Positions 1 through 64,000 of a stretch of DNA of 64,000 bases are shown here, piece after piece. The notes under the pieces are model-generated. The model made no database searches, had not been told where the DNA came from, and was given only the letters and a program-made list of their open reading frames with translations. Made by a program: the position numbers and the translations under genes. Positions within the stretch are counted from its first letter, which is position 1. Each line of letters begins with the position of its first letter. Source of the DNA: a virus (Duplodnaviria; Caudoviricetes). The DNA lies in IMG/VR virus record IMGVR_UViG_3300030099_003199, positions 50,847 through 114,846 of that record; one strand, written 5' to 3'.

Positions 1-825
1 AAATTAAAAATGGAATTAAAAGAGCATGATATTAAAATTACTAATGATATAGATCAAGCAGATGTATTTATTACTAATGTTATGTCAAGTCAAACAGTTG
101 ATGATCATAATATACCATTGCGTACTGTTATGTTTAATATTAATAATGGTTATTCTATAACTGAGTTTACACAAGGTAAAAGAAAATGTGACCTTATTAA
201 TAAATGGATGACTGATGAAAGCATAGAACATGTAATATGGGATAATAGACGTTCTGAAGCTTTGAGTACTTATCTTGGTAGTTGTGAGTATGATTCTCTT
301 CCTTATGATACATATGTATATACAGGTATGGCTTTGAAAATTTTAGATCGTATTGTTAATGATGGTTGTGAAACTATTACTGGAGAAAGAGTTGTAGATG
401 AATCTCCTAATCAACAAATACTAACTAAGAGTTTGCTTGATACATGTTTACAAATGTATGATGCGGGTGGTGAAGATAGAGCAATGTTAGAAAAGATTTT
501 GCCTACAATACGTACTGATGTTAATCATCATTTATTATGGAAACTACATGGTAGTATTCAAGAATATCATTTTAGTTCACGTAATAAAGATATAAAGTAT
601 TGGTTCAGTAAATCACAACATTCTTGGTATTCAAGAATGTCTGCTGAAGATTTTGTAAAACAACATGATGAAGACGGAACACTTACTTCTGAGGGTTTTA
701 AATATATGGAGCCTTTGATAAGAAAAGGAATTGAAATTTATAACAGAGAGTTGTATGTATTCACAGTAAGAATTAAACCAGAGTATGAAAAAAAATATTT
801 AAAAAAATTATGTGTACACAGATGA
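1..825 (+). CDS. Hypothetical protein, probably 5'-truncated by the window; apparent paralog of the next gene
   Basis: The frame is open from position 1 (aaa tta aaa ATG). Shares motif spacing with 822..2018 (DIKITNDIDQADV vs DLKVIRNKDAADI; QMYDAGGEDRAML vs DMLKGGTPDDRAVA). Confidence 0.75.
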   Translation, partial: KLKMELKEHDIKITNDIDQADVFITNVMSSQTVDDHNIPLRTVMFNINNGYSITEFTQGKRKCDLINKWMTDESIEHVIWDNRRSEALSTYLGSCEYDSLPYDTYVYTGMALKILDRIVNDGCETITGERVVDESPNQQILTKSLLDTCLQMYDAGGEDRAMLEKILPTIRTDVNHHLLWKLHGSIQEYHFSSRNKDIKYWFSKSQHSWYSRMSAEDFVKQHDEDGTLTSEGFKYMEPLIRKGIEIYNRELYVFTVRIKPEYEKKYLKKLCVHR

Positions 826-2018
826 AACTAATTAAAATACATAGATTACGATTTGATATTGATGATCATAATACTAAAATTAAAAAAGGTCAAGTCTCTT
901 TAGACTGTGATAATGACCATGCATTTGATATGCCAAATGTAAGTAGATATAATGATGATCTAAAAAAGGCTATACAAAAAGCATTAGGACCTAATGAAGT
1001 TAAATCATTAAATAATATACGTACATTATATAGGTATCCTAATCTTAGTTTATCTAGAGATAAGGTTGCTTTTTATTGTCAAAATAATGATTTAAAAGTA
1101 ATTAGAAATAAAGATGCTGCTGATATAAGAGTTATATCTGAAAAAGGTATAGAAAAACTAATGGAATATCATTGGTCAAAGAAGTTAGTAACTCCATCTA
1201 AACTTATTAAAATAATTGAAAATCATACTGCTGCCTTTGAAACAAAAGCAGATCAATTACATTGTATAAGTATAATTAAAGATATAGATGAAGATGAAAT
1301 GATAGACATAGATTCTATAACTCGTAGATTTTATCATGCAGATAGTTGGGAACATACTATTTCTCCAATGTTAGATGATATTAAAAAATCTAACACTAAA
1401 AGCATTAACTGGTTAGTTCTAGCTAAAAACTTGGAAATGTTTAATGAGTTTATAAATCCTACATTCAAATGGATCTTAGATGAAAATTGTAATAAGCTTA
1501 TGTCTGCTGATTCAGTAGCATTAGATGATAAAAGTTTTATACAAATCAAAGATATGTTGAAAGGAGGGACGCCAGATGATAGAGCTGTTGCAATGAACCT
1601 TATGTGTAATTGTGATATAGAGACTTCTAAAACTTATTTGGCTATGTTGTTCTTTCATTTTGGTGATTCTATGAAAGGAACCAAACCTTGGAACACAGTT
1701 GGATTTAAAGCATTAAGAAAAGGTTTTCAAAAGTATTATGACAACACTTCATACAGTTATCAGCATTCATCAAGATATGAAAAACTAATTGGTATGTTGA
1801 TTGAAGATAATGCATTAACTGTACCAGCAATGGAACATGTGTTAGATTTATTATTTGAAGATGTTGTTAAGAAAGCAACAGGTCTTAATACTTCAAAAGC
1901 ATTTAAGTTAGAAAGAAGTTCAATATCATTAACACCGGATTTTAGAGCTAAAGTTAAAGAGAAATCTTTATCTACAGTAATAAAAGAAGATCCAACAGTA
2001 AATGATTTACCATTTTAA
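822..2018 (+). CDS. Hypothetical protein with SSB-like acidic C-terminal tail (NDLPF)
   Basis: Long ORF. The ATGA overlap with the upstream stop at 822-825 favours start 822 over 810. C-terminus is KEDPTVNDLPF. Confidence 0.8.
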   Translation: MKLIKIHRLRFDIDDHNTKIKKGQVSLDCDNDHAFDMPNVSRYNDDLKKAIQKALGPNEVKSLNNIRTLYRYPNLSLSRDKVAFYCQNNDLKVIRNKDAADIRVISEKGIEKLMEYHWSKKLVTPSKLIKIIENHTAAFETKADQLHCISIIKDIDEDEMIDIDSITRRFYHADSWEHTISPMLDDIKKSNTKSINWLVLAKNLEMFNEFINPTFKWILDENCNKLMSADSVALDDKSFIQIKDMLKGGTPDDRAVAMNLMCNCDIETSKTYLAMLFFHFGDSMKGTKPWNTVGFKALRKGFQKYYDNTSYSYQHSSRYEKLIGMLIEDNALTVPAMEHVLDLLFEDVVKKATGLNTSKAFKLERSSISLTPDFRAKVKEKSLSTVIKEDPTVNDLPF

Positions 2019-2020
2019 TT

Positions 2021-3007
2021 ATGACAGATAAAGAACAGATATTTAAAGACAAATATGATAGAGGAGAATTTAAGTTTTCATATTCAAGTATGAATAGACT
2101 TAGGTTCTCCCCTAAGCTTTTCTACAAGGATTATATCCTTAAAGATAGAGAGCCTAGATTAGATAAGCATCTAATAGAAGGTAGACTACTACATCTATTA
2201 TTATTGCAACCTGATAACTTCCAATCAGAGTTTGCATTGCTACCCGGTAAGATACCATCAGAAGCTGTACGTAGAGTTCTTAATGAAGTTAAAGGAGTTG
2301 CTGTAGGAGATTTAGAGGATTTAGGTCCTGAGATTATAACTGCATTGCAACACCAAAACTTATATCAATCTATCAAAGATGACTCAAAAAGATTAGCAAA
2401 AATACTCACGGATGACAACAAAGAGTACTTTAAATTTTTGCTTGTATCAGAAGGCAAAGACATCATTGATCAAGATATGTATGATAAAACATTAGAGCGT
2501 GTAGAGATTGTCAAGTCAAATAAAGATATAATGGATTTACTTGATCCAGTTATAACAGACTTTGAGTTAGATGAAACTGAAACGTTTGCAGAATCATATC
2601 TAGAATGTGATTTAAGAGATCTTAAGTTTGGTCTTAAGGGTTATGTAGACAAGTACATAATAGACCATAAGAAAAGGTCAATCACTATCATTGACATCAA
2701 GACGTCAGGCAAGTCTATTGTCAATTTTGTAGACACTGTAGATTATTACAATTATTGGATGCAAGCTGCCATTTATACTATGTTAATATTAAAAAATGTT
2801 CCAGATGGCATACAAGGTTATAAAATAAACTTTAACTTTATAGTAGTAGATACGTATAATCAAGTCTATAACTTTGAGGTAAGTGAAGTCACAATGCAAA
2901 CATGGGCTGAACAACTTATGCTTGTATTAAAGGCCTGTAAATACCACTTAGAAGAAATGAACTTTGATTTACCGTATGAGTTTATTAATAACAAAGTAGT
3001 ATTATGA
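2021..3007 (+). CDS. PD-(D/E)XK exonuclease (RecB/Cas4/ExoVIII-like)
   Basis: N-terminal FSYSS, EGRLLH, then E...KGYVD...IIDIKT (motifs II/III) and YWMQAAIY (QxxxY). Confidence 0.85.
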   Translation: MTDKEQIFKDKYDRGEFKFSYSSMNRLRFSPKLFYKDYILKDREPRLDKHLIEGRLLHLLLLQPDNFQSEFALLPGKIPSEAVRRVLNEVKGVAVGDLEDLGPEIITALQHQNLYQSIKDDSKRLAKILTDDNKEYFKFLLVSEGKDIIDQDMYDKTLERVEIVKSNKDIMDLLDPVITDFELDETETFAESYLECDLRDLKFGLKGYVDKYIIDHKKRSITIIDIKTSGKSIVNFVDTVDYYNYWMQAAIYTMLILKNVPDGIQGYKINFNFIVVDTYNQVYNFEVSEVTMQTWAEQLMLVLKACKYHLEEMNFDLPYEFINNKVVL

Positions 3008-3597
3008 TGTACACAAAATACTTTCAAAAAAGCAAGATCTTCCTCTATCCTTTATTAAACATAAGGAGAGGGGTTGATTTTGTTCCTGTAGAAACATTTT
3101 TAACCTGGGAAGAAAACTATAAAGTTAAAGATAAAAAATTCATGTGTTTGTATGAGCAAGAAGAAACAGATGAATGGAAAACTTTTGAAGCCAAATATTT
3201 ATTATCAAATATATTCTTTTATGATTATATATTATTAGATAAAGATGTACACTTATATATCTATGATTTTAGTGATCTAGGTGCAGATTATACTAAAGTA
3301 GCACGTGGTAAATATTCTGAAATATCAGAAAGAAATAAAGAAATTATTATGAACTTCTTTGGAGAAAAAGGCGCTATAGCACAATATGTAGAAGAATTTT
3401 TGTATCCAGAATATTATCATCAGCAATATGCAGATGAATTAGATGTTAACGTTGACTCATTACAATCTGTATATGAACTATGTGATAAACCTGATATGGA
3501 AAAAGAAAATTTGATATTTAAAAAACCTGACGTAAAAGCTATATTTAAGAAAAAGTTTTTATCTTTGTATTCTAATTCAAAATATATTTTAACATGA
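3004..3597 (+). CDS. Hypothetical protein
   Basis: 197-aa ORF translationally coupled to both neighbours (ATGA overlaps). Confidence 0.75.
   Translation: MMYTKYFQKSKIFLYPLLNIRRGVDFVPVETFLTWEENYKVKDKKFMCLYEQEETDEWKTFEAKYLLSNIFFYDYILLDKDVHLYIYDFSDLGADYTKVARGKYSEISERNKEIIMNFFGEKGAIAQYVEEFLYPEYYHQQYADELDVNVDSLQSVYELCDKPDMEKENLIFKKPDVKAIFKKKFLSLYSNSKYILT
3560..3567 (+). promoter_or_regulatory. Putative Bacteroidota-type -7 promoter box (TAnnTTTG)
   Basis: TATCTTTG lies 26 nt upstream of ATG 3594, inside the end of the upstream ORF. The downstream gene ends in a strong terminator, defining a small transcription unit. Confidence 0.5.
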
Positions 3598-4046
3598 GTA
3601 AAGAAAACAAAAAACCAATGTATGGACAAAACATGTTGATTACAACATCAAACTGGGGCCCATACAAAACATTTAAATTAATGCCTATCACAGAGGATTG
3701 TCCTTATGTGGAGATCATATTTGACCCAAGTAGTAAAATACTTGCTGTTATTTCTAAAATTAATAAGAGTTCATATCATTTTGTACCAAAGATTGATGAC
3801 AACGGAGATGAGGTAAAACTTAAAGTTGGCAAAAGACCTAATGGTAAAGATATTAAAGAACAAAGAGTAATGATGCAAACTCATGCTGAGTATTATATTG
3901 TTGATGATCAAGAAATCAAAGATTTTGTTAATCAGTTTGCAGTTAATGCTGACTCATATGACTATACTAGTATTATTGATAATGATGTTGAGCAAATGAA
4001 AAGAGCTTTATCTTCTGACAAAGCTACTAATCTAAACCTTGTTTAG
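3594..4046 (+). CDS. Hypothetical protein
   Basis: 150-aa ORF with its own putative promoter and terminator. Confidence 0.75.
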   Translation: MSKENKKPMYGQNMLITTSNWGPYKTFKLMPITEDCPYVEIIFDPSSKILAVISKINKSSYHFVPKIDDNGDEVKLKVGKRPNGKDIKEQRVMMQTHAEYYIVDDQEIKDFVNQFAVNADSYDYTSIIDNDVEQMKRALSSDKATNLNLV

Positions 4047-4072
4047 AGTTTTCTTTATTAACCAATCCATAG

Positions 4073-4096
4073 AAAGGGACTTCGGTCCCTTTTTTT
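4073..4096 (+). terminator. Rho-independent terminator
   Basis: AAAGGGAC-TTCG-GTCCCTTT-TTTT: perfect stem, cUUCGg tetraloop, U-tract. Confidence 0.9.
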
Positions 4097-4113
4097 GGCC
4101 TTAAATTATAATT

Positions 4114-4314
4114 ATGACAGCACTTATAGTAATAGCAACACTTTATTGCCTTTTTAGACTTTGTAAACTAGCCCTAAGTCAAGGTAGACAAATAGAAAAT
4201 CAAAAAAATCTTATAGAAAATATGACTAAATGGGAGGAAAAATATAAAGCAAAAAATGATTTTGATGCTGATATGGATGCACAAGATTCTAAATGGGGTA
4301 AACATAAAATATGA
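4114..4314 (+). CDS. Small membrane-anchored hypothetical protein
   Basis: N-terminal hydrophobic helix (ALIVIATLYCLF); ATGA overlap with the polymerase start. Confidence 0.65.
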   Translation: MTALIVIATLYCLFRLCKLALSQGRQIENQKNLIENMTKWEEKYKAKNDFDADMDAQDSKWGKHKI

Positions 4315-6308
4315 AGAGTCATTGGATAATGGATTATGAAACACTGAGTAATTTCTTTTGTGGTGTATTTAAACATTACAAAAAAGAAGAGTACAAGGTA
4401 TTTGTAATACATTCTAAAAGAGATGACAGAAAAGCATTTATAGAATTTCTTGAACAAAACAAAAAAAATAGAGAATATCATATATCATTTAATGGTTTAG
4501 GATTTGATGCGCAAATAACACATTGGTTTCTTGATAAGAAACAAGCAGTGTTAAATGCAGATATAGAAGACTTAGTTCGTCACATCTATGATGAAGCACA
4601 AGCAACAATCCAAAGATCTAATAATAAAGAATTCTCTAAGTATCCAGAATGGAAAATGACTATTCCTCAAATAGATGTATACAAGCTAAATCACTGGGAT
4701 AATATGGCCAAGCGGTCTAGTCTTAAGTGGATTGAATATACTATGGATTGGAATAACATTCTTGATATGCCTATTGATCATGAGTCAGAAATAACAACTG
4801 ATGAAGAAATTGATATGGTTATTGATTATTGTATTAATGATGTTAATGCAACTCAAGAGATCTATAATAGATCTAAAGAGCTTATAGGATTAAGAATAAA
4901 CTTATCTAAAGAATATAACATTAACTTATTTAATGCATCAGAACCTAGAATATCTAAGGAGCTGTTTGCATTCTATTTAAGTAAAGAGTTAGATATTCCT
5001 AAGTATGAGTTAAAAAAGATGAGAACATTTAGGCGTGTAATAAAACTAGAAGATATTATACTGCCTTATGTAACATTTAAGACACCAGAGTTTCAATTGC
5101 TTCTTGATAGATTTAAAACTGTAGAATTAAATCCTCTTAATATAAAAGGGGCCTTTAAGTATAGTGTTAAATACAAAGGAGTTAAAACAGATTTTGGTTT
5201 AGGTGGTGTCCACGGTGCAAATAAACCGGGAATATATGAGCCTAAAAATGGTGAGATTATTATGTCTTCAGATGTTACATCTTTCTATCCTAATCTAGCA
5301 ATTAAAAATAGCTGGTCTCCAGCACATTTACCAAAGTCACAGTTTTGTGAACTATATGAATGGTTTTTTACAGAAAGAAAAAAGATTCCTAAGAGCAACC
5401 CTATGAACTATGTATATAAAATTATACTTAATAGTACATATGGTCTTTCTAATGATAAAAATTCTTTCTTGTATGATCCGGAGTTTACAATGCGTATTAC
5501 AATCAATGGTCAACTTACTTTGATGATGCTCTATGAAATGATTATGGAAGCAATACCAGAAGCACGTGCAATCATGCAAAATACTGACGGTATTGAAACT
5601 ATTATTCCTGAGTCAGCAAAGGAAGAGTATTTTAAAGTATGTGAACAATGGGAAAAGTTAACGCAACTTAATTTAGAACATGATGAATATCAAAGACTTA
5701 TATTTGGAGATGTTAATAATTATATTGGTATTTTTAAATTTGTTGAGACAGACTTATCTACATGGAGAACAATAAAGCAAAAAAATCCACACTATTTATT
5801 TAAAGTAGAAAAAGATAAATTTTATTATGCTCCTGTTAAATGTAAAGGTAGATTTGAATTTACGGATCTAGCATTACATAAAAACAAATCTAAACTAGTT
5901 ATTCCTAAAGGTATCTATGAGTACTTTGTAAATAATAAACTGCCTGAAGATTATCTTAAGGAAAATACTAATATACTAGACTATTGTATAGGTAGTAAAA
6001 CTAATAGTGGTTGGCAAGTCAAAGCTGAATATGTAGAAAATGGTATTGCAAAATCTGATGATCAACAAAAAATTAACAGATATTATGTAAGCAATAGCGG
6101 ATCTAAGCTTGTTAAAGTTAACAAGAATGATGGGCGTGTTATACAGTTAGAAGCGGGACCTTGGATGACAACTATGTTTAATAAAATGATATTATCTCAA
6201 AAGTTTGCAGACTATGATATTAACTATAAATATTATCAGCAAGCTATTGAAAAAGAAGTCAATAATATTTTAGGTTTTACTAGCAATCAATTGAATTTAT
6301 TTGATTAA
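4311..6308 (+). CDS. polB: DNA polymerase, family B (crAss-like), with 3'-5' exonuclease
   Basis: ExoI DYETL, ExoII FNGLGFD, ExoIII YCINDV; Pol motif A SDVTSFYPN, motif B KIILNSTYG, motif C NTDG; C-terminal QLNLFD. Confidence 0.93.
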   Translation: MKSHWIMDYETLSNFFCGVFKHYKKEEYKVFVIHSKRDDRKAFIEFLEQNKKNREYHISFNGLGFDAQITHWFLDKKQAVLNADIEDLVRHIYDEAQATIQRSNNKEFSKYPEWKMTIPQIDVYKLNHWDNMAKRSSLKWIEYTMDWNNILDMPIDHESEITTDEEIDMVIDYCINDVNATQEIYNRSKELIGLRINLSKEYNINLFNASEPRISKELFAFYLSKELDIPKYELKKMRTFRRVIKLEDIILPYVTFKTPEFQLLLDRFKTVELNPLNIKGAFKYSVKYKGVKTDFGLGGVHGANKPGIYEPKNGEIIMSSDVTSFYPNLAIKNSWSPAHLPKSQFCELYEWFFTERKKIPKSNPMNYVYKIILNSTYGLSNDKNSFLYDPEFTMRITINGQLTLMMLYEMIMEAIPEARAIMQNTDGIETIIPESAKEEYFKVCEQWEKLTQLNLEHDEYQRLIFGDVNNYIGIFKFVETDLSTWRTIKQKNPHYLFKVEKDKFYYAPVKCKGRFEFTDLALHKNKSKLVIPKGIYEYFVNNKLPEDYLKENTNILDYCIGSKTNSGWQVKAEYVENGIAKSDDQQKINRYYVSNSGSKLVKVNKNDGRVIQLEAGPWMTTMFNKMILSQKFADYDINYKYYQQAIEKEVNNILGFTSNQLNLFD

Positions 6309-6319
6309 ATTTGACAATT

Positions 6320-7222
6320 ATGGGACACAAAAAAGCGGTTACAACAACCAAAATTTATTTAGAAAATGCACCCTTACCATCACATGGTAAGACGTATACA
6401 GTGGTATCACATAAAGAAGTGATGGATCACACACAAAAACTATTAAAAGTTAATGGTTTTAAAATTAATAATCAATTATTTAAAGCAAGTATGAATGCTA
6501 GAGTGGCTCAAGGGATATACAATATCTCTGGAGTTAACTCTGTATCAGACAATGAAATTAGCATGATGTTTGCTTGGACAAACTCATATGATAAAAGTAC
6601 AAGATTTCAATGTGGAGTTGGGGCTTATGTAATGGTATGTAATAATGGAATGATCCATGGTGATATGGCCAACTATGGTCGTAAACATACAGGAACTGCT
6701 AATGCAGACATTGCAGTATCAATTGCACAACAAATAAGTGTAGCTTCACAAAATTTCAATCAACTTGTTCAAGATAAAAATGATATGAAAACGGTAAACT
6801 TATCTAATAAAAAACAAGCTGAATTCTTGGGTAGATTATTTGTTGAAGAAAAACTTCTTGACTCACAACAAATGACATGTGTAAAAAATGAAATGGAAAA
6901 AGCATCATACAATTATGGAGTAAATTCTGATTGTGCTTGGTCATTTTATAATCATGTTACACATGCATTAAAATTAACACATCCAAGAAACTGGATGAAG
7001 AATCAAGCTAAGTTTCATGAGTTTATGACAGCTGAGTGTTTAAGTAATACTAAAAATAATACTAAAGACACTTACACTAATTCTGAAGATGATATTCAAA
7101 TGCCTGAAGAACATTTAATAGAACTACCTGATGGTAGAATTATTGATGAGTTAGATGCTGCAAGACCAGAAAATCATGATACTGAGGATTATGATTCTTC
7201 AAATAATGTATTTACTTTATGA
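6320..7222 (+). CDS. DUF932-family protein
   Basis: Y..VSH..., W.NSYDKS.RF..GVGAYVMVCNNG, RKHTG and AWSFYNHVTHALK match the DUF932 pattern. ATG 6320 preferred over TTG 6311. Confidence 0.8.
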   Translation: MGHKKAVTTTKIYLENAPLPSHGKTYTVVSHKEVMDHTQKLLKVNGFKINNQLFKASMNARVAQGIYNISGVNSVSDNEISMMFAWTNSYDKSTRFQCGVGAYVMVCNNGMIHGDMANYGRKHTGTANADIAVSIAQQISVASQNFNQLVQDKNDMKTVNLSNKKQAEFLGRLFVEEKLLDSQQMTCVKNEMEKASYNYGVNSDCAWSFYNHVTHALKLTHPRNWMKNQAKFHEFMTAECLSNTKNNTKDTYTNSEDDIQMPEEHLIELPDGRIIDELDAARPENHDTEDYDSSNNVFTL

Positions 7223-7629
7223 GCAAACACAGTAAATACTATTGGGATACTGAGAGAAATAAACCTTTTGGGGAAATAACTCTCAGTTGTCCTCCTGGTT
7301 TAGAATTTAATACACCATATACATTAGAAGAAATAAAAGAAGCTATGAGCAATAAACCATCTAGAAAAGACTATCCTGTATATACAGGAGTTCTTAAATA
7401 TTTTCCTGATGCTCTTATGGAGTTATCAAGAGTTTCCTTACAAGGTAATATACAACATCATCCAGATAAACCTTTACATTGGGATAAAGATAAAAGTAAA
7501 GATCATTTAGATGCTCTTACTAGACATCTTATTGATGCAGATAAAACAGATGATGATGGTATATTACATTTAGCTAAAGTTGCTTGGAGAGCACTTGCAG
7601 CTTTACAAACTAAATTAGAAAATCAATAG
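7219..7629 (+). CDS. dATP/dGTP diphosphohydrolase-like protein (DUF5664 family)
   Basis: FPDALMELSRVSLQGN..H...W......HLDALTRH....DDDGILHLAKVAWRALA pattern. Alternative start at 7345. Confidence 0.75.
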   Translation: MSKHSKYYWDTERNKPFGEITLSCPPGLEFNTPYTLEEIKEAMSNKPSRKDYPVYTGVLKYFPDALMELSRVSLQGNIQHHPDKPLHWDKDKSKDHLDALTRHLIDADKTDDDGILHLAKVAWRALAALQTKLENQ

Positions 7630-7711
7630 GAGAAGTGTTTATATGACCGGGATGTCTTCCGGTCTGAAGATAAGATGTCAATTTAATAATTGATCTAATA
7701 GGATCTTCTCC
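7629..7711 (+). ncRNA. Candidate structured RNA (three-stem junction) upstream of the tRNA
   Basis: Complementary segments GGAGAAG/CTTCTCC, GACCGGGA/TTCCGGTC and AGA(TG)TCAATT/AATTGATCT in a locally GC-richer intergenic region. No family recognised. Confidence 0.35.
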
Positions 7712-7795
7712 GGGAGTTTTTACTTGAAATAGTATTTTAATCCTTTCATTTCCTTCAATCTTACTCAAGACTGACTAATGGAAAGACATTGTGTT

Positions 7796-7869
7796 ACACC
7801 CATAGCTCAACTGGATAGAGCAACAGCCTTCTAAGCTGTAGGTTGAAGGTTCAAATCCTTCTGGGTGTA
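7796..7869 (+). tRNA. tRNA-Arg (anticodon TCT)
   Basis: Acceptor ACACCCA/TGGGTGT, D-arm GCTC/GAGC, anticodon arm ACAGC-CTTCTAA-GCTGT (TCT at 7830-7832), T-arm GAAGG-TTCAAAT-CCTTC. Followed by CTA, so CCA is not encoded. Confidence 0.95.
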
Positions 7870-7891
7870 CTATTAATCAAAACTATTAATT

Positions 7892-7984
7892 ATGGATTTA
7901 TTTTGGGCTATTATGATTTACTTTGCTGGTTTAGCCACCGGTGCCTATGCAGTTACACAATTTGATGAAAAACTCAAAAAGTAG
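7892..7984 (+). CDS. Micro-protein, single TM helix (30 aa)
   Basis: MDLFWAIMIYFAGLATGAYAVTQFDEKLKK; below the ORF-track cutoff; A/T-rich leader. Confidence 0.55.
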   Translation: MDLFWAIMIYFAGLATGAYAVTQFDEKLKK

Positions 7985-8060
7985 TTATATAGGAGCATTT
8001 ATAGGGTTTTGTGGTCTTTTGATCACAACCCTTTTACTTATTATACATAAATATATATAA
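7965..8060 (+). CDS. Micro-protein, single TM helix (31 aa)
   Basis: MKNSKSSYIGAFIGFCGLLITTLLLIIHKYI; overlaps the previous micro-ORF. Confidence 0.45.
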   Translation: MKNSKSSYIGAFIGFCGLLITTLLLIIHKYI

Positions 8061-8130
8061 TTGAGCACCTTTGGTTTTGCCATATTAGTTGCTGTATATT
8101 GGATTATCTTTATAAAATTTAAAAAAAATA

Positions 8131-8340
8131 ATGAGATATAAAGGATACATATTACAAGAAAAGATGTCTAAGACAAAAGTACCAATGCGTGTATTTAGAA
8201 AAAAGCTCTTAGAAGGTTATAAAGAAATAGATTTACCTTTTGATAAAGAGATTATTACTAATGAGAGAACGGGAATACCGTTTTTAAAAACAAAAAAAAA
8301 TGATAATGGAAATGAATTTGTATTCTGTTACTGGGAATAA
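8131..8340 (+). CDS. Hypothetical protein
   Basis: 69-aa ORF after an A-rich leader; TATCTTTA box at 8105-8112. Confidence 0.65.
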   Translation: MRYKGYILQEKMSKTKVPMRVFRKKLLEGYKEIDLPFDKEIITNERTGIPFLKTKKNDNGNEFVFCYWE

Positions 8341-8352
8341 CATTATAGTTAT

Positions 8353-9189
8353 ATGGCCATAAAGCGTCAAGTAACAAAAACATTAGTAACAAAAACAAAT
8401 AATAACAGTAGTGATTGCATAGCTCCTAATATAATCTATGGATGTATGGGGGGTTGTGTAAACACTTACTGTTATATGTCTAGATTTAACGGACGTAGAG
8501 TATTTGTTAATACTAATGTTAATGACATATTTAATTCTGTTCTTGCTTGGGAGGCGGGCTATACTAAAGTCCCTAACCAGCAAGATCCAGTATATACAAT
8601 GGTAGACATTGCATGCAACTCAGATTTAGTTCTGATGCAAAAGCATATGCCTGAACCATTACATGATTACCTTAAACGCTTTGATGATCATCCACAACTT
8701 AATAGTACTATGGCTACTAAGTATCCGGGTCTTCTTAAACTTGACGTTAATCATTTTAATAAACCACCTAGAGTAAGAGTAAGTCTTATGCCTCAAGCTT
8801 ATTCAGATGTATTAGAACCTAAGATGCAAAAAATTGAATCTAGAATACAAGATATTAATAGACTTAAGGATTTAGGATGGGAAGTACATTTAAATTTTTC
8901 TCCACTTATATTTATGCCAGGCTGGTCTAAACATTATGATAAGTTATTTAAACGTGTTAAAGAAGTAGCAGGTGAAAATAAATGTGAAGTTATTGCATTG
9001 ACCAATCATGTTAATCAAATGATTAAAGCTAGTGATGAGGCTCGTGAGATTATGAAATATTCTGATGAAGTTAAAAATGGATCAGGAGTGATGCGCTATC
9101 CAATAGCAAAGAAGCATAAACTTTTAGAAATGTTTAAACAAATCTATGCAAACTATTTTGACATAGGAACAATAAGATACATATTCTGA
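8353..9189 (+). CDS. Spore photoproduct lyase (SplB)-like radical SAM protein
   Basis: PNIIYGCMGGCVNTYCYM (CX3CX4C), DIACNSD (cf. SplB CTSD), ATKY, RVRVSLMPQ, VHLNFSP and C-terminal RY motifs. Confidence 0.8.
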   Translation: MAIKRQVTKTLVTKTNNNSSDCIAPNIIYGCMGGCVNTYCYMSRFNGRRVFVNTNVNDIFNSVLAWEAGYTKVPNQQDPVYTMVDIACNSDLVLMQKHMPEPLHDYLKRFDDHPQLNSTMATKYPGLLKLDVNHFNKPPRVRVSLMPQAYSDVLEPKMQKIESRIQDINRLKDLGWEVHLNFSPLIFMPGWSKHYDKLFKRVKEVAGENKCEVIALTNHVNQMIKASDEAREIMKYSDEVKNGSGVMRYPIAKKHKLLEMFKQIYANYFDIGTIRYIF

Positions 9190-9386
9190 TGTATAAAGAA
9201 GATATTAAATTACTTATTAAAAAAGGGTATTGGGTAAGTTGTTATCCTGTCAAAAAAAAATGGGAGATGGTAATATATGAACGCAAGTCAGCCGGATGGG
9301 TAAAAAGAAAAAGAAAACTATTTACCTACCCGGCTGCTGCATATAATTGGGCAATCAATTACTTAGAACCTTTAGTAGATCCTTAA
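9189..9386 (+). CDS. Hypothetical protein
   Basis: 65 aa; TGATG coupling with the upstream gene; last + strand gene before the convergent junction. Confidence 0.65.
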   Translation: MYKEDIKLLIKKGYWVSCYPVKKKWEMVIYERKSAGWVKRKRKLFTYPAAAYNWAINYLEPLVDP

Positions 9387-9802
9387 GCTGATTTAGTCCA
9401 GAATGCGTACTCCATAACTGCAGTAGTAGCAGAACCTTTAAATTGCATATGAGCTGCAGCTTCAAGAGGAATCATTGCAAATTCACCTTTAGCTAATTTA
9501 GCTAGAGGAGATTGTGTTACTGTAGCTGAAGAACCTTCTCCACTACATGTAGCAGTTGCTACAACTTGTGCATGTACTGTTTCGGTTCCAGAAGATGTAT
9601 TCATGATATATAAATATGTATCATTAGTATTTTTAGTACCATTTAAATCATCTAAAGTTGTTGCAAATGATGTTGTTAATGCTGTTGTACCAACTTGAAC
9701 AGCTGGACTTGTTACATTTAAAACTTTTTCTTTAATAATGTTTAAAACGTCACTGGTTGTACCAGTGCCCGTTAGTGTTAATCTACTTGTAATTGTTGCC
9801 AT
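9383..9802 (-). CDS. Hypothetical protein, probably virion-associated beta-rich protein
   Basis: Thr/Ala-rich, beta-strand-like composition (YLYIMNT...LAKGEFAMIP). Confidence 0.65.
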   Translation of the reverse strand: MATITSRLTLTGTGTTSDVLNIIKEKVLNVTSPAVQVGTTALTTSFATTLDDLNGTKNTNDTYLYIMNTSSGTETVHAQVVATATCSGEGSSATVTQSPLAKLAKGEFAMIPLEAAAHMQFKGSATTAVMEYAFWTKSA

Positions 9803-9822
9803 TTTATTTTATTTTTAAATTG

Positions 9823-10095
9823 TTACCTTTTTTTCCTTGTTTTAGGATAGTTTCTTTTACTACCTTTTACTCTGCTCTTTTCTTTTTTACCTCGGTTTTT
9901 AGAAGCTGACATTGCTACAGTCTTCTTAGACCTTGGTCCATTTGGATGATGAAGATCTTTTCCATCACCTTTACGTACTTTACCTACTTTAAGTCCTTCT
10001 CTACGTGCTTTATTTCTAGCCGCTCTATCTTTTTTAGATTTAGTAGAAGACTGAAACTTCTTATATTCTTTTTTATAGTTTCTTTTAGCAGGCAT
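9823..10095 (-). CDS. Small basic HNH-like protein
   Basis: RNYKKEY...RAARNKARR...VRKGDGKDLHH...SKNRG pattern typical of small phage HNH-like proteins. Confidence 0.65.
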   Translation of the reverse strand: MPAKRNYKKEYKKFQSSTKSKKDRAARNKARREGLKVGKVRKGDGKDLHHPNGPRSKKTVAMSASKNRGKKEKSRVKGSKRNYPKTRKKR

Positions 10096-10104
10096 AATAT
10101 ATTA

Positions 10105-10117
10105 TAATATACTAAAA
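10105..10117 (-). promoter_or_regulatory. Putative phage promoter motif TTTTAGTATATTA
   Basis: 9 nt upstream of ATG 10095; identical copy at 53185-53197, near-copy at 20225-20237. Confidence 0.5.
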
Positions 10118-10273
10118 TTCAAGCTCAAATCCTAGATTAAAAATCATAAACCTAAGTCTAGCTGCATTTATTGTAAGTTCTAATGCAGTAAAAGTTCCAA
10201 TTCTAATCTCTACTTTATAAATCTCACTTTTATTATTAGATTTATAACTATTTATCCAATTTATTTTTTTCAT
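10112..10273 (-). CDS. Small hypothetical protein (53 aa)
   Basis: MKKINWINSYKSNNKSEIYKVEIRIGTFTALELTINAARLRFMIFNLGFELEF; fills the gap between co-oriented genes. Confidence 0.65.
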   Translation of the reverse strand: MKKINWINSYKSNNKSEIYKVEIRIGTFTALELTINAARLRFMIFNLGFELEF

Positions 10274-10274
10274 T

Positions 10275-10646
10275 CTATTTTCTTTTTCCTCCGTGGTATG
10301 CTACTGCATGACCTTCAGAGATTAATAAATCATTTACACAGATCATGGTGAGTTTATCAGATCCATCTACTCTATCAATTGATAGTTTACCTAGACATCT
10401 TCCAAACTTACCTACACCTTGTGAATCTAAAAGTATTTTATCACATCCTTCTAATAGAGTTTTAAGTCTATCCTTAGCTGCAAGACCTTTTTTCTTTTCT
10501 TCAAGGTCTCTTGTTCTTGACTCAGGAGTATTAATACCAGCAAGTCTTATACGTTTTTTAACTTTTACACTAAAACCTAAATCAATATAAGCATCAATAG
10601 TATCTCCATCAATAACTCTAATTAAGTCAATCTGATAAGAATACAT
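10275..10646 (-). CDS. Thermonuclease (staphylococcal nuclease-like)
   Basis: RVIDGDTID, IRLAGINTPE, GKFGRCLG, VNDLLISEGHA. Confidence 0.9.
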   Translation of the reverse strand: MYSYQIDLIRVIDGDTIDAYIDLGFSVKVKKRIRLAGINTPESRTRDLEEKKKGLAAKDRLKTLLEGCDKILLDSQGVGKFGRCLGKLSIDRVDGSDKLTMICVNDLLISEGHAVAYHGGKRK

Positions 10647-10651
10647 TTTTA

Positions 10652-10720
10652 TTAGCTGTTGTGAGAACCATCACAGTTCCCATTTTCATCTTTTGTTTTA
10701 CCACATACACATTGTGCCAT
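10652..10720 (-). CDS. CDGSH-type iron-sulfur micro-protein (22 aa)
   Basis: MAQCVCGKTKDENGNCDGSHNS; TAATG coupling to the upstream holin stop; ends 5 nt before the nuclease ATG. Confidence 0.75.
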   Translation of the reverse strand: MAQCVCGKTKDENGNCDGSHNS

Positions 10721-11112
10721 TATTTCTTTGTTTTTTCTAATGATCGTCCACCAAAATAGGCACCAATCACAGTGATTAATACTAATTGTAATAGATCAGT
10801 CCATTTAGCTTCAACAACAAAGTTAATAACACCTGCATCAATAAATATTAATAGCACTGTGCTTACAACCAAGAATGCTAAAGTTAATGGTCTAATATTT
10901 TTAGATAGCCATGAGTCAGACTTCATATCTGCTTGCCATCTGGAAGTTATTTCTTTTTCCATTTGGACCTCATAAGTAGCTACAAGTTCTTTCATTTTTT
11001 GTTTAGCAGCTAGCTTTTCTTCATCTGAAGTGTGTAGTCCATCAATGACACCACCAACACTTTCAACAAGATCTTTAGCTCCTCCACTAAATATAGTTCC
11101 TAGTATGCTCAT
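10720..11112 (-). CDS. Holin-like membrane protein (3TM/GTA-type holin family)
   Basis: RWQADMKSDSWLSKNIRPL followed by two TM helices and GAYFGGRS.EK. ATG 11112 preferred over GTG 11130. Confidence 0.75.
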   Translation of the reverse strand: MSILGTIFSGGAKDLVESVGGVIDGLHTSDEEKLAAKQKMKELVATYEVQMEKEITSRWQADMKSDSWLSKNIRPLTLAFLVVSTVLLIFIDAGVINFVVEAKWTDLLQLVLITVIGAYFGGRSLEKTKK

Positions 11113-11113
11113 C

Positions 11114-11290
11114 TTATCTTTCTCCACCACATCCGCAGCCTTTTGATGTTTTTCTTGGCTTTGGTGCTCTAGTTGTTAATTTAGTCAATAAACTTCTTTG
11201 ACCTCCATTTTTACCTACAGGTAATGCTTTGTTAGATTTACTATAACTACCACCACTCCCGTATGTTTTCATTTTATATGTTCCTGGCAT
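11114..11290 (-). CDS. Small basic protein (58 aa) with xxGG linker-like motifs and C-terminal GCGCGG
   Basis: MPGTYKMKTYGSGGSYSKSNKALPVGKNGGQRSLLTKLTTRAPKPRKTSKGCGCGGER. Confidence 0.65.
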   Translation of the reverse strand: MPGTYKMKTYGSGGSYSKSNKALPVGKNGGQRSLLTKLTTRAPKPRKTSKGCGCGGER

Positions 11291-11294
11291 AATA

Positions 11295-11387
11295 TTATTT
11301 TTTTAAGCAGCAGTCTGGTCCACACCAGCCTAAGCATACTTTATTAAACGTTATCTTACATAATAAAATACAAATAAATTTCTTCAT
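11295..11387 (-). CDS. Cys-rich micro-protein (30 aa, 6 Cys)
   Basis: MKKFICILLCKITFNKVCLGWCGPDCCLKK; fills the gap between co-oriented genes with 4-nt spacers. Confidence 0.6.
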   Translation of the reverse strand: MKKFICILLCKITFNKVCLGWCGPDCCLKK

Positions 11388-11391
11388 AACC

Positions 11392-11625
11392 TTAAGATTT
11401 TTTAATTTTTTCAAATGCACTAATACCAAAACACCCTAATGTTACCATAACAAAGGAGTTATATATAGTGTCGTTAATTTCTAATTCTCCTCCTCCTACG
11501 TATCCCATATACATAACTGCAGTACCTAAATCTATAATAGCAAACAGTACCATAACAGCAAAAGATATAAATCCAACTACATTTTTTTCATTTATATCAT
11601 TTTTATCTTTAAACAATTTCCACAT
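11392..11625 (-). CDS. Two-TM membrane protein (holin-like)
   Basis: INEKNVVGFISFAVMVLFAIIDL...IYNSFVMVTLGCFGISAFEK. Start 11625 avoids a large overlap with the upstream gene. Confidence 0.65.
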   Translation of the reverse strand: MWKLFKDKNDINEKNVVGFISFAVMVLFAIIDLGTAVMYMGYVGGGELEINDTIYNSFVMVTLGCFGISAFEKIKKS

Positions 11626-11627
11626 AA

Positions 11628-12062
11628 TTATCTTCTTTGTATTACATCTAAATATCCATCTTCTTTTTCTCCAGTAACTGTATCTATCCATACAGCAACT
11701 ATAGGTTCATTAGTGGGATCTCCACATTCAAATGTCATATAATCCATATAAACATCCTTTAAAGAAAGCGTTGCACCTAAAGGAATCTCTGTATTATATT
11801 GTAACATCAATGCTATATCAGGAGGATTTAATTCAGTTGTTAAAACTCCTCCAGAAAAAGATGCTCTATTAAATACAGCTACATGTATAGTACAAGGGCC
11901 TGCTCCTATGTTTGTAAATGTTACTTCTTTAAATTTAGCAGTGTCAGCATTATTAGGAGACACAGGAGTAACTGATGAGCCACATTTATCAATGGCTGTC
12001 CATTCACGAACTTTTAATACTCTTGTTCCTAATGCATGTACGGGATTTACTGTTACTGCCAT
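11628..12062 (-). CDS. Hypothetical protein (beta-rich, possibly structural)
   Basis: 144-aa ORF; VTFTNIG...IPLGATLSL pattern. Confidence 0.65.
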   Translation of the reverse strand: MAVTVNPVHALGTRVLKVREWTAIDKCGSSVTPVSPNNADTAKFKEVTFTNIGAGPCTIHVAVFNRASFSGGVLTTELNPPDIALMLQYNTEIPLGATLSLKDVYMDYMTFECGDPTNEPIVAVWIDTVTGEKEDGYLDVIQRR

Positions 12063-12074
12063 AATTTATTATTT

Positions 12075-12755
12075 TTATGTTGTTGTTGCTGCAAAATCAC
12101 TACTCATGTCCATGATCTTATATGTAATCCTAAAATAATAATCATCGTCTGGAGTTTGATTATAAGTTACTAATTGACCATATGTATTTGCATTTTGAGG
12201 TCTAAGTAATAATGGAACATTAGGATATGCTCTTGTTTGAGTTACTGGGGCATCTCTTACTATAATAGTATCAACTGCAGTACTTGTATTAAATACATTA
12301 TTAATTGTATGATTTAACATTTTCTTTTGAAGAGTTCCATAAGTGTTCCATTCAAAATTTGCTTGTGAAGAAGGAGTTTTAATTGCAAGTAATAAATTAC
12401 CACCCCAACCTCTAACTTGACCTCCACTCATTGGTGACCAAGTTCCTCTATCAATAAATACTTCAAGCTCTCTTACTACAATAACTTTATTAGCTCCAGG
12501 TGCAGGAATTAAAGTAATAAAAGTAGCTTCTGCAGTTGTCATAGCTTTAGCTTGAGCTCCTGTTACTTTTTTTACAATAACTTTTGAATCTTGAATTAAT
12601 GTTCCATCTTCAGAAAAACCAGCTGTTGTTCTAGTAGAAGTAGTATTTGGAAAACTTGCAGCATTTTTTAGAGTTAACTTTAAATCTTTTTCTGCAAAAA
12701 TAGTATTTCTAAAACGGGCAATTATATCTACAATATGTTCACCTATCCAGTTCAT
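12075..12755 (-). CDS. Hypothetical protein (possible tail fibre/virion protein)
   Basis: 226 aa; TLIPAPGANKVIVV...FRITYKI beta-sandwich-like C-terminal part. Confidence 0.6.
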   Translation of the reverse strand: MNWIGEHIVDIIARFRNTIFAEKDLKLTLKNAASFPNTTSTRTTAGFSEDGTLIQDSKVIVKKVTGAQAKAMTTAEATFITLIPAPGANKVIVVRELEVFIDRGTWSPMSGGQVRGWGGNLLLAIKTPSSQANFEWNTYGTLQKKMLNHTINNVFNTSTAVDTIIVRDAPVTQTRAYPNVPLLLRPQNANTYGQLVTYNQTPDDDYYFRITYKIMDMSSDFAATTT

Positions 12756-12937
12756 TTCTTTTTACGTTTTTTAGCAATTTTCTTAAGTGTTTTAGCAAAT
12801 CTGCATCTATAACCAGCCTTTTTGCTAGGCGGGTTCTTACAGTATTGTGCTATAGTCATACCTTTACGCTTAGCAGCAGCAGTTAGTGAGCCAGGCTTTT
12901 TTATAGCTTTTTTTATGTCTAATCTTTTCTTTGCCAT
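12752..12937 (-). CDS. Small highly basic protein
   Basis: IKKPGSLTAAAKRKGMT...RCRFAKTLKK; TAATG-coupled start at 12937. Confidence 0.7.
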   Translation of the reverse strand: MAKKRLDIKKAIKKPGSLTAAAKRKGMTIAQYCKNPPSKKAGYRCRFAKTLKKIAKKRKKK

Positions 12938-13200
12938 TAGCACTTCCAGCGTCTTCTTGCTTTACAAATTCTTTTATCTGGAGTTTTACTACAGTTAACG
13001 TTATGCATTCTCATCTGACCAGCTGATCTAGCGCAGTATGATTTTTTACGTTTACCTCCTCCAGGTTGTGGAGCTTTAAGTTTAGAGCCAGTTTTTCTAT
13101 TAATCATTCTACGGCCCTTAGCAGTAAGGCCACCTTTTTTACTCTTACAACCATTCTTGATTGTACAGCCTTTCATTGCACCTTTCTTTTTACTTGCCAT
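12937..13200 (-). CDS. Small highly basic protein (DUF6321-like)
   Basis: GGLTAKGR...KLKAP...RKKSYCARSAG...ARRRWKC. Confidence 0.7.
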   Translation of the reverse strand: MASKKKGAMKGCTIKNGCKSKKGGLTAKGRRMINRKTGSKLKAPQPGGGKRKKSYCARSAGQMRMHNVNCSKTPDKRICKARRRWKC

Positions 13201-13430
13201 TATTTTCCAACTTTTTTCTGTGCCATTTTATGAGAAGCTCCAAATGATGCACCTTTTTTCATAGCGTCAACCATCATTTTTATATGCTTCTTTGTATGAT
13301 GCACAGAATGTTTTTCTAATGTTTTTTGTTGTCTCATTGTTAATGAGCATACATCAACACCTTTTACTTTACCTATACATGCAGCCTTTTTTTGACCACC
13401 TTTCTTGTAATATTCTCTCATTTTTGCCAT
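13200..13430 (-). CDS. Small basic His-rich protein
   Basis: LTMRQQKTLEKHSVHHTKKH...F..SHKMAQKKVGK; N-terminal YYKKGGQ. Confidence 0.7.
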   Translation of the reverse strand: MAKMREYYKKGGQKKAACIGKVKGVDVCSLTMRQQKTLEKHSVHHTKKHIKMMVDAMKKGASFGASHKMAQKKVGK

Positions 13431-13434
13431 AATT

Positions 13435-13713
13435 TTACTTTTTTTTAGATTTAGATTTTGTTTTACGTTTCTTAATAGAGCTAGTTCTACGTCCCATACC
13501 TACTCTTTTCTTCTCTGCAACAGCTTTAGCTTTTTGTGACTTAGATAAAGAGCCCCATGTACGTGGTGTTTTGCTTGACACACGTTTAGTAGGTCTACAC
13601 TTTTTAGTGTTCTTATTCTTAGATGATCCACAAGGGTTACCTTTCTCATCTTTCCACTTCTCTTTAAACCAACGTTTAAGAGCTGCTCCTTTTGCTGTTT
13701 TTCTAACTGCCAT
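13435..13713 (-). CDS. Small highly basic protein (LKRWFKEKW motif)
   Basis: LKRWFKEKWKDEKGNPCG...KCRPTKRVSSKTPRT. Confidence 0.7.
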   Translation of the reverse strand: MAVRKTAKGAALKRWFKEKWKDEKGNPCGSSKNKNTKKCRPTKRVSSKTPRTWGSLSKSQKAKAVAEKKRVGMGRRTSSIKKRKTKSKSKKK

Positions 13714-13850
13714 TATTTTATTTTACCTCTACGTTTTCTACACTTAGCAATATATCCGCTAGCATAAGCACTAGGAAATACTCTGTACTTAGCTTTAGCT
13801 TTGTGATAACATGCATCTTTTTTACTTTTTGTTTTTTTCTTCTTAGCCAT
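13713..13850 (-). CDS. Small highly basic protein (45 aa, PSAYASG motif)
   Basis: MAKKKKTKSKKDACYHKAKAKYRVFPSAYASGYIAKCRKRRGKIK; TAATG-coupled to the next gene. Confidence 0.75.
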   Translation of the reverse strand: MAKKKKTKSKKDACYHKAKAKYRVFPSAYASGYIAKCRKRRGKIK

Positions 13851-13852
13851 AA

Positions 13853-14905
13853 TTAAAACACTTTATAGTTAATACCAAATTTAAAATCATACCATTCTCT
13901 GTCCCAGTATTTATTATACTTACCCTCTACAAATGCACCAAGATTTCTTGTTACTTTATAGCCAAAGATCATACCGCCAGAATAATCATACCATTGCTCA
14001 CCATCATTAAAATTGTGATAAGAATATTCACCTCCATCGTTATAGTGATAGGGTAGTATATTACCCCAGGCATGTAACCATATATCTTTATTATAAGTAT
14101 AATAATCAAAACCTATAATAAGAGAATGTACCCACTGATTAGGTAATTTGTCTCTCTCAGCAGCAACATAGTTAACTAACATTTCAGGAACTGCTACAGC
14201 TTCCCATACTTCTTTACTAGTTGCTACAGATGCTCCATCAGGATTAAAGTATTCTGCCCCGCCTTCACCATCAAACTCTATAGTGTATCCTTGATCTAGG
14301 GCCAATTGTGTATAATGCAATGATCCATTAGAAAGCATCCATTGCTCAAGCGGATTAAATCCATAGGGTTCTGATATTCTCTGACATGCCCCCACGTTAA
14401 AAGAGAGTTTACCCTTTGAATTTAACCTTAATCTTTGTGACGCTTGATAATATTCTATATCTGCAAAACCGTCTTGCATAAACTCTACACGTGTCATCCA
14501 CTTAGTAGTATTGTATCGTAAGAAGTGATTTTGATTGACAAACTCTTTACCCTGTTGTCTCGCATAATCAATCTCAAATAAATACTCAAAACCTTTCTTT
14601 ACTCTTCCTATAGTAGCTGCATCGTTAAATGATGTCTCTGTTCCATCTTTAAATGGTAATTGTGGTTCGTATTGAAATCTCTGAATCTTTCTAATCCCAA
14701 ACGTTAACGTATAATTATAAGGAGTTTCTACTACTTCATTTAATAAAGTTCCTGTAGCTACATCGTATACTATTTGATCTGATATTGAATTACCTCCATT
14801 AACAGATGAGTATAAAGTAGAATATTTAAAAAAATCTTTAAATACTTGACCGTTAGCTGTAAAACTAAAACAGAATAATAATATGAAAATAATTGTTCTT
14901 ATCAT
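13853..14905 (-). CDS. Predicted outer-membrane beta-barrel protein
   Basis: Sec signal peptide MIRTIIFILLFCFSFTANG|Q; alternating aromatic/polar strands; C-terminal beta-signal FKFGINYKVF. Confidence 0.7.
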   Translation of the reverse strand: MIRTIIFILLFCFSFTANGQVFKDFFKYSTLYSSVNGGNSISDQIVYDVATGTLLNEVVETPYNYTLTFGIRKIQRFQYEPQLPFKDGTETSFNDAATIGRVKKGFEYLFEIDYARQQGKEFVNQNHFLRYNTTKWMTRVEFMQDGFADIEYYQASQRLRLNSKGKLSFNVGACQRISEPYGFNPLEQWMLSNGSLHYTQLALDQGYTIEFDGEGGAEYFNPDGASVATSKEVWEAVAVPEMLVNYVAAERDKLPNQWVHSLIIGFDYYTYNKDIWLHAWGNILPYHYNDGGEYSYHNFNDGEQWYDYSGGMIFGYKVTRNLGAFVEGKYNKYWDREWYDFKFGINYKVF

Positions 14906-14908
14906 AAT

Positions 14909-15703
14909 TTAAATAGGAAAGTTGTATTTGTTTGTTATATATGCATGCAATTGAGCAATTTCAGCATCTGTTAATGCAGCTTTATATAACATAAATTCAT
15001 AAATTTTACCTTTATAGTATTGACCTGCAGTATTTGCTTTACCAACAAATAAATTACTTACTGTATTAACTGGATCACCAGTTATAGCTCCTGGAGAATT
15101 AGGAGATATGCCATTAAATATAACTTCAACTTCATCATTAACATTGTCAACCCTTTGTATAGCAACACCAAAATCTTTTTCAGTTGTTCCTACAGGATTA
15201 ATAGAATCAGAAGCTTGTCCACCTTGAGCATAAACAGTACCTATTAAAACATCACCACTCCATCTAAACGCATAACCATTAGGAGTTCTACCACCAGTTA
15301 TACCTGATACACCAGACTCTTGATCATTATCTTGAACTACAACTAAAGTATAATCTTCACCATAAGGCACTGAAATATTACCATTATCTCCATCAACTAA
15401 CGTATATGCTTTGTCAGTATTAGTATCATGTAAAGAATAACTTAAATTATTTTGGCCGTTTGTACCACTTAATTCAGGCTCTTGACCGGCAGTAGAAATA
15501 AGTTTATAATCATTCCAAGGTACTACAGTTGCTTTATTATCAATTGACTCTATAAGACTACCTGACAAAGCTACTGTATTTCTATCAGTCCAATCAAACC
15601 ATAGCACATTAGTACCCGCAGGTCCTACTTCACCTGGAGATGATGGAGCTCCTTCAAAGTAAGGAACTTTAGTTATTGGTAATCCTAATCCTAATATATC
15701 CAT
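14909..15703 (-). CDS. LamG/concanavalin A-like lectin domain protein (likely tail fibre/receptor-binding)
   Basis: LWFDWTD ... LFVG ... YYKGKIYEFMLYKAALTDAEIAQLHAYITNKY; N-terminal LGLGLPI. Confidence 0.75.
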   Translation of the reverse strand: MDILGLGLPITKVPYFEGAPSSPGEVGPAGTNVLWFDWTDRNTVALSGSLIESIDNKATVVPWNDYKLISTAGQEPELSGTNGQNNLSYSLHDTNTDKAYTLVDGDNGNISVPYGEDYTLVVVQDNDQESGVSGITGGRTPNGYAFRWSGDVLIGTVYAQGGQASDSINPVGTTEKDFGVAIQRVDNVNDEVEVIFNGISPNSPGAITGDPVNTVSNLFVGKANTAGQYYKGKIYEFMLYKAALTDAEIAQLHAYITNKYNFPI

Positions 15704-16062
15704 TATCCTTCTGCCTCTGTTCTAGTACTTCTTCTAGCGTAAGCTAAACATTTTCCAGACTTTATAACTAGTGTTCCTGCACTAATATATACTGTTAATC
15801 CTTTTGGTATTGTTATATCTGATGTATTAGTTAATGTAAGACCTAATACTCCTGCAGCAAGAGCAGCATCTCTCATTGCTACATTCCATTTAGAGTTTGT
15901 ACCATCAAGAACTGTATCTTCTAGAGCAGTTATAGCAAAAAATCCTTTACTAGTATCTGCTCTATATTTTTTATTAGCAGTATCTATATAAACAACAGTT
16001 CCAGGCTGTAAAGCTTCTGTTGTTTCTTCTTGTAATTTTGTTATATCCTTATCTATTTTCAT
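15703..16062 (-). CDS. Hypothetical protein (possibly structural)
   Basis: FFAITALEDT...ITIPKGLTVY...SGKCLAY pattern. Confidence 0.65.
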   Translation of the reverse strand: MKIDKDITKLQEETTEALQPGTVVYIDTANKKYRADTSKGFFAITALEDTVLDGTNSKWNVAMRDAALAAGVLGLTLTNTSDITIPKGLTVYISAGTLVIKSGKCLAYARRSTRTEAEG

Positions 16063-16064
16063 AA

Positions 16065-18542
16065 TTAATGTTTTATAATCTTATTAATAAATATTTTATC
16101 ATCTGTTGTTATATATAAATTATATAAACCATTTGAATAATCTGATATATCAACAGTATTTAAATTCTTTCCTTCTACAATTATCTTTCCTTGCATGTCT
16201 ATAACTTTTATTTCTACATTTAATCTAGTATCAATTCTAAAAATACCTGTTGTAGGATTTGGATATACTACAATACCTGTAGAAGATAAATCAGTTATAT
16301 TAGTTGGCCATCCTAATTGACAATAGTCATACATTGTTTGACATGTTGCATCCCAACTGTTTTCACAACAATATTCATCTACGTCTATTACCCAAGCATA
16401 ACATCCATCATTTAACCAATAAGGAATACCTGGTCCACCAATACATCCTGCATCATATAAACAAGATAAAGAATCATTTACGTTAGCCAACGGTTCATAG
16501 TTCCATGCAACTTGATCCATACAACCTTCAACCACAGTAATACACGTACCATTGTCAGTATTAGCCAATGGATCATAGTTAAGGGCAGTACTATCAGTAC
16601 AACCATAAATAAAAGGTATGCAACTAAAATCTTCTGTATTGGCTTGGGAGTTGTAGTTAAGCATAGAAGGGTCAGTGCAACCATAGATAAAAGGAATGCA
16701 ATTATTATCATCTGTGTTTGCTAAAGGGTTAAAATTAAACATTGTTGAATCCATACAGCCAAAAACAAAAGGTTCACAAGAACCATTATCTACATTGGCT
16801 AAAGGATTAAAGTTAAACATTGATGCATCTGTGCATCCATATACTATATCTATACAGGTTGAGTCATCTACATTTGCAAGTGGATTATAATTAAGCGCAT
16901 TAGGATCTGTACACCCAGGTACTGGTAATATACATGTTCCATCGTCTGTATTAGCAGTTGAATCATAATTAAGAGCAATAGGATTTGTACAACCATCAAT
17001 TACTGGTACACATGTTGAGTCATCAACATTGGCATTTATATTATAATTAAATGCTAAAGGATTTGTACATCCTTCTACTATTGCTATACATGAACCAGAT
17101 ATTTCTACGTTTGCTAGCGGATCATAGTTAAGAGCTGTTGAATCCATGCATCCTGCAACAATTAAAGTTGCACATGATCCATCATCATAATCAGCAGTTG
17201 TATCATATTCTAGATATAGTGGATTCATACATCCTGCTATATAATAACAAGAGCTATCATCTGTATTAGCCTCATCATAATAATTTAAAGCAAGGCTATC
17301 TGTACAACCAAATACTTTTTCTATACATGTATTACCACAATTAGTAACAAAAGCATAAGGAAACAAAGGCTGTATAAACGGTGGTTGAACACTAATTAAT
17401 GTATCACCTTCTGGATTAATGAGTGTAAATCCACATTCTATAGTTGTTAGTGCTGCTTGTGGGGATATATGAAATCTAAACACAGCTGGATCTGGAGCAT
17501 CTATAGTAAATTGATGTTCATCATTAAAACCTCCAGTGTGAGTAAATATGAAAGAAGTGTCAGGTAAATCTAGAGATAAGTGTGATCCTACCCAACCATT
17601 ACCCATAAGATCATGCAACACTAACGTAAATTCACATTGTGGAATAAGATCCATTGTATTTGCAGTAGAATCATAATTAAATGCTGTTGAGTCAATACAC
17701 CCAAATATCTTTAATGTTTGACAGCTACCATCATCAGTATCTGCAAAGGGGTTCCATTCTACATAATCATCATCTGTACATCCATATATAGGAGGACATT
17801 CACCTATAGTAAATACATGAGTACTGTCTGTACCAAAAGCCGGATCTGTACCATATACTAATGTATCTCCACATTGTTTAACAAAATAGGATCCATCTTG
17901 ACCTTGCCAAAGTGAACCTTGCATACCATCTCCATAATCATCAAATATTGTAAAGTTAAGATCTCCTTCTGGTAAGCATACTGGTACAGTTAAAGTGGCA
18001 TAATCTGGTTGTGATCCATAACCGCTTCCTGATGCTACTACTAAACCTAAAGAATCAGTTATCTCCCAAGATGTTTCTGATTGATACTGATCTAAATTAA
18101 TTATAACTGCAGCAGGAAAACATGGTGCTGGTGGTGGCCCATTAGGTTGACATGGTCCTAAATTAAAGTTTATTATTTCTGTAGCAAAGTAATTTGTTGG
18201 TGAAGATATAAATTCTACTATTGTATCTTGGCAATTATTCCATGTTCTAAAATAACCTTGTTGACCTGTATCTTGCCACCCATCTCCATATTGATCTAAA
18301 AGAATAGCTGTAAGTGGTTGAGCATCTATAAATAAAGTATCTAATAAATATTCACTTTGTACTGTAGGCTGATGATGATATACAGTATCACCTTGAACAT
18401 CTGTAATATAAAACTGTGACTCAGCTGGTCCCCATGAATCATATTGTGCTTCTATAACAAGATAGGAGTTTTGAGCACAACATTTTTTTGGAGTTACGCA
18501 TGCTGCTAAAATTAGTATTATTATAAATAAAAGTTTTTTCAT
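16065..18542 (-). CDS. Secreted Cys-repeat protein with C-terminal T9SS type A sorting domain
   Basis: Signal peptide/lipobox (ILAAC); three D.YGDG-type domains; 13 GCxDxxAxNY..A..DDGSC repeats; C-terminal VVYPNPTTG...NGLY...KIIK. Confidence 0.85.
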   Translation of the reverse strand: MKKLLFIIILILAACVTPKKCCAQNSYLVIEAQYDSWGPAESQFYITDVQGDTVYHHQPTVQSEYLLDTLFIDAQPLTAILLDQYGDGWQDTGQQGYFRTWNNCQDTIVEFISSPTNYFATEIINFNLGPCQPNGPPPAPCFPAAVIINLDQYQSETSWEITDSLGLVVASGSGYGSQPDYATLTVPVCLPEGDLNFTIFDDYGDGMQGSLWQGQDGSYFVKQCGDTLVYGTDPAFGTDSTHVFTIGECPPIYGCTDDDYVEWNPFADTDDGSCQTLKIFGCIDSTAFNYDSTANTMDLIPQCEFTLVLHDLMGNGWVGSHLSLDLPDTSFIFTHTGGFNDEHQFTIDAPDPAVFRFHISPQAALTTIECGFTLINPEGDTLISVQPPFIQPLFPYAFVTNCGNTCIEKVFGCTDSLALNYYDEANTDDSSCYYIAGCMNPLYLEYDTTADYDDGSCATLIVAGCMDSTALNYDPLANVEISGSCIAIVEGCTNPLAFNYNINANVDDSTCVPVIDGCTNPIALNYDSTANTDDGTCILPVPGCTDPNALNYNPLANVDDSTCIDIVYGCTDASMFNFNPLANVDNGSCEPFVFGCMDSTMFNFNPLANTDDNNCIPFIYGCTDPSMLNYNSQANTEDFSCIPFIYGCTDSTALNYDPLANTDNGTCITVVEGCMDQVAWNYEPLANVNDSLSCLYDAGCIGGPGIPYWLNDGCYAWVIDVDEYCCENSWDATCQTMYDYCQLGWPTNITDLSSTGIVVYPNPTTGIFRIDTRLNVEIKVIDMQGKIIVEGKNLNTVDISDYSNGLYNLYITTDDKIFINKIIKH
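16460..17320 (-). repeat. Tandem ~26-codon GCTD/DDGSC coding repeat (11 consecutive units; approximate bounds)
   Basis: Visible in the translation and as recurring TGCATCC/TACATCC/TACAACC on the + strand. Confidence 0.8.
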
Positions 18543-18544
18543 AA

Positions 18545-18890
18545 TTAAAAATCACTCATTATTAGTTCATCAATATATTCTTGTATCTCTTCTCTAGTAG
18601 CAACCATTTTAAAACTTAAATCTGCTTGAAAACGTTTTACTTCTTCTCCATCTTTAAACACTATTATCGTAGGTACTGATGCTATTGCATATTTAGATTG
18701 GTTATTATTTTCTTCTATTAGTAATCTTTTTTTATTACACTCTTTTAATTTTTCAAACCATTTTACATCATTAGCACTATTCCATTCTGCATTAAAATGT
18801 CTCACTGTTATCTGTGAAAAACACTCTAATGAGGCAAAAGATAAATAAAGCACAAACAAGTATGTTGCAAATGTTTTCCATTTATTTATT
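18545..18890 (-). CDS. Exported thioredoxin-fold protein lacking CxxC (start uncertain)
   Basis: HFNAEWNSAN at the FxAxWCxxC position, IASVPTIIVFKDGEEVKRF cis-Pro loop, signal-like YLFVLYLSFASLECFS|Q. Confidence 0.7.
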
Positions 18891-18893
18891 TTT

Positions 18894-19019
18894 TTATCTT
18901 CCTTGCCCACGGTATTTTGTTTTATAACCACTTTGACCTTTGCTAGCATTTTTACTATGTACTCCAGGTCTTTTGGTTCGTTTATTACCTTTAAATTGTA
19001 TTGTGGATTTTTTTCTCAT
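18894..19019 (-). CDS. Small basic protein (41 aa; RPGVHSK...YRGQGR)
   Basis: MRKKSTIQFKGNKRTKRPGVHSKNASKGQSGYKTKYRGQGR; starts 2 nt after the upstream stop. Confidence 0.7.
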   Translation of the reverse strand: MRKKSTIQFKGNKRTKRPGVHSKNASKGQSGYKTKYRGQGR

Positions 19020-19021
19020 TA

Positions 19022-19303
19022 TTATCTATTATATAATTTATCTTCTATCTTTTCTAAAGATTCTTTAATTTCTTTTACATCTTCCTGTGTTGTCATAATT
19101 GTACTACGTATCATTTGATCTTTCATATCAAACTCCATACGTGTTACTTCTGGATCAGGTGGAGCTGGTAACTCTTTTGCTTTTTGTATATCAGCTTGTA
19201 AAGTAAACCACATTCCAACAAGAGTAAAAATTAAAACTGCTATTCCTCCTAGTGTTTTTAAGCTTACTTTAAAACTTGTTTCTTCATTTAATTCCTTTGC
19301 CAT
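19022..19303 (-). CDS. Single-TM protein with C-terminal coiled coil
   Basis: LGGIAVLIFTLVGMWFTL, then TQEDVKEIKESLEKIEDKLY. Confidence 0.75.
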   Translation of the reverse strand: MAKELNEETSFKVSLKTLGGIAVLIFTLVGMWFTLQADIQKAKELPAPPDPEVTRMEFDMKDQMIRSTIMTTQEDVKEIKESLEKIEDKLYNR

Positions 19304-19307
19304 TTTA

Positions 19308-19883
19308 TTACATTAAATTTTGTTTCATACCATTACTTCCTGCAGGCATTCTAATTCTTTGTACATTTTTATTCAAAACTAATGTTGCAATAAAACCACT
19401 AGCTACATTAGATTTAAACTGAACTGATTGTACATCTGGAAATTCTAATTGATAATTTATAAAATCTATTTCTATTTGTCCTGTGTATGTTAAACCTGTC
19501 CAATCTGAAATAGTATTTGCATCGTGTCCTCCATTTCCATAGCCTTGTACAGAAGGGCTCATTACATGACTAAACATTACTATGTTATTTTTTCCTGCAC
19601 TAATTCCATTTGATGATCTTCTTGTGCTTCCTGATATAATTTTATCAGAAACTATTTCTCCTTCAAATTCTGTATTAGGGCTTTCAGGTAATCTAGATAT
19701 TAACTTAACTGACACAGTTATATCTGCAGCTCCTGTGTTTTGAATTACTATTTTATTAAAAGTAACTCCTTTTAGAAAGTTAGTTCTAGCAGAATCACGT
19801 GGTAATAAATCTGTCCACGTATTTGGTGTAACAGTTACTAATTGTTGATTTAAACCCGTATTGCCAGTATTAGAACGTGCCAT
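19308..19883 (-). CDS. Hypothetical protein (beta-rich)
   Basis: 191-aa ORF, TAATG-coupled to the upstream gene. Confidence 0.7.
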   Translation of the reverse strand: MARSNTGNTGLNQQLVTVTPNTWTDLLPRDSARTNFLKGVTFNKIVIQNTGAADITVSVKLISRLPESPNTEFEGEIVSDKIISGSTRRSSNGISAGKNNIVMFSHVMSPSVQGYGNGGHDANTISDWTGLTYTGQIEIDFINYQLEFPDVQSVQFKSNVASGFIATLVLNKNVQRIRMPAGSNGMKQNLM

Positions 19884-20191
19884 TATGCAAAGAACATTAA
19901 TTTAATTATGCAACCAACAACTGCAGTAAAAATTACCCAAAGTGCTTTTGTAACGTTATCTTTCCATTTTTTAAGAGACTCCATTTCTGCAATAGTTTCT
20001 TCATAATATGGTAAGAATTCATCTACTCTATCTCTAAAAGATGTATTCTTGTTAACTCTAGTTACAAAACCATTATCTGGATCTAACAATTTTTTGGTTA
20101 AAGAATCTAATTTTTTATCAATTTCATCTAATTTTTTTTCCATATTGTCAATTCTTAACCCCATTACTATAATATCTTGTTGAGAATCCAT
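19883..20191 (-). CDS. Coiled-coil protein with C-terminal TM helix (XhlA/holin-like)
   Basis: IDNMEKKLDEIDKKLD coiled coil; ALWVIFTAVVGCIIKLMFF TM. Confidence 0.65.
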   Translation of the reverse strand: MDSQQDIIVMGLRIDNMEKKLDEIDKKLDSLTKKLLDPDNGFVTRVNKNTSFRDRVDEFLPYYEETIAEMESLKKWKDNVTKALWVIFTAVVGCIIKLMFFA

Positions 20192-20224
20192 ATTTTTGCA
20201 ATCTTAATTTATCAGTTACATATA

Positions 20225-20237
20225 TAATATACTGAAA
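20225..20237 (-). promoter_or_regulatory. Putative phage promoter motif TTTCAGTATATTA
   Basis: Heads the leftward small-gene cluster in the divergent intergenic region; followed by NNNN-TGTAAC as at 53185. Confidence 0.5.
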
Positions 20238-20357
20238 AAAAACAAAATAAAAAAATGATGATTGCATCAATTTTATATAAAAAAACTAAGAAAGTAGATT
20301 CTATTTTCTTATCTTAATTATCCCACCTATTGTTAAACTAAATAAAAAATAAAAAAA

Positions 20358-22217
20358 ATGAATCTAAGTAACAAAATTTTAAGTGAAATTACTGTTCATA
20401 TGAAGTATGCAAAATACTTACCTGAACACAATAGAAGAGAGACTTGGGAAGAACTTGTCACTCGTAACAAAAACATGCATATTAAAAAATATCCTGGTCT
20501 TGGAAATGAGATAGAGGATGTATATAAACTAGTATATGATAAGAAGATTTTACCTTCTATGAGATCTATGCAGTTTGGTGGTAAACCAATTGAAGTTAGT
20601 CCTAACCGTGTATATAACTGTGCGTACTTACCAGTTGATGCTTTAGATGCATTTAATGAAACAATGTTTTTACTTTTAGGTGGTACTGGTGTAGGTTATT
20701 CTGTTCAAAAACATCATGTAGATAAGCTTCCTTGTATAAATAAACCTTTTGCAAAAAGATCAAAAAGATATTTAATTGGTGATTCTATTGAAGGTTGGGC
20801 TGATGCTGTTAAAGTTTTAGTTAAATCTTACTTTGGAGCAAGATCATCTAAAATAGAATTTGATTTTTCTGATATTAGACCAAAAGGAGCTAGGCTAGTT
20901 ACATCTGGTGGTAAAGCTCCTGGACCTCAGCCACTTAAAGAATGCTTATTAAAACTTGAAGGATTATTAAGTAATAAAGAAGATGGTGATAAATTATCTA
21001 CACTTGAAGTTCATGATATGATTTGTCATATTGCTGATGCTGTATTAGCTGGAGGTATTAGGCGTGCTGCACTTATAAGTTTATTTAGTGCTGATGATGA
21101 TGAAATGATTGGTTGTAAATCTGGATCATGGTGGGAACTAAATCCACAACGTGGTAGAGCTAATAACTCTGCTGTACTTATGAGACATAAAATAACTAAG
21201 TCTTTCTTTATGGATTTATGGAAACGTGTTGAGTTATCTGGTGCTGGTGAGCCTGGTATATATTTTAATAATGATAAAGATTGGGGAACTAATCCATGCT
21301 GTGAGATTGCACTACGTCCTTTTCAATTTTGTAATCTTTGTGAAGTTAACGTAAGTAATGTTGAGTCACAAGAGGACTTAAATGAAAGAGTTAAGGCTGC
21401 TTCTTTCATTGGTACATTACAAGCTAGCTATACTAACTTCCATTATCTTAGACAGATATGGAAAGAAACAACTGAAAAAGATGCTCTCATTGGTGTATCT
21501 ATGACCGGTATAGCAAGTGGTAAAGTATCTTCTCTAGATCTTGCTGAGGCAGCAAAAATAGTAAAGAAGGAAAATGAATTTATTGCTAGACTATTAGGTA
21601 TTAACTCTTCAGCAAGATGTACTACTGTAAAACCTGCAGGAACTACATCATTAACTCTTGGAACTTCTTCTGGTATTCACGCTTGGCATAATGATTATTA
21701 TCTAAGAAGAATAAGAGTTGGTAAGAATGAAGCTATATATACATATCTTTCTGTAAATCATCCTGAGCTTATTGAAGACTGTGTATTCCGTGGACATGAC
21801 ACTGCAATTATTAGCATTCCTCAAAAAGCACCAAAAGGTTCAACCTTAAGAACTGAATCACCATTTGACTTACTAGAGAGAATAAAAAAGATTGCTACTG
21901 AATGGGTAAAACCAGGTCATAGAAAAGGTTCTAATACTCATAATGTTTCCGCTACAGTATCTCTTAAAGAAGATGAATGGGATAAAGCTGGTAAGTGGAT
22001 GTGGGAAAACAGAGACTATTATAATGGTTTATCTGTATTACCATATGACGGTGGTACTTATACTCAAGCTCCATTTGAAGATATAACAGAAAAACAATAC
22101 AATGAGCTAATAAGCTCAGTAACTTCTGTTGATCTTACAAAAGTTGTAGAACTTGATGATAATACTGATTTAAAAGGTGAACTTGCATGTGCTGGTGGTG
22201 CATGTGAAATTACATAG
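20358..22217 (+). CDS. nrdJ: Class II (adenosylcobalamin-dependent) ribonucleotide reductase
   Basis: LPSMR, YNCA, GGTGVGYS, GGIRRAA, TNPCCEI (catalytic Cys), FCNLCE, TTVKPAGT and C-terminal CAGGAC. No beta-subunit gene adjacent. Confidence 0.9.
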   Translation: MNLSNKILSEITVHMKYAKYLPEHNRRETWEELVTRNKNMHIKKYPGLGNEIEDVYKLVYDKKILPSMRSMQFGGKPIEVSPNRVYNCAYLPVDALDAFNETMFLLLGGTGVGYSVQKHHVDKLPCINKPFAKRSKRYLIGDSIEGWADAVKVLVKSYFGARSSKIEFDFSDIRPKGARLVTSGGKAPGPQPLKECLLKLEGLLSNKEDGDKLSTLEVHDMICHIADAVLAGGIRRAALISLFSADDDEMIGCKSGSWWELNPQRGRANNSAVLMRHKITKSFFMDLWKRVELSGAGEPGIYFNNDKDWGTNPCCEIALRPFQFCNLCEVNVSNVESQEDLNERVKAASFIGTLQASYTNFHYLRQIWKETTEKDALIGVSMTGIASGKVSSLDLAEAAKIVKKENEFIARLLGINSSARCTTVKPAGTTSLTLGTSSGIHAWHNDYYLRRIRVGKNEAIYTYLSVNHPELIEDCVFRGHDTAIISIPQKAPKGSTLRTESPFDLLERIKKIATEWVKPGHRKGSNTHNVSATVSLKEDEWDKAGKWMWENRDYYNGLSVLPYDGGTYTQAPFEDITEKQYNELISSVTSVDLTKVVELDDNTDLKGELACAGGACEIT

Positions 22218-22284
22218 TACCTAAAGCAAAGACAACTACCATTATTACAATATATATTACTGGGGTTATATCTATACGTTTCAT
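22210..22284 (-). CDS. Possible antisense-oriented TM micro-protein (24 aa)
   Basis: MKRIDITPVIYIVIMVVVFALGTM; stop overlaps the end of nrdJ. Confidence 0.4.
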   Translation of the reverse strand: MKRIDITPVIYIVIMVVVFALGTM

Positions 22285-22313
22285 ATAAATAATATATAGA
22301 TTATAACCTCAGT
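22259..22313. other. Long imperfect inverted repeat downstream of nrdJ
   Basis: ACTGGGGTTATA-TCTATA ... TATAGA-T-TATAACCTCAGT (18 pairs, one G.U, one bulge). Confidence 0.6.
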
Positions 22314-22339
22314 TTATGTTAACTAAACATTAAATAACT

Positions 22340-22465
22340 ATGAACAAATTAATTGATAAAACAGCAAAAGAAATATCATTTAGGCTTTTAGCTACAGTTA
22401 AACATCCAGATCATGAATGGCTTAAAGAAAAACTTAAAGCACTGATACTTAAAACTTCTAAATGA
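22340..22465 (+). CDS. Small hypothetical protein (41 aa)
   Basis: MNKLIDKTAKEISFRLLATVKHPDHEWLKEKLKALILKTSK; stop abuts the stop of the convergent large gene. Confidence 0.55.
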   Translation: MNKLIDKTAKEISFRLLATVKHPDHEWLKEKLKALILKTSK

Positions 22466-25400
22466 TTATTTAATAAAGAAGTCACTTACATTATCATAAG
22501 ACTTCCATCTATTAATAGTATATAGAATAGGTAAAGCATCACCCCATTGCTTACCAAGCTTAAGCTGACCTCTTCTAGCTTTAGGTCTTTGGTATACCCA
22601 TTTAGATTCCATAAAACTTTCATCATCCATGAAGGCATATGATAAACTAGTACCTACTGTATACTCTAATGCTTCTCCAAGCTCACCCAAAGTTCTTGTA
22701 GAGGCTATTGGAGACTTAAACAGTTGATATAATTGCGTTAAACCACCTGTTCCAGGTATAGGCATAAAGGTTACTAAATCTTTGTGTGTTCTATCTAACT
22801 GATATAAAAACACATTACGCAACCTTTTTCTTAAAACTGAATCACTATCATCAACATCACGTCTTGTAGTACCACCTCTTTCTTCATCGTCATCATCTCC
22901 CATCATGTCTGACAATAACATCTTAAGCAATACTGTTGTCATAATAATACCAATCTCACCCATAGTTCTATAAACATTTTGTAGTTTTCTTTGGCCTTTC
23001 TCACCATTAAACTCTTTATAGTTATTAGCTATATTACCTATGTCTTGAAGATTTTTATACGCATACCCTAAGAAATTCCAGAAAGTTAAATATCTTCCTT
23101 CCATCCATCCTAGATTTTCATCAAAATATTCTGGTCTAAATCTAGCTTTGATTGCAGGAGCAACCCATTTATGGAACTGTGCTGCTAATTGACCTACTGC
23201 TGTAGACTGCATTACCATTCTATCTTCATAGGCATAGTTACCATGTACTTGTTTATTTACCTCCCTTATATAATTTCTTAGATCATAACGGGCATTATCA
23301 TCCCAATTTCTTTCTTTAGTTTGATTGTAAAATATAACTTTATCAAAACCGTCTTTAACCTTCATAGTTAAAGCTTTATTGTCCCAAATTAAAGCATCCC
23401 ATAATGACATCGTTTCTCCTGTCTTACTATTCTTCATAGTTGTAGACTCAAGAATTGCATTACCTATCTTAGTTTGTACATTATATTCACCTGCATCCTG
23501 TATGATATAACCAAATTCATGAAATCTATCCCAACCAGATCTAAGAAATCTAATTACATTATCTGACCCTCCTTCAGTAAACATATCTTTAGCAGCTGAT
23601 CTAACACTTGTGTTTTCACTTTTGTATTGACTTTCACGCATGTCTTGTTTACTATCTAGCATTCTAAAATACATTACAACTGCATTCCACTTGCCTTTTT
23701 GTTGGTCATCTTCATATCGTCTATATCTTTGTGTAGCAGCTTTTGTTGCTCCAGCAAGATTATCAAACATAGCACGTTGAAATCTAGCTGTAGTTTTCAT
23801 CATAGCCTTTGTTGAGAAAAATCTACCACCGGCTGTTTCAATTGCATTTGATACTCTACCAAAAACATAGTTGTTTAAGTTACCAAAAACGTTAAATCCT
23901 ACATATGCAAGAGATGTTGCAGATATTAAACCTTTAGATACTTTGTCAAAAAATGTTCTTGTGTCATTATCATTATCATAATACACCATCTTCATCCATT
24001 TCTTAGCACGCTTAGTCATATTAGCTTCTAAGTTACCTTTGACCTTACCCTTTTTTCCTACTTCTTTGCCTTCTTCATCTTGAATAATAATATCACCTTT
24101 TGAATTAGTATACTGTCTATTTTCAATAACTTTAATCATAGCATGAAAAGTATCTTCTGATTGACTCATTATTTGATAATTCTCAGCCATTGCTGAAAAC
24201 TTAATTAAAGATTCAGTTAAATCTAAGTTTAAAGTTCTTGCTGTTGGTTTTGACTCAAGAGATTTTATTTTTCCTCTTTGAGTTTTAAGTTGTTTTCTAT
24301 ATTTTTCTTTTTCTTCTGCAGTTTTAGCATTGTTATATAAAGTTGCTATTTGATCTAAAGCATTATATGCATTTTCAATATCTTTTTCTTGCACAATACT
24401 ACCAACATAATACAATGGTAATGAATCTGTTATAATATTACCATGCTCATCTCTAACAGCTCTTTTAATTACAGTACTAGGAGAAAAATAATTTCTAATT
24501 TTTGTAGACATTTTAGAAAATATAGAACCTACTGAATTAGGTTTATCTTTAAGTTTACTAGTTGGTCTACCTTCTATAGTTGGTAGTCTACCAATCATAC
24601 TAATATTTTCTGGTATTAAGTTTACTAACTCATTTTCAAAAACATCAATGTACATATTATAGTATTCACTTTGTGCTTTTTCTAATTCAGTAGTAGGGTT
24701 TTGTAGCTTTGACCACTTATCATTAATCCAATTAGGATTATTATAATTTATTTCTTTATACTCTGGTTTAACATAAGATGCATTTTTTACATAGTAAACT
24801 TGACCGGTAAAGTTTCCGTTTACATCTATTACTGGTTTTGCTATTCTAGCCTCTTCACCAAATGTATTATAATACTTAGCTAAATATCTTAAATAAGCTT
24901 TATTGCTTACAGTAGATTTTTTAGTCCAAAAGCCACCACCATTTGCATTTATTACAAATATTTCAAATCTGCTTCTAGCTCTTTTAAACTCATCAGTATA
25001 TTTAAAATTATCTCCATCTGAGTAACCGTCATCTCCTCTGTTTTCTGCTCTTTTAAAAGCAAAATAAGCATCACGGTCTGCCATTAATTTTCTATTGTAG
25101 TTTATTTGCTCTTGCGTTGCATCTTCAAGATTTTCAATATCAATAAATTCTTTCCAACTACCATCTTCATTTATAAGAGGCTGCTTTAATCTATTTAACT
25201 CAGCATAAAAAGCACTAGAAGTTTTCTTTACATATCTACCAGTAGGTTCACCATTCTCATCAAACTCAATCATAAATGAATAATCAATTCTTTCTGAGCC
25301 AGTTAATTTTGCAAGTTTCATTGCAGCTCTTTTAATTCTAGGAGCTCTTGCTTGTATTTTATCTAATACTCTTTGTCTATCTCTTTTAAATATTTTGTCC

Positions 25401-28006
25401 ATTAATGCAAGAAGAGTATCTCTTGATGTAGCCATATCACCTGTTTGATATTCTACATAACCTATATCTCTAGCTGTTGTTAATAGTTCATCTAACTCAG
25501 CTGGAGTAAAATCTCTACTAGACTGATCAATCACTAATTGTCTAACATAATTTTCTATTGCAAGATCAATTGATCCTCTTTGTACTATTGTACCATCTGG
25601 ACTTACAATACCAACAATTTGATTTAATTTATCTTTTAGTTTATTAATATAAATAAGTTGATTCTTTGATAAACCATCACTAACTGTAATATTTGTTAAT
25701 CCTCTATATGATTCAACAAATTTTTGCCAAGCTAAAACTTTTTTTATGTAATCAGGTTTACCAAAATTATCTGGATCAGCTACATAATCTAAAAACTCAT
25801 CTATTTGGTCAATGCTTTCTCTAACTAAATCAATATATACTTTGTCAATAGTTTCTGGATTTAAAAAACTATTTTCAATCATAGATCTAGACATGCTAAT
25901 AGAACGTAATATTGCAGCTCTACCTTTATCCATTGATATTACACTTCTAGCATTTTTTATTGCTTGTTCTTTTGTAATTAAACCTTCTCTATAGTTTTTT
26001 AAAGCTTTAAATAATGAATCGTATAAAGGTCTATTTTCTTCTGATGCAAAGTCTAACACGTCTTCTGCATATTCATCAGAATCCCAATCTTCTATTGCTT
26101 CTGGATTCCTCATTTGATCCATAATTTGATCAACTACCATTTTATTTTCTTCAGCTATATCTAAAGGAATAATTTGATCAACTATGTATTGATTTTCTGA
26201 AGCTGCATGTAGTATTGTACCATCTAAAAATCCATCTTTTGTTCTATCTAAGTTTATAGTCATAGTTCCTTCATCAACCATAAATCCAAGATTTTCCAAT
26301 ATTCTTTTTGTTAAGGCCATTTGCAAACCTGTAAACATTTTTGCTGTTACAGTGGTTTGAATATTTTTCTTAACTAGTATACTATTAGCTCCTAAATCAA
26401 AATTTGTAGTATTATATTCACTTTTTGAAATTGATCCTGTATTAGCAAAATTTATAATTTGCATATTTCCAAAAGGATCTACTCTTAATAAATCTATTCT
26501 TTGAGTCAAACCTGTTGCAGGATCTGATACAATAACATTAGGAAGAAATACAGAACGGTCATCTCTCATACCTTCCATTCTTGCTAACATCATTTTATAT
26601 ACTTCTTCAAATTGTGAATCTATTTTTTCAGAATCAAAAGGAGCTCCTATTGATAAACCATTAAAAATAGCAGTTGTACTTTCATCAAAAATTAAACTTT
26701 CTAAAGGATGATTTTCTACACCAAGAATAGAATTTTCTATATTTGGTAATACTTCTGCTGTATCAACATTAATAAATTGATCATTTTCTTTCTTTACTCT
26801 AGATGTAGCAAGTTGATCTATTTCAGTTTTTGAACTATATGCTTGATGAAAAAGTTGATCAACAATTTGTGTTTGTACGGTTGTAGCAGCTTGATTTTTT
26901 ATTGTATCTAATATACTTTTTTGTTCTGGTGCTAATGAATATCTTAATTCTTCTAATGCTGTAGGATTTAATTCAAATGACAAGCTTTCTGTGTTTAACA
27001 TTTTAACTACATCAGTAAGAGTCATGTTAGAATTTAAATCTTTAACTGTAAGTTTTTTACCTGTTAACGCACTATATAAAGATTTAACAACATCTGCAAA
27101 CCAATTTAAAAATTCTCTAACAGCACGTAAAAATCCTATTTTAGGTTTGCCACTTTCTTTATTAAAATGTTTTGATAAAAGCTGTGTTACAAATTCTAAT
27201 GCTGTATCTTTTGATTGAAAGCCTAATGCAGGATCATATACACCAGCTATTTCTTCTGCTAACTCACTATCTAACTCTAATCCTTCTACTAGTAAATTAT
27301 CAAATAGTGCTCTGTTATCTAGATATAATGCATCTACAAAAGGATGCAACATTTCTTCAATAGCTGTTGCATTGGTAACTCTACCTTTTATTAAAACAGC
27401 TGTACCATTATAAAAGAATGAATTAACTTTATTCCAAGGCACATTTCTTTTTCTATAATAAGGAATAGCATCATATATTGTTTTTGCTTGAGATGCCTCT
27501 AGTACAGTATATTTAACTTGTGGAAACATTTTAGTTAAATGATCTAACACTGGTAAAGACTTAGCAGAATCTTTTGATATATATGTGTTGCCATTAAGAA
27601 CTGTATCATTTACAACAGCTCTAAACATATGTGCTTTTTTTGTTCCTTTAAATATTATTGAATCTTGTTTAAAACCGTTAAACGTTAAATAATCTCTAAT
27701 ACGTTTATGTGTATCTCTTACTAAACTTTTATTAGTTTCTATAATAAAATAATCATTACCTATTTTTTTAATAAAACCTTTTGACTGTAAATTTCTTAAT
27801 AATACTTTACCTTCATTTTTAGCTTTAGCTTTTGTTAATAAAGCTTGTGCCCTAATCATATTTTTAGCATCTATAACACTAGGAATAGTATCTGTTTTTT
27901 CTATTTTTTGATAATCAGATATAATAGAATCTACAGTATATGAACTAACATACTCTCCAAGCAATGCTTTGTATTCAGTTGTATTTTTATTGTAACAAGT
28001 AGCCAT
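22466..28006 (-). CDS. Large virion cargo/ejection protein (crAss-like) with degenerate zincin-like and PD-(D/E)XK-like regions
   Basis: 1846 aa, directly downstream of the RNAP polyprotein; EEMLHPF (27344-27358); RIDLL...IINF; helical C-terminal region with QFHKWV and EGRY motifs. Confidence 0.7.
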   Translation of the reverse strand: MATCYNKNTTEYKALLGEYVSSYTVDSIISDYQKIEKTDTIPSVIDAKNMIRAQALLTKAKAKNEGKVLLRNLQSKGFIKKIGNDYFIIETNKSLVRDTHKRIRDYLTFNGFKQDSIIFKGTKKAHMFRAVVNDTVLNGNTYISKDSAKSLPVLDHLTKMFPQVKYTVLEASQAKTIYDAIPYYRKRNVPWNKVNSFFYNGTAVLIKGRVTNATAIEEMLHPFVDALYLDNRALFDNLLVEGLELDSELAEEIAGVYDPALGFQSKDTALEFVTQLLSKHFNKESGKPKIGFLRAVREFLNWFADVVKSLYSALTGKKLTVKDLNSNMTLTDVVKMLNTESLSFELNPTALEELRYSLAPEQKSILDTIKNQAATTVQTQIVDQLFHQAYSSKTEIDQLATSRVKKENDQFINVDTAEVLPNIENSILGVENHPLESLIFDESTTAIFNGLSIGAPFDSEKIDSQFEEVYKMMLARMEGMRDDRSVFLPNVIVSDPATGLTQRIDLLRVDPFGNMQIINFANTGSISKSEYNTTNFDLGANSILVKKNIQTTVTAKMFTGLQMALTKRILENLGFMVDEGTMTINLDRTKDGFLDGTILHAASENQYIVDQIIPLDIAEENKMVVDQIMDQMRNPEAIEDWDSDEYAEDVLDFASEENRPLYDSLFKALKNYREGLITKEQAIKNARSVISMDKGRAAILRSISMSRSMIENSFLNPETIDKVYIDLVRESIDQIDEFLDYVADPDNFGKPDYIKKVLAWQKFVESYRGLTNITVSDGLSKNQLIYINKLKDKLNQIVGIVSPDGTIVQRGSIDLAIENYVRQLVIDQSSRDFTPAELDELLTTARDIGYVEYQTGDMATSRDTLLALMDKIFKRDRQRVLDKIQARAPRIKRAAMKLAKLTGSERIDYSFMIEFDENGEPTGRYVKKTSSAFYAELNRLKQPLINEDGSWKEFIDIENLEDATQEQINYNRKLMADRDAYFAFKRAENRGDDGYSDGDNFKYTDEFKRARSRFEIFVINANGGGFWTKKSTVSNKAYLRYLAKYYNTFGEEARIAKPVIDVNGNFTGQVYYVKNASYVKPEYKEINYNNPNWINDKWSKLQNPTTELEKAQSEYYNMYIDVFENELVNLIPENISMIGRLPTIEGRPTSKLKDKPNSVGSIFSKMSTKIRNYFSPSTVIKRAVRDEHGNIITDSLPLYYVGSIVQEKDIENAYNALDQIATLYNNAKTAEEKEKYRKQLKTQRGKIKSLESKPTARTLNLDLTESLIKFSAMAENYQIMSQSEDTFHAMIKVIENRQYTNSKGDIIIQDEEGKEVGKKGKVKGNLEANMTKRAKKWMKMVYYDNDNDTRTFFDKVSKGLISATSLAYVGFNVFGNLNNYVFGRVSNAIETAGGRFFSTKAMMKTTARFQRAMFDNLAGATKAATQRYRRYEDDQQKGKWNAVVMYFRMLDSKQDMRESQYKSENTSVRSAAKDMFTEGGSDNVIRFLRSGWDRFHEFGYIIQDAGEYNVQTKIGNAILESTTMKNSKTGETMSLWDALIWDNKALTMKVKDGFDKVIFYNQTKERNWDDNARYDLRNYIREVNKQVHGNYAYEDRMVMQSTAVGQLAAQFHKWVAPAIKARFRPEYFDENLGWMEGRYLTFWNFLGYAYKNLQDIGNIANNYKEFNGEKGQRKLQNVYRTMGEIGIIMTTVLLKMLLSDMMGDDDDEERGGTTRRDVDDSDSVLRKRLRNVFLYQLDRTHKDLVTFMPIPGTGGLTQLYQLFKSPIASTRTLGELGEALEYTVGTSLSYAFMDDESFMESKWVYQRPKARRGQLKLGKQWGDALPILYTINRWKSYDNVSDFFIK

Positions 28007-28014
28007 AGGTCTTT

Positions 28015-31000
28015 TTATTTAAGATAACATTTTTTAAGGTTTTCTATATATTCATTAGGATCTTTTGGATATGATAAATAAGCTTTCATTATTTCATCTT
28101 TAGATCCAAGTTTTTGTTGCTCTTCTGACGTTAAGCTATCATAAAAGGATTCTACTAATGCATCATTGCTTAATTCTAATTCGTTTATAATATCATCTTG
28201 TGTAGATTGTATAGCCATTAAAACATCTGCTGGATTAACATCATCATCAGTTTCAATATCAACATCTTCTGGATCACCATAATCAATATCCTCTACATCA
28301 TCCACTGGTTCTTCTACATCAATATCATCTAATAACTCTGCACCTTCCATATCAATAGCAAAAGCATCTCTTTTATCTTCCTCAAATTTATTTATTTGTT
28401 GTTCAGATGGTCTATTACCAAATAAGAATCCAGTAGGATTTTGATCTTTAGATCCTTGAGGACCTTCTTCTATAATTGTGTATTCAGCATAATTACCTAC
28501 AACTTGAGTTTGTCCTTCGTCTAATAATTGATTTAAATCAGAAGTTGATTGATATTTACCATCTTGCTGATATTTATTTAAAACTAAAAGTACAGTTCTT
28601 CCATCTGATAATGTTTTTCTCATTACTAAAGGTAAATATAACTGAGTCTTTTTAATAAATTGATTTGGCTTATTACCATATCTTATATTAACATATTCAC
28701 TCGTAATTCCTTTTTGCCTCAGTTTATTTAAATTTTCTCTAAGAATAACTTTAACATCATCACTATTTTGATTTTGACTAAATTGTCCTCTTGGTGTTTT
28801 AACTTTATTATTAAAGAAAGTTGGTAGTCCTGCATACATTGCTATAGTTGCAATACCTTTATCTAAGTCAATTACAAATGGTTCACTACTTGCATCAATT
28901 TGTTTTCTTTTATCAATTTGAATATTTGTTTTGTTTTTGTATATATTTTCTCCTTTGTTATTTTTAACAATTACAATTTGAGATTGTGCTTGTTTTAATC
29001 CTCTTATATATGCTGCTGATAGATCATCTTTCATATCTACTGTAGTAAAATCTGTAGCATCTGTTAAAATATCACCATAACTTGCTAATGAGTTTCCACC
29101 TATATTTTTATTTAATTCAGATTGAAAAGCATATTTAACAAGTAAAGTTAATAAAGATAAATTTTCTCTTCCTTTTGTTTCTCTAGTATATCCACCTATC
29201 TTACCTTCAGAAGCTTTTTTTCTATAATCTTTATCAGCAGCTTTATTAAATTTACCTGTTTTATTAACCTGATAAGCATGATCAACACTAAAGTATTTTT
29301 TACCTTTATACATAAATGCTTTTGGTGCTGTCATTGATAAAGCAGATGACTCAGAATCATTATCAACTATTGTAGATCCTTTTGGTTCATATTCTAATAT
29401 TGTAATTACATTAGGTCTAATTTCTGGCTCTATAATTTCTTCTGTTTTAATTTCAACAACAGGACTATTCTTTCCTGTTTTTTCATCTACATTTTTAACA
29501 TGATATTGAGCTGATGTTGACTGGAGATAATTAAAAACTAAATAATTAGATAACTCTTGTTTAGTTAATCCAAATACTCTATTAAATGCTGCATCTGTTT
29601 GTTTATTAGAATTAAATAAAGTTTGTACCGCATCTATTGAATTTAATATTTGTTTTTTAAGTTCTGCAGGAATTAAATCAATAAAAGTTCCACGGTTGTT
29701 TTTATTAAAACCATCTTTAACTAATAAATAATGTATTAAAGAAACAGAATCTATATGTGTGTTGGGATCACTATACAAATCTAAAAATGAATTTTGTATG
29801 TTTTGTATATCTGAATCACTTAACTTTGTAAAATTATTTGCTACAATTTTATCTATACCAGTGTAATTGTCTTCATTTAATGCAGTTCTCAAATGTAAAA
29901 AATCATCTAAAAAATAATTGTATGATTTTTTGTTTGCTATTAATCTATTAAATACTTCAGTTATGTGAAGATTTTGATTAATTGGATTACCATAATGATC
30001 ACCATTATATATAAGAGCATTATTCAAGCTATCTTGTGTAGTTTGTTTACCTGAACCCTCTTGTTCATTTTCAGAAACATTTTCAAATGAATTAATATAT
30101 GCTAGTGTATTTAAGAAAGTAGTTATATTATTAACTAAAATTTCTTGATCTTTTTGTTCTCTCATGTTAACCATGTTAGACATCATAAGATCTTTTAAAT
30201 ATTTAAAATCTTTTGAAGATTCTAAGAATAACTTAGGAAATAAATAATCATATGATTCTCTAAATATTGTATAATAATTTACATGTAAAGAAGGTTTAAC
30301 ATTATATTTAGACATAAACACAGGTCTAAAATCAAATGGAATTGTATTAGGATTTTTTGCACTACCAGCCCATTCTTTATCGCTCATTAAAAAACCTAAA
30401 CTTTCAGCTGCTTCTTGTATTCTATCTGCATCTATTAAATCTTCACCAAATGTTTTTTGTAAATTTAATAAAGTAGTAACATTTCTTAACATTTCTTGCT
30501 GATCATATACAATTAAGAATTCTTTAATAGTAAGTAATTCTTCAGCTAAACCAAATCTAACATCTTCAGTTACATCTTCTACATCTAATGTAGATATATC
30601 ATATAATTCATATGGATTATTTGCTTTTTCTTCTAATAAAGTTCTTGTTATTGCTACTTTAGGTATTTTAATATTATTGTTTTTCATAAATTCAATAATA
30701 CTTATAGCTTTTCTTTCTAATAGTTTTCTAATACCTGGATCAGTAGGATCTTCTTTATTTATAGCTTTAAAGAAATTATCTCTAATAACCGGTTGATTCA
30801 TTAACAAAATAGAAGTTTTAATATCAACTCCCATACCAGTCATCATAGTTACCATTGCAAGAGCAGTTTTATTTAAACCAAGTTTATCAGCTAATCTTTC
30901 CTTAGCATTATCTGTCATTGCAGTAATTAAAGCAGAAATAACATATTGAGTTCTGTAACCTTGATTATCTTGTTTACCTGTTTCAGGATCAATTGTATAA

Positions 31001-34000
31001 TCAACAAAATCTCTATATTGAATACCATCAATAGTTAAAGCAGGAATTATATCTCTTCCGTTTTTATCTTTTAATGTTCTTACAGATACTCCAAATTCTT
31101 TAGCTATATTAATAACTAAGTTTGGTGATACTGATGAACCAATGTTTTTAGCACCTTCTTTATTAGCTTTAAATACTAAAAGTTTTCCTCTAAGATTATC
31201 TATATCAATATCTTCTTCAGATACAATTTCAGCTAGCTGTGGTAAATTAGCTTTTATATAATCCCATACACCAGCATTTTCAGCTCCTAAAACTTCTGCA
31301 GCATTTGCATCAGTTAATGGTTTTAAGTTTGCAGGTTCTTGAGCTACTCCCAGTTCTCTACCATTTCTTGGTTTAATCATACCAGGATTACCTTGTAAAA
31401 TAAATTTATAATCTAATATTTTATTGTCATTAGCGTCAGAATAAGGCTCTCTTCCTTTATATTTTTCTTTATATGCATTATACTGCTCTTCACTAACTGG
31501 TAAACCAATGTTTTCCATACCTATTCTAGCAATAATTTCAGATTCATTTAATATATTTATTTCTTCTGGTGTCATATTAGACCACTCATTTAAATTAAAT
31601 TCTAAATCAGGATTAGAAGTTAAATATATATCAATAGATTCTCTAATTGGAGTACCTTTTTGTTTAGCTTGATTAAGAGCCCATGTTAAATAATGATTGT
31701 ATTTTTCTTTTTCTGTTTTTGCTTTACCAAATTCTACAAACTTTCCTTTGTCAACAAAGAAAGATTTTATTTGCATATAAATTTTATCAATATCAAAGTC
31801 AGCTCCAGATAATTCAACTAACTCTCTAGCAAACATTGCAGATGATCCGTAGTATACAGGTAAGAAATCTACAAATTTTATATTTACAGCAGAGTGTTTA
31901 TCTTGAGATGGAATTCTAATACCATATGCCATTGCTAATACATCAGGAATAGCCGCATCTGCAGGTAAATTTTCTAATATAGATTTAAAATGAGGAGGCA
32001 TGACAGATTCAGTATAAACTACTCCTGACTCAGAACCATCTTCATTATACATCATAACATCAGATCTAAGTCTATCAAAAAAGTAATCTCCAACTTGCAA
32101 CCCTTCAGGTAAACCACTTAAAGAACCAATATTAGATAACTTTGCTGCTGCACCTTGTGCTTCTAATTGCTCCCACTTTGCTTGTCTTATTACTTCCCAC
32201 TCTAATGGTACACCGTTTTCATCTACTCTTTTGACTCTTTTTGGAAATAACATACCATCATCAGAAACAAGAGCAGCACTTATACCAGGTTGTCTAGCAG
32301 AAATAGTTCCTTTTCCTAAGAATGTAAAGAATAGTTGTTGGAATTTTTTTCTTGTTAGTTGGTTATTTAAATTAAATTTAGGTTCACCTGTACCATCTTC
32401 ATTCATTTCAAAGTATGATAGCATATCACTTTTAGCTTGTGAAGATGTTAATCCTGCTATAGCAAACTTTAAAAATGCATTTAAGTTAATATTTATTTTT
32501 TGTGCTGTTTGTGGGTTTAAGAAATCATTTAATATTTCATCAAAATTAAATACTAAATTTCTTTTTGCAAACCAGTTAACTGCTAGTTTATTATTTTGAG
32601 CTTGATGATATAAATTAATAATATCACCTACTGAAAACTCAACACCATCCCAAATTACTTTAGAATTTAAATCTTGCTCAGATGTAATTAGATTTTTTAT
32701 TTGACGTGGATCAACAATTTCTACCTTATTAGAAGGAACAACCATTTGCTTACGCATATATCTAGCATTAAGCTTTGTTATATTATCTTCACTAATACTA
32801 GAATTATTAAAAGTTTCAGTGTTACCTAACATGTTAGACTTCATCATCTTAGATGCAGAAGCAGGAACTGCAATTGCAATAGCATTATTATCTTGTTCCC
32901 ATTTTTCTAACTTAACTCTTAAATTATGTAATTTTTCTCTTCCAGGAATAGGAATAGTAAAGTTTCCGTTTTCATCCATTCTAGAAGTAAGTAATGGAGT
33001 TAAAACAAATGCAGACATTTTTAGATAAACTTTACCATCGCCATATACAAGCTTTTGTGAATTCATAATAGCATTCATTTGCTTATATGATTCAGCTGTT
33101 AATGTTCCAAAAAATTCTTCATTTATTTCTACTTCTTTACCTGCTTCAATTTTATCTAACACAGCTGCAACTTGTGGTGTTAATTCTCCAAGACCATATA
33201 AGAAATGTCTATTTGCTTTTTGTGTAATTAACATTTGACCATCACCTCTTTCACCAGGGTCTGAGTCTAATTGCTTATCTTCACTACGTATATTTTCAAA
33301 CTCTTTTTCATATAAACTATCTTTATATAGAAGCATGTCTATATCTTCAGTAGTTTGTTCTATACCAAGTGCTGGATCTATAATATCAGAATACACATTA
33401 GAACCAGCTGCATTTTGCATTTTTGCACGTTTGATAGCATCAATTGCATTTTTTAATGATAAACGTTGATCTCCTAATAATGCATCATTAATTGAAATAG
33501 TATTTATATAATCATTTAAAAATATCTGAGTAAGATTATATCTTAAATCATCAACCTTTAAATTATATAACTCCATCATTTCTCCTGTCAACTCTATATC
33601 TATATCGTTAATAATTGTACCACTTCCACTATCTTCAATTACACCTAATCCTTTTCTAATATCAGGTGATATTTTACCTATAGCTTTAAAATCACCTAAT
33701 AATGCTACAAATTCATTTGCTTCATTAAACAATCTATTTTCTATAATTTTCTTACCATCTATAGCTTTAAATGCTTCTGCAAATGATGCTCCATCATTTA
33801 TTAATTGTTCAAATATTTCAGCAGGTGTAGAATCAACTTCAAGAATGTCTATAGTTTCTTGACCTGTTTTATCTGTTTGGATTTTTACATCTGATTTTTC
33901 TGAAACAGGATCTGTAAAATTAATTTTTACTAAAGAAACTTTACCTCTAAAAAATTCAGCAACTTCAAAACCATAAGTATAATAAACTTGTTCTGCATCA

Positions 34001-37000
34001 GTACCTTTAAATAAAGTAAATGCATGTTGTTTTTTGTTTTGTTTTTCTTTAGTTACATATGGACCTAGATCTTCAATTAATTTTTCTACTTGATCGCTTG
34101 ATAAATTTTCAATATTAATCAATCCTTCATTTTTCATTAATAATGATGTAGGTTGTGATTCAACTACTGTCAAATCAATTAAACCTTCCGTACCTTCTGT
34201 TAAACCTACTTTATCTGTTTTATCTATATCTAATAAATGTACTGTTTGTTTACCAGAACGTATAGAATTTTGAGCATCTTGACCTATTCCAGGATTCTTA
34301 TATGTTTTTACATTTCTTATTCTAGTTTTTAATGGTGATAATAATTTTTTACCATTATGTGATAATTCAAATAATCTACCAGAATTAGTTCTTTGTCCCT
34401 TACTGTTTGTGTTACCTCCAATAATATCATCTTGTGTTTCAGTCTCTGGATCTAATTCTTTTTGGATAGCCTTAACATCTCTTTTAATAATATTTTCAAA
34501 TGCTTTATATGCTTGATCAGTCAGATTAACCGTTCCATCTGCATCAAACTCAATCATTTTATGTATAGGAAGCATTGCAAAGTCACCTGTATTACTAGCT
34601 TCAATAACACGTATAAGATTAGGAGAAATAGCAAACTCAACTGTTTCTTTAGTTACTGGATCAATATAACTACCTTTAAGTGATTTATCAGGATTTACTC
34701 TATTATATCCAGCAGTATAATTATTTACTAATGTTACAATAAATTGTTGAGGTGTAAAAGAACCATACTTTGTACCTTGTCTGTTTGCTTTATTATAGCC
34801 TTTGTTTTCTTTTACAATACCTTCTGCAGTTAAATTTGCTACACCAACTTTTTGACCAGACATACGCATAACTTTGATCTGACCTTTTTCTTGCATTGAT
34901 TTAAACTTTTCATCAGTTAACAAAAAGTTATCTTCTAAAAATGGATCTTCTGCAATTCTATTTTCTACATAATTTTCTTCTGTAGTCATTCTTGCTAATT
35001 CAACAAGATGAAATGTAGGTCTTTGATGTCCATAAATTCTATTACCTTCTTCATTTATAAATGTAGATGCACCAACTGTTTCATCAAAATAAGCATTGTT
35101 TAAAGATATTTTTCTTAATCTACCTTTAACACCACCTTCATAATATTGTTGAGTATCATCTGTAGCTTCATCAACATCTTCACTATCTAATTCTTGATTA
35201 TCTAAAAATAAATTTTCACCTGAGTTTAATGCTTGTACAATTTCAGATAATTCCTCTGCTGAAATAGGATCAGCAAATTGATTCATATCAAATAGTAATT
35301 TTTGTGACTCAGGAATTTCTATATTTAAATCAATTAATCTACTATAAAGACTAAACAAAATATAGTTAGAATCAAACTTCATGCCTGTTGTATTAAAAAT
35401 TAAATCAGATATTGCTATTGATTCATTTATAATATCCATTTTTTCAGGAATAGATGGCATATTTAAAAATCCAGATAATCTATTTATAGCATTTCTTGCA
35501 GCTTTATTTTCTTTACTACCAACTATTCTTATTTCTGAATATTTTCTATTAAAATTTTCTGCCCATTGAACTAAAGTATTATGAGCATCGTCTGCTTTAT
35601 TAGCTTCAAATATTTGTACAACTCCTGTATTTTTATCAACTAATTGAATTAAATAAGGAACGGTATAATTTTCAAACTGATTGTTAATCATGTTATACAA
35701 TGTAGATCTTATACCTGTTTTACTTTCTAAACTTGGAAATGGTTGAGCTGGATCAAATAATGTTCCATCTTGAGCAGCTTCTAATAATCCTAGTTGTTTA
35801 AACATTTCTATAACAACTGCTCTTGTTTCTACATTGCTACCTTGTGACCATACCCAAAGTTTTTTCATTCTTTTTTTAGCACTTGGTTCATTAGCAACAG
35901 CTTTTAAAATTGAATCATATACTTTACTATAGTTAACACCAACTCTAATAGGTTCATTTTTATTTTCTCCTATAATCTTATTACCAAACATGTCTTGGTT
36001 ATCAATACTAACCGTAGCAAATAACTCTCTAATTAATCTTGGTGCACTTTCAAAACCACCAATCATTTCAGAAGTTTTGTCCCATTGATCAACTGTAATA
36101 TCTCCTAGATCTGCTTCTTCTTGCTCTAATTCTTCTTGATTTAATAAAATAGAATTACTTACTTCATCTAATCTTAGTCTAACAAGTTCTTTTAAATCAT
36201 CCTTTTGAAGTTTTAATGAGTTATAATAATTTTGAAGTTTTAGCATATTATCTTTATACCACATAAAACCTTTGTCCTTATAGAACTGTCTTTCTGGGTT
36301 ATAGTTTTCAATAATATCATTTAAAACACCATCTAGCATTTCAGCAGTATTAACATTGCCTTTTGCATTGTTTTTTCTCATAATAAACAAATTAGCCGCA
36401 GATGATGTAATAATATGCTGATCATCACTAGGCATAAAATTTGTTATAGTTTTAAATTGTTCACCAGTATTAGTTACTGTTTTAATTTTTTTAGTACCTA
36501 AAGTAAGAGACTTATATGCAACAGAAGGTGTAGAAGATGCAGCAGTGGTAAATCTATTTTCTTGCACTCCTGCACGTTTGTATTTACCATTGTTTATGTC
36601 TCTATATAATCTGTTAAGTTTGTATGTTGGGAAACCTAATAACTCTTTAATAAAATCTAAAATCTTTTGGAATAAGCTTTTAGTTTCAGAGCTAGCATTT
36701 GTTTTTTGTTTCATTTTAAATGCCTCAAACTCATCTGCCATAAACTCTTCTAAATATCTTTCTTCTAATTCTTTTCTAGATAGTTTAGCATATACACCAT
36801 GTGATTTTCTAAATAATGCTAATTCATCAGTTAATGATTTACCTTCACGTCTTAGTTTTGCAAGAACATCTTTTTTTGCAGATTTTAAATATCTTTTTAT
36901 TTCTGCTTCTGTTAAGAACATTCTAAATACAGCGTGAAATGCTTCATGATATTTAAAAGGATTATTAGTACCTACAGAAATTTCTCCAGATAAACCTAAA

Positions 37001-40000
37001 TTATGAGTATGTATTAAAAATTGACCAGCAATCATTTGACCATTGATCATGTTGTTTTGAAGATTATCAACTGATAAACTTATAACATCAGTATTTATGT
37101 TGTCACGAACCCAATCAGTAAAAGTATTAATGTCTTCAATGTCATAGCCATCAAAATTTTCTGTAATTTTAAAAGCTTTACCTTCTGCATCTTCTTGTAT
37201 TCTTTTTAATGTAACATAACCTGAATGTAAAGGATTGTTAGGATTTGTTTCAATATCCTTCATTTCAGCATTTACAATATCAATAATATCTGAATCATTT
37301 AATTCAGGCTGACTTGTTTTTATTTGTTGATACCTTGATTCATAATATCTATTAATAAATGTTTTTAAATCTTCTTCAGCTTTAAAACTAATTCCTTGAT
37401 AGTTTTGATCTAAAAGAACTTCTGCATTACTTATATCAGTAGTATTTTCACTTTGTACCTGTATTGATAAACCAGCTATCATTTCTGCAGGTGTATTATC
37501 TAAAATAGATTGTTCAAAGTCTGTTAAGTCTTTGCCTTCTTGTGATTTTCTTACAATTTCTAAAAGATAAGCTGGGTCAACATTTTCATAATCATTTAAT
37601 ATTATATCTTCTTTTTCTTCAGCAGTTGGTTCTACTACAGGTGTAGAATCATCTATTGTTTCAGTTGACTCAGGTATATTAGTATTAAAAGCATTTCTTA
37701 ATAGTTGATCAATACTAATAACATTTGGATTTACTCTTAGTTGTAATTTAAAATTATTTTTTATTTCTGGAGTAAACTGAGTTTCTAATGTACCAAAGAT
37801 AGCAATATCTGTTTCACCTTTTTGTATAGATGTTTTAATAGAATCTAGTTTAAATCCTTTTGGATATACAGGTTGTATAAAAGCATTTAATTTATTTATT
37901 ACTTCTTGAACATCTTTAAATGCCATTAACTCTTCATTAGAGATAAAACCTTGCGCTGTTCTTTTCTTACTATTTTTAGTTTCATTCATGTTAGTATATT
38001 TAACACGTAATGATCCATCATTAGCAAGAGTTAATTCAACATATATGCCTGGTTCAGCAGCTAAATATATTTCATTTTGTATTTTTTCATTTATAGCTTT
38101 AGCTGCAGTTTTACTTTTAACTGTGCCATCTGCGTTTACATTATTATCTAAAAGATCAGAAGCTTTTTCTTGAATCTCTGTTAATAATGCATTAAAGTTT
38201 TCTGGACTATATACTGGAGCTGTTAAACCTACAAAAGCACTTTTACCATTAGGAAGTTTTACATAAGCAATATACTTACCCATTCTGTTAAGAACATCAT
38301 AATTCTCTTCCATAGCATCAACTTCAGCCATCATAGCATTAAAGAATTTTGATGACTGATCAATGTTAGTAACAGGCACACCTTGAACTTTCATTTTTTC
38401 TTTCTTGTTCTTAGGTCTAGTGTACCTTCTACTATAATCCATTATAAAGAAAGGCTTTTCACCATCTACAGTAACTGAAGTATCATCTCCAACAAACATT
38501 GTATCAAGAGAATCAAATGTAATCAAAGGATTTGATTTACTTCTAGTTAATGATCCTTCAGAAAGTGTTACCATTAATTCAGGAAAATCACTCAAGCTAA
38601 CTTCTACTAAACTTTGAGTAGCTAATAAAGGTTTAAATATATCATAAATTTTGTAAGCTTCTGCATAACTTAATTGAACATAATTAAGAGCATCAGCAGT
38701 TGACATATTTTTTGGAATATCAAAATACTCAGCTAAATTATTTTCAGTTAATTGAAAAGGAGACATAGGATTACCTTGAGCATCAGCTAAAAGTAAAGTT
38801 TCAGGTCCTTGAAAATAACCATAACTACCATTGGCATCATATATTTCTACAGATAATAGTTGAGCATTCTTTTTTATTTTTGGATTTTCATTTTGAGTAC
38901 CAAATTGAAAAGCTTCTTTATCTTCAAATGGTATATCTATGTTTGATTGATTAGGTCCTAAAGATATACGTAACTTTAAACCACCTATTACATCTGAAGT
39001 AAGATTTCTAAAAAGATCTTGTTGTTTACTTACACCAGCTTCTATTTGTTCTGTTCTGTTAGTAATTGATCTATCATAAGTTGGATTAACTTTAGTTGCT
39101 TCTTCTATTTTTAATTTAGAAGTATTTTTTACATAGTTAACATCTTTGTTTGATGCTATTTCATAATCATTTGCTTGTTCAACAGTTAAGTATATGTTGT
39201 TATTACTATCTTTACTAGATTGTTTTGATAACTCTCTGATATATAAGTTACCTTTGTTAGCAACCATAGTATCAGTAGATTTTACTACATATAAAATATT
39301 ATCTTTAATTAATAATGTACCTTTAGCTAATTTTGGATTATCTATACCATCAAACTTTCCATAAGTAAATTCATTTGGTTTTTTCTTCTTCTTTTCATTA
39401 ACTTTTTTCTTTTTTGTTTCAACAGCTTCTTTCTTTGTAAGAAATGCTTCATTATCTATACGGTTACCTTTTTCATCAGTATGATAATATATTTTTACTT
39501 TTTTACCTGTTTCTTTATCAATTACATTTTCATTTGCAACTTTAATAGTTGAGCTTTTAGTTTCTGGTAATAAACTATAAAGAGATACATTTCTAAATGT
39601 AAGAATATCTTGAATTTTTTCATTATCAGCTTGAGTACCTAACCATGTATAAAAAGAACCTAGTTTTGGATTTTTAAGAAGTAATGGAGAATATACTTGT
39701 TGATATATATCTTCAATAGCAGCAGCTTGTAATCTATCTGGTTTAGATAATTTACTTTTAACCCAATCAGAAAACTCTAAATATTTTTTATTATTTGCTG
39801 ATTGTGTTTCTACATATTTAATCCATTTACCTTTTAAATATAAATCACCTTGATTGCTTGGTATTTCTACATCAACTCCTTCTATATCTTCAGTATCTTC
39901 TTGAAGAAAGTTTTCTTCATAGTCAATATTATCTTCTATATCAGCACTATCTTCAGATTGAGCTGTTTCTTGTGGTGTTTCTTTTTTAGTTAAATTTTCT

Positions 40001-43000
40001 TGAGCAGATATAACATAATTAGCTTTTTCCCATTGTGCTGATTCTTCTGTTAATAAACCTTCCTCTGTATAATACGTTTGAGGAATAGGACCATTGTTTT
40101 CTAAATATTGAATTAATTCAGCATGATCAGGATAAACACCCATACCAGATAATTCATTTAACCAAATATTAGTTTTAGTTACATCAAGGTATTTTCTTAA
40201 TCTTGCTTCAACTTTGTTTTTATTATCAAGAAACATTCTTTTAAATCTTGGCTCAATTCTTTCTGCAAGTTTGTCAAGATTTTCTGGAGCTAAAATTGTT
40301 CTTACTGCTCTACTTAAAATTTGTTGTCTTTGTGTAAGACTTTTAGAATCTAAAATTGCATCTACATATTGATCAATTTTATCTGATTGTATTGATTCAC
40401 CTAATTGTTCAGCAAGAACATTTAAATATTCTTCAAGTACAGTTTTAAATTTATCACGGTTAGCTATATCAAACTCACCAAGTGAATTCATTAAATTAGA
40501 ATTAGAAAATGCATTAACAAGAACTTCTTTTATTTCTTGAGATTTATCTCTAACTCCTGTGCTTAGAATATCTTCTCTTAATTTATCAATTAATTGTAAT
40601 CTATTGTCACGTGATGCTTTTTCTTTTGCACGTTCAGTTAAGTCTTCTATTTTTTCTAATTCAGCATCTGAAAAAACTTCTCTTTCTTTTACATTGGCTG
40701 GATCAGTTAATACATTAAATATATTTTGTAATGCAATTAATTTTTTTGTTTTTTGTTCTAATGCAATTTGCTCATCTGCATTTAACTCAGGTTTTGCAGT
40801 AGTTTCTTTTATAGTGGTTTCACCTGTTTTTTCATCTACAACTTCTTCAGTAGTTGTTGTTTCTGCAGTAGCTAATTCTATTTCATCTTTTAATAAATTA
40901 ATTTCAGATATTAATGCTTGTAAATCAGTAAGCACATCAATATCATTAGCTGCCATTTTTTTAATAATAGGATCTGTACTTAGTTCAGAATACATTGATG
41001 CAATTCTAACTGTAGCATTTTCAAACTGTGATCTGGCAAACATTGCCATTTTTTTAGCATGATCAAAAGCTGAATACTTAATTGCTTCTTCATTATAATC
41101 TCTTGTACCTTTTTTAAATGTTGATGGGTCAAAAGGATTAATAATTTCTTCATTAAGCTTGTCATATGCTTTACGCATATCATCAGCTTTAGTAATCATA
41201 TCTTGAATTCTTTCTCTTGTTTTACCTGATTTTATATCTTCTGTTGTTTGATCAGGCATAGCTTCAGCTAACATAGCATCATCTAACTTAAGCATATCTT
41301 CAAATAATGATGCAAAATCACTAAGTTTACCTAATTCAGCAGCAGTGTATAAATGATTAAATACTAAAGCAGCTTTCTTATCCATAAATGATCTTATGTC
41401 TCCATCAAATGTAGAATCAAACATATCTTGGCTTGCTTCTTTTTGAAACATTGCATTCATTTTGTTTGCATCAAAATACATCATAGGATCTGCATACATT
41501 TTGTTTAATGTATTTACAGCTTCTTTTATATAGGTTTCTTCATTTTCTTTTTGTTTTGCAAAATCTTCAGGAGATGAAAATTTATTATACAAATTAGGTA
41601 ATCCGTTAAATACTAATTTTTGTGGTCCTTGAACTAAACCACCCATTAAAAATCCAGACATAAATACTTCAAACCCTTGACCACTCATTTGTGAACTTAA
41701 ACCTGAATATATAGATGCCATTTGTGCATCAAGACCGCCCATTGCTGGATCATTGTAAAGATTTTTATAATAATCTTCTGCACCTACAGCAATAGCTTCT
41801 TGAGTTATTTCTTGAAAACCTTCAGCCAGATTAGCTGAAGAATATCTTAATAAGCTAGCACCTGCTTGAGATAGATTACCGTATATACCTCTTTCAAAAA
41901 TTCTTTTAAATCTATTTTTGCTTAGTAATTTAAATGGTTCTTTTACAGCCCCTTCTGTTGTTTCTTTTGCAAGTCTTTTAGCAGACTTTCTCATTATTCT
42001 ATTACCTAATGAACCAGCTGTTTTACCTAAAATGCTTGATACTCCTCTAAATCCTCTAAGAGCAGTACCTAATACAAATTGATTAGAAAAGAAAATAATA
42101 GGAAAGTTCCATGCTAATGTAGTAAATGCGGATTCAGCAGCTTTTTCATTTATTTTTTCTAATGCTTTACCAGTAGGTCTTTCTCCATATTTAGCTACAT
42201 ATTCATGATATAGATCATTATATAATTTATTTTGTACAAGACCTCCTTCTAATTTACTTTCTGCTATAGCTAAGTTAACTGATCTTGCATCTCTGTAAAA
42301 ACCACCTGCTGTCTTAGCAGTTTTAGCCATTAATGATAAAGCCTTTGCACCTTCACGTGCAGTTGAAATTTCTTTTATAGCTCTATATGTTTGAGGTGTA
42401 AATATATTTAAAGCCCATCTACCACCAGATCTCCAATAATCTCTTGCTGTATTAGCATCTTTTAATTTATCAAGTAACTTAGCTGTATTAGCAGTATTTT
42501 TTCCTACATCTAAAGCTCTATCTACTGTTTTACCTAATCTAACTATATTATAAGCAGTTCTAGAAGCAACAATAGGAGTAGCACCTCCAAGTGTTACAGC
42601 TTCAAGACCAGCAAGTGCAAGTTCTTCTACAGCAATATTTGCAAGAATACCAAAAGTATATCCTGAATTAAGCATAAGATTATTTGTAAATGCACCTACA
42701 CCACTCTTAGAAGAGTTAGCAATTCTCATAGCATCTTCAAATACTTCAGCTCCATCACGATCCCCTGTTAAATAATTACCAGCAAATGCATCACCTATAG
42801 CATCATAGGTACTCATAAACCCAGTACTAAATATTCTACCCCACTGTCCTCTCATTCTAGCATTTTCATCCCACCATGTAGAATTTGCATTATATACAGT
42901 TTCATTATCTACATATGGATGAAAACCTATCTTATTAAATAAATGTTTAAAACCAGGAGCATTATATCTATCATAGTTTGTTGCTTTTTTATCAAACTTT

Positions 43001-43452
43001 AATGGTTGTAAAGAAACAGGATCAGCAACAGAAGGTGTTGTAACATCATCAAAATTTAATATAGTATTTGCTAAACTATCATCTTGCGGTTTATCTAATT
43101 TAAATAATGCTGAGTTTGGATCCATATTATATGGATAATCCATAACAACAGGATTATAATTTAATGTATTTGCTAATACTTCTGCATTTTTAATAACAGT
43201 AGGATCAATACTTGTACGAATAGGTTCTCCTGAATTTGGTATAAATAATTCATTTCTAATAGCATTAAAATCTACATCTACAGCAGGTATATCTGTTGGA
43301 GTAAATTTACCTGTTGGAGTTTTTATTGAAAAATTAGGACTTTCAATTATACCCTCATTAACATCTTCAGTACTAACTGTTTTTGGTTCAGTTGGTTGAT
43401 TATTTACTTGAGGATTAAAGTTTATGTTTAGATTTGAAATATCTTCAGCCAT
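28015..43452 (-). CDS. Giant virion-associated DNA-dependent RNA polymerase polyprotein (crAss-like)
   Basis: 5145 aa; catalytic SGADFDIDK (31786-31800), GIRIPSQ..HS, RGDGQ, YLKMS, AMTDNAKER; zincin HEAFH (36934-36948) with EEFMADEF; N-terminal hydrophobic Gly/Ala-rich helices; NADAR-like insert near the C-terminus. Confidence 0.9.
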   Translation of the reverse strand: MAEDISNLNINFNPQVNNQPTEPKTVSTEDVNEGIIESPNFSIKTPTGKFTPTDIPAVDVDFNAIRNELFIPNSGEPIRTSIDPTVIKNAEVLANTLNYNPVVMDYPYNMDPNSALFKLDKPQDDSLANTILNFDDVTTPSVADPVSLQPLKFDKKATNYDRYNAPGFKHLFNKIGFHPYVDNETVYNANSTWWDENARMRGQWGRIFSTGFMSTYDAIGDAFAGNYLTGDRDGAEVFEDAMRIANSSKSGVGAFTNNLMLNSGYTFGILANIAVEELALAGLEAVTLGGATPIVASRTAYNIVRLGKTVDRALDVGKNTANTAKLLDKLKDANTARDYWRSGGRWALNIFTPQTYRAIKEISTAREGAKALSLMAKTAKTAGGFYRDARSVNLAIAESKLEGGLVQNKLYNDLYHEYVAKYGERPTGKALEKINEKAAESAFTTLAWNFPIIFFSNQFVLGTALRGFRGVSSILGKTAGSLGNRIMRKSAKRLAKETTEGAVKEPFKLLSKNRFKRIFERGIYGNLSQAGASLLRYSSANLAEGFQEITQEAIAVGAEDYYKNLYNDPAMGGLDAQMASIYSGLSSQMSGQGFEVFMSGFLMGGLVQGPQKLVFNGLPNLYNKFSSPEDFAKQKENEETYIKEAVNTLNKMYADPMMYFDANKMNAMFQKEASQDMFDSTFDGDIRSFMDKKAALVFNHLYTAAELGKLSDFASLFEDMLKLDDAMLAEAMPDQTTEDIKSGKTRERIQDMITKADDMRKAYDKLNEEIINPFDPSTFKKGTRDYNEEAIKYSAFDHAKKMAMFARSQFENATVRIASMYSELSTDPIIKKMAANDIDVLTDLQALISEINLLKDEIELATAETTTTEEVVDEKTGETTIKETTAKPELNADEQIALEQKTKKLIALQNIFNVLTDPANVKEREVFSDAELEKIEDLTERAKEKASRDNRLQLIDKLREDILSTGVRDKSQEIKEVLVNAFSNSNLMNSLGEFDIANRDKFKTVLEEYLNVLAEQLGESIQSDKIDQYVDAILDSKSLTQRQQILSRAVRTILAPENLDKLAERIEPRFKRMFLDNKNKVEARLRKYLDVTKTNIWLNELSGMGVYPDHAELIQYLENNGPIPQTYYTEEGLLTEESAQWEKANYVISAQENLTKKETPQETAQSEDSADIEDNIDYEENFLQEDTEDIEGVDVEIPSNQGDLYLKGKWIKYVETQSANNKKYLEFSDWVKSKLSKPDRLQAAAIEDIYQQVYSPLLLKNPKLGSFYTWLGTQADNEKIQDILTFRNVSLYSLLPETKSSTIKVANENVIDKETGKKVKIYYHTDEKGNRIDNEAFLTKKEAVETKKKKVNEKKKKKPNEFTYGKFDGIDNPKLAKGTLLIKDNILYVVKSTDTMVANKGNLYIRELSKQSSKDSNNNIYLTVEQANDYEIASNKDVNYVKNTSKLKIEEATKVNPTYDRSITNRTEQIEAGVSKQQDLFRNLTSDVIGGLKLRISLGPNQSNIDIPFEDKEAFQFGTQNENPKIKKNAQLLSVEIYDANGSYGYFQGPETLLLADAQGNPMSPFQLTENNLAEYFDIPKNMSTADALNYVQLSYAEAYKIYDIFKPLLATQSLVEVSLSDFPELMVTLSEGSLTRSKSNPLITFDSLDTMFVGDDTSVTVDGEKPFFIMDYSRRYTRPKNKKEKMKVQGVPVTNIDQSSKFFNAMMAEVDAMEENYDVLNRMGKYIAYVKLPNGKSAFVGLTAPVYSPENFNALLTEIQEKASDLLDNNVNADGTVKSKTAAKAINEKIQNEIYLAAEPGIYVELTLANDGSLRVKYTNMNETKNSKKRTAQGFISNEELMAFKDVQEVINKLNAFIQPVYPKGFKLDSIKTSIQKGETDIAIFGTLETQFTPEIKNNFKLQLRVNPNVISIDQLLRNAFNTNIPESTETIDDSTPVVEPTAEEKEDIILNDYENVDPAYLLEIVRKSQEGKDLTDFEQSILDNTPAEMIAGLSIQVQSENTTDISNAEVLLDQNYQGISFKAEEDLKTFINRYYESRYQQIKTSQPELNDSDIIDIVNAEMKDIETNPNNPLHSGYVTLKRIQEDAEGKAFKITENFDGYDIEDINTFTDWVRDNINTDVISLSVDNLQNNMINGQMIAGQFLIHTHNLGLSGEISVGTNNPFKYHEAFHAVFRMFLTEAEIKRYLKSAKKDVLAKLRREGKSLTDELALFRKSHGVYAKLSRKELEERYLEEFMADEFEAFKMKQKTNASSETKSLFQKILDFIKELLGFPTYKLNRLYRDINNGKYKRAGVQENRFTTAASSTPSVAYKSLTLGTKKIKTVTNTGEQFKTITNFMPSDDQHIITSSAANLFIMRKNNAKGNVNTAEMLDGVLNDIIENYNPERQFYKDKGFMWYKDNMLKLQNYYNSLKLQKDDLKELVRLRLDEVSNSILLNQEELEQEEADLGDITVDQWDKTSEMIGGFESAPRLIRELFATVSIDNQDMFGNKIIGENKNEPIRVGVNYSKVYDSILKAVANEPSAKKRMKKLWVWSQGSNVETRAVVIEMFKQLGLLEAAQDGTLFDPAQPFPSLESKTGIRSTLYNMINNQFENYTVPYLIQLVDKNTGVVQIFEANKADDAHNTLVQWAENFNRKYSEIRIVGSKENKAARNAINRLSGFLNMPSIPEKMDIINESIAISDLIFNTTGMKFDSNYILFSLYSRLIDLNIEIPESQKLLFDMNQFADPISAEELSEIVQALNSGENLFLDNQELDSEDVDEATDDTQQYYEGGVKGRLRKISLNNAYFDETVGASTFINEEGNRIYGHQRPTFHLVELARMTTEENYVENRIAEDPFLEDNFLLTDEKFKSMQEKGQIKVMRMSGQKVGVANLTAEGIVKENKGYNKANRQGTKYGSFTPQQFIVTLVNNYTAGYNRVNPDKSLKGSYIDPVTKETVEFAISPNLIRVIEASNTGDFAMLPIHKMIEFDADGTVNLTDQAYKAFENIIKRDVKAIQKELDPETETQDDIIGGNTNSKGQRTNSGRLFELSHNGKKLLSPLKTRIRNVKTYKNPGIGQDAQNSIRSGKQTVHLLDIDKTDKVGLTEGTEGLIDLTVVESQPTSLLMKNEGLINIENLSSDQVEKLIEDLGPYVTKEKQNKKQHAFTLFKGTDAEQVYYTYGFEVAEFFRGKVSLVKINFTDPVSEKSDVKIQTDKTGQETIDILEVDSTPAEIFEQLINDGASFAEAFKAIDGKKIIENRLFNEANEFVALLGDFKAIGKISPDIRKGLGVIEDSGSGTIINDIDIELTGEMMELYNLKVDDLRYNLTQIFLNDYINTISINDALLGDQRLSLKNAIDAIKRAKMQNAAGSNVYSDIIDPALGIEQTTEDIDMLLYKDSLYEKEFENIRSEDKQLDSDPGERGDGQMLITQKANRHFLYGLGELTPQVAAVLDKIEAGKEVEINEEFFGTLTAESYKQMNAIMNSQKLVYGDGKVYLKMSAFVLTPLLTSRMDENGNFTIPIPGREKLHNLRVKLEKWEQDNNAIAIAVPASASKMMKSNMLGNTETFNNSSISEDNITKLNARYMRKQMVVPSNKVEIVDPRQIKNLITSEQDLNSKVIWDGVEFSVGDIINLYHQAQNNKLAVNWFAKRNLVFNFDEILNDFLNPQTAQKININLNAFLKFAIAGLTSSQAKSDMLSYFEMNEDGTGEPKFNLNNQLTRKKFQQLFFTFLGKGTISARQPGISAALVSDDGMLFPKRVKRVDENGVPLEWEVIRQAKWEQLEAQGAAAKLSNIGSLSGLPEGLQVGDYFFDRLRSDVMMYNEDGSESGVVYTESVMPPHFKSILENLPADAAIPDVLAMAYGIRIPSQDKHSAVNIKFVDFLPVYYGSSAMFARELVELSGADFDIDKIYMQIKSFFVDKGKFVEFGKAKTEKEKYNHYLTWALNQAKQKGTPIRESIDIYLTSNPDLEFNLNEWSNMTPEEINILNESEIIARIGMENIGLPVSEEQYNAYKEKYKGREPYSDANDNKILDYKFILQGNPGMIKPRNGRELGVAQEPANLKPLTDANAAEVLGAENAGVWDYIKANLPQLAEIVSEEDIDIDNLRGKLLVFKANKEGAKNIGSSVSPNLVINIAKEFGVSVRTLKDKNGRDIIPALTIDGIQYRDFVDYTIDPETGKQDNQGYRTQYVISALITAMTDNAKERLADKLGLNKTALAMVTMMTGMGVDIKTSILLMNQPVIRDNFFKAINKEDPTDPGIRKLLERKAISIIEFMKNNNIKIPKVAITRTLLEEKANNPYELYDISTLDVEDVTEDVRFGLAEELLTIKEFLIVYDQQEMLRNVTTLLNLQKTFGEDLIDADRIQEAAESLGFLMSDKEWAGSAKNPNTIPFDFRPVFMSKYNVKPSLHVNYYTIFRESYDYLFPKLFLESSKDFKYLKDLMMSNMVNMREQKDQEILVNNITTFLNTLAYINSFENVSENEQEGSGKQTTQDSLNNALIYNGDHYGNPINQNLHITEVFNRLIANKKSYNYFLDDFLHLRTALNEDNYTGIDKIVANNFTKLSDSDIQNIQNSFLDLYSDPNTHIDSVSLIHYLLVKDGFNKNNRGTFIDLIPAELKKQILNSIDAVQTLFNSNKQTDAAFNRVFGLTKQELSNYLVFNYLQSTSAQYHVKNVDEKTGKNSPVVEIKTEEIIEPEIRPNVITILEYEPKGSTIVDNDSESSALSMTAPKAFMYKGKKYFSVDHAYQVNKTGKFNKAADKDYRKKASEGKIGGYTRETKGRENLSLLTLLVKYAFQSELNKNIGGNSLASYGDILTDATDFTTVDMKDDLSAAYIRGLKQAQSQIVIVKNNKGENIYKNKTNIQIDKRKQIDASSEPFVIDLDKGIATIAMYAGLPTFFNNKVKTPRGQFSQNQNSDDVKVILRENLNKLRQKGITSEYVNIRYGNKPNQFIKKTQLYLPLVMRKTLSDGRTVLLVLNKYQQDGKYQSTSDLNQLLDEGQTQVVGNYAEYTIIEEGPQGSKDQNPTGFLFGNRPSEQQINKFEEDKRDAFAIDMEGAELLDDIDVEEPVDDVEDIDYGDPEDVDIETDDDVNPADVLMAIQSTQDDIINELELSNDALVESFYDSLTSEEQQKLGSKDEIMKAYLSYPKDPNEYIENLKKCYLK

Positions 43453-43454
43453 CT

Positions 43455-46400
43455 TTATTCTTCATTTTCAGATTCATCAGCAGAACCTTGAGTTAGTTTA
43501 TGATTTTTTTGTGCTTGTAAATTTTCTGTTGCAAACATTTGTAATTGTTCTTGTAGTTGATTATATACTTTATCAATACCTTGGTCAGAATATGGAACAC
43601 CTGTAGTATTATCAATCATAGGTGTTGTAACAAAATCATCTAATACCATATTACCTGTGTTTACATCATATCTATATCTTGCCGTTTTAGCATATACAAT
43701 ACCTTGATTCATTTCAAAATTTACTTGACCACCATTAGGAACTAATAATGAAGCTGTGCCTTGATTTGTTGGATCAAGAATTAAAGTTTTTACATATGAT
43801 CTATATTGTGCTTCTGGATCAAAGTCTACATTAGTAAATAAATCTTTATTAAGAAAAACTGTAATAGTTTGATCTTTAATTTTTGAAAAACCATCTCCAA
43901 AATTAACATCTATATTACTAGCAATTTTTTTTGCATAATCAGGATCTAGTATAAATTTATACATTGCATACTGTCCGCCTGCTTCTTCACCACCACCAAC
44001 AGAACTATATTCTATTCTATAACCAGGTGTACCGCTTTGTTCAGCTCCACCACCTGGTTTATAATTTCTATCAGCTCTAATGGCCTCTAAAACAAGTTCT
44101 GCAGTTCTTCTATCATTTTCACTAAACTCCATACTAAATTTTGCACCAGCATCTCCTTCAGTCATAAATACCTGATTATCTGGCATGTTATCAATAGCAC
44201 CAAAAAATCTATCTAATTCTTTGTTTACTATTCTATCTTTAGTACCTGCATCATATCTAAAAGGAATAACAGGAGCTATAGCTATATCACCTTCAGTTGG
44301 ATTACCATAATAAAATGAATTAAAATCAAATGTAGTTTCAAAAGGAATAGCAGTTTCACTATCCATCACCTTTGACATTTCATCTTTCATTATATTAATT
44401 ACTTTTTGAAACTCTGGTGCTAATTTTATAGGTTCATCTGCATTATCTGGTTGACCATAAAATTGCATTAACAATCCTCCTGGGTTTCTTATACCTAATG
44501 CATCAGCTACAGGTTCAAGCAAACCAGCATAATATCCTTGCATAATACCTTGTATATTAGCAGCATTACCACCTGAAAATTTTACTAACATATCAGTAGT
44601 AGCAGGAGAACGTGGATCTTGCTCTTTAGTTATCCAATTTCTATTTTTTTCATCATAAAACTGATCAGTAAGTTCTTGAACAGAAGGAAGTTCTAAAGGT
44701 AAAACTTCTCTTAATTGATTAGCTAAATTTGTAACACTTGCATTATCTACAGTTGAATTAGTACCTATTAAATATTCTTTAGCTATACCAGTATATACAC
44801 CATCAAATATTTCAGTATCTGTTTTAAAGTAACCATCTTTATCAAAAAAATCAATTTCTAAATCTTGTAAATTAAGATCTAATAAGCCAACTGGTATTCT
44901 ACTTAAATCTAAACTTTCAATAACATTTTTATATACTCTAGCCTGTAAATCTTTAACTTGACCTAATTTTTTAGTTCTCATATCAACATCACCAATCATC
45001 TCACCTATAGTGTTTCTTAAACCTTCATTGACACCTTTTTTATATGAAGCTGCCATATCTGGATCTTTTGTTATTTGAACAACTCTGTTATAATGATATT
45101 CTAATAAATCAGGATTATCAAGTAATACTTGTCCTGCATCTTCCCATCTATAAAATTGTAATTTATTAGCATTTAAATTAGGAATAAATATACCTGATGT
45201 TTTTATTTCTCCAGTAGTTCTATTAGTAGGCGTAACAGTATAGTTAGCCATATTATCTAAATTTGTTTCAGTATTTAAATCATCAGCCATAGCCATATAG
45301 AATGCAGTAATAGTTTGAATCATTCTTCTATTAATATCTCTATGAGCTTTTAATTCACCGTTTGCATTTGCTTCAGTTCTACTACCAAAATCAACAATAT
45401 TTTCTCTTGCATCTCCACCAATAGGAGTAGGAATAACAGTAGCAGCATCTTGTTCTGCTAATGCTTTTTGAATTTCATCATTAAGTTTCCATGATCTTTT
45501 AAGTCTTGCAAGATTTTCATTATTTCTTGCTCTAAGTTTTTCAATATATATTTTACTTTCTTCAAATGAATGTTGTGATGTAAGATCAGCATAGTCTCTA
45601 GCTGCTGTAAAAATATCTTTACCTAATCTATTTGAAATAAATGCTGCATAACCACTATTCATATATGCATCTAAATCTTCTACATCAGGATTATTTAAAA
45701 TATTTTTTCTTTTTTGTTCTAGTTTATCAATACCTTTTTGAATTGTTTGACCTTTTGTCATTGCAATAAACCACTTTTGATATTCTTCTGAATCTTTAAT
45801 AAGTGGTGCTTCTTTTACATATGCATCCCAACTTGCAAGTTCTTGATTAGTTTTATTTAACTCTGTATTTTCTTTATCAAGTATTTCTTGAGTTTCTTGT
45901 TCAAATTGTCCTAATTGTGTTTCTACCCATTGTCTTTTAAGTTGATCAACAGGTATACCTGATTTTTTTGCTTCTTCTTCATAAAACTTTCTTGCATCAT
46001 TGTAAGCCATTATTTGATAACCTTGAACTACAGTAGGATCATCAGTTATAGTTTGATTTATAAGATTAGCAGCAGGATTGTATGTTTCTTCAATCATTTT
46101 AGGATTAGAAGCAGATTCTTTTTTATTAGGATCAAAATTGGGATTTTCTATTGTTCTTCCTGTAGGTTTACTTAATAATGCTATACCATTTTCTTGTGTT
46201 ACAATAAACTGACCTGTTTGATCAACATATGTTTCAATTGATTTAAAACCTTTTCCATCAGGACCCCCTGTATTTAAAACTTCCATAGCTTTTTCATACA
46301 AATTAGGATTTTCATAATACTCAGGTAAAGGTACAGACATTGATTCTGATCTAGATTTATTTTGAAAATCATCCATCATATAATTCATATACTGTACACC

Positions 46401-56200: not shown

Positions 56201-57372
56201 TAAGAACTAGAATCTGCATCATATATTACTTTAGAATTAGCTAAAGCATCTTTTCTCATTTCTATAATTTCATCAACATTATCATAACCTTGATTAATTA
56301 ATTTTTGTTTATATAAATCTCCACTTATAGCATTATCATAAAATTCTTTTTGTAATTCTATATCTTCATTTTTAATTGGATTCATTATTGATTTATATTG
56401 CTCTTGAAACTGTGCTAATTGTGCTGGACTTTGAAGTTGAGGCCAATATATATCTCCTTGTTGTAATCTTTTTTTATAATCTCTTCTAGAAATGCCTTCC
56501 ATTCCAGGCATATCTTTAATGTATTTGTACTGTTTTAACAAATCTTTATATGTCATATCTGATGTACGTACAAACTCTTCACTATCTTTATCCCATGCGT
56601 ATCCTGTCATTGTTTTACCATCAGTATAAATCTCTGGTTTTAATTCTCTATACCAACTTGTATTATTTGGATCAGCAGCTAATGTACTAGAAAATGCCCC
56701 TTCATCTGGAATTTCTGAATATGGAATATCTGTTGTAGTAAGATACCTAGCATCACCTAGCGCAGTTTCATATTCTGGATTTAAAATGTAACTACCGTCA
56801 TCTTGTTTGGTATACATTTTTTGATATAATCCATGAAGAAATCTTTTTTTATTTTCTTTTTCTAAAGTTTCTTTATCCCACAATAAAGGATGAATCATAT
56901 CACCGTCATTATTTATATATGGATTATTAGCAAAATTAATTTTTTCATCATCACTTAAAGCATAATAAGCATCTGAATCTTCAAAACCTTGTTCAAACCA
57001 TTGTGGATTATAAACACCTGTTCTAGTTTCTACATTACCATCTTTATCTTTATAATCAAATGTAAACTCTCCTTCTGGTACATTAAAAAATTGTGATGGT
57101 ATATATTTATATTTTTCAGCTAGATTAACTTCTCCTTTATTTTGATATATTGGTAATTCTATACCAACTCTTGCTAATGGAACTTCAAAAACAGAACTAC
57201 CAGGAAATATATAATTAGCACCTGGCATCATAACTCTACTATTACCTAAGTTATCCATGCCAAATACAGGAAAGTCTACACCTTTCATAGTTATATTACC
57301 TGATGGTATTATATTAAAAGGATTATTTCTATCCTTACTATTTCTTTTATATCCGTCTTTGCTATATTTCAT
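53221..57372 (-). CDS. Modular polyprotein: ITMKGVDFPV N-domain + zincin metallopeptidase + pre-toxin-TG-like + ADP-ribosyltransferase
   Basis: 1383 aa; HELGH (55729-55743) with downstream ERKAD; LDAVSMTGIPGV...AYAQGDY; R (54094-54096), SSWS (53947-53958), ERE (53803-53811). Modules separated by xxG[GT]E linkers. Confidence 0.75.
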   Translation of the reverse strand: MKYSKDGYKRNSKDRNNPFNIIPSGNITMKGVDFPVFGMDNLGNSRVMMPGANYIFPGSSVFEVPLARVGIELPIYQNKGEVNLAEKYKYIPSQFFNVPEGEFTFDYKDKDGNVETRTGVYNPQWFEQGFEDSDAYYALSDDEKINFANNPYINNDGDMIHPLLWDKETLEKENKKRFLHGLYQKMYTKQDDGSYILNPEYETALGDARYLTTTDIPYSEIPDEGAFSSTLAADPNNTSWYRELKPEIYTDGKTMTGYAWDKDSEEFVRTSDMTYKDLLKQYKYIKDMPGMEGISRRDYKKRLQQGDIYWPQLQSPAQLAQFQEQYKSIMNPIKNEDIELQKEFYDNAISGDLYKQKLINQGYDNVDEIIEMRKDALANSKVIYDADSSSYRNEAYDDDPNLIKKILDKVTFLNDQYKNSGIDYDYKDVFFANPYYTRIGEERTEADASYDSREARNNAEPNIFTDDQFKAIVQSQYGHLDVPAFRELRNKLIKGETGSRAYTSGSRQGDVVLDPRQIQGLNIDMGFEGTPAELKSQLEATLAHELGHQMGSSKYIKDFNLNENDYNYIQDRMNVSDDANSHDKSVYERKADLEALRYDMYRTIGYDYSKDVLTPEILEQYKQYIKDNPSPNLPTERMFQFFDDQDIIDINNAVAQNYEIGDDISGNLRQAKDGGENDENIIAYSRFLKRFIPSAAVLAKNPLLTFTGSMLYPNTLGKGSTLETPSLEAQYQNYLITNNPEERIKSELEYEVMTGRPFVFDPVPISNIKEHGGEHDGFDWKGYFKGEQGFIPDYGGKSTTQTYLDNKDTVQKGLDAVSMTGIPGVSQFAGYSSAAIDFGDAAMAYAQGDYDTAKKEFAKGTTGAVISTIPGGKTMAGLTKAGLQATGKNLAKGTVKGGVKSTIKNIIDENNDTPIYAENLEQPIDGGMLPEITVTPKTKYGTELPIAQFGTFKTAAQKALNAYNKYMFNKSKDAFGISGRMLMDDLTLPVANSANLMLHRSLDNTYIPNLSGSDLDNYHKLITQYTINSEPFKFSSFPENKEVSFPMEPSFINKDGTPLYTFDNRFATQLNDIINSNKVIFKGDQNKPLTLVREFEGFTDVPVGKDFYFTKDYYGDVDKLNLYIDALKSGKIFNLGDISSWSVGANTGLNRFGSNRFIIEDFPLSQNALVNKYDSPLFSKNQKGIFRERELLLPSTTQFKVKDIQFNVPRKPYHYTKDDAGKITNFSPHYGADIILDVQNNTKNIKFKKKGGQTKYKKSVFNKNKMSLSNPGRLINQMLKQGIFKAEFKMGGEQKLNNGYTVKKEFDNANNIPFISYTNEPDIEGRVYYEADNDAEINVIDIETKLNQIRSKHERTKKIILKRRQGESLSNAEKQHLNSLGLL

Positions 57373-60300
57373 TATCTAAAAGATATATTTAATTTAGTAT
57401 TTTCTAATTTTAATAACATTTTTCTTGTAGTAGCAGCTTCATCAGACTTTCTTAATAATACATGATTAAAGTAATGTCTAAACTTTTTTCTTTGATGTTG
57501 AGGTTTATTATAATCTAAATTAGCTGGATTCAATGTTCTAACATATCCATCCCAATCTGTTTGCCAAATTGTATTTGTAGCAGCACTAAACTCACCTCTA
57601 TCATTTGTTATATCAAAGAATTGATTAAATCTATATTTTTGTTCTACTTTACTAAATAATGTTCTTATACTGTTAGGTCCAACAATAGGATATAACATTG
57701 ATAATTGAACATTATTTTTTGGTTCTAATTCTAATTCTAATAATCCTGATACTTGTTCAGAGTTATAGATAATAGCTTCATCAAAGTTATAATCTAAATC
57801 ATGGAATCTATCTTTACCTTCATTTTGATATAGATATGCTTCCATTTGATATTCAACACTTCTAAGAGTTGTAACTGCTTGACCAGTTTGTTCTATAATA
57901 TCTACTTCCCAAGGATAATTTTTATCATAGTAATTATTAAATAAATCTGTTCTAATGTTATGTTTCCAGAAAAATCCTATTTCATAATTAGCAGGAACAC
58001 AATCAGTGTATACGTAATCACAAAATAATGGATTATCATTTACATAAGTTGGATCACCTACACCTGTTAATTCATTATAGTATAAATATATATCATCACA
58101 TTGACCAGTTGTTGTTAATATTTCATTAGGATTAAAATATGGTGATTCACATTCACAATCCATTTTTCTACATACAGGTGGTGCTTGTGAATTATTACAA
58201 TCACCTACCATTGTATATCCATCAGGACATAAACAACTAATACAATTAGGAGGTGGAGCTGGTTCTGGTTCACAAGGATTTTGTGTAGCAGCAGTATCTA
58301 ATACCGTACCTGTTGGACAATTACAAGTTGTTAGATCATTTACAATATTAGTTGCAACTGAGTCAAAAGCTCCAGGTTGACCTGATGGTATTTGACCACC
58401 AACATGATACATATTACGAGGAGTATTACCTATTTGATTACATGCAGCAACATTATTAGGAGCAGCTAAACCTGTTGCTGTTATCATAGTACTTAAATTA
58501 TTGTTATAACTAGCACAATTTAACTCTACTGCATCATTATTAGCAAATACTGCAATACATTGAGTAGCATTAGTAAAATCATTTGGATTTGGAAATAATT
58601 GTGTAGCATCAACTGTAGCATCAGTTATAAATAATACAATTCTTTTATCTGCAGTACTACCTGTTAATAAAGTATTAGCTTGAGCAACTGCTTGATTATA
58701 ATTTGTACCACCTTGATTACCTGGATAATTAGTTGTACCACCAGCTGCATTTACTGGCAAACCTAAACTTGTTATTGCTGTAGCAGCAACATTTGTCATT
58801 GCTTGTACAGTAGCATTAGTAGTACCCCATCTACCATGACCAATTCTTACTACATTTGCACCAGTAGACATTCCTGGAGTCATACCAGTTATAAATTCTT
58901 GAACAAATGCTAATTGAGATGGCATTATTGCTGGAGTTGTAGATCCTGAATCATCAATTACAATAGCAATATCTATTGTTTCTTCCCAAGATTCTACTGT
59001 AGCATCAACAAGTTCAAACTCAGATAAAAACTCATCTACATTTACTTCAGCTAGTTGTTGATGAGTTAATTGTAAACAACATTCTTGACCATTCCAAGTA
59101 TAACCTGGAGGACATTGTGGTACAGCTGTTGTTTCTGTTTTTGAAGTTAAGAAATGCCTTATACTATTAAACGCTAACTCAGGGTGCCAATCGTGAAATG
59201 ATAACCAAGCTTTTGCTTTTGGATCATAACTTAATGTCCATGATATATCTTTAAAGTAACTTTCATTTTGCACTTCTATTGGAAATGTTTGATCTTCCAT
59301 TGTTACATCTTGGTATCCTTCATATTGACAAAATGAACTTCCAACATTTCCATTATTATCAACAGGACATAAACCAAATAAAACACCAGGTATACCAGAT
59401 GTTGCATCATCTTCACATTCACATGTATATATTATTTTATCTCGTCTACATACAGGACATTCTTCAGTTCCTCCATCAGTGCCATCTGTAAATTGTTGAT
59501 AACCATCTTCACATGTAAAACGTTCTAAAGTGCCTGGTACTATAAAATCAAAAGTTTCTGAATCCCATATTTTAGGTAGTTGTTCCCATGAACTAACATT
59601 TTGAATAGCAGACCAATCATTAACATCAATAACTGCAGCAGCAAGACCAGCAAGACTATTAAAGCCAGGAGTACCAGCATTAGTACCTGTCATTCTAAAT
59701 TTTGTACATCCTTGAGGTAACTCTAATTTATATATCCAAGCTTTAGAATATTGAGATGCATCTAGTACATCACCTGATAACCAAGCAAAGTTTCCACCTG
59801 CAACTGCTTGAGGGTTCCATATACCACCTCCATTAGTAACAGCTCCAAATAAAGTAGCATCAACGGGACTTACAAATGTAGTATAACCTCCACCAGTATC
59901 TATATCAATTGAAAATGCATTATCTCCTGCTGCTAAAAGGTGTACAGTTTTAGTAACAGGTATATTAATTTGAAATTCTACTGTTGCAAATGGACCTGCA
60001 GGTAAAAGATTATTACCACGCATTAATCTATTTACAATACCATCAGTAGCATTTGCTAGTGAATTTCTCCAAAAAGTATTAGTTCCGTTATCTACTATGT
60101 AATGCCATGTACTAGGATCAGCTTGATTAGTAGGCATTCCATCAACTGCTACATTATCAATAACAATTGGCATATCTCTACCAAATCTACTATTACCTAT
60201 AGAACCAAGTCCAGAATCTGTACCTTCACCAATTGCAGCACCATACTCAAAACCTGGTTCTTGATTTACAATTGGAGGTGCAGTATAAAATAATTGACAT

Positions 60301-63300
60301 ACGTCTTCTCCAGTTACAGGATCTTGTATTAATGTATATCCGTCAGGACATGTTGCAATTTGAGGTAAACCTTCACACTTTGTTGCATTATAAATAAAAC
60401 CTTCACAAGGAATATATTGAATACACTCATTACCTTGAAACTGTGGTAATGGTATATAATCTTTTTTACAGAAATATACTATATCATTATTTGGATCATA
60501 AACAGTTTGAACACCCGCACCATTTACAGGATTATCTACTGCTTGAGGACAATCTTCTATTAAAGGGAAGTATTCTAATAATTTAGATGGTAAGAATTTA
60601 TTCATCCACCATTTCATACCTTGATCTGATATTGGTGTTAAACCGCCACCAGGTCTATATTGAAAAATCTTACCTTGTGCTTGAGATACAAAGAAAATAC
60701 CAAACGGAGTATTTAAAACACTTCTTGCACTTTCTGAAGATCCATATTCATGTGATATATCTGAGTTTGTTATATTTGAAAAAGCTTGACTAAATAATCC
60801 TCCGTCACCAATTGTAAGTTTTGTATTAGTTAATTGTAATCTATCTTGTCCTGTAAACATTTTAGGAGACATTGTTGGAAAAAATATTATAGCTCCTGTC
60901 TCATTAATAGGTTTTATAGTTGTAACTTTATCTTTAAAGTCTCTAAAGTTTTCTGTTAAATAAACTCTCCAAAAATCTTGTTTAGCATCATTTTTATTTT
61001 GAAGTGTTGCTTTATCTTTAAAACCAGTAGCCGGAACTGAATATAGTAATCTTTTAGGATATTTAATAAAACAGTTTTCTGCAATTAATGGATCATAATA
61101 ACTTTCTTGAATACGTCCCCAAGATGATCCCCAAAATTTATCTACTGATGTTGATCTATCATAAAAATAATAATTATCAAAGTTTACAATTTTAGTATGA
61201 AATAATTCTACAAGATCTGTATAATTTTCATCATCATAATGTTGTTTTCTTGGCACATCTTCATAATCTCTAAATGCAAGATTCATTGATGACTCAACCC
61301 AAAAATCATTTATACCACAATTGTGAGTATACATAAATCCTGTTTTAATTACAAATAAACCTCCTGTAGCATTACCACCATTTACTTGTGTATTACCTTG
61401 AGCAAAACCTGAATCTTGTGCTGCATCTTCAGCATTATCAACTATTGTATCAATATTACCTGGACCACCTGCTTGAATATCACCTTCTACAAGTCTATTG
61501 GTATCTGCTTGTCTAAAAAATTCACCAGCAGGTAGTCTATGACCATTCCCACATAAAAATGTGCCTTTAACATTATTAAATTCTACATCAGAGTTAAAAG
61601 CAAACCAACGATCATCTAGTGGTATATCATTTGTATTTATAGATTCACCAGGTGGTTGACCTGGTACTAAAACTGTACTATCAGCTTCGTAATAACCAGT
61701 AGGAAAATCTACTTGTCCTATAATAAGTCCTGTAGAAAAATCAAATAAAAGTCTACAATTGTTTACAGTACCATTAGAAGAAAACATACCAGGCATAGGA
61801 ATATCTCCATCTTCCCAATCACAATCTCCAGCTACAAATTCAGGAAAACCTACACAAGCACAAGGTGCTCCACCAGAATCATCTTGAACAGTTGGACTTG
61901 GTCCATTACCAAGCTCTAAAGGTGTAGCATATCCATGTGTACCTATAGTTAAATTAAACATAGGATATACTTCAACTGGGTTTGCAATTGTTACACCAGC
62001 AGCTGGATTTACTGTTACTTCTGTTGAGGTTGATCCTACAATTTTCCATTCAGTACTGCTTCCATCCATATCTACCTGATAAGGTACATCAGCTAAAGCA
62101 CCAGTATTAAAAACTAAAAATCTATTGTTAAATGCTAAATTACCATTTTGTACATTCCATGTATCTTGAAGATCTGTAAAAGCTGCTCCACCAAGAGCAG
62201 TAGCTGGACCAGATGGATTGCCAGCAGGAACAGAAGAATTATTAGCTGTAGATCCATCTTGTAAAGTTGATCCTGCTAATGCGCCTTCACCAAATTGTGT
62301 AAAATTAAAAGGAACACCTGGATCACCACAATATCCTCCATTTTCTGGACAATCCATATTATAATATCCAGAAGGTAAAGCTTCAGAATTACTCCAATTA
62401 AAACTTAAGTTTGTTATAGGTCTTACAAATTGATCCATACGGAATTTTTCCGTGTTCATCCAAAATCTAGGAAAAGGAACATTTGCATATTTAGAATAAT
62501 CAAAAGCTACACCATCTCTTCCTTCTTTTAGAAAAGTAAAGAAAAATGGCATTATTGTTTTTTCTGTATATCTTGTTACATAAGAATCACCTGCATATAT
62601 TGTATCTGTACTAAAAGTATCTATTGGTGTAATTGGAATTAAATTTCCATCTGCATCTATATTTTGTTGATCTCTAAAGTAATAACAATTTTGTGTAGTA
62701 AGTTGAATAATACTATCTAGTTGACCATATTGATTATCCATTAAAGTTTTAAATGCACCGTAGTTTGCAAATGCAGTTGACTCAACTTCTTCTCCTGGAT
62801 TCCACCAACTCATACTACTATTAGGTTGTCCATTTACAATATTACCTGCACATCGTGAACCTATTGTAAATTTTGTATTATCTGTTAATCCATTATTAAT
62901 TGGCCATGATGAAACCCAATTATCTACTGTTTTAAATACAACAGTTGATGGTCTTAAATTATTTTGAATTACATCTACACCATCAAAAGATTGTAATGCA
63001 CTTTTGATATATCTAGCTCTTTCAATTTGATTTCTAAATTGTACACCTTGATAAGCTATTTCTTGATTATAATATCCATGTGATATATACTTCATTGCAT
63101 AATCTTGGAAACCAATAAGATTCATAATTAAATCAATAATCTTATCACCACCTACTGCAACATAATTTAAAAAAGATATTATACCAATAGCTATTGACAT
63201 AATTGAAGGTACTGATGAAAAATCACTACCATTATATACAACTTCTCTTCTTGGTCCTAAATGACCTGCTGCTAATGCTGATGCTGCAAGTTCTACTTGT

Positions 63301-64000
63301 TGATAAATAGGAGTACCTATTGTTCTCGCTAATTTACCTGCACCAAATATAGCAGCTATATCTACAGCAGTATTAAAAGCTAAATCTGCAGCTGCTCCAA
63401 TCCAAAGTGAACCAGATGATACACCAACGTTACCAGCAGCTTGTGCTGTACCAGGACCAATAAATGGTGACATATGTGTACCAGATCCAACAGCATAAGC
63501 ACCAAATTCACCAATAGAATTAGAACGCATGGTATCAACTTTATAATCTCTTCTACCACGCATTTCACTTAAAGCATAACCAACACCTATTAATGCAGCA
63601 ATTGTTGCTGCTCTATTTTTTAATAGTTTTGCTTTAGGATGATCTTCAGATTTTTTAAACCTACCTATTACATTAGCACCAGCAACTTTATAAATTTTAA
63701 CTTCAGTAGGATTTAAATATAATTTAGAAAAATTTAATTCAGGTGAATGAAAAGTATATGCTCTTGCGTCAATTGCTGCTAAACCTCTTCCATCTGCTTG
63801 CAGCATATTACCTCTATGCCAGTTATTTTCTACAAAATCTCCATTACCAGTAAGTTGTGCATACCAAGGTAATTGACTATTTGCATTAGAATTTCTACCA
63901 ACTAAATAAGGATCAGTTCTTAAATCATTAAAAGGATAATTAGGCATTAAACCAGTACCAGTTGCTTGTGAATTTGCATTAGTATTTCCTTGACCTGGAT
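57372..64000 (-). CDS. Tail stabilisation protein (crAss-like, P22 gp10-like) with vWA and Cys-rich insertions; 5' end outside the window
   Basis: The frame stays open past 63947 to the window end. TPFGIFFVSQAQGKIF, ISDQGMKWW, YDPNNDIVYFCKKDY, SWTLSYDPKAKAWLSFHDWHP; vWA DIAIVIDDSGS (58941-58955)...VLFITD; several CPxGY repeats. Confidence 0.8.
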   Translation of the reverse strand, partial: PGQGNTNANSQATGTGLMPNYPFNDLRTDPYLVGRNSNANSQLPWYAQLTGNGDFVENNWHRGNMLQADGRGLAAIDARAYTFHSPELNFSKLYLNPTEVKIYKVAGANVIGRFKKSEDHPKAKLLKNRAATIAALIGVGYALSEMRGRRDYKVDTMRSNSIGEFGAYAVGSGTHMSPFIGPGTAQAAGNVGVSSGSLWIGAAADLAFNTAVDIAAIFGAGKLARTIGTPIYQQVELAASALAAGHLGPRREVVYNGSDFSSVPSIMSIAIGIISFLNYVAVGGDKIIDLIMNLIGFQDYAMKYISHGYYNQEIAYQGVQFRNQIERARYIKSALQSFDGVDVIQNNLRPSTVVFKTVDNWVSSWPINNGLTDNTKFTIGSRCAGNIVNGQPNSSMSWWNPGEEVESTAFANYGAFKTLMDNQYGQLDSIIQLTTQNCYYFRDQQNIDADGNLIPITPIDTFSTDTIYAGDSYVTRYTEKTIMPFFFTFLKEGRDGVAFDYSKYANVPFPRFWMNTEKFRMDQFVRPITNLSFNWSNSEALPSGYYNMDCPENGGYCGDPGVPFNFTQFGEGALAGSTLQDGSTANNSSVPAGNPSGPATALGGAAFTDLQDTWNVQNGNLAFNNRFLVFNTGALADVPYQVDMDGSSTEWKIVGSTSTEVTVNPAAGVTIANPVEVYPMFNLTIGTHGYATPLELGNGPSPTVQDDSGGAPCACVGFPEFVAGDCDWEDGDIPMPGMFSSNGTVNNCRLLFDFSTGLIIGQVDFPTGYYEADSTVLVPGQPPGESINTNDIPLDDRWFAFNSDVEFNNVKGTFLCGNGHRLPAGEFFRQADTNRLVEGDIQAGGPGNIDTIVDNAEDAAQDSGFAQGNTQVNGGNATGGLFVIKTGFMYTHNCGINDFWVESSMNLAFRDYEDVPRKQHYDDENYTDLVELFHTKIVNFDNYYFYDRSTSVDKFWGSSWGRIQESYYDPLIAENCFIKYPKRLLYSVPATGFKDKATLQNKNDAKQDFWRVYLTENFRDFKDKVTTIKPINETGAIIFFPTMSPKMFTGQDRLQLTNTKLTIGDGGLFSQAFSNITNSDISHEYGSSESARSVLNTPFGIFFVSQAQGKIFQYRPGGGLTPISDQGMKWWMNKFLPSKLLEYFPLIEDCPQAVDNPVNGAGVQTVYDPNNDIVYFCKKDYIPLPQFQGNECIQYIPCEGFIYNATKCEGLPQIATCPDGYTLIQDPVTGEDVCQLFYTAPPIVNQEPGFEYGAAIGEGTDSGLGSIGNSRFGRDMPIVIDNVAVDGMPTNQADPSTWHYIVDNGTNTFWRNSLANATDGIVNRLMRGNNLLPAGPFATVEFQINIPVTKTVHLLAAGDNAFSIDIDTGGGYTTFVSPVDATLFGAVTNGGGIWNPQAVAGGNFAWLSGDVLDASQYSKAWIYKLELPQGCTKFRMTGTNAGTPGFNSLAGLAAAVIDVNDWSAIQNVSSWEQLPKIWDSETFDFIVPGTLERFTCEDGYQQFTDGTDGGTEECPVCRRDKIIYTCECEDDATSGIPGVLFGLCPVDNNGNVGSSFCQYEGYQDVTMEDQTFPIEVQNESYFKDISWTLSYDPKAKAWLSFHDWHPELAFNSIRHFLTSKTETTAVPQCPPGYTWNGQECCLQLTHQQLAEVNVDEFLSEFELVDATVESWEETIDIAIVIDDSGSTTPAIMPSQLAFVQEFITGMTPGMSTGANVVRIGHGRWGTTNATVQAMTNVAATAITSLGLPVNAAGGTTNYPGNQGGTNYNQAVAQANTLLTGSTADKRIVLFITDATVDATQLFPNPNDFTNATQCIAVFANNDAVELNCASYNNNLSTMITATGLAAPNNVAACNQIGNTPRNMYHVGGQIPSGQPGAFDSVATNIVNDLTTCNCPTGTVLDTAATQNPCEPEPAPPPNCISCLCPDGYTMVGDCNNSQAPPVCRKMDCECESPYFNPNEILTTTGQCDDIYLYYNELTGVGDPTYVNDNPLFCDYVYTDCVPANYEIGFFWKHNIRTDLFNNYYDKNYPWEVDIIEQTGQAVTTLRSVEYQMEAYLYQNEGKDRFHDLDYNFDEAIIYNSEQVSGLLELELEPKNNVQLSMLYPIVGPNSIRTLFSKVEQKYRFNQFFDITNDRGEFSAATNTIWQTDWDGYVRTLNPANLDYNKPQHQRKKFRHYFNHVLLRKSDEAATTRKMLLKLENTKLNISFR

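Follow-up and report, generated by a model that had tools for sequence, protein, structure and literature searches.

A co-inherited four-gene phage module with products predicted from the inner membrane to the cell surface, and its possible connection with lysis or egress

The passage of Bacteroidota phages across the outer membrane of their hosts is an open question, and canonical spanins are often not found in these phages; in the part of the survey by Kongari et al. 2018 (PMC6139136) that is drawn on here, Bacteroides and Croceibacter phages are among the 91 phages without identifiable spanins. The locus described below comes from an uncultured crAss-like marine phage. The window (the whole 64-kb stretch of DNA that was analysed) is the last 64 kb of a complete genome of 114.8 kb, and the DNA of this phage occurs in 20 sequencing runs from 10 studies of marine, estuary and sponge metagenomes, with no RNA run among those listed. 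It is very probable that the locus holds a phage-only, co-inherited module of four genes, the products of which are predicted in the inner membrane (a single-TM helical protein, TMcc), the periplasm (a redox-inactive thioredoxin fold), the outer membrane (a beta-barrel) and, by way of Sec and the T9SS (type IX secretion system) of the host, the cell surface (a Cys-rich fibre). Whatever its role, the module would have phages draw jointly on the Sec pathway of the host, its type IX secretion and the machinery by which it assembles outer-membrane barrels, and it provides a concrete, testable candidate for outer-membrane passage in Bacteroidota phages. The host is probably a member of the Bacteroidota, as judged from the sorting domain of the fibre, the Q-rule cleavage sites and two Bacteroidota MAG contigs carrying the module.

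All four module ORFs are present and co-oriented on the minus strand (Table 1), where the original prediction had placed them, except for the upstream limit of the thioredoxin gene. Its span had been given as 18545 to about 18890, a position at which the codon is ATA and not a start; the gene begins at ATG 18949, or at GTG 18931 or 18910.

Table 1. Positions in the window of the module genes, the interleaved genes and the neighbouring lysis-related genes.
Feature	Position	Strand	Basis
TMcc, 93-aa single-TM helical protein	19022..19303	-	ORF, hydrophobic core
Predicted exported thioredoxin-fold protein without CxxC	18545..18949	-	ORF, profile search, leader rule
Predicted T9SS type A cargo, 825-aa Cys-repeat protein	16065..18542	-	PF18962, leader rule
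Interleaved 119-aa gene, no signal peptide, outside the core module	15703..16062	-	Phage_cement_2 below cut-off
Interleaved 264-aa LamG/ConA-like gene, no signal peptide, outside the core module	14909..15703	-	Laminin_G_3 below cut-off, phrog_10356
Predicted outer-membrane beta-barrel	13853..14905	-	Leader rule, AF2 model, fold searches, terminal Phe
XhlA-like small protein with C-terminal TM segment, two genes upstream of TMcc (context)	19883..20191	-	phrog_937 'hemolysin', E=3.2e-5
Holin, 2.7 kb downstream of the barrel gene (context)	10720..11130	-	phrog_3427, E=5.4e-32; GTA_holin_3TM, E=0.0003

Export signals were scored with a crude in-house rule, in which a hydrophobic core has to be followed by a small-x-small site and a Q. 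By this rule a leader is present in 40 of 40 barrel, 31 of 34 thioredoxin and 30 of 30 cargo orthologues, i.e. in 101 of the 104 exported orthologues, and in none of the 34 orthologues of TMcc, where no cleavage-type site follows the hydrophobic core. Cleavage in the window proteins is predicted before Q in every case, after ANG in the barrel, CFS in the thioredoxin and CCA in the cargo, and a Q at this position is a Bacteroidota feature according to the relevant part of PMC5837995. The leaders diverge freely among orthologues yet keep the Q after the cleavage site, and such divergence with retention of the core and the site is the signature of working signal peptides. Both the Bacteroidota-style leaders ending before Gln and the addressing of the products to the envelope rather than the cytoplasm, as originally proposed, are thus borne out.

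From the N-terminus onward, the cargo comprises a signal peptide, three modules of beta-sandwich type, some dozen Cys-knot repeats, a knob rich in Cys and, at the C-terminus, the sorting domain. It has 44 Cys, and a strict pattern recovers at least seven units of the form C-T-D..A.NY..AN.DD.SC, about a dozen being recognisable by eye. Residues 759-823 match PF18962 (Por_Secre_tail; E=1.3e-12, 48.3 bits against a cut-off of 27), and this match, together with the Sec-type leader, classes the protein as a T9SS type A cargo, for which T9SS-dependent secretion is predicted; the earlier description of an exported Cys-repeat protein with a T9SS sorting domain therefore holds. The leader also contains a lipobox-like LAAC. 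In 28 cargo orthologues the sorting domain reaches the PF18962 cut-off in 13 and E<=0.01 in seven more, the other eight having no match, and many orthologues below the cut-off carry a divergent D(I/L)LGR...IYxDG tail. The N-terminal part was modelled as three beta-sandwich domains (pLDDT 68.1); a fold search with this head model returned only generic multi-sandwich proteins at TM<0.2, from which no enzyme or lectin family could be named, an Atlas search with it returned unnamed viral clusters only, and none of the 2336 cargo homologues is named. Length and module number vary among the relatives (601 to 1130 aa). The Cys-knot module is found again in a structural-block protein of the phage, 1802 aa long (BLASTP E=2e-13, 32% identity), with which the cargo shares the stalk repeats alone and not the head domains, and also in a cyanophage protein annotated 'virion structural protein'. 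Phage genes with PF18962, presumably exploiting the host T9SS, have precedents in 'Cryophage' (Bellas et al. 2020, PMC7468147) and in ORFs with a T9SS sorting domain close to crAss-BACON genes (de Jonge et al. 2019, PMC6949934). Going by the passages of these two papers that concern such genes, the cargos described there, encoded in variable islands, are glycoside hydrolases or proteins of the PA14 or BACON kind, whereas the module cargo is a Cys-knot fibre, belongs to the core of its lineage and is locked to three more envelope genes.

The thioredoxin-fold protein of the window, taken alone, matches Pfam Thioredoxin weakly (E=0.0044, below the cut-off). A profile of 33 homologues, however, matches solved thioredoxins almost exclusively (best 2vim, E=8.7e-6), and from this likeness and the conserved cis-Pro 'VPT' loop, in which P93 is invariant, a thioredoxin fold is predicted; the C-terminal Phe is likewise invariant (34/34). 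While the protein resembles the thioredoxin superfamily (PF00085) in these respects, it differs in being exported by a signal peptide and in lacking the CGPC loop, which is deleted in all 33 homologues, none of them having a Cys at that position. C-x-x-C occurs in six of the 33, within the signal peptide only. A redox-active thioredoxin is not supported, the CxxC active site being missing. The suggestion that the thioredoxin fold chaperones the disulfide-rich cargo has therefore to be narrowed, as the deletion of the loop in all 33 homologues speaks against disulfide catalysis and leaves a non-catalytic holdase or adaptor role as the form in which it could apply.

The barrel protein was modelled by AF2 at pLDDT 82.8 and pTM 0.75, with about 14 strands by in-house count, a conserved 31-residue periplasmic turn (74-104) and a 78-residue surface loop (179-256). 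Matches in both fold searches are almost all outer-membrane-type barrels, bacterial or mitochondrial, with CymA at Z 10.9, the acidic-sugar channels NanC and KdgM at Z 10.2 and PorV, one of many similar matches, at Z 8.1. The model, the leader in every orthologue and a C-terminal aromatic beta-signal (terminal Phe in 35 of 40) together predict an outer-membrane beta-barrel, in agreement with the signal-peptide-bearing barrel with terminal Phe of the original prediction. Conservation of the surface loop (0.47) is about that of the strands (0.46-0.61) and thus gives no sign of diversifying selection; Arg and Glu residues are conserved within the strands. The conserved residues were also inspected for a catalytic site like that of OMPLA, PagL or LpxR, and from the sequence alone no triad could be placed. 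The window protein has no Pfam or PHROG match, and none of 33 family members matches a Pfam OMP family, PorP_SprF, PorV-type and Phage_OMP included, at E<=1. The one strong BFVD match (A0A516LKJ4, TM 0.73, 24% identity) has no name attached, and the clusters returned by an Atlas search were unnamed viral ones, a Phage_OMP cluster being among the nearest named neighbours (score 0.93). Lambda Lom is a phage-encoded outer-membrane barrel, and the module resembles it and cyanophage Phage_OMP (PF24653) in that a barrel is encoded by a phage of a two-membrane host; it differs from the latter in having no Pfam match and only weak BFVD matches to Phage_OMP proteins (E 0.04-0.2).

TMcc is made up of a short cytoplasmic N-terminus, a single TM segment at about residues 17-35, the sequence AKELPAPPDPE, which is rich in Pro, and an amphipathic helix of about 45 residues; its mean column identity is 72% over 28 sequences. 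Its predicted topology is N-in, C-out, as for an i-spanin, but it has only about 57 periplasmic residues and a modest heptad periodicity (in the best register, 8 of 13 a/d positions carry a hydrophobic residue). It alone combines this topology with a helical periplasmic part. The window protein has no Pfam match and no PHROG match at E<=0.01; phrog_12220 and phrog_1009, both of unknown function, are each matched by 11 of the 28 family members. Three of the module protein families are without known function.

Linkage of the four genes was examined in two sets, which overlap in contigs and are not independent. Among 42 barrel-anchored viral loci, thioredoxin is present in 34, TMcc in 33 and a cargo match in 36, while in the 80 closest of at least 535 viral contigs carrying the thioredoxin gene, TMcc lies directly upstream of it in all 80 and the barrel is present, always co-oriented, in 74. 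Two gene orders are seen (barrel-TMcc-Trx-cargo and TMcc-Trx-cargo-...-barrel, Trx being the thioredoxin gene), and the four genes stay together in related viral contigs despite rearrangement. Co-occurrence in other phages, which had been named beforehand as the point on which the proposal could fail, is thus strongly evident across both sets. The genes are at most 10 nt apart in 27 of 33 TMcc-thioredoxin pairs, 16 of 30 barrel-TMcc pairs and 13 of 30 thioredoxin-cargo pairs. Overlaps of stop and start codons between module genes are frequent, the thioredoxin stop codon overlapping the cargo start codon at 11 of 30 loci.

In a comparison with the 80-kb phage G002, where 17 of 90 ORFs match, identity is 68% for TMcc, 62% for thioredoxin, 58% for the cargo and 57% for the barrel, against 25% for the terminase and 24% for the portal; with G005 the corresponding values are 60, 49, 43 and 51%, while terminase, portal and capsid protein reach 23-26%. 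When divergent phage lineages are compared, the module greatly exceeds the portal and the terminase in conservation, and it is exchanged between them as a unit. It is also core, not accessory, in a lineage of roughly 115-129-kb phages, as both barrel and thioredoxin were found in all of five near-complete long relatives chosen by portal alone. The module is abundant in marine viral DNA, with 3111 barrel homologues and the thioredoxin gene on at least 535 viral contigs. None of barrel, TMcc, thioredoxin and three distant barrel relatives had a tblastn match among 50,697 deposited phage records, and a literature search, the scope of which was papers outside subscription journals and supplements, found none describing the module. 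In bacterial and archaeal genomes the thioredoxin profile has five matches only, all on MAG contigs, three of which are short contigs in unrelated bins; two of the MAG contigs with the module are Bacteroidota. Cellular homologues were rejected, the five matches being read as binned phage DNA.

The window has the XhlA-like gene upstream of the module and the holin downstream. Lysis genes were scored in 54 loci with at least 7 kb of sequence downstream of the thioredoxin gene, within 8 kb of which a holin family is found in 29 and a DUF5675 or amidase family in 33 (matches at E=7.6e-29 for DUF5675 and E=7e-13 for amidase phrog_822); one or another of these holins or candidate wall hydrolases is present in 38, co-oriented throughout. 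When the whole genome was searched in six frames for lipoprotein signals, as an o-spanin would have, only the cargo leader and one internal artefact came up. Because of the gene neighbourhood, the role that had been listed last, an unusual lysis aid, is now the leading option, and the best guess (probability roughly 0.4) makes the module an envelope device that acts late and is connected with lysis or egress, the T9SS fibre being an accessory at the surface. The module would be made late, with the structural and lysis genes, and barrel, TMcc and thioredoxin, as a closely coupled trio, would act on the envelope at the end of infection, most likely helping to open or detach the outer membrane after the action of holin and wall hydrolase and taking the place of the lipoprotein spanins absent from the genome. 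The fibre would be co-transferred with the trio, and may bind the same surface material as the virion, since its stalk modules are also present in the large structural-block protein. A bolder and rather doubtful extension is that the trio adds to spanins and disruptin-type peptides a third, undescribed means by which phages breach the outer membrane, specific to Bacteroidota hosts, with the cargo engaging the type IX translocon or the surface in the same exit step; if true, a mobile 'exit cassette' through all layers of the envelope would be carried by abundant marine flavobacterial phages.

The likeness to two-component spanins such as lambda Rz/Rz1, as far as the portion of PMC6139136 used here describes them, lies in an inner-membrane protein of type II, helical in its periplasmic part, beside an outer-membrane component, encoded near holin and wall hydrolase by a phage of a two-membrane host. 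The module differs in its third, thioredoxin-fold component and in having no sequence similarity to spanins, and several further points count against the lysis reading. In the outer membrane the partner would be a barrel of about 14 strands that needs host BAM for its assembly, and not a small lipoprotein, and the roughly 57 periplasmic residues of TMcc are fewer than those of Rz. Spanins evolve fast, whereas the module is unusually conserved, beyond portal and terminase; it is hard to see what the 825-aa fibre with 44 Cys would contribute to rupturing a membrane, and yet it is conserved along with the others (58% with G002). In 16 of the 54 scorable loci the 8 kb downstream contain no member of the three lysis-related families, and DUF5675 is tied to wall hydrolysis by a weak Tlde1 match only (E=0.008). 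In the 80-kb lineage the module is embedded in the block of tail genes and flanked on either side by crAss ring proteins, and the neighbourhood there points to tail fibres as much as to lysis. A complex prediction for barrel residues 20-350, TMcc 34-93 and, as partner, thioredoxin 46-134 was run without controls and scored 0.00 against a mark of 0.32, which is evidence neither way.

Other readings give the fibre the principal role. It could coat the infected cell and later the debris, masking the receptor and bringing about superinfection exclusion or preventing re-adsorption, with the trio as envelope support. This would suit the adhesin-like architecture of the cargo, with beta-sandwich heads on a Cys-knot stalk and a surface-anchoring sorting domain, as well as its variable length and module number and the recurrence of its Cys-knot module in the 1802-aa and cyanophage structural proteins; but no head domains are common to cargo and structural protein, the surface loop of the barrel is about as conserved as its strands, and the module lies in the late structural and lysis block, not among early genes. 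Superinfection exclusion, one of the roles first put forward, also fits less well because the module is core rather than accessory (5/5 portal-picked genomes), and receptor masking is on the whole unlikely. T9SS cargos with a cognate outer-membrane barrel are known, as in SprB/SprF, and PorV acts as a shuttle; the module likewise encodes a sorting-domain cargo beside an outer-membrane barrel. It might then be a self-contained display system for the adhesion or aggregation of infected cells, in which the barrel would do for the cargo what SprF does for SprB, or PorV for type A cargo, as an outer-membrane base or shuttle, with the dead thioredoxin as a periplasmic holdase of the Cys-rich chain and TMcc as a tether. 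The four genes are co-conserved and move together, the thioredoxin stop overlaps the cargo start at 11/30 loci, and redox-inactive thioredoxin folds, e.g. the PDI b' domain, can bind unfolded Cys-rich clients. Such a system is nevertheless unlikely, given that type A sorting-domain cargo is not known to need a private barrel, that none of the 33 barrel family members matches PorP_SprF, PorV-type or other OMP Pfam families, and that PorV scores below unrelated barrels.

Very improbable, by comparison, is the reading of the products as common virion components, in which the 'signal peptides' and sorting domain would be fold relics, or of the barrel as a nutrient porin, i.e. an auxiliary metabolic gene. 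The genes do lie in or beside the tail block, but freely diverging leaders that keep the core and the small-x-small site before Q in 101 of 104 exported orthologues argue against relics; the NanC and KdgM fold matches and the conserved Arg and Glu of the strands would agree with a porin, which leaves the coupled TMcc, thioredoxin and cargo genes unexplained. The lysis or egress reading remains the preferred one.

The two interleaved genes, which the original prediction had taken for probable virion genes, are indeed there, and their virion nature is suggested by sub-threshold matches only. The 264-aa protein matches Laminin_G_3 at E=1.2e-5 (25.9 bits against a cut-off of 27.6) and phrog_10356 'virion structural protein' at E=0.0019, and the 119-aa protein Phage_cement_2 at E=0.0038 (18 bits against a cut-off of 24). 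The 119-aa family was found in 17 of 43 sources, and a family related to the 264-aa protein sits between the thioredoxin and cargo genes in other lineages.

All four open reading frames of the original prediction were found, co-oriented on the minus strand, and encode a predicted single-TM helical inner-membrane protein (TMcc), a thioredoxin-like protein, a Cys-repeat cargo protein and a predicted outer-membrane beta-barrel. Their linkage was examined from two anchors, the barrel and a profile of the thioredoxin-like protein, the two sets having contigs in common. The barrel retrieved 42 viral loci, with the thioredoxin-like gene in 34, TMcc in 33 and a cargo match in 36; in the eight or nine loci lacking a given gene, a contig end or the limit of the 10-kb flank falls on the side that holds the genes in relatives, and such loci indicate neither absence nor presence of that gene. 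In local gene clustering the four module families were the most widespread neighbours (40, 33, 32 and 31 of 43 sources), the next families occurring in 26 and 21. The thioredoxin profile matched at least 535 viral contigs, of which the 80 closest were kept, so that the counts describe that neighbourhood: TMcc lies directly upstream of the thioredoxin-like gene in all 80 and the barrel is present in 74, the remaining six being short on the relevant side, and the predicted co-occurrence in other phages was thus borne out. Our own sorting-domain HMM matched 50 of these loci; 14 of the 15 long loci that it missed still code for a protein that has a signal peptide, 34-45 Cys and a divergent tail. 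Two gene orders were seen, and the four-gene set therefore survives rearrangement. Stop-to-start spacing is 10 nt or less, often with overlap, in 27/33 TMcc-thioredoxin, 16/30 barrel-TMcc and 13/30 thioredoxin-cargo pairs.

Positions in the window of the module genes and neighbouring features
Feature	Position	Strand	Remark
TMcc	19022-19303	minus	
Thioredoxin-like protein	18545-18949	minus	weak Pfam recognition
Cargo	16065-18542	minus	type A T9SS sorting domain, scoring over the Pfam cut-off
Cargo leader	18474-18542	minus	
Barrel	13853-14905	minus	AF2 model pLDDT 82.8
Lys/Arg-rich run	12752-13713		
Class II ribonucleotide reductase	20358-22217	plus	
Giant ORFs	22466-63947		
PF18909 and PF20903 ORFs	7219-7629 / 8353-9189		

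Scored by our own rule, which asks for small-x-small|Q after a hydrophobic core, leaders were recognised in 40/40 barrels, 31/34 thioredoxin-like proteins, 30/30 cargos and 0/34 TMcc orthologues. The leader sequences diverge freely among orthologues, and the core and the small-x-small|Q are nevertheless retained. The Gln that follows the cleavage site conforms to the Q-rule of Bacteroidota (PMC5837995), noted also for Porphyromonas prophage proteins (PMC10367356). It is well supported that the four products are exported, as originally proposed, and behave as a unit. The cargo leader in this phage has an ending of the pattern '...[LIVMT]-[SA]-C-[AVS]-[ATS]-P-K-[KE]-C-C-[SAG]|Q', lipobox-like and then PKKCC. 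A near-identical leader occurs on the barrel in 12/40 relatives (loci L006, L013, L015, L021, L024, L029, L031 and L033-L036 carry this type), the remaining leaders having no sequence kinship; this distribution could mean that two non-homologous genes have swapped leaders, or that the leader holds an additional signal for sorting or acylation.

The barrel could be placed in no Pfam or PHROG family, and its model resembles outer-membrane barrels only (Foldseek: NanC, E=8e-5; VIA-align: CymA, Z 10.9; KdgM, NanC and TamA, Z 10.2; PorV, Z 8.1). By our count it has 14 strands, with a surface loop of 78 residues and a periplasmic turn of 31 residues that is conserved. The sole strong match among predicted viral structures is BFVD A0A516LKJ4, a 342-aa viral protein that carries no name in UniProt (E=5.6e-28, TM 0.73, 24% identity). 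The 33-sequence thioredoxin profile matches solved thioredoxins almost exclusively, and the cis-Pro loop is invariant; the CGPC loop is deleted in 33/33 sequences, which excludes a catalytic thioredoxin. The C-terminal Phe of this predicted periplasmic protein (last codon 18545-18547) is invariant in 34/34, a terminal residue like that of outer-membrane proteins.

The cargo contains 44 Cys, most of them within repeats of about 26 residues ('GC-T-D..A.NY..AN.DD.SC'). Its N-terminal third is modelled as three beta-sandwich domains (pLDDT 68.1), for which the fold search gave no specific match. The Cys-knot repeats recur (E=2e-13), in several copies, in an 1802-aa protein of the same phage's structural block, outside the window (G000:C1:7021-12429 of the whole record; locus L003). 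Synechococcus phage S-CAM3 has a similar repeat in a protein whose annotation reads 'virion structural protein'.

The IMG/VR record (114,846 bases, of which the window takes up 50847-114846; CheckV grade complete; ends sharing an overlap of about 100 bases) is, by its gene content, that of a crAss-like tailed phage. It encodes a terminase (phrog_6681, E=2.6e-62), portal (phrog_6547, E=1.5e-92), major head protein (phrog_11589, E=2.3e-28), tail ring proteins CrAss_Ring_1 and CrAss_Ring_2, a family B DNA polymerase and a class II ribonucleotide reductase. Portal identity to gut crAss-like phages is 22-25%; among cultured phages the best match is Leptolyngbya phage Lbo-JY46 (33%). Compared with an 80-kb phage, the module proteins are 57-68% identical, against 24-25% for portal and terminase, and head the list of the 17 of 90 ORFs common to both; a third lineage gave the same picture for all four. 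Barrel and thioredoxin-like protein were both present in 5/5 long records picked by portal similarity alone. On these comparisons the module is both core and mobile as a unit. Among 50,697 deposited phage genomes, barrel, TMcc and thioredoxin-like protein had zero matches; among 185,579 species genomes the last was found in five MAG contigs only, two being long contigs from Bacteroidota bins. Earlier papers report phage genes for T9SS cargo (PMC7468147, PMC6949934), and no description of the four-gene set was found in the literature searched.

Upstream of the module the window has an XhlA-like gene, and 2.7 kb downstream a holin. Relatives have a holin, an amidase or a weakly Tlde1-like DUF5675 protein within a few genes after the module, at 8 kb or less in 38/54 scorable loci and in none of the other 16; in the 80-kb lineage the module lies inside the tail block. 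No lipoprotein-type spanin candidate was found in any frame of the source genome. Because the module is core, stands beside lysis genes and holds the sole i-spanin-like protein of a phage otherwise without spanins, the favoured reading, at a probability of roughly 0.4, is that it may be a device that acts late on the envelope and is linked to lysis or egress. That the products mask the receptor is considered unlikely, and a private fibre display system is held to be equally doubtful.

Several small proteins very rich in Lys and Arg are encoded in a row between barrel and holin, two of them in named families (DUF5872, E=8e-15; DUF6321, E=4.3e-17). The reductase gene, directly upstream of the module, is alone on its strand within the long minus-strand late block. 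The giant ORFs comprise six on the minus strand (1846, 5145, 1121, 1121, 968 and 1383 aa) and one of 2191 aa matching phrog_37948, 'virion structural protein'; of the six, the five scanned (1846, 1121, 1121, 968 and 1383 aa) had no Pfam or PHROG match. Two further ORFs may point to editing of the nucleotide pool or to modification of DNA: one carries an N-terminal dATP/dGTP diphosphohydrolase domain (PF18909, E=2.9e-11), and the other encodes a radical SAM protein resembling spore photoproduct lyase (PF20903, E=4.2e-18).
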